Assembly (NCBI GenBank): GCA_964016885.1
Contig: OZ024742.1
Span: 328,848,001 to 328,912,000, forward strand
Direction of reading: 5' to 3'
DNA length: 64,000 nucleotides
DNA from: Eledone cirrhosa
Lineage: Eukaryota
The notes beneath the pieces are model-generated. The model had not been told where the DNA came from, ran no database searches, and saw nothing but the letters and a program-made list of their open reading frames with translations. This document shows, piece by piece, positions 1 to 64,000 of the stretch. The position numbers and the translations under genes were made by a program. Each line of letters starts with the position of its first letter. The stretch's first letter is position 1.

Positions 1-220
1 AAGATTGTCAGCATATTTAGTTTGATGTAAGGAATGTTGAGAATAATAATAATAATAATATTAATAATAATAATGCCCGTTTACAATTGTTTCGCTACTC
101 CGTATAATATTTCTGGTTCAGATGACTATGTATCATAATTGATCTGGTTCAGTTGAAAATAATTAACATATTTAAAAAACAGAGTGGCTCATCGGAACTC
201 AAAGGAATATAAATTAAAAC

Positions 221-406
221 AATTGTTTCTACTTTTGGCACAAGGCCAGCAATTTCCCAGTGTATTACTGGTACTTTATTTTATCGACCCCGTAAGGATG
301 AAAGGCAAAGTTAACCTCGGCGGGATTTGAACTCAGAATGGCAAGGGCCGTAACTCTATGCGTCAAAGCATGGCGTCCGACCCTCTACCGATACTGCCAA
401 TTCACC
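221..406 (-). mobile_element. tRNA-derived SINE (family A)
   Basis: Minus strand has A-box-like TGGCAGTATCGG, B-box GTTCAAATCC, body GCCTTTCATCCTTACGGGGTCGATAAAATAAAGTACCAG; about 10 copies in the window. Confidence 0.85.
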
Positions 407-760
407 TAAAATAATGTTACATAATATAATGTTCCATATATTAGTTTTTACTATGGTGCTTTTGTTTCATCAGCTGTCAGCCATAATCAAGCAGTACTCA
501 TCTGTCGAGGCTGCATTGTGTGAGATCTGCCTATGGGTAACAAGATGGCTGCCAAAGGGCATATTTACCTTACTAATAATTAGGGGGTGGTTTCAGGGGA
601 AGTAACTTCTCGAGCGATTAGAGATTGTGTGTATTTTATAGTTAAGTGCTAGTATTTAAATTATTTAATTGAGAGACAATGTAGGGGAGGTAACTTATAA
701 TTATCGAGTTGTTCATAGCAATTTAACTTATTAGCTACAATTAGAGATGGGGCTACATGG

Positions 761-2166
761 CTAAGTTGGGTCAAAAACTCTATTGGCGAAGGAATTAGCC
801 CTTCGATGTTGATAGCTAATGGTTACCTCAGTTCTATCGTTAATTGGTAGAGATCTTGATAGAGTTATGTAATACGCTTCCGTAACACAGAGATCACAGG
901 ATTTCCTTCGTCCATTGAACGGTTGTGCCCTAGCTACGATATCCCATTTTAGTGAGTGTTGAACTTTGTTTAATTTAAGGTTTTTAATGAGCCTAGCTAG
1001 CGATGTCAAACATCTGTTGTTAGGGTCTCGGAAGGAAAAAGAGTGCGCGTTATAGCGTACCTTAAGAGGGTTAGAGGTAGACCCGATGTAAGAGCTGATA
1101 TTAGAAGCAGTCTCAACTGTGCATTTAGACTATGTTGGGTGTCAGGCAGTGTCCATTTAATGGGCATGCATTGGGGTAGCGGCAGTTGCAGTTGCTTCTG
1201 CGGTTAGTGAGAGTAGTGTTATTTAACCTAAGCAGTTGGTCCGTGCTAGAAGGATTAGATGGGGGAGGTGTGCTACTCGAGTAATTATTGGTGTAGTGGC
1301 GTGGTGTATTTGATAGGGGTGGTGGTACCGCGGTGTGGGAGCTATAGTGTCTTAGCTTATGGTGGTTACTGAACGCGATGTGGCTAGCTAGGTTAGGTGT
1401 AGTGGAGAATGAGATTTTAATGTTGTTTTTATTAAATGGTTAGAGGGGAAGTGTTTGGATAGGATAGAGAAGAAGCGATTGGGGATATTAGTGGCTAGAT
1501 TAGATGAGAATGTTGGGTTAAGCCAGGTGATATTTCTAGGCCTATTCTTTCTAGGGGTTCTAGTGGAGTTGGTAGGGGCCTTCCTAGGGTTATTATTACC
1601 TGGGGGTTTGTTATTTGTCATCCCATTTCTCATTCCTATTCTAGGGTTGATTCTTAATTTGCTACTAGGAGTGGGGAGCAGGCCGCTGCCACCATTAAAG
1701 TTCTCTGTATAGGTGCTGTTACTGCTAAAATTCCGGCGAATCTGGCTATATACTAAGGTATTACTAGTTCTAGTGTTAAGTTTATTATGGTGAGTTGCTG
1801 TGTTATGGCATTTTGGTATGTAATAAATTGATTGTTTATAACCAGATTCAGAGAGAGCCTTATTATAATATTGTGCGTGGTTTATAAATATCTCTTCACT
1901 TGCTGATAGCATTGAGATCCTATAGGAGATAGATTTGATTACTGCTCTGATGACTGCCGGTGGGTGGTTAGAGTGTGGGCTAATATATGTGAGTATTTCG
2001 CCTGGTTTATGGTAAGGGTTATAAAGGTTATTGTTGAGATCAAGGGTGACGTCTAGGAAGTTTACTACTTTATGGTTCAGCTCGATGGTGATAGAGAGGC
2101 CGTTATTTTTTAAGAATCTATGAAATTGTTTCTTAAGCAAATCGATTCCCCGATTAGTGCAATTGT
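761..2166 (-). pseudogene. Penelope-like retroelement remnant: RT C-terminus/thumb, NITWLNP linker, Cys linker, GIY-YIG endonuclease (frameshifted)
   Basis: ORF 1388-2140 VNFLDVTLDL..YHKP..SNHPP..; minus strand ~1200-1020 reads NCNCRYPNACPLNGHC and SYIGST; ORF 761-1009 CDLCVTE. Confidence 0.88.
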
Positions 2167-2285
2167 TGGGATTTACCTATTACGTCACATCAGAGCCGAA
2201 ATCCAACCCATGCAAGGTGGAATATACAGGGACGACGCCCTATTTGCAGTCCACAATTGCACTAATCGGGGAATCGATTTGCTTA
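2134..2285 (+). pseudogene. Inverted fragment of the same PLE RT carrying the catalytic GIYRDD motif
   Basis: + frame VGIYLL..GGIYRDDALF..NCTNRGIDLL continues on the minus strand as NCTNRGIDLLKKQF; perfect 33-bp inverted repeat 2134-2166/2253-2285. Confidence 0.85.
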
Positions 2286-2503
2286 CATTACAACTTACAA
2301 TTAAGGACAAAATGAAAACACACACACACATTGAACAAACAACCAACCAGTAACATGTAAACAAACAAATAAATAAACAAATATAAACACACACAGATAC
2401 CCGGATGTAACACATGCGCAAACTAAGCACACAGCATACACAAAAACAAGATGGCGTAGGACAGAACAAAGGAGAGGCACAAAAAAAAATCAAAAAATCT
2501 CCA

Positions 2504-2546
2504 GTCACTGAAGAGGTCACAAAATGTGTGACGAAAGAACTTTGAC
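2504..2546 (+). ncRNA. Minimal type I hammerhead ribozyme motif in a PLE terminal repeat
   Basis: gtca-CTGAAGA-g-gtcaca/tgtgac-GAAA-gaac-TT-tgac; decayed homolog on minus strand at 33513-33555 within a shared ~170-bp repeat. Confidence 0.75.
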
Positions 2547-3499
2547 AATATATGAACAATCGTCTGGCTGTGGAACCAGCCAACCAACCGGAAATTTATA
2601 AATTCCTAAATTTATAAATTTAATTTATAATAAATTGAAGTGAAAGCAACAGATGCGTGTGTTTCTTATTGACAACATGACCCTCCCAAAGTATAACAAT
2701 ATATATATATATATATATAACCACGGTTCAAGCACGGCATTGGAGGTGGAATTATTGTTTTATTTTAAAATGTATCTTTCGCTCGCAATATTTCTTTTAG
2801 TATAAAGCACATTTTTACATATGAATAAAATTCTAGACAAATGAAGCTCTACAGCTTATAGTTTTTAGCCTGAATAGAATTTGAGGTATGTAAGACATAA
2901 TATAACTGAAACAATTTTATTTTAATCTGCTCTTATAATCTACATCACAACATTATTTATGGCCAATAGTGTATTCATTGTAGATAATAAATTGTGAGGT
3001 TTCTTCTTTAAGTCATAATTATTTGATACATACATACGACGATATTTACAATCACGCACCTGCTATATATTCTGATATGTATGAGTGAGTATCTGAATGC
3101 GTGAGTGTGTGTATGTGTATTTGTACCTTGTTAAGCATGCGCATAGGCGGTGTTGGGAGCTGTGTGTGTACGTGTGTGTGCATGTGTGTGCGTGCGTGTG
3201 TGCGTGTGTGTGTGTATATGTATGTGTAGGGTTCTCTTTGTGATTATATTTGATATTAATAATTGAGATTTTATGTAAATGTGTTAATGGTATTAATATT
3301 TTCCTTTTAATAAACATATTTACATATGTTTGCAAATACTTACACACGCACGCATACACAAACCCCTTTTTAATATATACATATTTATATACACAAGTTT
3401 ATACATATAGGTGTATATACATTGTGAATATATGTTCTCTCTCTAATTATATAAATATACATATAATATATATATATACATACATTAATATTATATATA

Positions 3500-3648
<149 letters not shown>

Positions 3649-3857
3649 AGATGTGAGAAAAACCACAGACCCTCCATCTCAACTCACCTTTTGAAAAGCA
3701 GAAGAACTGCGAAACCGGTAAAGGAACCAAATAAATATATATATATTTTTAAAAAAAATAAGACTCCAGTTGCATTTTCGATTTCATCTCTTTTTCTTTA
3801 TACTTTCACTCGTGTAGGACACCTCGGTTATTTTTCATTTTGTAAAAAAAACCTCAC

Positions 3858-3863
<6 letters not shown>
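3649..3863 (+). mobile_element. PLE-type terminal-repeat fragment between two (TA)n tracts
   Basis: Homologous to both arms of 14417-14752; contains an HHR motif. Confidence 0.75.
3687..3724 (+). ncRNA. Minimal hammerhead ribozyme with UUGAAAA (U3:A8) core
   Basis: cctt-TTGAAAA-gcag/ctgc-GAAA-ccggTA-aagg; identical in copies at 14555-14592 and 14642-14679. Confidence 0.72.
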
Positions 3864-3938
<75 letters not shown>

Positions 3939-4058
3939 ATAATATATATATATATATATATATCTGCATACATATATATATATATATATATACACACAGA
4001 CAGACACACATATATATATATATATAATATGTAGATATATACATATATATATTACAAC

Positions 4059-4119
<61 letters not shown>

Positions 4120-4570
4120 GAAGGTGCTGTGGGATTTTAGGATTTTACAGACAGAGAAGAAACTGGAACACAATAGACCTGACCTGGTGGTTGTGGACAA
4201 GGAAAAAAGATCGTGCCTGATTGTGGATGTAGCCTGCCCATTCGACACGAGAGTGCAAGAGAAGGAGGGGGAGAAAATTAACCGATACCAGGACTTAAAG
4301 TGGGAGGTAAAAAGAATTTGGAACTGCCATGAAGTCAAAGTGGTCCCGATTGTCACAGGCGCACTAGGTTCTATCTCAAAAAGTTTCCAGGGATGGTTAA
4401 AGAAAATTGGCCCCTTCACGCTTTTTGGAACACTTCAAAAGGCATGCTTGCTGGGAACAGCAAGATCCCTCCGATACGTCCTGAATATCTGAGGCTGCAA
4501 GTAGTGGCTTGATATTCATTTCAACAAACTTTCCAGTTAATTAACATCAATGACTGAGACTAAAAGAACA
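4120..4570 (+). mobile_element. 3' fragment of an R4/Dong-type non-LTR retrotransposon (restriction-like endonuclease domain)
   Basis: ORF 4124-4492 LWDF..NRPDLVVVDK..IVDVACPFD..EKINRYQDL (PD-D/ExK RLE motif); flanked on both sides by (TAA)n. Confidence 0.85.
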
Positions 4571-4602
4571 ATAATAATAATAATAATAACAATAATACTA
4601 AT

Positions 4603-4789
4603 AATTGTTTCTACTTCAGGCACAAGGCCAGCAATTAACCAGTGCATTACTGGTACTTTATTTTATCGACCCCTTAAGGATGAAAGGCAAAGTCAACCTC
4701 GGCGGGATTTGAACACTGATCGTAAAGGGACGTAACTATGCTGGAAAGCATGGCGTCCGACCCTCTACCGATACTGCCAATCCACCGCC
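4603..4789 (-). mobile_element. SINE family A copy
   Basis: Same head and body as 221-406. Confidence 0.88.
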
Positions 4790-4810
4790 CAATCCAATAA
4801 TAATAATAAG

Positions 4811-4992
4811 TGTTTCTACTTTAGGCACAAGGCCAGCAATTACCCAGTGCATTACTGGTACTTTATTTTATCGACCCCGTAAGGATAAAAGGCAAAGTCA
4901 ACCTCGGCGGGATTTGAACTCAGATCGTAAAGGGACGTAACTATGCTGCAAAGCATGGCGTCCGACCCTCTACCGATACTGCCAATCCACCG
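4811..4992 (-). mobile_element. SINE family A copy, tandem with the previous copy
   Basis: Same head and body as 221-406. Confidence 0.88.
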
Positions 4993-5140
4993 TTCATTTA
5001 TTAGCCACAAGGACCGACATGTATGGGAAAATACAAAGGTAGGGACACTGGGGGTTTTGCAATAAGGTAGAGTAAAAGTGCACAATGGCAAGATTAATTT
5101 AACAATTAAGATATAAAAAGTATAAAAATAAAAAATAATA

Positions 5141-5380
5141 ATAATAATAAGTCGGTTAATTTACCTCATCCCTATTTATTATATTATACGTATTTCAAAT
5201 AAATAGGGCTTATGTATAACATCAGTCGAACATGTTCTGTTCAGATATTTACATCTACTGTGGATTTTATCTGAGAAGAACATGTTTGACTGATGTTATA
5301 CATAAGCCATACATCTTTGAAATACGTATAACAAAATAAATAGGGATGGACTATGTAATCGTCTTATTTCTTTATTATTA
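5141..5380. repeat. Imperfect palindrome with ~110-bp arms, probably a fold-back PLE terminal repeat
   Basis: ggcttatgtataacatcagtcgaacatgttct / agaacatgtttgactgatgttatacataagcc; catccctatttatt / aataaatagggatg. Confidence 0.75.
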
Positions 5381-5646
5381 TAATAAAATACCGGATAAAC
5401 ACAAAAACTCGAGTCCTTGACTTCGGTTATGTTAATTCTAAGTCAACCAATATATAAATCAACCAACTATATACATATAGATATACATACATATATAGAT
5501 ATATGTTAAAATATATATATATATATATATATGTAGGAGGTGAGTTTTATTGTAGTACAATAAAGCAATGCAGATATCGGATAAGATATGTTGATTTAAA
5601 ACTGCACTATACACAAGTGTTTTTTAGCCTTCATATCATGTTCTCC

Positions 5647-5717
5647 TATTTTATCTGATGAAAACACAAATATTATTGCATGATGATGTTTGTTTTTGAA
5701 ATGCGCATAATAAAATA
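5647..5717 (+). ncRNA. Type I hammerhead ribozyme motif
   Basis: tattttat-CTGATGA-stem II (acaaata/tgtttgt)-GAAA-tgcgca-TA-ataaaata; 8-bp stem I and palindromic stem III ATGCGCAT; decayed homolog near 45605-45675. Confidence 0.75.
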
Positions 5718-5747
5718 TATGGAACTCCTTTAACCATCTTTTGATCT

Positions 5748-5779
<32 letters not shown>

Positions 5780-5949
5780 TAATTCTATCGTATCCCCAAA
5801 CAAAAAAAAAACAAAATCCTTCCCATTCTTAATTCTATCGTATCGTCCAATTCTATCGTATTCTCAAACAAAAAACAAAATCCTTCCCATTCTACTTCTT
5901 ATAAATTACTTTAAATATATATATATTATGCTACTTGAAAGTAAAAAAA

Positions 5950-6049
5950 AACCGCTCTACCCCTTCACCCTCCACGAGGGGCTGCGGTCAGCCACAATCT
6001 CTCTCCCCCTTCCCCCCTCTCTTTCTTCCCCCCTCTCTCTCTCTTAGCT

Positions 6050-6086
<37 letters not shown>

Positions 6087-9000
6087 AGATAAGTTCTCCT
6101 TCATGTTTATTCACTTTCGCCAATCCACCGCTGCTTCAATTATTTCCTACTACGGTGTACTCATGTAAATCGTAAAGTACACATTTTTCTCCTCCATCTA
6201 TTCCACGCTCAATTTTCGTACATAGTCCAAACATCCAATCTCGCAAAATCCGAAATCTGTATCTTTTGTTATCTATTTAAGGTTTAAATACGGTGTTTTT
6301 GTCGTATTGAACAGAACAAATCTTGCAGTTTTGCTTTTTGTTAAATCGCTTGTTAAACATTCATAACCTTCCAGCTAGCTACCCCACACCCCTCCCACCC
6401 GCCCCCACACACCACCATACTTAATACGTGGACCAATCATAAGCCAGAGCCCCCCCCCACGCATCACCATTATTATTATAAGCCAGAGCCCCCCCACCCC
6501 CACGCATCACCATTATTATTATTATTATTATTACGCGGACCAATCATAAGCCAGAGGCCTATACTATCGCTTGCCCGGTTGCCTTCGATATATGATGGAT
6601 GGATGGATGGATGGACTGCGGAATCCTGGAGAGTGGAAGGGAGAGAAAAATCTGGACGCTCAGAGCGAAAATGCCAAAGTTAAAGTCAAATTCACCTCGT
6701 GGACGAGAATGCGAGCACTCCTCTTTGTTTCGTCCGCGGATGGCTAACGTAACCCTATCTCCCCCCGCCCCCCACCACCCCCACCCTCCAAACGCAACCC
6801 AAAACTTCAGAGTTGGTACCATAAATGTGGGCACCCTAAAGGGTCGCGCTAACGAGGTTGTAGAAATGCTTGAACGTAAGGAGGTCGATGTTTGTTGTAT
6901 TCAAGAGACCAGGTGGAGGGGTGGGTCTGCTAGATTCATTGAGGGTAAAAAACGATGTTATAAGCTTTTCTGGGTGGGAAACGACGATGGGCTGGGTGGA
7001 GTAGGAATCATGGTAGCAGAAAAGTGGGCAGATAAGATAATAGACGTAAATAGAGTGAACGACAGAATAATTAAAATAAGACTTGTCCTCAATAAAACTA
7101 CGGTGACAGTAATATCTGCGTACGCACCCCAATCCGGACTGCCCGGCACTATAAAAGACAGATTCTATGAGACATTGTTGCTAACTACCTCCCAAATATC
7201 TGACAGTGACTATATAATTATTGCAGGCGACCTAAATGGTCACGTTGGACAACATTGTGACGGCTACGACGAAATCCATGGAGGCTATGGGTTTGGTACT
7301 AGAAATGAGGGAGGCTCCAGAATCCTGGAATTCTGTGATGCAAATAACCTAACTATCTGTAACACTAACTTCAAAAAACGTGACAATCACCTGATCACCT
7401 ATAGATCAGGGGAACACACAAGCCAGGTAGATTATATCCTTACCAGAAGACGTGACAGAGTGTCTGTTGTAAACACTAAATCCCTCCCCCAGGAAGAATG
7501 CACCTCCCAACATAGACTGATAATTAGCAACCTCATAGTCAGGACGAGACGTACTCGACAGCAGAAGAGGACTATCCTCAGGAGGAAAATATGGAAACTA
7601 AAGGACCCCACAGCCAGAAATAAATTTCAAAGCATATTACTTGATGCTTTCGACAGTAAGGAAGAGCATCTAGAATCGGACAATATAGAGGGACAGTGGG
7701 AATTTCTGAAAGCAAACCTGCTGTTGGCGACAGACGAAGTCTGTGGCTGGAGCAGGCCTGTAGGCAGGAGGAGAGTAACTTGGTGGTGGAACAGTAGGGT
7801 GGAGGGGTCAATTAAGGCCAAAAAGCAGGCTTGGAAAGTATGGCGGGATGGGGGAAGTAGAGTAGACTATCAAGTGGCCAGGAGGGAAGCTAGGAGAGAA
7901 GTGTACTTAGCAAGAAGGGAAGCTGAGGAAAGAAAGTTCAAGCATGTTCTACAACGCGATGACCAAAAACGTGAGGTGTTCAGGATTGCCAGGCAATGCG
8001 TCAAGGAAAACCGTGATATTGTCGGGGAGAAGTGTGTACTTAACGATGACGGCATACTTGCCATCACCGACACTGATAAGAAGGTAGCTTGGAAGTGTCA
8101 CTATGAAAGGCTACTAAATGAGGAGAATAAATGGGAGAAAGACAGTCTCCCCCATATCGACCCGATAGAGGGACCAGCAGTGTTAGTCGAGGGGAGTATA
8201 ATAAGTAAGGCAATCAAGGATATGAAGACGGGTAAGGCGGCTGGGCCTTCGGAAATAGTTGCTGAGATGCTGAAGGCATCTGGCACGGTGGGACACACCA
8301 TGGTCACCCGCATAGTTAACCAAGTCGTACAGAATGGGGTTGTTACGAAGGACTGGCATAGCAGCATCATCGTTAACTGTTATAAGGGTAAAGGAGACGC
8401 CCTAGATAGGAGTAACTATAGAGGCATTAAATTAATCGACCAGGTCATGAAGGTCACGGAAAAAGTAATAGCGCAACTAATCAGAGAGAGAATTGACCTA
8501 GATGAAATGCAGTTCGGGTTTGTGTCAGGCAAAAGCACCACAGACGCCCTTTTCATAGTACGACAACTACAGGAGAAGTACCTAGCTAAAGGTAGACCCC
8601 TCTACTTAGCTTTTGTCGACCTGGAGAAAGCCTTCGACAGAGTCCCCCGCTCCATTATCTGGTGGGCTCTTAGAAAACTAGGCGTTGACGAATGGCTTGT
8701 GAGGGCTATACAAGCCATGTATAAAGAAACAGTCAGCAAGGTTAGAATTAACAGCGAATATAGTGAAGAGTTTAGCGTAAAAGTTGGCGTCCATCAGGGC
8801 TCTGTTCTCAGCCCCCTACTATTTATTATTGCCCTTCAGGCTATAACAGAGGAGTTCAAGACAGGCTGCCCATGGGAACTCCTATACGCAGACGACCTGA
8901 CACTCATAGCGGAATCAATGGCCGAGCTAGAGAAGAAATTCCAAACATGGAAGCACGGCCTAGAGTCAAAAGGACTTAAAATTAACCTGGCTAAGACCAA

Positions 9001-10187
9001 AGTTCTAGTTTGTAGGAAAGAAAACAAGGCGGCGGTCCCTTCTGGGAAATGGTCGTGCTCGGTGTGTAGGAAAGGCGTAGGTAGAAACTTCATTTTATGT
9101 CCTAAATGCAAAGTATGGGTGCATAAAAGATGTAGTGGGATCACAGGTAAGCTAACTAAGAACATAGATTTTACATGTGGCCGGTGTTCTGGTGCAATAA
9201 GTAGCAGCAAGTGCCCACAAAATACTAGCTCTTTCAATTGCGCAGAGGGTTCTATAGAAATAGTAGACAGCTTCCGTTACCTGGGCGATAAAATCAGCAG
9301 TGGAGGAGGGTGCTCTGAAAGTACTGTAGCTAGAGTCAGAACTGGTTGGAAAAAGTTCAGAGAGCTTATAGCACTATTAGCTGCTAAAGGGTTCTCCCTA
9401 AAAATGAAAGGCAGGTTGTACGATGCCTGCATACGAACAGCAATGTTGCATGGTAGTGAGACCTGGGCATTGTGTGCAGAGGATATACGCAGACTAGAGA
9501 GGAACGAAGCTTGCATGCTCCGCTGGATGTGTAACAGTAATATACGTGAACGGCAAAGCATAAACGAACTAAGGAAAAAATTAGAGATAAGAGGGATCAG
9601 ATGTTGTTTACTCGAGAGAAGGTTGCGTTGGTATGGACACGTGATGCGCATGAAAGTCGATAGCTGTATAACAAAGTGCAGGGCAATAAAGATAGACGGT
9701 AGCCACGGAATAGGCAGACCTAGAAAAACATGGGATGAGCTGATAAACTCCGACCTCACACACTTACACCTCTCCAAGACAATGTCACTGGACCGAGACC
9801 TTTGGCGGTACTCAGTAACAGAGAAGACCCGCCTTGCCAGAAGGCATCTCTAACAAAATACACCCCGTCCCGCCACCCCCCCCACCCCATCCACACCACC
9901 CCGTTCTACGTAAAGTTATGTTGGTGCCGCACCATCCAGGCCGAAACAAATGAGATCGTGTAGGTGTCACGACAAAAAAACACACAGTCCACGCTGTAAT
10001 GTGGCCGTGTAGGCAACACGGTAAAAACCTCCCAGACCCACACTGTAAATGTGGTTGGTGTTAGGAAGGGCATCCAACTGTAGAAAACCTGCCAGACAGT
10101 CCTATGCGAGCAAGACAATCACTCTTGCCTCAAGTGGGACTACCCCCGTCCAAACCTATGCAAGCGTGGAACACGGACGTTAAACGT

Positions 10188-10217
<30 letters not shown>
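5950..10217 (+). mobile_element. Probably full-length RTE-clade LINE (5' boundary approximate) ending in a (GAT)n tail
   Basis: Single long APE+RT ORF, ~330-bp 3' UTR, short tandem-repeat tail typical of RTE. Confidence 0.85.
6599..9853 (+). CDS. RTE LINE ORF: AP-like endonuclease, reverse transcriptase and PHD-like Cys/His insert (true start may be ATG 6671 or 6740)
   Basis: VGTINVGTL, IQETRW, SAYAPQ, GDLNGHVG, QVDYIL, SQHRL (APE); NYRGIKL, QFGF, FVDLEKAFD, GVHQGSVLSP, YADD, FRYLG (RT); no stops in 1084 codons. Confidence 0.95.
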   Translation: MDGWMDCGILESGRERKIWTLRAKMPKLKSNSPRGRECEHSSLFRPRMANVTLSPPAPHHPHPPNATQNFRVGTINVGTLKGRANEVVEMLERKEVDVCCIQETRWRGGSARFIEGKKRCYKLFWVGNDDGLGGVGIMVAEKWADKIIDVNRVNDRIIKIRLVLNKTTVTVISAYAPQSGLPGTIKDRFYETLLLTTSQISDSDYIIIAGDLNGHVGQHCDGYDEIHGGYGFGTRNEGGSRILEFCDANNLTICNTNFKKRDNHLITYRSGEHTSQVDYILTRRRDRVSVVNTKSLPQEECTSQHRLIISNLIVRTRRTRQQKRTILRRKIWKLKDPTARNKFQSILLDAFDSKEEHLESDNIEGQWEFLKANLLLATDEVCGWSRPVGRRRVTWWWNSRVEGSIKAKKQAWKVWRDGGSRVDYQVARREARREVYLARREAEERKFKHVLQRDDQKREVFRIARQCVKENRDIVGEKCVLNDDGILAITDTDKKVAWKCHYERLLNEENKWEKDSLPHIDPIEGPAVLVEGSIISKAIKDMKTGKAAGPSEIVAEMLKASGTVGHTMVTRIVNQVVQNGVVTKDWHSSIIVNCYKGKGDALDRSNYRGIKLIDQVMKVTEKVIAQLIRERIDLDEMQFGFVSGKSTTDALFIVRQLQEKYLAKGRPLYLAFVDLEKAFDRVPRSIIWWALRKLGVDEWLVRAIQAMYKETVSKVRINSEYSEEFSVKVGVHQGSVLSPLLFIIALQAITEEFKTGCPWELLYADDLTLIAESMAELEKKFQTWKHGLESKGLKINLAKTKVLVCRKENKAAVPSGKWSCSVCRKGVGRNFILCPKCKVWVHKRCSGITGKLTKNIDFTCGRCSGAISSSKCPQNTSSFNCAEGSIEIVDSFRYLGDKISSGGGCSESTVARVRTGWKKFRELIALLAAKGFSLKMKGRLYDACIRTAMLHGSETWALCAEDIRRLERNEACMLRWMCNSNIRERQSINELRKKLEIRGIRCCLLERRLRWYGHVMRMKVDSCITKCRAIKIDGSHGIGRPRKTWDELINSDLTHLHLSKTMSLDRDLWRYSVTEKTRLARRHL

Positions 10218-10218
<1 letters not shown>

Positions 10219-10236
10219 ATATATTTTAACACTATA

Positions 10237-10428
<192 letters not shown>

Positions 10429-10520
10429 TATGTATGTATATCTATATATATATATATTTTAACACTCTATGTATATATATACATATATGTGTGTGTGTGT
10501 ATATATATATATATATGTAT

Positions 10521-10640
10521 ATCACCTTGATCACCTTGACCGACCAGTCTGTCGGGCGTCTATTCGGCGCCGCTGGTAACAGCACGTCGTGCTGTTTTAG
10601 CCATAAGATAACGCCATCACACTGGGTGGGTGGGCAGGCC
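10521..10640 (-). mobile_element. 3' tail fragment shared with SINE family B (46051-46453)
   Basis: Reverse complement matches 46338-46452 (gatggcg..atggctaaaacagcacg..gacgcccgacag..ggtcaaggt). Confidence 0.75.
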
Positions 10641-10832
10641 ATATATATATATATATATACATTTATATACATATATATAAATAGCAGTATATCTATAATT
10701 TATAATAAACGAAGCCAAATTTTACATATTTGATTTAATTATTTTATATATACAGACATAAAAATACAGACATATACAGACGTAAAAATACAGACATAAT
10801 ATAGATATAAACATATATATATATATATATTC

Positions 10833-10876
10833 TAACAAAGCGCTTTCGTTGCACATCTGCAACATCATCAGTGGTA
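10833..10876 (-). ncRNA. Minimal hammerhead ribozyme motif
   Basis: Minus strand tacca-CTGATGA-t-gttgca/tgcaac-GAAA-gcgc-TT-tgtta; one mismatch in stem I. Confidence 0.65.
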
Positions 10877-11012
10877 CTATTATGTTCCTCCTGTTGTATT
10901 GTATATCAACGCCATTTTTATTTATGGCAATATTATTGCAACAATATTATCCTCCGCAAGTATAACACTATTTGTTTGGACACATGATTTCATATCCAAA
11001 ACATCGCAAAAC

Positions 11013-11083
<71 letters not shown>

Positions 11084-11209
11084 AGGTGAGTTTTATTGTA
11101 GTGCAATAAACCAATGCAGATATCGCATAAGTAGCACTCTACAGTTTGTAGGACTGGAGTATAAATTATATATAAGATCAAACTCTTTTAACCATCTCTT
11201 GATCTTATA

Positions 11210-11498
<289 letters not shown>

Positions 11499-11768
11499 TA
11501 TATATATATTCATAAATATATATATATATATATATAAACGGAAAAAATGAAACGAAATTTCATACTTATAAATATATATATATATTTATACATACTTATA
11601 TATATATATATATATAAATATATCTCTGTGTGTGTTTAATGCAGCCGTGAGTTGATGCATGAAATGTCTCCGGTAATATTAATACCTAATTTGAAATTAG
11701 TTGAAGAACTAGAATGTCTATGTATACCATATAGGCTGATATTACATAATATAATATCCAGATATTAC

Positions 11769-11919
<151 letters not shown>

Positions 11920-12423
11920 GTGTGTGTGTATGTGTGTATATATATATATATATATTTATACCTTCATAAAAGACCACAAAAACACACGCATATAGAGACA
12001 TAAATATGCATGAATGTAAAAATGTCTACATACATAGTAACGTTTATACATGCATACGTTTATACTAACAGATAGATTTACATTCATATTTGTTATCCAC
12101 TTTCTCTTAATTTCGGGTCCATTTTTGACCGGCCACATTTCTGGTGGCAAGGTTGTAAAAGAAACGAAATTATCATCGTTTTAATCGCAAGATTATTTTA
12201 CAAATTTTGAAGGTGCCAGATATCGCCGTCATTTGTAGTCTATGAATTATAGAGCTGCGCTCTTTTTCCATAAATCCATATATGTATGGTTTCATTATTT
12301 GATAAATTTTAACCAATAAACTGAGAACCAGTTTCTAATATACACATAAAACCTTTCATTGCAATTTTTGCAATATCAACTAGGTAAATATTCATAAGTG
12401 TGTGTCTATATATTTGTGTGTGC

Positions 12424-12521
<98 letters not shown>

Positions 12522-12659
12522 TGTAAGTATGAATGTTATATGCGTATAGTTCATATATTTTGTATCTATACATGTCCATATTCAGTTATACCATGCAGAA
12601 ATTTTGAAATGTTTTTCATATTTTTACAGTTCCATTAATGAATTATACATCTAACTTCC

Positions 12660-13965
12660 TAATCATTCATGTTATTTCTTGTTCTGTGTAGTCCAGCTCC
12701 TCAGGATTTGTATTGAGGCAGTTAGTAACATATACCAGAGCCCCAATGATCATAGGTAAAATCTGAAAGCTTTATCAGTAGATTCCTCATTAGTTCTGCC
12801 CATATGTTCTCCTTTCTGGTTATCTTTAATATTATGTTTGTATCCGCTGGACGGTTAAATTCCACTACTGTTCATGCCTTCTTTTCCCTGTCATTATGCC
12901 TCGTCCGTTATGCTTGCATTTTATTGGGCTTTTGACTGGAACATTCCAACAGTACTATTTCATATTATATATGTACATATCCTCCAATATGTTTCTTGTC
13001 AGGGGTTATCTTTTCTATGGATTGCGTTGTATAATGTTTTGGCCATTGCATCATGCAGCATAGGTAAACAGTACCGTCATGACATCTTTGGACAATTGCT
13101 TATGTTTGATATATGTGATGTAAATTCTGCAGTGTTTACATTTGTTGCCACATCTAGGTGTTTTGTGTGAATCAGTAATTGTTTTTATTAATTTCTTGTT
13201 CTTGGATTGCAAAAGCATATCCTTGAAATTGAGAGTTAATATAGCGGTTGTTGGTCCAATACTGACTACTTTATTATCTATATTATTCTCATTTTGGATA
13301 CTCCTGCCAACATATTCATGCATGAGATTTTGCGGATAAGCATGCAGTTTTTCATCCATGAATTCACTGCCGTATTGTTGGATAGTTTCCCTGGATGTGA
13401 GGCTTTGATGATGATGAAGGAGTTCCTTCCCAAATTTTATGATCTTACCTGTCTCATATAGATGGGCTCCTACGCTTAGTGGTTCGTAGATGTTGATGGG
13501 TGTATATAATGTGACCCTCAAATGCAGTCTGGATTGTTGTTAGCCCCTGCTTCCCTATTTAAATATACGTTTCAGATAGAGGCCGTCTATATCACGGAGA
13601 TTTCTGGCGGTGTTTAAGGTTTTTCGGGTTTTAACATCGGCGTTCGGATTTCATATAGCGTCCAATGTTGGTGCTAGGACAAGCACAACGAACACATTGT
13701 GAGCCACTGTTTTTTATGTTTCTTAATCAAGTGGAATATTCCATGGTTACGCGTCCTTTGTTACAAATACCATCAACGGATATATTCTTATATATCCCTA
13801 GATATATGTAGCAGTCCTCGTCAGATATCGGTGAAAGAGTTACGTCATTTGTGAAAATGTTGCTAGATTGGGTTCTTGTTATTCCTCTATTTACTATCAT
13901 AAATGAACAATTATCCTTACCAAAATCCATTCTTATACACGTTGAGAAGGTTGTAGCCATAGTTC
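12660..13965 (-). pseudogene. Degenerate R4/Dong-type LINE (RT C-terminus to RLE region)
   Basis: Fragments MDFGKDNC..YIYLGI, and in another frame FEGYAFAIQEQEI; many stops and frameshifts. Confidence 0.65.
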
Positions 13966-14094
13966 TTGGTTTCTCTTTGTTTCACCTTTTTCACCCTTCT
14001 CCAGTAGAAAAAAAAATTCCTCCATCGTGCTCATGTGCTCATTTCCGCTTTTCTTCTCCCCCCCCCTCTCTCTCTCTCTCTCTCTCCCTCTCTC

Positions 14095-14132
<38 letters not shown>

Positions 14133-14361
14133 CCTCTCTCTATATCTCTCTCTCTATATCTCTGTCTCTCTTTCTCTCTCACTCTCTGCAGTTCTCTCGT
14201 TTCTCATATGCTTTGGACTCTCTTTCTTCCATTCTCACCCTCTCTACCTCTTTCGCTGACCGTTCTTCCGATCTCATAAGGTTATATTTCAACACCACTT
14301 TTACTATGCTTATAAGTTGCAGGATATTTTCACAAATGTTTGCATGATTGAGATTCCTACA

Positions 14362-14416
<55 letters not shown>

Positions 14417-14423
<7 letters not shown>

Positions 14424-14748
14424 GTGAGGTTTTTTTTACAAAATGAAAAATAACCGAGGTGTCCTACACGAGTGGAAGTATAAAGAAAAAGTGATGAAAT
14501 CGAAAATGCAACTGAAGTCTTATTTTTTTAAAAAATATATATATTTATTTGGTTCCTTTACCGGTTTCGCAGTTCTTCTGCTTTTCAAAAGGTGAGTTGA
14601 GATGGAGGGTCTGTGGTTCACAGACCCTCCATCTCAACTCACCTTTTGAAAAGCAGAAGAACTGCGAAACCGGTAAAGGAACCAAATAAATATATATATT
14701 TAAAAAAAAAATAAGACTTCAGTTGGATTTTCGATTTCATCCCTTTTT

Positions 14749-14752
<4 letters not shown>
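14417..14752. mobile_element. Head-to-head pair of PLE terminal repeats between (TA)n tracts, each with a U3:A8 HHR (14555-14592 minus, 14642-14679 plus)
   Basis: Palindrome centred near 14618; arms match 3649-3863. Confidence 0.8.
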
Positions 14753-14785
<33 letters not shown>

Positions 14786-14795
<10 letters not shown>

Positions 14796-15364
14796 GGACG
14801 AACACAGATATATGTATACATGCGTTCCAATTGTAAAAGATAATTTTGAATTTTTAACTCAATCTATATTCTCGGCTCCGTATGTATGTAGAGCTAAATT
14901 TAGTCTCATAAAACCAGCTTCTATTTTTAGTGGCATGAGTATGGGACGCGTTAGGCCCTGTAACGTGTGCGTTTATACTCGTGCATCGTTCAGTCGTCTT
15001 AGATCCTTTGAAGTGAAAGGTACGAATTTTCCGGGATATCCGCAGAAGAACACAGGAATTCTAGCTTTGACTTAATAATTCTTGCGAAACAGATTCATGT
15101 CTGTCCGAGTATCATAGGTTATTTGCCCAATATAGGTTTGTTATTTTTATTGATTTATTATGTTAAATCGAGTCAGGCAAACTATATTGTTTTAAATTAG
15201 TATTTTCAACCTAGCTAACTTGGTCATTAGCAATTGGAACACATGTATACTTGTGTCAGTGTTTATCCCTCTCATATATTCAATTGTATTACATGGCTTG
15301 GAAAGTTTCCCTTTTTGAGCTATTTAATTGTAAAAGACTATTTTGAGTTTTTAACTCAATCTAT
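14786..15364 (+). mobile_element. ~497-bp PLE-type unit with terminal direct repeat, short inverted 5' arm and an HHR-like motif (CAGAAGA core) at 15035-15113
   Basis: 14829-14866 repeated at 15326-15364; 14786-14833 inverted at 15231-15280; gatatccg-CAGAAGA..caggaatt/aattcttg..GAAA-cagat/gtctg-TC-cgagtatc. Confidence 0.68.
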
Positions 15365-15386
15365 GATATATATATATATATACAGC

Positions 15387-15485
<99 letters not shown>

Positions 15486-15499
15486 TATATGTGTATATA

Positions 15500-15568
<69 letters not shown>

Positions 15569-15831
15569 GGAAAAAATGAAACGAAATTTCATTTCTCACT
15601 CTTAGTACGGCTGTTACTGAAATATAAGTATGTATACGTACATACATATATGTATACAGACGTAAAGTAGTATGTATATATATATACATACATGCACACA
15701 TATATATATGTACGTATGGATTTACCGAACATTTATTATAATGCTCGGTTTATTTGTAAATAAACATCCCGAATTAAGCCGAACAGTGTTTAGCAACCGT
15801 AGTTGCCCTTTTGTTCAACACTGACAAAGGA

Positions 15832-15874
15832 ACGATGTACTAGTTTCAAGCTTATTAGCTATCGTCAGCACCGT
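15832..15874 (-). ncRNA. Hammerhead ribozyme (CUGACGA core); mutated copy at 16262-16304
   Basis: Reverse complement of 16678-16720. Confidence 0.8.
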
Positions 15875-16677
15875 ATAACTTCCTGCCAGATGATTGAACG
15901 TCTGAAAGTATATACTTTCCTTATGCATATTAACGGCTGAGAAGCCTAATTTGCATATCGAGTGAGTTTATCGGCCGGGCTCACCGAAAACGATAAATGG
16001 AAAAAATGAAACGAAATTTCATTTCTCACTCTTACTACGGCTGTTACTTAAATATAAGTATGTGTACGTGCATACATATATGTATACAGACGAACAGTAG
16101 TATGTATATATATACATACATGCACACATATATATATATATATGTATGGATTTACCGAACATTTATTCTAATGTTCGGTTTGTTAGTAAACAAACATCCC
16201 GAATTAAGCCGTACATTATTTAGCAATCATCGTTGCCCTTTTGTTCAACTCTGACAAAGGAACGATGTACTAGTTTCAAGTTTATTAGCTATCGTTAGCA
16301 CCGTATACCTTCCTGCCAGATTATTGAAAGTCTGAAAGTATATACGTTCCTTATGCATATTAACAGCCGTACTAAAGTTTATAATAAATGTTCGGTAAAT
16401 CCATACGTACATATATATATATGTGCATGTATATATATATATATATACATACTACTGTACGTCTGTATACATATATGTATGTACGTATAAATACTTATAT
16501 TTAAGTAACAGCCGTAATAAGAGTGAGAAATAAAATTTCGTTTCATTTTTTCAATTCATCGTTTTCGGTGCGCCCGACCGATTAACTCACTCGATATGCA
16601 AATTAGGCTGCTCACCCGTTAATATGCATGAGGAAAGTATATACTTTCAGACGTTCAATCATCTGGCAGGAAGGTAT

Positions 16678-16720
16678 ACGGTGCTGACGATAGCTAATAA
16701 GCTTGAAACTAGTACATCGT
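16678..16720 (+). ncRNA. Hammerhead ribozyme (CUGACGA core)
   Basis: acggtg-CTGACGA-t-agct/agct-t-GAAA-ctag-TA-catcgt; stem I extends via aagg/cctt, ctggca/tgtcag, gttcaa/ttgaac. Confidence 0.82.
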
Positions 16721-18612
16721 TCCTTTGTCAGTGTTGAACAAAAGGGCAACGACGGTTACTAAACACTGTACGGCTTAATTCGGGTTGTTTGTTTACAAAC
16801 AAACTGAGCATTATAATAAATGTTCGGTAAATCCATACGTACATATATATATATGTGTGCATGTATGTTTTATATATACATACTACTGTACGTCTGTATA
16901 TATATATGTATGTACGTGCACATACTTATATATATATATATATATATACAGAGATGGAGAACTTACTCTTTTCTAGTGGCTCACCTTTTGTATTATTAAT
17001 TCTCCAAGAAAAGAATCTGGATTGCTTCGTCCTTTCAGAGGTTATACGGTCTCGTGTGTTTGTAAGGATGTGTGTATGTGCGAGCATGTGTGTTAGCAAA
17101 CGATTTATGTAGTTTCCATGAACTAAATACAACTAACAATGTATTTGCCTAATGTGTCACAACTTTGCGCAATCGATCTACTTATGCCCTAAGTCCCCAT
17201 TCTCCTATTCACTATATAATTGTTGCCGAAAAAATATACGAAAAGCAAGAAAAAAGGAATCCGCAAAAAAGAATGTGCTACGATAAATACATACACTTAA
17301 GAATATATATTTGTTTAGCTGTGTTCACATGCGCCTTTGTCTTCCTTATCTCAAGGGATATTGATTAAACATTCCTATCAAAACTTCTATCTAATGCAAA
17401 CAATTTACACCTGATATATTTTGATATCAATTTCAATCCGCAATTGAAAGTACGTTTGATTAAGTTACCTGATATATAAGTAATAACCACCAAAACCTAG
17501 GAGATTGCAAGCAGTTCAAATTGTGTTAAATACACAATGTGAGAACACAATCCGTATTGAAGATATGTAAGGTTTTTTCTATAAAATCCACTGTAAATCT
17601 ATTGACTGCTACTCAAATCAAAACTGCAATGTTATATCGTTCCGTGGTGAGTTACCAGTTCGTTATTTATGTATAGGAACTGTTCTGGCAGGTAAAACAT
17701 ACGAAAAGTATATATATATTTTGTAGATGCAGCGTGTAAGAGTGGCAAGAACTACTGCATTCTTTGTCCAATACATACTGTATAGAGCTATCTTATGACT
17801 TGGGCCACTTGCTGATGAGTGTAACAGCTTGGTTACGTAAATATTTATTGATATTACGTGATTTTCTGAACATTGAGGATCTAATATCTGCATTAGTGAA
17901 GTTATATTCCACAGAAACGATATTGTACTGGGGTTGAGATTTTTACCTGTCTCTCTGTCAAGGCACAAGCACCGTATCTGCTATTAACTAAATGTGTGCA
18001 CTCTGAACAGCTGATTGCAACTGCATTATTGCAATTCGGCAGATTCACTGAGTGAGCTAAACGTTGGTTGGAAAACGTTGACCAGCTATCTTTGTTATAC
18101 TAGTTGCAGCCCGAGGTTTTCCTTTTGATATACAGAAACAAACATGTTTTTTTTCAAACTTGCACTTAAAATCGCCCCGCCCCCGCAGTGTGGTGGTAAC
18201 TCTCGCTACCTATCTATTTATCTATTTTTCACACAATCTCTGTCTCACTCACTGTATTTTTCCCTTAACAACAACAACAACAACCACCACCTGTCATATC
18301 ATTATAGCAAACGTCTTTTATTAAAGACTGTGTTGCGCTTTTGGACACACTGAAACAGACTCACACAGTAAACAAAAACTCCGTACTCTTTTTATTTGTT
18401 CGCACTTTACACTTTAACTAGTTACAGAATTGGGGAGGTGGAGTAATATTTCCTTCCCTCTATACAGAGAGCGTGACGGACGGAAGGACAGACACTGATC
18501 TTATTATAGTATATATATATATATGTTTGTGTGTTAGAGAGTCAAGGCCCGACGTCGGAGTTCTTGCCATTCCGACCGCAAGTTCATCACACACACACAC
18601 ACACACGCACGC

Positions 18613-18645
<33 letters not shown>

Positions 18646-18659
18646 TATATATATACGTG

Positions 18660-18713
<54 letters not shown>

Positions 18714-19619
18714 ACTTGATCAGTGGGAAATTGCGAAATTCAGAGTGAACAAAGAGTAATCTCAGTAACACACATACACATACACACACGCGCGCACGTA
18801 TATACATAGATACATACATACGCCCCCCCCCCCCCCCACACACACATACAAACACACACACATATATATATAGGTGTGTGTCTCATGCACATACACACGT
18901 ATAGACATACACACATTCTATCTCTATCGTCCGTTTTATCTGAATACGTGACACTGATACAAAATGTTGTCGTTGCTTACACAAAACCACCAATAACAAC
19001 AACAGCAACAAAAACTACAACAACAACAACAACAAGACTCTTATTATCAACATCATCATCATCACCAATAGAACACTAAAAGTATCACCGAAATAGCAAC
19101 GACACAAAGTTATTTTCTCAGTTCAATCTGGCTAACATAATAGTTTTGAATATCTTTCCCTCTGACATAGCTGTTTACAAGGAATTAATTAAAACTTCTA
19201 TAAATAAGTACCATATGTCAGATACTTTATCAACATTCCGAGTCTATGACATATACACTCAACCTATTTCAACTACATACCGTTATATGTTATATACTAT
19301 ATGTTATATGTTAGACACTTTAGTATGCCTGTGAGGGGAGTAAAGATCGGTGTGTTATGGGAGCAGGGATCAAGAACTAATTGAATCAGTGTGAGTAATT
19401 TAAATTATGCAAAAATATTGAATAGCGAGATAGCCATTTAATGACATGATTAAGTTATAATGAAGTTTTTTTTTTTTTTCTTAATAACTGCTGTTAGAAA
19501 TAGGGAATTGTGGCATTCAAGTATAGCTGCACATTTTCTTATCCTGAAATTGCCAACATACGCACTTACATACACACACTTACATACACACACTTACATA
19601 CACACACACATACACACAT

Positions 19620-19657
<38 letters not shown>

Positions 19658-19875
19658 CAGAAAGAAAGAGAATCAATGTTGCGACGAATGGAATTTATTG
19701 GACATATTACATTCGTTTCACTGGCGACCAGCTCTAGGCGCGATCGATGTGATGATCGAACCTGACTCGAAAAATCGCAAGGTCCTCAGATACGACTCGA
19801 TTCTACGAAGCAGATTTTCCTAAGTATATAGGAAATTATATATATATATATATATTTCCAGAGAGAGAGAGAGAT

Positions 19876-19929
<54 letters not shown>

Positions 19930-19946
19930 TGAGAGAGTGAGAGAGT

Positions 19947-19980
<34 letters not shown>

Positions 19981-20107
19981 ACGAAAGGGGGCGAGAGGAA
20001 TAGTGAAAGAAAGACAGTGAAATTCATAGGGTTATATATACAAAGAAATTCCTATACATACATATGTTCACAGCTTTACGCGTATTTGCATATATTTATA
20101 TCATATT

Positions 20108-20310
20108 ATAACGAAGGAATTGTGGTAAGGAACCAGATGAACCATAACGCACCAAAGTACTCAATACTTAGAGGGTAGTAGAGTGGGTAATAGGAACAAG
20201 TATGACCCCCATGACAGAGCTCAAGCCCTTTCGACGGCTATTTCTGGACTGTCCAGAAATAGCCGTCGAAACGGCTTGAGCACTGCCGTTGGGGTCATAC
20301 TTGTTCCTAT
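20108..20310. mobile_element. Fold-back repeat (family also at 24219-24409 and 60065-60263) centred on a putative HHR stem II
   Basis: gacggctatttctggac-t-gtccagaaatagccgtc followed by GAAA-cggc..gccg-TT-gggg. Confidence 0.72.
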
Positions 20311-20704
20311 CATATTATATATATTTATATCATATATATATATATATGGAGGGGTTTGCATATATATGCGTTTATGTGCGTGAATTAATATATATTTCAG
20401 TATGTTTATATTTGTGTAATTCATCAAATCTAATCCACTTGTCATGTATCTCCACAATTAAAGCTGACTCGAAGACCACACAAATGTTTATCACATATTT
20501 CGTTAAGGGATTAAAACCATAACAGAAGGCATGTAACTATGTTAACCAACATGAGGGCGATTTCAAAGGATTTGACTAGTTGTGTAGCTCAAGGGCATGT
20601 AGGCTCGTGTCACGTCAACCCTATCTATCTATCCATTTATCTACCTACCTCTGCTCCTACCTACCTACCCACCTATCTACCTAGCCACCTATCTGCCTAC
20701 CTAT

Positions 20705-20779
<75 letters not shown>

Positions 20780-21090
20780 TATGAAAAATGGCGTGCTGCG
20801 TGGTTGCACATAGGATACATATGAATAAAATTAGTCCTTCATCAGTGATCTTCCAACCTTCATTGGTATTTCTTCGCTTTAAAGATCATATACCTCTGGT
20901 TGGTGCGAACAATAACTAAAGAAAGTTATTGGGACACGTAAAATAGGTTGAAGCGAGCGAGACACATATATATATGTTCTGTTATTAATTCTGGCAATAT
21001 TACACAAATATGACCCTCGCCAAGTATAACAATATTTGTTTCCACACACGATTTCGTATAAAAAAACCTCGCAAAACTAATTCATTGCCG

Positions 21091-21140
<50 letters not shown>

Positions 21141-21421
21141 AAATAATAAATAAATCAACTAATACCTTAACACTTCACACAAAGTAAAACATTTCGTTTT
21201 AATCGTTTTCTAGCCCAGAAAAAAAAGAGAGAAACAAAAAAGGAAAAAAATATATTTTTCTTCCTCATAATGGTCTTTTTCTCCCTGTTTTCATATATAT
21301 ATAGTCCCCCACCAACACCCCACTCCCCAGGGCGTGAAATTAATAAACATTCGTTGTACTGCCTCTCTGTTTTGTCCCTGTTCAAATGTTTCCATTATAT
21401 ATATATATATATATATATATA

Positions 21422-22917
21422 TAACTTTGATAACTTTGATAGGTTTCGGCTAGTATTGACCCAGGCCATGTCTAACTTAATAGCACCACCTGGCGAAGTC
21501 TTACAAATCACTGTTTGGGCACCATGGTCCACTCGAGAAGAGAGCTATGTTTACGGAGGCATATCCGGGTGTAGGAGGCTTATCCGGGATTTCTTGAAGG
21601 AATTGTCCAAAGACTTCTTGAACTTGATGCGGTCTGTCTCTGCTTTGATGTGTTTTGGTGTAATGTTAAAGAGTGCAGGGCCAATTGAGGTGAAATAATT
21701 GTGCCGTATTGTTGTTATGTGATGCGAGTGGGATTTTTGTTGTGGGCAGATAGCACGGGGCCCAAGCCTTGGGTGTACACTAACGGTGATGCCAACATCA
21801 TTTGGGCAAAGCTGATGGAATATTTTCCACATCATACAGATAATGTAGAGTTCACGGCGATGTTAAAGAGAATAAAGTTTGAGCTTTTCTAAACGACCCC
21901 AATAGTCAAGGCATGTCATGCCAACTATCTTTTTTGTAATTGAACTTTGGGGTGCTTCAACTTTCATGATACGTTGTTTCGTGTGTGGTGACCACAGTGG
22001 ACAACAGTATTGAAGGTGGGGTCGGGCAAAAGTGGAGAATAGAAGGACAACAGTGTGGATATATCTCGACTGAAAAGTTCTGAGAATCCGGGAACACATT
22101 CTGCGGGCCATATCAACTTTGATGTTTATATGAGTGGCCCAGCTTATGTTGTTGTCCACAATCACTCCGAGGTCTCTGATGTTATTGGAAGCCACTAGAG
22201 TTTCAAGCGAAGGAAGAGAGTATGGTAGTTTCAGGGCATCCTTTTTCCCAAAGTGGATTAGTTCAAATTTATCCTCATTCAACAGCATATTATTCATCTC
22301 TGCCTATTGGATAACAGCCAGTAGGTCTGACTGAAGGCAAGTCCGGTCACCCACCCCACTGCTGACTTTGGCAGGGCTTGAATTTACTCATTCGACTACA
22401 ACATGCTGGGTTCTGCCTGTCATGAAATATTTGATCCACTGTAGTAACCTTCCAGAGACACCAACATTGGATAGTTTTTTCAGTAGAATCTTATGATCAA
22501 CCCGGTCGAAGGCCTTGCTGAAATCAAGGTAGATGACATCAGTGTTCGAGCCCTCTCCCAAGGCTCTCAAAACATCGTCAAAGTATGCAGGAGCTGCGTT
22601 AGGCAGTCCCTTCAATTACGGAACCCATGTTGGTTGGGGCTCAGCAGGCCGTTGCTTTCAAGAAAATGGGTTATTCGTGATCTTACCACCCTCTGAAATA
22701 CCTTGATAATATGAGAGGTGAGTGAGATCGGACGGTAGTTCACTGCAAGGGACTTATTTCACTCTTTGAAGACTGGGACAACGGACCGGGACAGAAAGTT
22801 TTCAGGAATATAGCCAGTGTCCAGTGAGTTCCTCCACAGATTAGCAAGAGGAGTTGCAAGTTGGTGTCGACACACCTTCAGGACACAAGCAGGGAAACTG
22901 TCGGGGCCTACTGCTGA
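21422..22917 (-). pseudogene. CR1/Jockey-group LINE remnant (RT and C-terminal region with internal deletions)
   Basis: DVIYLDFSKAFDRVDH, LLNEDKFELIHFG, IRDLGVIVDNNISW, LQYCCPLWSPH; 3' end with repeated atcaaagtt. Confidence 0.85.
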
Positions 22918-23108
22918 TATATATATATAAATAAATCATCGTGCTCCCTGGTGATTTCTCAGGAATGAAACAGTTCTAGTCCTGTAGACGCTCTTCTATA
23001 TTAAAACTTTTATACTCTGCTAAGTATTGAGTACCCTACTTACTGTGGTTACCTCCGATTCAACACGGAATAACTTATATATATATATATATACATATAT
23101 ATATTTAT

Positions 23109-23173
<65 letters not shown>

Positions 23174-24218
23174 AGTTATCGCGTTAAATCTACTATATTG
23201 GTTTTTCAATTTATTTATATAATGATAAAATTCAGTTGTTACATTCAGCGTGATACGGTGTGTGATAAGACTGACCATTTGTAATACAAAAAGAACTAAT
23301 TTTGAGGCAACGTGAAATAAAGTGTCTAGCCGAAGACCACATAGCACCTCTAGGAAGCGAAATCTCGGTGATACGTTCCTGAGCCGAAAACGTTAACTCT
23401 ACTTTATTCTTTAAGTATGAAATAACAAGTACAATCTAAATGAATGGAAAACAAGTATACAATGTAACCCCGCCAAAAACATCAAGTACACAAAGATGCG
23501 TTGAAAGAAAGTATATTACCAGAATAACCGAATAGGAAAAAAAAACAAATTAGACACTTTTTAGGAAATAACGTCTGGCCTCAATAGACCGGAAGATATT
23601 ATCCAAGACAAGGAATAATATATGAGTTCTGTAGTAGAATTTAATCCTCCTACAGACATAAATATTCAATATAGATTAGAGGGAATCAGAAAATATCTAT
23701 TTCTTACATAATCACAAGAAATAATATTTATAATGGAAGAAAAATGAAAGTATATAAGATAAATTAAGTGAGGACAGTACATTTATAGAACCGTGAAATA
23801 GTGGTTCACAAACGCATACATAACCAAGACATAACACATTTCCACTAAGAACGCCAACAAAGCACTTCTATGTTATTGCTGGAATTGAGAAACATAGGAC
23901 GTAAAAGTACTTATACTTATATTTAGAAATGGTTATAGTTAACAGTTTCTCTATCTCTCGTTCTCTAATCTCTTTCTTTGTCTCTCTCTCTCTATATATA
24001 TATAGCTATATATGTATGTGTGTCTGTGTGAGTGTGCGTGTGTATGCATTTATATGTGTATGCATTTATATATTCTTTTGAAATTAGTAGTGTGCAATCT
24101 CCGATGTCTTGGTTGTTTAGCTCTAACTTTATCATTGACCGATCATAGTGCCACGTGATGGTTATACATTACATATCGATCTCTTCTGAGATGTATATAC
24201 ATATATATATATATATAT

Positions 24219-24405
24219 ATAGGAACAAGTATGACCCCGAAGGCAGATCTCAAGCCGTTTCGACGGCTAATTCTGGACTAGCCGTCGAGACGGCTTGAGC
24301 TCTGCCGTCGGGGTCATACTTGTTCTTATTACCCACTCTACTACCCCAAGTATTGAGTACTTTGGTGCGTTATGGTCCATCTGGTTCCTTGCCACATTTC
24401 CTTCG

Positions 24406-24409
<4 letters not shown>
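24219..24409. mobile_element. Fold-back repeat, same family as 20108-20310
   Basis: aggaacaagtatgacccc..gacggcta / tagccgtc..ggggtcatacttgttc; (TA)n on both sides. Confidence 0.75.
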
Positions 24410-24445
<36 letters not shown>

Positions 24446-25017
24446 TTAATACGGATCTAACTGACCAGAGAGGTGCTATATACTCTCTAGTCAGTCGGCT
24501 GGAATGCAGGTAAAATGAAGTATAAATAGTACAAGCCGTTGCATTATAGAATATTAAATATTTCGAAGGCCATATGCCACACTATGTAGACTAGCAGAAA
24601 AACCACCCACGTGGGGTTTTCTGCTGGCATGTGTAGTATGTATATTGATATTATACACTAATATATATACATGTAGATATAATACATCAAATAAAATCGT
24701 AATTGACAATATACACAGAAATTAAACGAATTATGTTACACTGTCTTTTGTAATCAGTAATGTAATCCATGATATATTTAAAAAAAAAGACGATATTAGA
24801 TATAAACTGCATTAGGAGAAAATTAGGGACGGAAATATATGCGATATTTTTATATGTGTTATAATATAACAGCCGCTATCCGGAAGTGTTGACATTTGAA
24901 AATTTTAAAGAAGTGCATTTTAAAGATCTTTAAATAAGCTATAAAATATATTTAATCAACAGCCACGAAATTTAACACATAAATTATGTAATATTCATTC
25001 ATTATTTATTCAAAGTA

Positions 25018-25180
25018 GAGGGTCGGACGCCTTGCTTTGACGCATAGAGTTACGGCCCTTGCCATTCTGAGTTCAAATCCCGCCGAGGTTAACTTTGCCT
25101 TTCATCCTTACGGGGTCGATAAAATAAAGTACCAGTAATACACTGGGTAATTGTTGGCCTTGTGCCTAAAGTAGAAATAA
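25018..25180 (+). mobile_element. SINE family A copy (5'-truncated), flanked by ttatttattcaaagta
   Basis: Body match; the 16-mer is at 25002-25017 and 25181-25196. Confidence 0.85.
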
Positions 25181-25196
25181 TTATTTATTCAAAGTA

Positions 25197-25381
25197 GGCG
25201 GTGGATTAGCAGTATCGGTGCAGGGTCGGACGCCATGCTTTCCAGCATAGTTACGTCCCTTTACAATCTGAGTTCAAATCACGCCGGGGTTGACTTTGCC
25301 TTTCATCCTTACGGGGTCGATAAAATAAAGTACCAGTAATGCACTGACCAATTGCTGGCCTTGTGCCTAAAGTAGAAACAC
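25197..25381 (+). mobile_element. SINE family A copy (different subtype), flanked by the same 16-mer
   Basis: The 16-mer is at 25181-25196 and 25382-25397. Confidence 0.87.
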
Positions 25382-25756
25382 TTATTTATTCAAAGTAATC
25401 CAACTTATTCTAGAAACGGGGTAAAACAAATATATTCTGGACGCAATCCCGTACACCTTTCTTTATTATAGTTAAGATTTATTCTCATTTCCTAGTTATA
25501 TATTTCGCTGGGATAGACAGCTAGATAATGCACTTTCTAGCCACCTCCTCGGCTCGAGTTCGTCAGATGGTAAAACAATTTCAAACAATTTAAACATTTT
25601 TTTATATGAGCGACCCGCGATATGATTTGTTGGTTATATGCACACCGACTCCTGTATGAACCCTAACGCTCGGACCCAGTTCTTCAGTGTCGACTCCTTG
25701 GGACTCCACATTGCTCTCGATGATCATCTCCAGACATTTCTCCACAGAAAAATCAA

Positions 25757-26025
25757 TGTCGATGTTGTCTATAGGATAACATGTACAGAGGGTTGATGCA
25801 GGAACAAGACAATGACATGCATAGGAGAAAGAGCTCGTAGTATAGGATAAAGATTAAAGAAAAACTGTTGAGAACTTAAGGTGAAGAAAAGCGTACCAGT
25901 TCTTTACCAGCATGCCAAACTAGTACACGGTGGCTCAATAGATAACATGAAAATAAAGATCTTATTCACACAAAGAACTGATGCAACACTCAGACAAATC
26001 AGGGAGTCCACACACATAATTGGAG
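25757..26025 (+). pseudogene. Decayed PLE GIY-YIG endonuclease
   Basis: VDVVYRITC..CIGERARSIG*RL..VLYQHAKLVHGG..LRQIRES. Confidence 0.65.
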
Positions 26026-26642
26026 AAATAACTGATCAGAAAACGTTAATGATGTATGGCTACCATTTTGTGATATATCATGTATGACTATCTGCAACAC
26101 ATCCAATATAATTATCTACACGTGTTACATAAACTGTGAGAGCATATCTATCTATTTATGTTACATTTCTTATCAACAAATGTATGACATATGTATCTTT
26201 TATATGTGTGAAATACACTATTTCTAACAACCAATTCTTGTATGGAATTTACCCACGTATTTTTTTGGCGGTTTGATTCATAACTTGTTGGTTATATAAA
26301 TATTTGAAGGGACAATACTCATTAATTACGATAGCTTTATTGATTGGTGTTCAGTGAAAAGCCAGATCGAAATTTCCCTAATTAGTAAATTTTGTTAGGT
26401 AGATTTATGATGTGGATTGAAATTCTTTAACCTCTCTGAAATGAAGAACGGATATATTTTTGTCTATGTCTAAACGTCTTTGAAATCCTCATATATAACC
26501 CGTTTCTTTTCAGAATTTCACATAGGCATAAAGCATCTTGTCAAATCTAAGGTGCGATACACAACCATAATACCGAAAGAAATATCATATTAATGCGGTT
26601 TCTAAGTTTCATTCACTATGAAACGTCATCATCTTAGATGTT

Positions 26643-26690
<48 letters not shown>

Positions 26691-26892
26691 TACGAAGCAG
26701 AGCAAACGAAGTTATATATATATACATATATATTCATGCACGAAGCAGAGCAAAAGAAGTTATCGTCAACGTGGTACGTGTTTATTATCAAAGATCAAAT
26801 TACATTCCAAAATATTGCCCCTTAAAGAATGAACCTAATAAATGACCTAAATAGTGTATGTTCGTTTCAGTATAACCACGAATGCGTTATAT

Positions 26893-26945
<53 letters not shown>

Positions 26946-26952
<7 letters not shown>

Positions 26953-27669
26953 CGTAAAATAAGAAAATATTTAAAAAAAAATTTTAAAAAAATTTTTTAC
27001 TTACTTACTTAAATTTTCACTCCAACTAATTAGTTTCTGCAATGGGATAAAGACAGTTACATAATCCAACTGTCGAGAATTCATTGCGTCATCAGGGAGT
27101 CTATTCTCAGCTGAGCCTCCAGGCAATGCGCGGACACTAGCGGCTCATATAAAAATAATAATTCGGTAGAAAGAACAGCTAGGCGAGGACTGGATTCTAT
27201 GTACTGAAATTCTCACTGCTTCCAGTCAAATGTCCGATTCTAAAGAATCAATCACGTGACATAGAGGCTAGTTAGAAGGAATGGGATGGTAAGATGACTG
27301 ACGCCTACTAACACCCCAAAAAAAATTTTGAAGTGGTTTTGGCAGGTTTGCTCGACAAATCAGTAATTTGGAGATAAATATAGATAATTTAATATATCAA
27401 CTAACATAGGCGCACAGATGCACGTCCATGCCAGCAAATACACAGGTTATGTCATAGTACCTAGGTGGTTCAATGCAGGAGGGTGCAGAACAATAATATA
27501 AAAGACGTAAAATAAGAAAATATTTTTTAAAAAATTTTAAAAAAATTTTTTACTTACTTACTTAAATTTTCACTCCAACTAATTAGTTTCTGCAATGGGA
27601 TAAAGACAGTTACATAATCCAACTGTCGAGATTTCATTGCGTCATCATGTTAGTTGATATATTAAATTA

Positions 27670-27676
<7 letters not shown>
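26946..27676 (-). mobile_element. 553-bp PLE-type unit with a ~150-bp direct repeat and a short inverted 5' segment
   Basis: 26946-27094 repeated at 27499-27647; 27378-27407 inverted at 27647-27676; (TA)n flanks. Confidence 0.8.
27019..27100 (-). ncRNA. Hammerhead ribozyme with an enlarged stem II
   Basis: Minus strand actcc-CTGATGA-c-gcaatg..gacagtt/aactgtc..cattgc-a-GAAA-ctaattag-TT-ggagt. Confidence 0.78.
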
Positions 27677-27729
<53 letters not shown>

Positions 27730-27920
27730 CGTTTCCTAATATTTCCACGTCTTTTGGGTTTCTCTCTTCCAAATATCACTCCCCTTCATATCTAATTTCC
27801 GATGAAAATCGAACTTCCGAATCTTTAAAACACTCTTCCAACTTTTTTAAGCGTTATTCTGGTAAAGTTTTTTTCATGTTTTGACTTATACATCTCCCTG
27901 ATTCTTTTTATATCCATACA

Positions 27921-28306
<386 letters not shown>

Positions 28307-28869
28307 CATACAGACACATACATATATATGTAAGCATACACAAATAGACATACAGATCGCTATGCGCACACAAACGAGCACACGCATACACTCACATATT
28401 TATTTATGTATTTATTTTTATATCATTACATGTAAATATATAAATATATGTATATGTTGTCTTCTGTAGCACTTACACGTTGTCTACGCTGTTTGTTTGC
28501 GATCATTCCTCTCTAAGCACAACGAGTTGCCAAACTCTAAAGAATGAATATATTCTAACTCTCCTTCAGACAGAAAATGACTTTCTAAATCTTATATATC
28601 AACATTCGATCGGTTTTCGTCAAATCGGACCGAGGAAATTTGCTTTCTTCTGTGCCTCCTCTTCTTTCTGGTCTTAATATCTTCCTCCACATTGCCATTT
28701 TTGTAGTAAGTTTATCGTGATTCGTGTCTGCGCGTGCGGTTTTGCCCATGTTTGTGCATGGCTTTGACTTTTTCATGTGTGTGTGTTTTCTGTGTGTGGT
28801 GTTGTATCTTTTTTTTTATCCTATTCTGTCTTCAGTCGTAAGCTTGCAGCTTGTTAGTATACCATTTGT

Positions 28870-29560
28870 GCTTTATGTTCAGGCTAGGTCTATCTTAAAT
28901 TATGTGTGTGGCCTCCGTAATTTTTCTGAGCCTTGAATCGGTTCATGGTATGGATAGGATCTTTGTTTCTATTTATCCATTAAGCCTTCGGCTTCCAGTC
29001 TTATGTGTTGGTATAGCACTGATGAGCTTTGCCCTTCCATAAGTTCCAACCGGTATTCCTTTACACTCTCTCCTATAGTACAATCTGCCTCTCCTGGGTA
29101 TGACGTCTCGTTTCTGCAATGTCCCTTATAGACTACATTTCTGGTTTGGCATTTAGCTGCAGGCTTAGTTTACAGACTACACACTTTTTATCAATGCGAG
29201 GAGTTTTCCTAGAATATCCGATTTACCTGGTATTCTATGGGGTCTCCTGGTGTTTATACTACTTTCACCCTTAGGTTCAGTTTGTCTAATGCTCTTCTAA
29301 AACTATACGCTAGTTCGATTTAGGGTTAACATCGATGAATATGATACACTGGTATTTTTGGCTGTCATACCATGAGTTGGCCATCCATATTTTAGTCTTT
29401 TCTATGCCTTTTCAAGATTTGCTCCTGTAAAGTGGGCAAATCCCATTCGTTATCATCCTCCATAATGGCTTTGACTTCAGCCATCGCTCCGTTGCACACC
29501 CTCAACATGTTTTTTTGGTGGTAACCAGATAATTGCATGCGGTGGATAAAGTATTCTATA
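28870..29560 (-). pseudogene. Decayed PLE (RT thumb end plus GIY-YIG), similar to 25757-26025
   Basis: Minus strand KGHIEYFIHRMQLSGY; CQTRNVVYKGHC; SVLYQH; LRKITEATHI. Confidence 0.65.
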
Positions 29561-29825
29561 TGCCCCTTTCACTCAGTGGTATCGCACATGTGCTACACAT
29601 TTCTTATTAAACTTACGAGGTTCGGTATCAAGATATTAAATTTAGCACTATATCTGAGATCTGATGGATAAGGGACTTGGAGGCAATGTGTTTAATATAA
29701 TGTGAGTAACATTCTTAATTTCTAGCCAGAGTTCTGAGTTTAACTCGTGTAGTTGATGGTTGGGTGCTTAGTGACGTGATCTAGTTTTAAATTAATGCTT
29801 TGGTGGATGGAGGTAGCACACACAC

Positions 29826-29866
<41 letters not shown>

Positions 29867-30356
29867 CACACACAAACATACACTCTCTATATAAAACGAT
29901 TGTTTTCATTTTTAGCACAGCCACCTTCGATCACCGCCTTTTCAAACACAACCAACTGAAATTCTTATACACAACACTTGATTGAACATTTTTCCATTTA
30001 CGACGGGAATAGACGTGTTTTTTTTTCTCAAATACATTTTTTGTTCCTACCACTGCTCACTCTTTTTCTATCTTTCTATCAAACACACACACACACACAC
30101 ATACACAACACACACGTACACACTGCATTTGTTGTAGTGAAAGGAACGAACACTTTTTAAGTCACTAATAGCCTCGATGGTTTTCGTCGAGGCAGCAATA
30201 GGTTTAAGTGTAACTTGATATTCGATAATAAACAAATAGCAAGTTGATGATAACTGGGTGGCTCACCAATGCATGAAACATTATAGACCCCACCTAAATA
30301 TATATATATGTGTGTGTGTGTTAATGTATATATATAGATATAACAGAGTTTTGTAT

Positions 30357-30456
<100 letters not shown>

Positions 30457-31472
30457 CATATAATCAGTATCTAATGTAATGAGAGTTATGACATAAGATT
30501 CTTAAAAAATGCCTTAATATGATATTATTCCTTTCAGTAATATAATCGTGTATTTCTAAATAGAGTTGATAAGTGTCTTCAAACAGATGTGAAATTCTGC
30601 AAAGAAAATGGTTATATAAGAGGATCACAGATAATTTTTTACATACATTTGAAAACATAACTCTTTCAGCATTTTATAAATATAAAAGTAATTCGATATT
30701 AAATAAACATATTGAACAAAATTGATTAATTAGGAACATTTCGATCTGTAATTATACTGAACACCAATCGATAAAAAAAATCGTCGATAATAATGAGTAA
30801 TGTCTCCTCAAACATCTGTATATTATTAATCATTATCAATCTTATCTCGAACGAACACGTGGAATATAGTCTGAGTAGTTATATTCACAAAAGTAAAAAT
30901 ATTACAATTAATTAAAGAGGCATAAACGGAAACATTTAACATGAATATTAACAAACTTTGGTGTTAGCTATCTGAACGTTACCTTTTCATTCTTCTGTAC
31001 ACATGAATCATGATGTCGTGGATCATAAAAAACCTGGTTAGTATAGAGTGGATATAGTTATGTCCTAGCTTGATTAGTTAGGTAGCGGAAATTGGTTGTA
31101 CAATTTTAAAGGGAAACGGGTATGATTTTTTAATCCCTTTAAATAAATATGTAATCGGAATTTTTATAATTATGAAATCAATGAAACATATATCTCAGCT
31201 GAAGAATGGAGTATATGAACTAAACCACCAGAAAGAAGATCAAAGGCATCTCTAACTCTGTTGGTAAAAACACCTAAAAAAAATGCATGGATTGAAATGG
31301 GTTTCACTTGGATCGTGTGATATAACGATTTGACGGACGCATAAGATGATAATGAATTTTCTATATTTTGTTTGCAATGATCGGGTCTAAAAACATCATG
31401 AGTGTCATCAATTTCCATTCAAAAATGGGTAATGTGGGACAGAAATAATGAGGCCATTTTCTTTTAAACCAC

Positions 31473-31527
<55 letters not shown>

Positions 31528-32501
31528 GGAATTCCCGATGTATATCGTGAGGGGAAGACAAATAAAAGATGTACTCAATACATTAGTATAGTATAGGCTT
31601 ATTTACATCATGAAATTATTTCTACAGGTCCAGAAATGTTTCATCCGTAAGAAGTTTTAAAAATGTCATCAGGACTTACCTGATGATTTCTTGTTAATGA
31701 AACAGTTCTAATCCTAGTCATTTCTATAATAAATTAAATATACATATCAGTGAGGGGGAGAAATAAAGAAAGCGAGATAGAACAATATCACTGTAATTTA
31801 GTAGATATATAAGTTAACAATGATCAAAGAAAATATGGAAGAAACATATTGTAACTATTTTAAATGTGTGTAAAATGAAATAAGAGGCAGCGAATTGCCA
31901 GAACGCCGGCTAAAGAGTTTTGCGGTATTCCGTCTAGTTCTCTGTGCTTTTTTGAAGTTCAAATCCCGCCGAGGTCAACTTTGACTTTCATCTATTTGAG
32001 GCCGATAAAAAACGTACCAGTCTAGTACTGGAGTCGATTCTTCCTCTGTATCGCTTTCTCACATCCTCTCTGCCACTTTCCCATGCCTGAAGTGGGGATG
32101 GTCTCCGACAGCATTCAAAAACTGCCATAGAAACGTATGCGCCCCTACGACTCTATCATGAGTTACGGACAAAAGGAAAGGAAAATGTAATACACTGATG
32201 ACTTGTGTGAAACGAGTGAGGGCGTGAAAGAAATTTGGGGATTCAAGAATCTTTCTGTGAAATGCTTTAATGAAGGAATTATTTCCTTAACAAGTTAGAT
32301 ACACTTATCATAATCCCCGTCATTTTTGACGGCTACTCAGCTAGTATATACATACACACACATAAACACACACACACACAAATAAACACACACACACAAA
32401 TAAACACACTCACACACACACATATATATATATACATATGTATAGATATATATATACATATAAATATATACATATATATATATATATATACATATATATA
32501 C

Positions 32502-32541
<40 letters not shown>

Positions 32542-32566
32542 ATACATATGTATATACATATATATG

Positions 32567-32598
<32 letters not shown>

Positions 32599-33230
32599 AG
32601 TGAGTGAGTGTGTGAGTGTGTGAGTGTGTGAGAGTGCGTGTGTGTATGTGTGCGTGTGTGTGATTTTAAAGATTTCAACATCAAATTTTATCTTATCTCC
32701 ACATAAGTTTTCATTTATTTGTCTGTCAACTGTGTTGTCTTTCGTCTTTTGTATTTTATTTTAAATTTTTTATTCATCATTCTTCTTGTTTCCTTTCGTG
32801 ATGCATCAAAAATAACAACAATAACAACAACAACAACAATAATAACAACAACAGAGACACACCTCCTATGTTTTGCTCTCTAATCATATCTATCATCTCT
32901 ATATATCTCTACTTCAAATAATGACGTGTCCAACTTCTCCTAAACTGTCTCCCTACCTTAGTCTCCTTGATTAAAAACTGTGATAATGTTACCACTAATA
33001 TCTGGATTCATATGTCACTCAGCTGCTGGTTCTTTTCAAACCCCCAATCACCCCACACACATCTACACTTACAAACACACATAAACACGAATTCACTGAT
33101 ATCTTAAAGGCATAGCCTCTTATATATATATCTTGCATGTATACACATGTATATATTTACCTTAGGTACTGTTGCATACAGTATTTAAATACATACATTT
33201 GCATATGCAATTCACGCATAAGGACACACA

Positions 33231-33339
<109 letters not shown>

Positions 33340-33808
33340 TTCATTTTTGAAAATGTTTTGCAATATTTCTTACATGAAAACGTGTGTTGAAGTAGATATT
33401 GGTATACTTTGGGAGGGTCATGTTGCCAATAAAAACATACGCCCCTCTTAGTTTCATTTTAATTTATTATAAATTTACATTGGTTCTATAACCGGATGGT
33501 TGTTTATATATTGTCGAAGCTCATTCGTCAAACATTCCGTGACCTCCTCAGTAACTGAGTTTTTATTTTGTGTCCCTCGTTTGTTTTGTCCTACACCGTC
33601 TTGTTTTTGTGTGTTGTGGGTTCCACAAAGATATCGAGAAAGATGAGTATTGACGTACATGCACGTCACTACTCATCTTTTTCCAATACTTTGAGGGTTC
33701 TTAGACGCACTATCAGGCTAAAATATCTTCAGTCAAAAAAGAAAAAACGTATATATATATACATATATAGAGATTACATGGAACAAAGTTCTGTTTAAAT
33801 CATTTATC

Positions 33809-33855
33809 TGCTTACAATTGTTTCTTCCAAACCGAGGTTTGGAATCTTCGGAGCA
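33809..33855 (-). ncRNA. Hammerhead ribozyme with CCGAAGA core (sister copy 35903-35949 plus)
   Basis: tgct-CCGAAGA-ttccaaac/gtttggaa-GAAA-caattg-TA-agca. Confidence 0.72.
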
Positions 33856-33980
33856 ATTATTCAATAATTTTTAACATACTTGACCTCCTTTTCAACACAA
33901 GAGACATATAGAAACATATGTATATATTGCCCATCTAGACATCTACACAACATAATAACCGGCAGACTAACACCCAGAAT

Positions 33981-34417
33981 AATTGTAACTGTAGATCAAA
34001 TAGAACCTGCCCTTTAGATAAAAAATGCTTAACCAAGGATATCATATACTCATGCACAGTCACAACTAGCAACTCTTCTGAAACCTATATAGGCTCTACT
34101 TCAAACTGCTTCAAAACCAGATACAATTCGCACCTCCACTCTTTCAAAAAACACAGTCTAGCCAACTCCACTTCACTATCTAGCTACATATACTATCTAA
34201 AAACTAAAAATAAACCATATACACTTAAATGGGAAGTGATAGGTAACGCGTCATCGTACAAACCACCTAATAAATTTTGTAACGTCTGTCTACTAGAGAC
34301 CCATACTATCATCTTCTCAAACCATAACCTCCTTAATAAAAAAAAAAATCAGAAGTGTTCGCGGCTTGCCAACACCGCTTCCGACACTCCTTCCAAAACT
34401 TTAAACCCAATAGATAA
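33981..34417 (+). pseudogene. PLE Cys linker plus GIY-YIG endonuclease, one frameshift in a poly-A run near 34340
   Basis: NCNCRSNRTCPLDKKCLTKDIIYSCTV..TYIGSTSNCFKTRYNSHLHSF..CNVCLLE. Confidence 0.85.
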
Positions 34418-36152
34418 CAATGTCAGACTTGAACCCATCACCACCTCTAGCAGCAATCATCAGGGGCACACCTTACACCTCATCTCCACACCCATTAATC
34501 CACTTTAAAGCAAATAGTGACATCCTCCTAGTACCTTTTACCTTGGAGATATCCCCATTTACTTCTACATTTGGTATATTGGCCTTCAATTGCTTAGACT
34601 ACATTACACCAATGTAAACATTAAGCACGGAATTGGTTGTGCTAACATTATCCTGTGTATGTAATGCCGTCATTGGATAAATGGAAGATTAAGTAATTAA
34701 TTTATTAACATAAAAGACCTATATAATCAATATGCTGAGTGCAATGAATTATGTACAGGTGATATATGAGTTATAAATACATGTATGGCTTGATGGTCAG
34801 ATCAGTGTCTTTGTAAGTGAGAATTGATCTCTGGACTACCCTAGTGATATTTAACTTTGCCACGCAATCAGTCATGCAATGACCCAGAACTTACCAGGAG
34901 TCATATATAGAAGTGATTCTAATAAGACCCTGCCAGGTCCTGCCGGTTGACTACACTTACAAAGATCATTGATTTGGAGATCTGACTCTTCACGTGGAAT
35001 GTTCGGTGGGGGCACTCTATGATAGAAGGTAATCATCCTAATATGAACACCTTTAGTACTTCTTGATATACTACACTGTAATTTATAGATAAGATACTTA
35101 AATTTAGAAATTGATTATAAACTTATATGATGAGAACTCATTTGAAACACCATTAATGTACTTTAGGATAATAAATTTAGCTATAGAAATCGGCTAGTTA
35201 CCTCCCCTTACGCATTAACTCCCCTTAATCACACACACACTTCCGGAATATAATACAATGTCACCGCTCACAACAAAACCAACCTACTCTATGGAATCGA
35301 ATTAAAGAACGACAAGCTGTGATGTTCTAGCATGGTTCACCAGGCACCCAATGTTGAATCATCGTGGATTGTGAGATGGACATGTAGTCTATAAATTGCG
35401 TTTCCTGGATTGTGAGAGTGGTGGTGTGTACGAGGACAGTGGTGCTGTTTTGCTTCTCATTTGTAATATTTTTGATATTTTTGGTGTTTCTCCACACACG
35501 GGCTTCTATATCGTACAGGTGTGTGTGAATAATGCTTAACCAGTTCAGCCCCCATGATGCTCTTAATTGCCTGCTTTGACTGCTTGTTTTACTTGTAACA
35601 ATCTGCCGCACTATAATCTTGTATAAATAGGACACGCGTGCATGCCACACGTGTGACTATTGCATACACTGGCTACTCCAAACTTTCCTTTTGCTTTATC
35701 TTAGTAGACTGCCAATGTTTTATTTTAATTTTAATTTTAACTTTAATTTTGTCCTTTAATATGACTGTAATCTTTGTATGTAAATTACCATGCTATATTA
35801 TTATAATGGATGTCAACCCATTGTGGGTCAGTATATACATATGTTTCTATATGTCTCTTGTGTTGAAAAGGAGGTCAAGTATGTTAAAAATCACTGAATA
35901 ATTGCTCCGAAGACTTCAAACCTCGGTTTGGAAGAAACAATTGTAAGCAGATAAATGATTTAAACAGAACTTTGTTTCATGTAATCTCTATATAACTGCT
36001 CTGTAAAACAACTGATGTTGTTACATTGAGCTATTTATCTTACTGGTAATAAGATAGTAATAAATTACTGTCTTTCACAATTTAGGCTATAATATATATA
36101 TAACTATAAAAGGTTTTAGTATATACATAACCATAAATAGTATCCTTAATAC

Positions 36153-36268
<116 letters not shown>

Positions 36269-37005
36269 GGATTACATTTGGTGCCATAAACGTATTTGTA
36301 GATGTTAACGCACACTACTTAATCAACAGATGTTAACACCTTTCTTCATATAAGTATGGCCGATCAGGAAGTATAACCAACGGTGTAATTTCAAACCAGT
36401 GTTTGCCTTTCACAGGCCAACAAATAACTTTAACTATCTACGGATAGACTGCTTTTATAACATATTCTTGGCAGATATTGTGGTAAATATATTATTGAAA
36501 TCTTAGCAGTATTTGGTTTTAATATAGTTATACTGTTCGACAATGTATTTCTCTTTTATTCTTTTACAGGTTTCAGTTATTTTACTATCCCGAATCTCCG
36601 CCTTTATAGGATTCAGTCGATCATATAGATCCTGGTGGTTACTGTTTTTGTCAAGTCTGATATATAGATTGTCGATCTCTTTTTGTCTAACGTCTAACGT
36701 AATGGACAAATATAATGAGTAAAATTAAACAGAAAAATTTACACACAAACAAACACACGCACGCAGGCATGGGCAGACCTGTATAAGCTGGCAGGAGGTC
36801 ATATATTTTATCGTTCCTTTTAGCCCTAGGAAAAGAAAATGCTTCTCTGATGAGCTTTGGTTTTCCATCAGATATCCATCGGATTTCTGGGGTTTTACAA
36901 AGCGAAACTGATCAGTAAGGGCCATTAGGAGAGGTAAATATTTATATTATATTTTTTAATTTATTTTAAAAAAATTGGTTGAATTTTACTTGTTCTGCTT
37001 ATCTT

Positions 37006-37044
<39 letters not shown>

Positions 37045-37204
37045 GGGAAAAAAATGTTCGCGCTACATGGCTGAATACAATAAATGTAATCTGAGGTTTT
37101 CGAATGTTAATAATTGTTTTTACTTTTGGCACAAGACCAGCAATTAACCAGCGTATTACTGGTACTTTATTGGTACCCGTAAGGATGAAAGGCAATTATG
37201 CAAT

Positions 37205-37528
37205 CAAGCCTCACGTTTAAAGCCATGTCAGTAGAGTCGAACCCTTCATTATTGTAAACAGAACTGCAGACACTAATATTTCTGGGTATATGCAGATCTG
37301 ACTGATCAGCCAGTCTGCTAATATGCAAATTCAGGCCGATCAGTCACTGCATGCTTTTGAAAATAGCATATATTGTCACTAGCTCTGACAGTTGGCAGGT
37401 GAACAGTGAGCTGTACTTATGAAGGGTGATACCCAGAAACATTAGTGTCTGCAGTTCTGTTTACATGCCAACACAAGAGCAACAATGAAGGGTTCATTCT
37501 ACTTACATGACTTTTAAAATGAGGCTTG
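37205..37528. mobile_element. Fold-back PLE-type repeat with a decayed HHR at 37409-37456 (CTTATGA core)
   Basis: 37205-37289 inverted at ~37429-37528; agctgta-CTTATGA-a-gggt/accc-a-GAAA-cattagtg-TC-tgcagtt. Confidence 0.68.
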
Positions 37529-37608
37529 TTTGAATAAATTGCAAACGAATCGAATGTTATTATTCATTTTCGAAACACTCAGATTACATTTATTATATAT
37601 ATTACATT

Positions 37609-37649
<41 letters not shown>

Positions 37650-37651
<2 letters not shown>

Positions 37652-38130
37652 GTTGTATTTCCTGTCTGTTTGTTTGTTCAAACACTCCCCCTTTAGTTTT
37701 GAAGATAGACCCCCATAACCATATATATTCTGAAATTACATTGCCCAGGGTACTTGGATAATTATATTTAATTTTAATCAAAGGGTACCCCGTGGGGAAA
37801 AACCACCACTGAAAACCCCCGCTGAAAATTGTTTCCCCTTAAACCATAGTTAAATGAGAAGATATGATGCCTATTCACAAATGTTTTGAATTGATATTTT
37901 GAAAAATATTATTTACAAGAAACAAAATAAGAATAAGATTTAATAATTTAATTTTGATTTGATATATTACAAAAATGATGTTTTCCAATTTTGCATGCAC
38001 TACATTTTACATTGAGTAATATTAAAATGCAGAGTTTTTCTCCATAAATTATATCACTGATTTAAAACCAATCATCATTTTCTTACAAAAAATTGTGTGA
38101 AACGCAGCAAGGCGCGGGTAATTCAGCTAG

Positions 38131-38131
<1 letters not shown>
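37650..38131 (+). mobile_element. Non-autonomous Helitron-like element
   Basis: 3' end cgcagcaaggcgcgggta..CTAG-T; ctgtctgtttgtttg near the 5' end. Confidence 0.55.
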
Positions 38132-38206
<75 letters not shown>

Positions 38207-38329
38207 AAATATCCGAGACCCCCAATAGACAACTGATGAGGAAACCTCCCCCCGCCAACCCCGTTCTTGCTTTCTTCTTATTCTCATTCCATTTGTAAGC
38301 CTAACTTAACTAACAACTATGCAGCCATC

Positions 38330-38460
<131 letters not shown>

Positions 38461-39267
38461 GTATATATATATATATATATAATTCAAGAAAACTACAAAC
38501 AGAGATACACAAAAGTCTTAGTTTCATGCTTTATATTGGAATGAGGAAAGAAAGTTCGACGTGTCTGGCTTCGGCCTTTCCTCAGGAGTACATATTTGTA
38601 TATATATATATATACGCAAGACGGACTTCCCCACAGTACCCACTTCAATCGCGGATCAGTGGTCAATCCAAACTTGCCTAAGGACCTAAAACTGAAACCA
38701 CGTGGTTCGGAGGCGATCACTTTCTCCAACAGACATGTCTGGACTTTGTTAAAAGTCTTTCATTGCTTTGATTTCTCAATGTCTTCTATCCATTTAATCC
38801 TAATTATTAAACATATACCTTTCATTGTTAATTGATGCTAGTGGGTGCTAGTTTCTTTATAGTTGTGGGTGGTGGAATATGGAGGGGGGAGATGGTGGTT
38901 GAGGTTGTTATGATGGTGTTTGTGTTCGTGGCTTTTGGGAGGGGTTTGTTTTACTGTTGTTATCGTTCCTGCTGGTCGTGTTGATGACGGTAGTTAGATA
39001 CATAGTGTTTTTCGGTGTAATTCACTCTTTTTAAGAAAGTCTTTTACTGGACTGTATCTCTAATCATCAGATATGGCTTTCGTCACTGCAACGGGTTTTT
39101 TTCAAACTTAGACTGTTTGTTAAAATAACACTATCTACCCACTGGGAACAATTTTGAAGATAACGCTTCGCTTTTCACTGACATGATAAACTCATACATA
39201 CGCACACACATAAATACAAACTCGTATATATATATATATGTATGTCTGTGCGCGCGTGTGTGTATGC

Positions 39268-39317
<50 letters not shown>

Positions 39318-39803
39318 ACGTACGTACACACATACATACGTGCATTCACACATACATATTGTATATACATACGTAAATATCGTTGTTTAAGCCCGATATA
39401 CAAAATATTGCAAGATATGAACAATGTCACCAAGTTTACTTCGGGTTATATAATAATTGTTTTATTATGTGTTGCTATGATTGCTTCATCTTTTTATTTT
39501 CATAGTTGTTTCTAGTTTTATTTTATTATAAAGTCAGAGATAATGTAAAACATTCTCACATAAACACAAACAGTCTGATTTATACTGGAGTAAAATTTTG
39601 CAGCTGTGCAACGTTTTCTTAATGATACTATTGACGTCAGCGAAGAGAAACTGGGAAATATAAACAGGAACTTAAACAGAATAGAGGCGCATTAGTAAAA
39701 GGTGTATTAGTAAAAGGAGCTGAATATAAGATGTGTCCTAGAAAAAATAAGTGTGACCATTGTTCATTTAACTTGTGATAATATTTGCAGGTCGTTACAC
39801 TGG

Positions 39804-39883
<80 letters not shown>

Positions 39884-40056
39884 ATATATATATATGTATG
39901 TGCGTGTGAGTGTATATGTATACACATATATATCTCAAAAACTAATTTAATTAAATTAAATTAAGGGAGTCATGTCGAGACATGCGCCATATCCACCGTA
40001 GAATAAGCTCAAAGATTCTAATGAATAGATCCGAGCATTTTATATCAACTAGAAAT

Positions 40057-40095
<39 letters not shown>

Positions 40096-40193
40096 TATAG
40101 ACATAGAATATTCGAAAATATTCTGTATGTTTATAATAAACATTTTGAAGACCTAATCGCTATAGAATAGAATACGTCACGTATTACAATTAG

Positions 40194-40282
40194 ATTCTCG
40201 ATAAAAGCAAGGGAAGTAATCTACGCGTTTCATTCTCGTTAGAAATCATCAGGACTACATATCCAGTGCTTTTATCGAGAAT
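40194..40282 (-). ncRNA. Hammerhead ribozyme, inverted copy
   Basis: Reverse complement of 40397-40485. Confidence 0.87.
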
Positions 40283-40396
40283 GACACAGCTAGAGACTTA
40301 TAGAATTCCAATTTCTAATTTCTGCCGGACCGGCAACCGCTCTTTCAAACCAGTTCCTGTACACAGCTAAGTATTCTATAAGTCTCTAGCTGTGTC

Positions 40397-40485
40397 ATTC
40401 TCGATAAAAGCACTGGATATGTAGTCCTGATGATTTCTAACGAGAATGAAACGCGTAGATTACTTCCCTTGCTTTTATCGAGAAT
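40397..40485 (+). ncRNA. Hammerhead ribozyme, unit 1 (copies at 40707-40795, 41017-41105, 41327-41415)
   Basis: gtagtc-CTGATGA-t-ttct/agaa-t-GAAA-cgcg-TA-gattac within a perfect 16-bp helix attctcgataaaagca/tgcttttatcgagaat; predicted cut after 40457. Confidence 0.9.
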
Positions 40486-41546
40486 CTAATTGTAATACGT
40501 GACGTATTCTATTCTATAGCGATTAGGTCTTCAAAATGTTTATTATAAACATACAGAATATTTTCGAATATTCTATGTCTATATTCACATATATATCGCT
40601 ATTTCAGAGCATTTATTCCAATTTCTAATTTCTGCCGGACCGGCAACCGCTCTTTCAAACCAGTTCCTGTACACAGCTAAGTATTCTATAAGTCTCTAGC
40701 TGTGTCATTCTCGATAAAAGCACTGGATATGTAGTCCTGATGATTTCTAACGAGAATGAAACGCGTAGATTACTTCCCTTGCTTTTATCGAGAATCTAAT
40801 TGTAATACGTGACGTATTCTATTCTATAGCGATTAGGTCTTCAAAATGTTTATTATAAACATACAGAATATTTTCGAATATTCTATGTCTATATTCACAT
40901 ATATATCGCTATTTCAGAGCATTTATTCCAATTTCTAATTTCTGCCGGACCGGCAACCGCTCTTTCAAACCAGTTCCTGTACACAGCTAAGTATTCTATA
41001 AGTCTCTAGCTGTGTCATTCTCGATAAAAGCACTGGATATGTAGTCCTGATGATTTCTAACGAGAATGAAACGCGTAGATTACTTCCCTTGCTTTTATCG
41101 AGAATCTAATTGTAATACGTGACGTATTCTATTCTATAGCGATTAGGTCTTCAAAATGTTTATTATAAACATACAGAATATTTTCGAATATTCTATGTCT
41201 ATACTCACATATATATCGCTATTTCAGAGCATTTATTCCAATTTCTAATTTCTGCCGGACCGGCAACCGCTCTTTCAAACCAGTTCCTGTACACAGCTAA
41301 GTATTCTATAAGTCTCTAGCTGTGTCATTCTCGATAAAAGCACTGGATATGTAGTCCTGATGATTTCTAACGAGAATGAAACGCGTAGATTACTTCCCTT
41401 GCTTTTATCGAGAATCTAATTGTAATACGTGACGTATTCTATTCTATAGCGATTAGGTCTTCAAAATGTTTATTATAAACATACAGAATATTTTCGAATA
41501 TTCTATGTCTATATTCACATATATATCGCTATTTCAGAGCATTTAT

Positions 41547-41603
<57 letters not shown>

Positions 41604-41727
41604 AAATAAACACATGAAACAATCACAGGGAATAATTTGTAAAGTGTGTAATCACACATCTAGGTAGGTAACTAATTAAAGTTTAACTAGAGCTTCAAAT
41701 ATTACCTTTTAAAAAATGATTAATCTT

Positions 41728-41809
41728 CCTTGTATATATTTCATTAAAGAAATATATTTCACCATTAATCGGTAAAGTCACAGTATTCGAATATGGATTT
41801 TCAGCAAGG
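41728..41809 (-). ncRNA. HHR-like motif with long stems II and III and an uncompensated CUGAAAA core
   Basis: ccttg-CTGAAAA-t-ccat..atgg-t-GAAA-tatatttc/gaaatata-TA-caagg. Confidence 0.6.
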
Positions 41810-41850
41810 GAGAAGATTTAACTATCTGTGTTTACACATCACATGCAAAT

Positions 41851-42774
41851 CTGCCAGGAAATGGTATAGAGTATCTGTTCTATCTCTAATGTCAAAGAGT
41901 TAAGGTTAGGTGGATACTGAGTAGTCTCCCTTTAAAAGGGTTTTTTGTACATGCCTGTTTAAGTGTGTGGGGAATGCGTGAATGTGTAAGTATATGTGTG
42001 TGTGTGTGTGAGAGTGTGAAAAGATATGTCTATACGTAAATGTGGGGGATAGATGTTCTCTCGTATTGGAACTGGTCTTTGTGTGTGTGTGAGAGAGGAT
42101 AAGTGGAGGTGTAAGCGTGTGTGTGTTTGTGTGTGTGTGTGTGCGTGTGAGGGGGGAGGGGGTGTAAATATGGGGCTAGATGCACTATCAAGTTATAAAA
42201 TGGGTGTTGAGTTCTAGTATATTATGGATTTGTGGTTGTGTTGTGTCTATAATTAGTGCTTCCTTAATTCTAAGATTGACGAGGTTTCTTTCCTTAGTTT
42301 CTATCCTAACTGTTATGGTTAGAATTAAGAAAGCACTAATTATAGACAAAACACAACCACCAATCAATAATAGACTAGAACTCAACACCCAATTTATAAC
42401 TTGATAGACCATTTAGCCCCGTATTTACCCCCACCCCCTCCCACACACACGCACACACACACACACACGCACACACACACAGACACACACGCTTACACCT
42501 CCACTTATTTTCTCTCACAAACACACATACACACACAAAGACCAGTTCTAACATGAGAGAACATCTATCCCCCACATTTCCGTATAGACATATCTTCTCA
42601 CACTCACACACACACACACACACACACACATGCTTACACATTCACGCATTCTCCCACACACTTAAACAGGCATGTACAAAAAAAACCTTTTAAAGGGAGA
42701 CTATTCTTTATCCACCTAACCTTAACTCTTTGACATTAGAGATAGAACAGATACTCTATACCATTTCCTGTCAG
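41851..42774. mobile_element. Head-to-head pair of 5'-truncated PLE 3' ends (~450-bp arms), each starting in the C-terminus of the GIY-YIG ORF
   Basis: Imperfect palindrome centred near 42310; arms encode LRIKEALIIDTTQPQIHN / RIKKALIIDKTQPPINN. Confidence 0.78.
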
Positions 42775-42821
42775 CATGACTTGGCAAGCTATTTAGAACA
42801 CTGGTTTAACCGCTTTACTTC

Positions 42822-42853
42822 CCTCCGAAGAAGAGATATCTCGAAAATTAAGG
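42822..42853 (+). ncRNA. Very small HHR-like motif with CCGAAGA core
   Basis: cct-CCGAAGA-a-gag/ctc-GAAA-at-TA-agg followed by aataaa. Confidence 0.5.
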
Positions 42854-42999
42854 ACATTTAAATAAATCTAAGGCAAAATACATTTGCATTCTTTATTCTA
42901 TGTCCATACCTGCATTGTTTTGGTATATTATACATACACAAACGTTTATACCCCATTACACAATGCTTCAAGTGAACTATAACTTCCTCCATATATATA

Positions 43000-43165
<166 letters not shown>

Positions 43166-43460
43166 AAGTAAAAGTTTACTGCCTTGCACCACAGCCGTTA
43201 TGCATATTTCAATGACATCTAATATAGTGACATTGTTAATGCTTAGAAATGTACATAAGCGGTGTTATGCAAGACCGTCTCTTCTTATTGCATGATATTG
43301 ATAATATGCTTGACACCATATACGTAATAGCTTTTGGGGCACCTATGACGCGCAATGTTTATGCTTGACTAACCATACTTAGTTTGTTGCTTAGATCAAC
43401 AGTATAGATTATGAACTAAACACACACACGCCCGCGCACACAGACACAAATATATACATA

Positions 43461-43537
<77 letters not shown>

Positions 43538-43902
43538 AAAAATTGACAGTCACACGTAGCCATACACACGCGCACTCCCTTTAAAGATCACACACGGAAA
43601 GCTTTCAATCTGCACAGAAGCAATATCCATGACTCACCTAAACTCTCCACCACAGCACCTATTCCCGAATAATGGATTACTAGCCTGCCACAGCCTGCCA
43701 TCAAAATTTTATTTTTATTTTTCGAAACTCCTATTTTCCAACTCTTTTGATCTGTCCGAACTCTCCATTTCCTGAAGAGGGACTTATATCTGAAATTCAA
43801 ACTCTCTTCTAAGTTCATCTAAGCGTGATAGTACTAAGACCTTCTGTCTCTGTATCTTTGTGTTTGTCTTGTCATTTCTTGAACAATTGATATATATATA
43901 TA

Positions 43903-44095
43903 AAGATTCAGCGAAAATCGCATTTTCGGCGCGCAGGAAAAGCGAAGCGAAACGCAAAAGTCAGAAATGATACTGGCAAAGTGCTCAATAATTAAAAACC
44001 AGAGCTAAACAATGTGTTAAAAAGCCATACAAAAATGAAAAGGTGGTCAAGAAGGCATTAATCACCAAAGCCAAAAACCAAATCAAGCTAAACAG
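43903..44095. repeat. Interspersed repeat abutting (TA)n, second copy at ~50410-50597
   Basis: Shared gcgaa..cgaaacgcaaaa..ccatacaaa..gtggtcaagaaggcattaa. Confidence 0.65.
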
Positions 44096-44512
44096 GTCAA
44101 AACAAAATAAATGATAAAAAATAAATGATAACCAGACCTGGACTCCCGGAATTGCTGTTAAAATCCGATGTAAAGTTTCTGTGACACCTAAATCAAAATA
44201 CAGTCTGCTTAAAAATATAAGCTTTGTGTATAACGATCGAACAAGGAATATCACGTTATCAACAAGTATTTCGCTCTGTACCAAATAAGTGAATGACACG
44301 GTGGTAAGTTAAACCACGTCTGGAAATCACAAGGGGAATAACCCCAGATTTTGGCAAAGTAATTCAGTTAGAGTAAATCATGCGAAAAATAGCATAAATA
44401 GCACAAATCAAACATAGTGGTGGAACACTGGAAGGTAATATCCGTAGTGATAAAGAACTTTGTGTTGGTTAACCGACACAAAGTTAAACTAGGATAATCC
44501 TGCGCTAAGAAC

Positions 44513-44998
44513 ATGAAGGCCCACATCACCAGCAGCCCTAGGAGCAACAACCCACCAGGGTACTCTTGCAGTAAGCCTGAAGCTTGCCCCCTTCAACAGC
44601 AATTCAACACACCAGCTGTAATTTATGAAGCTGTGGTCACTTCCAACCGACCAAACCAACCACAGGAGGTCAAATCCTATGTGGGCATGTCGGAGGGCCG
44701 ATTTAAGGAACGCTTGCTGAACCACCAGTCTACCTTCAGGTACCCAGGCAGACGTTCATCCACGAAACTCGCGAGCCACGTATGGTACCTCAAGGCCTCA
44801 AGTATAGACTACTCCATTCAATGGAAAGCCATCACTAAGTCCAAGATATACGCAAGGGGAAATACGACGTGTTGCTTATGTATTGACGAACGAATAATTA
44901 TTCTAAAGCGATTACGCAACAATGATTGCCTAAACACGAGAAATGAATTTTCCACACGTTGTCCACACGTCGCCAAACACCTTATGCATAACTACTAG
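44513..44998 (+). CDS. PLE GIY-YIG endonuclease domain (open frame, RT absent)
   Basis: SCSKPEACPL..VIYEAVV..SYVGMSEGRFKERLLNHQSTF..CCLCIDE..RCPH; upstream NRHKVKLG*SC; degenerate HHR at 45173-45211. Confidence 0.75.
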   Translation: MKAHITSSPRSNNPPGYSCSKPEACPLQQQFNTPAVIYEAVVTSNRPNQPQEVKSYVGMSEGRFKERLLNHQSTFRYPGRRSSTKLASHVWYLKASSIDYSIQWKAITKSKIYARGNTTCCLCIDERIIILKRLRNNDCLNTRNEFSTRCPHVAKHLMHNY

Positions 44999-45238
44999 GC
45001 TCCGGACTGATTCTTTGTAATTTTATTTTCAACCTAGAAACTTTTCGGACTTTCGCAGTTATCTCGCTTACACCTCTTGCACGCAGTCTAGTATTGCCAG
45101 TGTGAAGTGACCGGGTTTCTACGCATGCGCGTTCGTACGGTTGTCCTTCCTGTTCCTATAACCATGCCCATTCCGAGCAGAGGATCCGTAAGTTGAAACA
45201 ATTTTTCTCGGTATGGTGAACTAACTGTGGTGTAACCA

Positions 45239-45328
<90 letters not shown>

Positions 45329-45709
45329 AAGTTAGTTTTATTGAAGCACAATAAAGCAATGCAAATATCGGATAAGTAGCAATCTTTCTCTCCTCTCTCT
45401 TTCTCTATCCTTCCTCTTTCTTATACTCTTCCTCCGTTATCCTTTCCTTCTTTTTTCTCTTTTCCTTTCTTCCTCTTCCTTACTTTTCTCCCCTTCCTTT
45501 CCATTTTTCCAATCTCCTATATCCTTTTAAATTTATTTATCATATGTTGTTTAGACGCTACCTGGCTCACAAGTGTCTTTTGAAGCTTCATATCACGTCT
45601 CCCAATTTTATCTGTTGAGAACGCAAATATCGCCCCAGGTTGATATTTGTTTTTGCAATGCTCATAATAAAATAGATGGACCTTTCTTAACCATCTTTTA
45701 ATTTCTTCT

Positions 45710-45781
<72 letters not shown>

Positions 45782-45905
45782 CATATATATATAAATATAT
45801 ATATACATATATATACATATATATATACATATATATATAAATATATATATATATATACATATATATACATATATATATATACATATGTATATATACATAT
45901 ATATT

Positions 45906-45957
<52 letters not shown>

Positions 45958-45971
45958 CATATATATTTATA

Positions 45972-46035
<64 letters not shown>

Positions 46036-46050
46036 TATATACATATATAC

Positions 46051-46453
46051 GCCTTGTGGAGGCGGATGGCTTAGTGTTTAGAGCAGTAGGCTTGCAATCG
46101 AAAGGGTGAGTTCAATTCTCGGACCGGGTGATGTGTTGTTTCCTTGAGCAAGACACTTTCTTTCACGTTGCTCCAGTTTACTCAGCTGAAAATGAGTACC
46201 AGCAATAGCTGGAGGTTTAACCGTGCGATGGACTGGCGTCCCCTGTCAAGGGGGGAGTCTTGTACTTTCAGTCGCTTAACGCCATGAAACCTGGATAAGC
46301 ACTGGCCAAATGAGCCTTCTGGCAGACTTAAGACTTACGGCCTGGCCGCCCAGACAGTGGGATGGCGTCATCATATGGCTAAAACAGCACGTGCTGCGAC
46401 CAACGGCGCCGAGCGACGCCCGACAGGCTGGTTGGTCAAGGTAGTCAAGGTGG
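46051..46453 (+). mobile_element. tRNA-derived SINE family B with a CORE-like block
   Basis: A-box TGGCTTAGTG, B-box-like GAGTTCAATTC, then tccttgagcaagacact; tail shared with 10521-10640. Confidence 0.78.
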
Positions 46454-46677
46454 ATATACACCTTATAAACTTCATTATACACTTCTAATCACATTTCATG
46501 TAGCATAAAGAAACCTAACAAATTTTTGGCTGAAACCGGTACGACAAATTCTTTTTTTGTAAAGAAATGTTTTGCTGGTTTATGAAAATATTCTATTAAC
46601 ATTTTCTTCTGTTGTACATTTTTAAAATAATATATATCAACTTGTGGTGTGTGTGTATGTGTGTGTACACACAGACA

Positions 46678-46732
<55 letters not shown>

Positions 46733-46917
46733 ATAATAATAAATATGAAGACTAAAATCCAAAGAGGGCTCGCAATGGATAAATATATATCAAATATATA
46801 AGAACCCTAGAGCAAATATTTACTAAAATAACTGCTTAAAGTTTAAGCAAATATCGGTGCTTTCAGAAAATCCCGTTAAGTTGGAAAGCAGCGATTCTTT
46901 GCTTAAACTTTAATCTG

Positions 46918-47024
<107 letters not shown>

Positions 47025-47070
47025 CGCAAGATTACTGTCTAGAAAAAAATAACACAGTAGTTTTATTTTA

Positions 47071-48314
<1,244 letters not shown>

Positions 48315-48378
48315 GTAATTCCGTAGGAAAAGTCCAGGAAAAAAGAGTGCTCTATGTATATATGTATATATACCATCT

Positions 48379-48900
48379 ATGAAGTCCAAAATCACCAGTT
48401 CAAACCATACGAGAATAAATCCAGGATGCAGTTGCAGGAAGCCGGAAGAATGCCCATTGCAGGAGGATAAATGTAACACCAAATCTGTTGTTTATGAGGC
48501 TAAGATAACACCGGTAATCAACAACCAGCCAGTCCGGAGTGAGCGATATGTCGGTATGACCCAGGACAGATTTAAAACCAGATTTTACTCACATGTCGCC
48601 TCTTTTAAGCACTCCGATAAACGAACATCAACGGCCCTCGCAAGTAAGGTGTGGGAACTCAAGGATAGTAACATCCCGTACTCTATTGATTGGTCTATAT
48701 TAGACCGTTCGAGGGAGTACCAAAGGGGCACAAAGAATTGTTCTTTGTGTACCACAGAAAAGTATAGGATTTTGCTAAACTTGAGAGCCACTTCCGCTTG
48801 CCTTAACTCAAAGACTGAGATCTTCAGATGCTGTCCTCATCTGAAATCGCATCTGATCTGTAACTGGATTGACACTCCTATGATAAATCAACCGCCTTGA
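48379..48900 (+). CDS. PLE GIY-YIG endonuclease domain (open frame, RT absent)
   Basis: GCSCRKPEECPL..VVYEAKI..RYVGMTQDRFKTRFYSHVASF..CSLCTTE..CCPH. Confidence 0.78.
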   Translation: MKSKITSSNHTRINPGCSCRKPEECPLQEDKCNTKSVVYEAKITPVINNQPVRSERYVGMTQDRFKTRFYSHVASFKHSDKRTSTALASKVWELKDSNIPYSIDWSILDRSREYQRGTKNCSLCTTEKYRILLNLRATSACLNSKTEIFRCCPHLKSHLICNWIDTPMINQPP

Positions 48901-49106
48901 ACTCCTTTCCTGCTCTTTACTTCTGCTACGGTTTTTATTTTGCTGAATCTACGTTCTGTACTCTTGTATATATTTTTTTTTCTCCCTTACCTCCCCTTAT
49001 ATTTCACCTTTTCCTATGTCCCCCCCCCCAATATATTCTTTTTGCCTTGCCCTTCACATACCTATGTGTATGTATATGTATATTTGTGTGTATATATATT
49101 TATATA

Positions 49107-49147
<41 letters not shown>

Positions 49148-49372
49148 GTGTGTATAGGTATGTATATGTAGATAGACCAGGTTTTTTTCAATCTGAAGAT
49201 TGAAGGAAACATTTTTTACTTTTAAGAAACCACTGGTGAATGGAATCATTGCCTTATGTTGCTTATTACTTTATTACTTTACTACTATATATATGTATAT
49301 GTAAGTTTCAGATGAATTATCTAAGACTGAGTTTTACACACACACACATGTATATGTGTATGTATGTGTATG

Positions 49373-49405
<33 letters not shown>

Positions 49406-50022
49406 TTGTATTTGGTTGTGCGTGTTTATGATATGTACGCCTTTGTACGTGTATAATTATATAGCTATGTATGTATATGTGTGTATTTTTATATTTATGC
49501 ATATATATATATATATATGTATGTGTATATAATTACATATACATATGTGTGTGTATATGTGTGTGTATAATTGTATACGTGTGCGTGTGCGTGTTTGTGC
49601 ATGTATTTGTGCATGTGTATGTATGTGTTTATGTATTTGTATATGTATATTTATGTGTGAGAGTGTGTGTATGTATTTACTATTTCGTACGTATGTATAC
49701 GTGCATTTGTGTGTATTACTTACCACGCGTGTCTGTCCAGTTACCTGCCGTTTGTATCGCTGTCAACATTTTTTTTTAATATATATATTTTTTTTTCTTA
49801 TATTTATTTGCGTGTGTGAATATGTAGAGGGGTGCATTTATGTATGTGTATGTATGTGTGTATATATGTGTGTGTGGTTGTATATATGTATGTGTATGTA
49901 TGGATGTGTTGATATTTATGTGCGTATGTATATATGTATGTGTTTGTGTGTATTTATATACACATATATGTGTGTATATATGTGTGTTTGTGTATGTATG
50001 AGTGTATGTATATGTGTATATA

Positions 50023-50077
<55 letters not shown>

Positions 50078-50241
50078 GTGTGTATGTATGCTTTTGTGTG
50101 TGAGTGTGCGTGTTTTTGTGTGTGTGTTTGCATGTGTAGTTTTATTTTATTTTTCCTTCCTTCTTCCTTCTCCAGCCTCACTTTCATATAGATTGCATTT
50201 TTGTTTTTAAAATCCAAATTCAATAAACAGACCAGGATTTT

Positions 50242-50299
50242 TTCATTCTGAGGATTGAAAGCAAAATCTTTTACTTTTAAGAAACCACTGGTAAATGGA
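50242..50299 (+). ncRNA. Hammerhead ribozyme; related copy at 49187-49244 has a non-cleavable GUG triplet
   Basis: ttcatt-CTGAGGA-ttgaaag/cttttaa-GAAA-ccactgg-TA-aatgga. Confidence 0.75.
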
Positions 50300-50324
50300 A
50301 TAATTGCCTTATGTTGTTTATACA

Positions 50325-50408
<84 letters not shown>

Positions 50409-50906
50409 TAAATTCACCGAGAATCGTATTTCGGCTGGTAGAAGAAGCGAAACGAAACGCAAAATCGTAGAAATGCTGGCAAGCGCTCCAATACTTAAGA
50501 AAACTAGACCTAAACAATATGTTAAAACGCCATACAAACTGAAAAAGTGGTCAAGAAGGCATTAACCACCTATGCCAAAAAACAAATCAGGCTAAATCAG
50601 GAAGCTGACTGTCCAAGTAAATATGGTGGTATTTATATATTTTCTAGTGGTAGGACAGGGAATGGTGGAGGTCTTTGGTTGATGGGTTTAAAGAAAAGGG
50701 AAATCTATAAAAGCTAATTCTTCAAAGCTATATTTAGAGTGACAAAGGCAGAACGGATTCTATAAACAAGTTCAAATTGGGGTGCCTCTCACAATTGTTA
50801 AGCTATATTTCAGGTGTTTTCATGCACATTCACACACACACACACGCACACACATATATATATATATAAAGTATCATCTTATCAGTTAATGTTACTATAT
50901 ATATAT

Positions 50907-51772
50907 ATGAAATAGTCTTTTTAAGACTATATAGAGCATTTGAAGTTTTTCCAATTTGAAGTTTTTCCAAGTTAAGGCTCTATTGAGTTTTCCCTGGATT
51001 TCAGAAAATTCTATAGATAAATCTATGTCTTGATTTTTTAAAAATTGAGTTTGAATTATTTTCCCACATCTTACGTTAATTATTTTCCATTTTGACGTTA
51101 TAGTCACTTATATATTATGAAATACTGTTGGCTCCACGCTCACAATAATTTCTATACTTTCATTTATATTTATACTCGGAATTTTTTCCAAGTGTGCTTA
51201 AAATTATTTGTGAATAATCACGATCTTTTTTAAAAGAACCGTGATAATATCGCTATTTTGCTGAACTCCTTACATTTGTAGAGTTTTTTTTCGGAATGTT
51301 TTTTGACTGATGTTTCCTGTAAACAAACATTCGTCTCCTTCTGACGTCACCAGCCATGTCTCTCCATGTGCGTTTATTTTCATATTTACGCATGAGTTGA
51401 ACTAACCTGCTTTTAAATTCCCTTTATAGCATATTTCTGGCAGTGCATTTGGGTTATCGTGTTGGGCGTGACCATCCCCACTGAAAGTTTCGTGAAATAG
51501 TCTTTTTAAGATAATATAGAGCATTTGAAGTTTTTCCAAATTGAAGGATGAGTATTTAAACTTTATTTTATTCAGAGTTAAGGCTCTATTGATTTTCCCC
51601 TGGATTTCCCAAAATTCTATGGATAAATCTATGTTTTTATTTTTTAAAAAATTGAGTTTGAATTATTTTCCCACATCTTACGTTAATTATTTTCAAATTT
51701 GACGTTATAGTCACTTATATATATATTATGAAATACTGTTGGTTTCACGCTCACAATAATTTCTATACTTTC

Positions 51773-51776
<4 letters not shown>
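50907..51776. repeat. ~270-bp direct repeat (50907-51170 and 51493-51776) between (TA)n tracts, PLE-like layout
   Basis: tgaaatagtctttttaaga..ctatactttcatttata duplicated at an offset of ~590-610 bp. Confidence 0.75.
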
Positions 51777-51831
<55 letters not shown>

Positions 51832-54489
51832 TGTACACATAGTAAAATGAACTGATAAGATGTATGAAAGAAAACAAAGATGCTATTTACAGGTTACCAT
51901 CGCACCTCCTGATAGAATTTGCTGCATGACATTTAACGAAACTATTATTTAAAATCGTACGTTGTCTTTCACCTCTCCAGTTGCTAATAAAATACGAATC
52001 AAGCAATAACTGGGAGTGATACACTTGGATGTTCTGTCTTAACAACTTTTTGGTTTTGTGTCTATGTAAGATAACCTCATAAATTGGTATTGATCTTTTT
52101 GGTGGTAAACTTGGTGCTATTGCTACTGTTGCTACTGCTGTTAAACTAGGAGAGATCTAAACTATAAGAATATATAGGAAAGAATCGATGATCACATCAG
52201 AGCAGACCAAGGAAACCATGAGTCCATTAATACTTTTGATAAAATTAGTCGATCGCAACCTCTGGCAGAGTGATGTGAGATTTGATCTCAGAACACACAG
52301 CACAGGATCAATCACATTCCATCCGACTCTTTAACAGTATCATCAATCCTCCAACATCGGATGGTAGTTTATTAGTCGACACCGAAACGATGAATGGCAA
52401 AGTCAAAATCGGCGGGGTTAGAACACAGAACACAGGGAGATGGAAGAAATAATAAGGCGTTTAATCCAACGATCCAACGTCTCTGCGTATATTATAATGG
52501 GTTCTTGAACAAACAATTTCGTGAGTATGGCAGGGATGAACTGTGATATATAATTTGCACACCTTTCTCCAATAAACGCTGAATAATGGTTTCTAATTTA
52601 GGCGAAGCCCATCAACTTGGAGTAAGTGGATAGTCAGTTATATCGACCCTAGTCCTAGATTGGTAATTTATATTATCAACCAAGAAAACAATGTTGATAT
52701 TTGTAGTATTCGATTTAAAAGCAAAAGGGCCGGAAGAACTATTGCACATTCTTAGTTCTAACGCTTTAACATTTCTCACGATCCACCGGCTTTATGAGAG
52801 TTAAATTATTCTCCATATTTAACAATTCAAACTTGTTATTACTACTGACACATCGGTAGGAATGTTCTTATCACACACCAATCACAACATCCGGAAATAG
52901 ATATGCTGATAAACCAAGCAGAGATAAAGTTCTTGTAACTGTTGTTGTGTTAATACTTTCCTTGGTGTTCTCCCTATCATCGCACCAGAGATTTTTGTGT
53001 TTCTTACTACCCTTAATTCTGCCTCATGTGCCAGTACACAAACAGATAACTCTGCTTAAGAGCAAGACTGGCGCTACCATTAAGGTCAAATGGCAGCCAC
53101 CTCGGGCCCAGATCATAAAGAAGCACTTTACTGAAACTTAAATTTGTATACTTAAATTAAACATTTAATAATACCCTACTGAAATAAATAAATCACGAAA
53201 CATCCTTGCCGTGTAGCAAGTTTTTAAAAATATTCAATGTGACGGAGTTGACTGTATGGTGTTATTACCTTTCATATCATTTAGCAAAGGCGTGTGTGTA
53301 ATGTGTAGAAGAAAATTCTACTTTAGCAATTTTCTTAGTGTAGTCAAAACAAGATGTTTCAAAACTAGGTTTGACCAAACTAAATTGTAAATATCTCATA
53401 AGAATGTGGCTCACATTGTAGATCTGGCTTAGGAACTTGTTCTACACTTAATATCCATCATGTACCAGGCATCAAAGCGATAACTGTTTGAGAGAAACGG
53501 ACATCCTTTACTAGACTCAATGTATCTCTTGTCAGGGTTGAATAATGCAGGATTCTTAGTGTCATCAGGGCTGTTAGAAAGAGCACTCTAGTTGTCAGCC
53601 TGGTTTCAACTCATACAGAAGTACTACCTCTCTAATACTATCATTAATGAAGATTGACACCCAATAAATAATCCATTGATAGCTTTTATGGAATTTTAAA
53701 AATCATTTGAGACGGTAAATTAGCTGCATCATTAAAATGTTGGATATAATGCTTACAGTATTATTTACAATTCTGCACTCAGAATTCAAATGCCACCGAA
53801 GTCGACTTTGCTTTTCATACTTTCGAGATCGACAGATATTTTAAAAGTCGATTCTTCTTTTATATTTCTTACTTACTTTACTTTCTCTGGTCCACTCTCT
53901 CCCACACACACGCTACGCCATCTCTCACTTTATTTCCCTCTCTCTCCGGAAGAAATTGGCAGCGTTCAAACCTGGAGAGTTCCGTCGGGTTTAAATACCA
54001 ACGAGTGCACAAATATGATTCTATCGTGATTTAAGAGACCACATTCCTTCATTAGGCTTACGGATAATTATTTATTTAGAGTGCCGTGTGTTTACGGTTA
54101 TGGTTATATTCTGTAACTCAGTGGTTCCTGAAAAGGAGGTCAATAAATGAAGGACCAGCCTCGAAAAAATACGTAATGGTCTCTATGATTTCACTAGAAA
54201 TACCTCTTCATGTGGTGCTCCAACATGGCCGCGGTATGGTTACTGAAAACAGTCAAAGAGCAATGTTATGTCCATTTATAGTAATTATCTTTAAGTTACA
54301 ATTTGAGAGGGTGGGGGTTGAATAGGTTAATGGAAATGAGTACTTGAGTTGTGCTTCATGTTATCGACCCAGTAAGGATGAAGGTAAATTTGATCTGTAT
54401 TTGAACTCAACATAAGGAGAAGGAACTTCCTTAATGCGAGGAAATTAACCCGACGTGCAATTCATCGGCCTTATGCCATTTTTAACAAT

Positions 54490-54706
54490 AATTGTTTCTA
54501 TTTTAGCCACAAGGCCAGCAATTTGAAGGGTGGGGTACGTCGATGAATTCGATCCTAGTGAGTTACTGGTGCGAAATTTATCGATCCCGTAAGGATGAAA
54601 GGCTAAGCTAACCTCGGTGGGATTTGAACCCAGCACGTAAAAGGCCGTAACTCTATTCCGCAAAGCTTGGTGTCCGACGCTCTACCGATATGGCCAATCC
54701 ACCGCC
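54490..54706 (-). mobile_element. SINE family A, longer and more diverged subtype
   Basis: Head and body match with an extra internal segment. Confidence 0.8.
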
Positions 54707-55872
54707 CTCATAATGCTAACATTATGCTAGAGACATATTTATAAATCATTTGGATTGCGCAATATATTTCCTCTTTACTGTTGTAAAATGTACTGACGAC
54801 ATTGCACATCTTTTAAGTATATATACACATGGGAATCTGAACTCGATAAATTAAAGCTCACAAAGATGCCTTGTTGGGGTGCTGGATATCATGTTCATAT
54901 ATAACGTCACACGGACTCAGGGGAATTATATCATTTCACCGAAGCAAAAGGAGTGACAAGCCGCTTGGAGCGTCAGCGGAGTTTAATGTCAGAATTGTGC
55001 AATTTACAAACAGGAAATGTTACTCACAAAGCATTGGTCAACATGATGTTACAGTAGAAGGCACATGTCTAACGTGCTACATATAAAGACTGAAATTGAA
55101 ATCATCTGGCTATAAAATGAACTCATTAACGACAGGTCATACCATGCTATCGTATAACAGTCAACAACTATTATGCTTCTACTGCATTCAGTTTATAGCC
55201 TGAGGTCATGTTGGGGCACTGCCTTTATTAATCAATCATAAAACACTTGTAGTTATTTTTCAGGTCTAATACATACTTTATTGAAATATTTACACACTCA
55301 CACGCGTACGCACACACTCGCACGCGCACACACACACACACACACATACGTTTACATCCAAACATGTGCACACGCACACACACACACTCATACAAATACA
55401 CATACGTATGCAATTTCCTTCTACATTATTCCACTCATAAGACATTGGTCAACCTGAGGATATATAAGAATAGAAGCTTGCCTAATGTACCAAGCAGTCG
55501 GGTTGAACCTGAAATCACGAGGGTGCAAAGCGAACTTCGTAATCATACAGGCATGCCATCTTTCTTTATCTTTTAATATACTCAACAACTGTTATATAAA
55601 TAAACCCCTTTTACTATTTCTTTCACTTTCGCTCTCATGACTTGCCATTTCCTTTTTACGTTGAAGAGGTGCATTAAACGGCAGTTAGTGACCCATCACA
55701 TCAACCTACCGCCAGATGGCGTTTAACACAATTTCCTGTCTATTCAGATCGAGTCTGTCATATTACTGAATTCTACTAAAGTCTGTCTTCAGCTCAGAAT
55801 TTGTTTCCTCGCGGGGGCGTGCGAACCCCTGTCTGCTCACGTTGCAATGTGTACTCATCCTCCTCACATTCG

Positions 55873-55965
<93 letters not shown>

Positions 55966-56037
55966 TCTCTCGCTCTCTCTCTATATATATATATGCGAGT
56001 ATTGGCTGGGGTGGGGTGTTGCAAGTGTATGTATATG

Positions 56038-56148
<111 letters not shown>

Positions 56149-57770
56149 GTATTATGGCTGTGTGTGTTCGTGTGTGTTTGTGTGTGTTTCCGTATGTATG
56201 CTTGTCTGTGGTTTTATATACATCTAGTAGATGGTATAAACTTAGAAACGAAGGGATGAAGTTTAGATGTGTGGAAGGCCAAAGGTGGGTGTTCTTACTT
56301 GATGAGTATTCACATCCATTTCATATCACTATTTTAAGTATATTCCGGTAACAGTCTCTCGCTCAATCAACCAAACCCTCTACCTTCCATACCTGGTAAA
56401 ACTGCAATTATGCAAAGAGAGAACCGATTTCTCGTACCACTTTATTCATCCCCTTCATTTCCTGCCCTTGCCTACACGTTAATGAACTCCTCGCCCCTAA
56501 AACTCCCATCTTTAAATTTATCTTTATGGTCCAGTGCTAAAGAATTTCTAAAGATTTTATGTTTCATATACGTTTCTATTAGGTTTACATCTACTTTATT
56601 GTTATTATTGTTATTCTTATTGTTATTATTATTATTACCATCATCAACATCATCATCATCTCCATCATCATCTTATTTATTCTTACACGCTTTCTATCAC
56701 ATTGCACTTATACGTATATACATACGTATATACATAGATCAGTCTAAGATCTCTTTCTCTCTCTCCCTCTAACTACCAAACACTCCGCCCCACACAGAAT
56801 CATTGAGGGAAATGGAGTACACGTGTAATTCCACTACCACATAATTGTATAGACCGGTATTAATACATCGACACACGTACATATACATTAACACTTACAC
56901 ACACAGACACAATATATATATATATATATATATATACAGAGAGAGAGAGAGAAAGAGATAGAGAGAGAAAGTGAGAGAGAGAGAGAAAAAAAAGAGAGAA
57001 AGAGAAAGAGAGGGGATAGAAAGAGACAGAGAAATAGACAGAGAAAGAGAGAGATAGAAAGAGAGGGATATAGAGAGAGGAAGAGAGAGAGAGAATTAGG
57101 GTGGTTGCTCCAACGTATAGCAGTATACATTCATGTATATAAGGTTTGTATATCGAACAATTTGCGGTATGTATACGAATAGATATTTGAAATATGTTAT
57201 GCATTTTAAAAGTAGTGGCCGTTACTACCCACCTAGTTCCAGCAGAAGCAAGGGGAGGGGAAGGCAACGGATTGCTGTTTCTGAGTGTGTGCCGTGGTCA
57301 ACATATACACACCCCTCTTCTTTGCCTCCCACTGGACCAAAATAATCACAAACATATAGATTTAACGCTTATCTATATGGACTGATTAGACTCTTTTGCA
57401 TACGAAGAATTCTTCGATATACAAACCTTATATACATCAACGTATACAGCTCTAAAAGAGTGAATAGTTTAATTTTATTTTTTGTTCAGGCCGAGCCAGC
57501 CTAAGACTACGTATGCAAATGTGGCTACTCAGCCTAAAACTATATGTTTCCGGTTTATTTGAGTTCCAGTGTGCGGCAAGTTAAGGGGTGCGTAATATTG
57601 ACAACGCCACACAGCCAGAAACAGCTTGTGGTTGCTTTCCCCCACCTCTAAACTTCTGCTGGAAATATGTGGGTAATGATGGCCACCACCTTTAAAATCC
57701 ATAGTTAATGACTTTCAAAATTCGTAACAAAATCATATATTATTCAATATACAAACCTTAAACACACACA

Positions 57771-57909
<139 letters not shown>

Positions 57910-58002
57910 ACAGTGGCGGACTGGGTCTAAAAATATTGGTTGCCAGGAGATGAAGGGGGCCCACCTATATACGGAATGCTATCATTTCATTTTTATAATG
58001 AA

Positions 58003-59279
58003 CTAGCATTAATACCGGCGTTGCTCGGGGTCAGTAAGTTACCAAAGTTAGGTTGCACCACCTATTTTATGGCAGCACTTTGTTGTCTGCCAGGCACTGG
58101 GTGAATGAATTGCAGACCTGGACTACCGAAGCAGGAGCTGCGCCAGCAGTGACAATTGTAGTTTCGCCTATGGATATTATCTCTGTGCAAAGAAGCGTTG
58201 AAATGTATTGTTTCACAGTACTTGCGCAACACACGCGTAGACGATGCCAGCCGAACAACAGAGCTGCGATGGAGTTGTTCTGCATGGTTGTTTAATGTGT
58301 GTTTTCTAAATTTAAGTTAGTAGGGAGTGGTGTGATTGGGGGGAGAGTTAGCTGCTGTTTCTAGCAGGTTTAGTGACCTCATAGAGGATATGTTTTCTAA
58401 ATTTAAGACAGTAGGGAGTGGTGTGATTGGGTGGACAGTTAGCTGCTGTTTCTAGCAGGTTTAGTGACCTCATAGAGGATATGTTTTCTAAATTTAAGAC
58501 AGTAGGGAGTGGTGTGATATGGGGGAGAGTTAGCTGCTGTTTCTAGCAGGTTTAGTGACCTCATAGAAGATATGTTTTCTAAATTTAAAACAGTAGGGAG
58601 TGGTGTGATTGGGGGGAGAGTTAGCTGCTGTTTCTAGCAGGTTTAGTAACCTCATAGAGGATATGTTTTCTAAATTTAAGACAGTAGCGAGGGGTGTGAT
58701 ATGGGGGAGAGTTATCTGCTGTTTCTAGCAGGTTTAGTGACCTCATAGAGTATATTATTGTGTATAGTAAATAAACTGATACTTCTTTCTTCCACGTTCG
58801 TTGAGAGGTTTTAAAAAAGATTTATCGCTATTTTTGTTGTTGTTGAATAAATTTATCTGTTGTTTTTGAATAATTGTTGTTTCGTATGAAATGTAATAAG
58901 TTCTCTTTGTCATTGAAGCAAATAAATGTTTGACCGTTCCACACTCAAAAACAAACGTTCTCTCTCTCCCCTCTCTCTCTTCCGCGTTCCTAAAGGAAGT
59001 TTGTAAGCATGTATGTAGTGTTATTGAAGTTTAAGGCGAGTAGAGAGAGGTTATCAGATTCTATTAGAGGGGTAAAGCGTCATGTATTTAGTTTTATCGA
59101 TTATTTCCATAATTCTGGGGGAGTTTCAATGAGATTAATAATCGTTGACCTAAATTAGATCATTTACAACATTCTTACAGACGTTGAGTCGAATCGGTTT
59201 GAAATTGTGCAAATGTATAAACATGGAACATGCAAACAGACACACACAACAACAACAATCTGCCTTTTATAGATAAGGA
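58003..59279 (-). mobile_element. Non-autonomous Helitron-like element containing a minisatellite
   Basis: Minus strand starts TC after A and ends in ccgagcaacgccgg..CTAG before T. Confidence 0.6.
58300..58752. repeat. Five tandem 91-bp units
   Basis: tgttttctaaatttaa at 58300, 58391, 58482, 58573, 58664. Confidence 0.95.
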
Positions 59280-59984
59280 TAAATAACATTTTCGAAAAAT
59301 ACATAAGTGGAAACAAACAGTGCAATCACATTTTTTAGGAAAAATATCTTACCGTCTCCAATAAAAAATATTATGTATTTTGCGAAATCCAGAGACTTTG
59401 AATAATGACCAGATGTCGACCCTAAATATTACTAATCCCTCAAGGAAAGCCATGAACGACACCATATCATTTTAAATTTGATTTTGAAAGTAGGTTTATA
59501 ATTATCAATTTTCATTATACTTTTGTAGCGGTGGCCTAGTAGGAGGAATCGTAGACGGTAATGATCCTGGTCTGAAGTTCGATCCTGGTCGGGGGTAGTG
59601 TTCTCGGTAAACCTTTTCATTTTTTATTGTAAAATAAAAACTGAAACAGTTTACATCTACCTCTTAACTAGGATTGAATCAATGGCCAGGAGCTCCACAA
59701 ACTCTAGTACTTACCGCTAGGCCACAGAGACAAATACGAAAACCTTATGAATATTCATAGTTATAAAGCTACTTTCAAAATTTTCAAAACAAAGCGTTGT
59801 GATGTCGTTCATCGCTTTCTTAATGTTATTGCTCCTACTTAATGTCGACTTCGAAATCATTTGGGTGTTCCATATACTACATCATCTTTTGCATTCACAT
59901 CTACCTAAACTATATTTTAACAAGTATTGTAACAAGTAAACAATGTTTGCATACATATATAATACATATATGTATGCATACATG

Positions 59985-60059
<75 letters not shown>

Positions 60060-60064
60060 ATGTT

Positions 60065-60259
60065 TGACCCCGTCGGCAGAGCTCAAGCCGTTTCGACGGC
60101 TATTTCTGAACTCAGAAATGTGTGCAGAAATAGCCGTCGAAATGGCTTGAGCTCTGTCATCGAGGTCCTGCATTTTTTCCCATTACCCACTCTACTACCC
60201 AAAATATCGAGTACTATGGTGCGTTATGGTCCACCTGGTTTCTTAGCACACTTCTTTCG

Positions 60260-60317
<58 letters not shown>

Positions 60318-60365
60318 CGAAAGCAGTGTGGTAAGAAATCAGGTGGGCCATAACGCACCAGAGTA
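60065..60365. mobile_element. Fold-back repeat of the 20108 family plus a second 3'-end fragment on the other side of a (TA)n tract
   Basis: gacggctatttctg..cagaaatagccgtc centre; cgttata-(TA)n-tataacg. Confidence 0.72.
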
Positions 60366-60697
60366 TATATATATATACATATATACATACATACATACAT
60401 ACATACATACGTACATATACACATACATGTATACACACATAAATACATATATATGTGTGTGTGTAAACATACAATTCTCATATTTACACACACACTTATC
60501 CCCCTCATTACACATCTTTTTGTAATGATTGTTCAATTTCCTTCACAATTTATTATTTTCCATCTAATATGGCGGAATTAAATTTTGCCGTTAAATTTAT
60601 TTTCTCTTATTGTGTTGCATTTCCGCTTCCGATTCATTCAATAGCTACGTTTTTTCCATTATGCGCGACATATGATTCTAATATATGACAAGTTCTG

Positions 60698-60698
60698 T

Positions 60699-60768
<70 letters not shown>

Positions 60769-60852
60769 AAGTAGTAGTAGTAGTAGTAGTAGTAATAGTA
60801 GTCGTAGTAGAAACAACCACAGAAGCAGTAGTAGTAGTAGTAGTAGTAGTAG
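60698..60852. repeat. (GTA)n microsatellite
   Basis: Direct reading. Confidence 0.97.
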
Positions 60853-61539
60853 AAACAGCCACAGAAGCAGCAGATGCAGTACTTGTAGTATGAACCACCA
60901 CCATATATTTCAATAAATCGCTATCCCCCAATGACAAGGGTTAAAAACAATATCATTCATTGTTAACCAGTCAAATTATTAACCATTACAAACCACATAA
61001 CTTTCGCCAAATAGCCAATAACAAGGGTTTCACGTGATGCTGGGTCACAACAGTGACATAGCATTGATCGATGGTGTTCTCCCGATGACAAAACATCTTA
61101 CTGTAAAATAATTACAAATCTCTTTAAATATACCTTATATGATATGCAATATATCAGATGTTAGCAAGTTATAAGTTTTCTAACCATGGGGGATTTGTGT
61201 ACACGCATGACCAGCTAGTATTCAGCCTGATCTCCAAAGGATGGATTGGACGTGGTAGAAATTGTCTCTTTCATTTCTTTCCAGTAACTGATGTATGTTG
61301 AAACCTGACAAGATTTTGATACGATTCAGAATCTTGACAGTAGATTCTTCTCGTCAAAAACCTGTAGGCTCGCAGCAGAGATGTGGCCCTCTTCTTTGGT
61401 TGTATTGTTCCCTATTGACATACGGAGGTTCCTATATTTCTGAGTTTCTTCCAAAGAATTTTTGATTCGCTTAATTCATACTTCAATTTATAAGCATAGG
61501 ATCTTCGTGAGCAATCGCACTAGGTAGCCAAGCAGCTTC

Positions 61540-61660
61540 AGCTACCTTAGAGTTACAGTTCTTACAGTTACGAGTTTTCTCCAGCGGTCTCTGTCCCTCA
61601 TCATGGCTGCCATGTCCTTCATCTCCAAGAGACCAGTGTCTGCACTTAGGGTATCAATAT
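61540..61660 (-). pseudogene. Short 3' remnant of an RTE/RTEX-like LINE ORF
   Basis: Minus strand IDTLSADTGLLEMKDMAAMMRDRDRWRKLV. Confidence 0.5.
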
Positions 61661-62207
61661 ATACACACACACACACACACATATGTATAAATGCATATGC
61701 GCCTATATAAACCTACATATACATGCAGACCGAGTTTGGAAAGATTGGTGTCCCGCGTTTGATTTGCCTAATTAGGAGGATGAGTGCGGTTTGGTTTGGC
61801 AACATTCATGAGAAAGTTCAGCGTTTGGTCTAGAGTGTTTACTTAATAGTTGTGGATTGGTTGAGTAATAACCTTATTTACGGGTACACGCACACACATA
61901 CCCCCCCCCCCCACACACATACACACATACACACATACACAAACACATGCACACACATACATATTGTCCCAGAAGTCTTTGGAAGATTTTTATTTGTTGC
62001 TATCGGTTCTCATCTATTGCAGACTGTCCATGTTAGTCTCCTAGCTGTTTGTATTCATCGTTGTTGTGGTTATAAACTATAGCCACACATACACTTAACT
62101 TTGGTTTTACTGTTGATGGAAATGTATTTTCGCAACATTGCGTACTTTGCTTTGATACTACTTTGTATCTACTCTACTGCGGCTACGACTTCGATATATA
62201 CCTATTA

Positions 62208-62607
62208 TTGGCAGTATTGGTAGAGCATTTGTAGCATAGAGTTACGGTCCTTTACGGTCTGAGTTCAAATCCCGCCCAGGTTAACTTTGACTTTCATCCT
62301 TACGGGGTCGATAAAATAAAACACCAGTAATGCACTGGGGTCGATTTAATCGACTTTCCCCTCCCCTTCATATTACTGGCCTTGTGCCTATAGTAGAAAA
62401 CATTATTATTATTATTATTAAAGGCGGTGGATTGGCAGTATCGGTAGAGAGTCGGACGCCATGCTTTCCAGCATAGTTACGTCCCTTTACGATTTGAGTT
62501 AAAATCCCGCCGAGGTTGTCTGTGCCTTTCATCCTTACGGCGTCGATAAAATATAGTACCAGTAATGCACTGGCTAATTGCTGGCCTTGTGCCTAAAGTA
62601 GAAACAA
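62208..62607 (+). mobile_element. Two tandem SINE family A copies (62208-62400, 62423-62607) separated by (ATT)n
   Basis: Head and body matches; (ATT)n tails. Confidence 0.87.
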
Positions 62608-63028
62608 TTATTATTATTATTATTATTATTATTAAAAGTGCACAATGGCAGGACTAATTTAACAATGAAGATATAAAAATATAAAATAAATATGCATAAA
62701 TATAACAAAATAAATTCCCCTATATGTGGTGGATGACCCAGGGGTGACTCAGGTACCCCACCAATCCTGAACCACCCTGCGCTTCTAGGGCACCCAGGGA
62801 GAGCAACCCCTCTCCTCAAGTTAGCTAGCTTATAAGCTCATTGTCAGAGTAGGCCCATTAACACGAGCCATTCTCGCCGCATTCAACCACCTTTTAGCAA
62901 ATGTACTGGGGGGCAGCACATCTCTCTCCACCCTCACCTTCCTTTCCAGGTGAAACTTGAAAAAGTTGATGAGGGATTGGTCTATGTATTGTCCCATACA
63001 TGTCGGCCCTTGCGGCCAATAAATGAAA

Positions 63029-63063
<35 letters not shown>

Positions 63064-63064
63064 A

Positions 63065-63249
63065 GGCGGTGGATTGGCAGTGTCGGTAGAGGGTCGGACG
63101 CCATGTTTTCCAGCATAGTTACGTCCCTTTACGATCTGAGTTCAAATCCCGCCGAGGTTGACTTTGCCTTTCATCCTTACGGGGTCGATAAAATAAAGTA
63201 CCAGTAATACACTGGTGAATTGCTGGCCTTGTGCCTAAATAGAAACAAT
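63065..63249 (+). mobile_element. SINE family A copy within (ATT)n
   Basis: Full head and body. Confidence 0.88.
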
Positions 63250-63489
63250 TATTATTATTATTATTATTATTGAATGCTATGGTTGACGGAGGCTCGGCTC
63301 TGTAAGGTACTGTAAATTTTGAACGCTTTAACAATTGTAAATTGTTTAAAACTTAGACCAACTTGTAGACAAAAACACCCTCCTCCTCGTGAGAGGGGTC
63401 TTTCTGCCCGTTATTTGGCCCTTCGGGGTTAAATAACTGCTTATTTGGGTTTTGTACCCAATATTTATTTTAAACAAAAAAAAAACAAC

Positions 63490-64000
63490 ATGGCTACGAA
63501 AAAGAATTTGCATAGGTCACTCCCACTCATTCCGTCTTCTTTTTCCTCAATCGTCACTACAGCAGAGAGAAGATTGTCTCTCTCCCTCCCTTCTTTAAAT
63601 GTGTCTCTCTCCCTCCCTTCTCTTTCGCAAGCGACGAAAGAAAAGAAAAGTGTCGTGCAAAGCGTGCAAGGTTTCTCCACGACGATGACGACAGCGACGA
63701 AACAGGTGTGCGGGAAATATGAAAACCCAGTTCATTCGTCTGACGTCAGGAATAATAGCAGTAGCAGCCGTAATAACAACAGCAACAGTGACAATGAAAA
63801 CAACAGTAGCAGCCGCAACAGCATCACCAGCAGCATAAACAACAACAGCATTAGCAGCAGCAACACCAACAACAACCACAGCAACAGCGGCGGAGGCAGT
63901 AGTCGTAGTACCTGCAGCAACAACAAAAGTAACAGCAGCTCTGACGACAACAACACCAACAGCAACAAAGAAAAACCAATCTCATTTGCAGGTATTGCAG
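63490..64000 (+). CDS. Possible first coding exon of a host gene (S/N-rich low complexity), open to the window edge
   Basis: ATG in aacaacATGG context; 170 stop-free codons MATKKNLHRSLPL..SNKEKPISFAGIA; absent from the ORF track because it has no stop. Confidence 0.35.
   Translation, partial: MATKKNLHRSLPLIPSSFSSIVTTAERRLSLSLPSLNVSLSLPSLSQATKEKKSVVQSVQGFSTTMTTATKQVCGKYENPVHSSDVRNNSSSSRNNNSNSDNENNSSSRNSITSSINNNSISSSNTNNNHSNSGGGSSRSTCSNNKSNSSSDDNNTNSNKEKPISFAGIA

What the first reader, a model, noticed from the sequence alone, without database searches (positions are those of the whole stretch)
40092..41551. Candidate retrozyme: four near-identical 310-bp hammerhead units plus an inverted copy inserted in (TA)n
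Seen: exact 310-bp period, one visible substitution in about 1.2 kb, no ORF, and one canonical HHR per unit (CUGAUGA, GAAA, GUA site, palindromic ACGCGT) clamped by a perfect 16-bp helix. A ~215-bp inverted copy with a fifth HHR precedes the array and the last unit runs ~35 bp past the end point of the inverted copy. Established: non-autonomous metazoan retrozymes are tandem repeats of a few hundred bp with type I HHRs that yield small linear and circular RNAs and are thought to use PLE machinery; minimal HHRs cleave as dimers, which tandem copies allow. Inference: a very recent insertion copied by rolling reverse transcription of a 310-nt circular RNA; a transcript would release three monomers (cuts after 40457, 40767, 41077, 41387).
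Basis: partly seen in the sequence, partly recalled or inferred. Interest (0 to 1): 0.9.

Follow-up and report, generated by a model that had tools for sequence, protein, structure and literature searches.

The report
Two-armed hammerhead retrozyme with Penelope ends
This is one of an estimated 1,600-1,900 young copies of a protein-free jumping repeat whose 310-base units each carry a predicted self-cutting RNA, and whose fixed ends and uniform arrays suggest it is likely pasted into TA repeats by Penelope-type enzymes copying round a small RNA circle from two sides.

Summary
Observation confirmed almost to the base. The array is one insertion of a very young family: 16,909 hammerheads genome-wide, about 1,600-1,900 insertions. 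Of 91 insertions read (819 units), 76 have two full arms; all 76 are head-to-head with one outer end at unit 126-139 and the other at 160-172, running into (TA)n. That is the inverted-copy-plus-30-40-bp-tail signature of Penelope-like elements (PLEs). Each array carries its own variants in all units of both arms, so it was likely copied from one unit: a circle fits best. Fixed ribozyme changes keep the fold (10 of 10, against 1 of 16 singletons), and an older sister family covaries at core C3-G8/U3-A8. Against a pure monomer circle: 3 arrays share variants at the same rank in both arms. No RNA data, no cleavage test, no autonomous partner found. Verdict: a non-LTR retrozyme whose anatomy makes the proposed circle-plus-PLE mechanism directly testable.

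The parts
40059..40091 (.). (TA)n target, left flank
40092..40306 (-). Inverted arm, 215 bp, unit 226>310,1>130; outer end is the 'short' end (130); 2-bp AT overlap with the direct arm
40194..40282 (-). Fifth ribozyme domain (clamp, stem I, core); predicted cut after 40222
40305..41552 (+). Direct arm, 4.03 units, 5'-truncated at unit 158, outer end is the 'long' end (165)
40397..40485 (+). Type I hammerhead domain 1: 16-bp clamp 40397-40412/40470-40485, stem I, core at 40427, palindromic ACGCGU stem III, predicted cut after 40457
40458..40767 (+). Monomer 1, cut to cut (unit numbering 1-310 used in this report); predicted circle
   Evidence: z -3.9; 1 of 100 shuffles as good
40589..40596 (+). 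Internal AT run (unit 132-139), the zone where short ends fall; likely anneals to the (TA)n primer
40707..40795 (+). Hammerhead domain 2, predicted cut after 40767
40768..41077 (+). Monomer 2
41017..41105 (+). Hammerhead domain 3, predicted cut after 41077
41078..41387 (+). Monomer 3, with the single substitution at 41204 (unit T127C)
41327..41415 (+). Hammerhead domain 4, predicted cut after 41387
41518..41552 (+). 35-bp PLE-type tail (unit 131-165) present at this end only
   Evidence: tail described in PMC8557442
41553..41600 (.). (TA)n target, right flank

Best explanation
The locus is one insertion of a young, protein-free, two-armed tandem-repeat family, whose RNA is predicted to cut itself at hammerheads into 310-nt units that likely close into circles and are likely copied into (TA)n by a Penelope-like reverse transcriptase-endonuclease working from both sides of the cut target. 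Shown: dispersed family, head-to-head arms, two fixed outer-end zones about 35 nt apart, (TA)n flanks, scattered inner ends, array-wide private variants, selection on the ribozyme fold. Inferred: read-through transcription; cleavage as dimers through the ACGCGU palindrome; ligation by a host ligase; a GIY-YIG cut in (TA)n giving two 3' ends, one priming at the internal AT run (unit 126-139) and the other at 160-172 by 1-3 nt of microhomology; each cDNA rolling round the circle for 0.2 to more than 40 turns; the two cDNAs joined at their ends by microhomology. The 35-bp tail is then simply the offset between the two priming sites on a circular template.
For: 16,909 hammerheads, reversed-pattern control 0; 808 forward long-end/TA junctions. 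76 of 76 two-armed insertions among 91 read have one short and one long end, 44 versus 32 by side; 17 of 17 two-armed arrays picked by the short end alone also had the long end; all 17 hammerhead-bearing loci listed for C1 0.5-31 Mb, picked without regard to ends, have their 3' ends in these two zones. 128 of 129 outer ends run into an AT/TA run. 119 of 129 arms cross the cleavage site, 612 crossings; 1 of 152 inner ends lies at unit 1-5; no 1-nt insertion at the cut anywhere in the genome: so not a cleaved linear monomer. Variants fixed in every unit of both arms: 27 variant-by-background events beside the five backbone changes, for example C210A in 18 units, del51-52 in 22; 10 arrays of 8-18 units have no internal variant at all; 93 singletons against 19 intermediate variants. 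Fixed ribozyme substitutions keep the fold 10 of 10, clean singletons 1 of 16 (p = 2e-6). Sister family B (68% alike, same two end zones) covaries: core 3-8 pair CG 25, UA 15, UG 3 of 46; 42 doubly changed cells against 13.4 in shuffles. PLE signature as described in PMC8557442; circle model proposed in PMC4209133 and PMC7229834.
Against: Three of 75 two-armed arrays share non-fixed variants at the same rank from the outer end in both arms (L070 C204T, L224 T173C, L238 with two outer units of one haplotype then another), against about 52 unshared: independent rolling on one monomer circle cannot give that; a linear multimer, or later conversion, can. Long arrays show repeated variants (L051, L053, L054, L076), so local shuffling also happens. 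Inner ends are not quite uniform (Rayleigh p = 0.04). The window's own haplotype has a U.U closing stem II and a 2-bp stem III, and may cut poorly; 8 of 9 predicted Xenopus retrozymes did not cut in vitro (bioRxiv 2026.07.22.740005). No autonomous partner was found. Most loci were picked by an end pattern and all but the window lie in the first 147 Mb of contig C1.
Confidence: 0.68

Rival explanations
1. Same PLE two-ended integration, but the template is an uncut linear multimer transcribed from a donor array; the hammerhead cuts rarely or only trims ends.
For: Three arrays share variants at the same rank in both arms; weak-looking ribozyme; no pile-up at the cut is expected here too.
Against: Needs donors already uniform for private variants over as many as 18-22 units and gives no way to reach arms of 27-46 units; about 52 variants in ranks covered by both arms are unshared; A276G is all-or-nearly-all within arrays and never a singleton among 819 units.
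Confidence: 0.17
2. PLE machinery inserts one to two units per arm; arrays then grow in place by unequal crossing-over, as proposed for vertebrate retrozymes in bioRxiv 2026.07.22.740005.
For: Repeated variants inside long arrays (L053 A201T seven units apart; L076 aperiodic mix).
Against: The most uniform arrays are already long; variant load does not rise with length (Spearman -0.03, n = 59); singletons dominate; older subfamilies (L192, family B) have short arms; arms longer than one unit need a multimer or circle to begin with.
Confidence: 0.08
3. DNA-level spread (extrachromosomal DNA circles, fold-back repair) with the hammerhead a passenger.
For: Palindromic tandem arrays can arise from DNA repair; no RNA evidence is in hand.
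Against: Two fixed end zones, (TA)n targeting, strand-specific selection on RNA pairing and covariation; the fold-back rule short arm <= long arm fails (40 of 75).
Confidence: 0.05
4. Assembly artefact or unique local duplication.
For: One locus (L061) looks doubled beside an N run; unit numbers are unverified by reads.
Against: Same anatomy at 76 loci with locus-specific haplotypes; 639 contigs of run X3 lie on the unit, with loose ends running into TA at 40596.
Confidence: 0.02

Closest known systems
Metazoan non-LTR retrozymes (coral, mussel, axolotl; PMC7229834, passages read)
   Same: Tandem units of 150-450 bp, low GC, one type I hammerhead per unit, no ORF, thousands of copies; short helix III as in amphibian motifs that cut as dimers.
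   Different: The paper has 0 occurrences of 'inverted', 'microsatellite' or 'octopus' and leaves priming and the mobilising enzyme open; here arms, two fixed ends, tail and target are resolved. There RNA circles and cleavage were shown; here they are not.
Penelope-like elements with endonuclease (Penelope/Poseidon, Neptune, Naiad; PMC8557442, passages read)
   Same: Partial tandems, adjacent inverted 5'-truncated copy, 30-40 bp tail at either end, microsatellite bias, hammerhead in the terminal repeat (not in Naiads).
   Different: No ORF; up to about 46 units per arm; no sequence match to the PLE families sampled here.
PLE minimal hammerheads (PMC4209133, parts 1-2 of 4 read)
   Same: Palindromic helix III, extra base after position 9, and the U3-A8 core covariation (seen in sister family B); the paper tentatively proposes circular templates for more-than-unit copying.
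   Different: Family A lacks the G10.1-C11.1 pair (U.U, or A-U in 14 arrays) and has a long clamp extending helix I.
Vertebrate retrozymes as PLE derivatives (bioRxiv 2026.07.22.740005, parts 1-3 of 5 read)
   Same: Non-autonomous, PLE-linked tandem hammerhead repeats.
   Different: Link rests on co-occurrence and terminal-repeat trees, and arrays are proposed to grow locally; 0 occurrences of 'tail' or 'head-to-head'. Here arrays look born long.
Non-autonomous Chlamys elements such as MRC1 (PMC8557442)
   Same: Non-autonomous PLE passengers with multicopy head-to-tail insertions.
   Different: That clade lacks canonical hammerheads and shares 3' ends with its autonomous partners; no partner found here.
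LINE-1 twin priming (recalled)
   Same: Two target 3' ends prime, giving an inverted 5' segment with microhomology at the junction.
   Different: In L1 the second primer lands at a variable internal site next to where the first cDNA stops; here both primers use fixed sites 35 nt apart and the inner ends are unrelated to them.

Membership tests
Non-LTR retrozyme | Tandem units of about 150-450 bp, GC under 50% | tested here: met
   310 bp; GC 0.32 over 40001-42000
Non-LTR retrozyme | One type I hammerhead per unit | tested here: met
   Core and stems in every unit; selection on the fold; covariation in sister family. Rfam models do not detect it
Non-LTR retrozyme | No protein coded | tested here: met
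   Longest ATG ORF 30 aa in six frames of the trimer
Non-LTR retrozyme | Dispersed, mobile family | tested here: met
   16,909 motifs; 91 separate insertions read
Non-LTR retrozyme | No LTR, PBS or PPT | not tested
   No terminal direct repeats beyond the units are visible; no tRNA-primer search was run
Non-LTR retrozyme | Target-site duplication longer than 4 bp when present | tested here: inconclusive
   Flanks are TA-type repeats on both sides
Non-LTR retrozyme | Self-cleavage | not testable with these tools
   Needs in vitro transcription
Non-LTR retrozyme | Linear and circular monomer RNA in tissues | not testable with these tools
   No RNA holder listed
PLE-type integration product | Inverted 5'-truncated copy next to the tandem | tested here: met
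   76 of 91 insertions two-armed head-to-head; 15 one-armed or open-ended
PLE-type integration product | 30-40 bp tail at one end, either side | tested here: met
   Offset 26-45, mode 35 (22 of 59; the 26s are ambiguous inside the AT run)
PLE-type integration product | Microsatellite insertion bias | tested here: met
   128 of 129 ends; most of these loci were picked by a TA-junction pattern, but the 11 picked by hammerhead alone agree
Autonomous PLE | RT plus GIY-YIG ORF | tested here: not met
   No ORF; non-autonomous
Derivative of a named PLE family | Terminal repeat shared with an autonomous element | tested here: inconclusive
   No match to units A or B in 40 loci of one PLE family beyond a 28-bp hammerhead stem or in 30 loci of a related hammerhead family; 33,482 PLE-RT candidates exist, 150 scored

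The most novel reading that the evidence does not exclude
A 310-nt ribozyme circle is copied by a PLE enzyme from two fixed sites 35 nt apart at once, which explains the tandem, inverted and tail features of all endonuclease-bearing PLEs as products of a circular template; and the circle is A-to-I edited before copying, so that RNA edits are written into the genome array by array (A276G, a UAG in stem I: 809 of about 16,900 units, on five haplotype backgrounds, all-or-nearly-all within arrays).
Probability: 0.3. Interest if true: 0.87.

Novelty: new variant of a known kind. Interest (0 to 1): 0.66.

Why it matters
How PLEs make tandem and inverted copies with a tail is named as an open problem in PMC8557442, and copying of retrozyme circles by PLE enzymes has been a proposal since PMC4209133 and PMC7229834. 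This family gives well over a thousand nearly unmutated integration products of a 310-nt substrate, with base-level priming sites, a defined target and a built-in record of template identity. It supplies a minimal substrate for a PLE in vitro assay, about 5 Mb (0.17%) of long perfect palindromes in the genome, and possibly a case of RNA edits entering DNA.

Tried and rejected
Rfam: no family at gathering or E <= 10 except a chance microRNA match. DNA search of the unit in G000 was empty because common words are skipped; patterns worked. RNA evidence: no RNA holder listed; 4 of the 6 listed runs were laid: X1, X2 and X6 hold a contig that goes back 310 with no other letters, X3 holds 639 contigs; run kinds are not on record and tandem DNA gives the same joint, so this is used neither for nor against expression. 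Ligation scar: the 311-bp variants carry their extra base two positions past the cut, inside stem I, not at the cut; rejected as a scar. Fold-back copying of one arm from the other: short arm <= long arm in only 40 of 75. 'Short end primes first': one-armed cases were 8-9 short to 1 long in the pattern-picked set, but the unbiased set had 2 short, 1 ending at 160, 1 long with inverted scraps, 1 at an N run; not claimed. Partner search: loose-end motif led to non-autonomous family B; the window's own PLE family, the PLE in L087 and hammerhead family C have other ends. Pfam does not name the 727-aa PLE-like ORF; its RT and GIY-YIG motifs are read by eye. Dropped rows: L191 and L192 (older 312-bp subfamily), the first copy in L061, the overlap of L052 with L053, L241 for end tallies; 21 of 37 singleton substitutions came from truncated junction domains (with them 5 of 37 keep the fold, p = 6e-7). 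Earlier findings: three look-ups empty. Lunse 2017 was not held (title seen in a reference list only). Supplements were not read; those of PMC7229834 and the 2026 preprint may list related families or show inverted copies. Not-in-print claim rests on searches only.

Full report
OBSERVATION. The direct arm spans 40305-41552 with period 310 and one substitution at 41204; an exact 215-bp inverted copy lies at 40092-40306; five hammerhead cores and the four predicted cuts are where stated; there is no ORF over 30 aa from an ATG. The ribozyme domain folds far better than shuffles (z -6.4). It is a minimal type I motif: stem I of 6 bp extended by a 16-bp clamp, stem II of 4 bp closed by U.U, stem III a palindromic ACGCGU stub. 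Rfam does not detect it. Units are numbered from the cut (1 = 40458).

A YOUNG, ABUNDANT FAMILY. The exact 43-nt motif has 4,033 matches in the 3.0-Gb genome, a degenerate version 16,909, reversed controls 0. Long-end/TA junctions number 808 on the forward strand (the reverse count is inflated by overlapping matches). Both routes give about 1,600-1,900 insertions, roughly 5 Mb. I read 91 insertions, 819 units: the window, 10 picked by hammerhead alone, 79 picked by an end pattern and 1 more from the hammerhead list, all but the window on the first 147 Mb of contig C1. Singleton variants run at 0.37 per kb.

ANATOMY. 76 of 91 insertions have two arms, always head-to-head with 3' ends outward; all 76 have one end in the short zone and one in the long zone, on either side (44 and 32). 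In the first 70, short ends fall at 126-139 (130 in 37, 139 in 19 of 68), at an internal AT run, and long ends at 163-172 (165 in 41 of 61), where 1-3 bases match TA; 128 of 129 ends run into an AT/TA run. Selection does not make this: 17 of 17 two-armed arrays picked by the short end alone had a long end, and the 17 loci listed by hammerhead alone for C1 0.5-31 Mb comprise 12 two-armed short-plus-long cases, 2 short-only, 1 ending at 160, 1 long arm with inverted scraps and 1 at an N run. Inner 5' ends scatter over the unit with 0-6 bp overlaps in most cases; 1 of 152 lies at 1-5, with a mild excess in the first 120 bases (p = 0.04). Partial tandem, adjacent inverted truncated copy, 30-40 bp tail at either end and microsatellite bias are the PLE signature as described in PMC8557442 (passages).

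TEMPLATE. Arms cross the cut 612 times in 129 arms; 612 of 655 junctions are unchanged and the rest are array-wide stem I variants or singletons; a 1-nt insertion at the cut has 0 matches genome-wide. A cleaved linear monomer, with or without end-to-end jumping, is thus unlikely. Arrays differ from each other but are uniform within: besides five backbone changes there are 27 variant-by-background events fixed in every unit of both arms, and 10 arrays of 8-18 units have no internal variant. Variant load does not rise with array length and older relatives have shorter arms, against growth in place. One unit as template, read many times, fits a circle. Against it: L070, L224 and L238 share non-fixed variants at the same rank in both arms, against about 52 unshared; L080 and L076 are mosaics. 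A minority of linear multimer templates or later conversion must be allowed.

THE RIBOZYME IS UNDER SELECTION. Array-wide substitutions in the domain keep core and pairing in 10 of 10 cases (free position 7, loop 2, G.U or Watson-Crick swaps, and U.U to A-U at the base of stem II), where 30% of all possible changes would; clean singletons do so in 1 of 16. A loose end led to family B, a colinear 317-bp relative about 68% alike, 2,487 candidate places, same two end zones, arms of two units or fewer. In 46 B sequences 96.8% of cells pair; the core 3-8 pair is CG in 25, UA in 15, UG in 3; stem II and the clamp change on both sides; 42 doubly changed cells against 13.4 in shuffles, and slid controls collapse (relatedness inflates cell counts, and pair-level counts were not significant, 69 of 500). 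The U3-A8 covariation is known from PLE hammerheads (PMC4209133). A and B have different clamp sequences that both pair fully.

MECHANISM. Shown: geometry, target, uniformity, selection. Inferred: read-through RNA is cut by dimeric hammerheads (dimers by the palindromic helix III, PMC4209133 and PMC7229834), closed by a host ligase, bound by a PLE protein; the endonuclease opens (TA)n; one 3' end pairs with the internal AT run and primes at about 130, the other primes at about 165; both roll round the circle; the cDNA ends join by microhomology. A + strand transcript of this locus would give three monomers. The genome holds many PLE-like ORFs (33,482 candidates, open frames to 727 aa), but no partner sharing the ends was found; since A and B have evolved as units for a long time, the partner may share only short motifs.

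POSSIBLE RNA EDITING. A>G makes up 10 of 23 fixed substitution events but 5 of 74 singletons (p = 1e-4). This is confounded, because A>G in a stem leaves a tolerated G.U. But A276G, at a UAG in stem I (a preferred ADAR triplet, recalled), is in 809 units, on all four backgrounds covered by the pattern plus a fifth in L242, fills arrays wholly or nearly so, has a one- or four-unit gap in 3 of the 13 arrays listed, and is never a singleton in my sample. Three other UAG sites show no such change. Repeated reading of one inosine on a circle would give this; recurrent mutation with selection or short conversion tracts are rivals. About even odds.

COMPARISON AND VERDICT. It works like, and meets every sequence-level test of, a metazoan non-LTR retrozyme; cleavage and circular RNA are untested. 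Its ends are those of a PLE product. In the retrozyme papers read (PMC7229834 passages, PMC7761336 passages, PMC4209133 parts 1-2 of 4, bioRxiv 2026.07.22.740005 parts 1-3 of 5) the circle-plus-PLE route is a proposal and two-armed insertions with tails are not described; searches showed no cephalopod case; supplements were not read. New variant of a known kind, valuable as a test system. Interest 0.66.

Noticed in passing
window 15563-16934: A second, older hammerhead tandem element: 430-bp unit, head-to-head arms (1.9 units minus, 1.3 plus), 92-93% alike, palindromic ACTAGT stem III, beside (TA)n.
   Followed up: partly
window 31525-31750: Two opposed minimal hammerhead motifs (- 31672, + 31680) next to (TA)n; resembles family C, PLE-type ends with U.U at the base of stem II (173 matches to a tight pattern).
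   Followed up: partly
window 41851-42774: About 900-bp fold-back element (arms 89-95% complementary) 250 bp right of the array; no hammerhead seen by the motif scan.
   Followed up: no
window 407-2285 (-), 33939-34508, 44498-44998, 48319-48900: Remnants of several PLE families with a Cys-rich linker and C-terminal GIY-YIG-like domain; the first belongs to a family with open frames up to 727 aa, some head-to-head (L181).
   Followed up: partly
window 2434-2720: Another hammerhead-bearing PLE-type end (core at 2508) running into (TA)n; the same end flanks family A insertions L042 and L048, so these elements nest in each other's TA runs.
   Followed up: partly
window 6596-9853 (+): Unbroken 1,085-aa frame with AP endonuclease, RT and PHD finger, a young non-LTR retrotransposon.
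   Followed up: no
L054 2599-2870: 272 bp of unrelated GC-rich sequence captured between the two arms, suggesting a template switch to another RNA.
   Followed up: no
L076/L077 (G000:C1:97.46-97.48 Mb): Arm of about 46 units with an aperiodic mix of G81A+T84A and A113G units.
   Followed up: partly
L238: Both arms switch haplotype at the same rank (two outer units of one type, inner units of another) without a seam.
   Followed up: partly
L087 3780-7500: A symmetric head-to-head PLE insertion of another family, both arms carrying the endonuclease part.
   Followed up: partly
window 4590-4992, 25019-25397, 58300-58755: SINE-like dimers of 205 and 201 bp and a 91-bp five-copy array.
   Followed up: no
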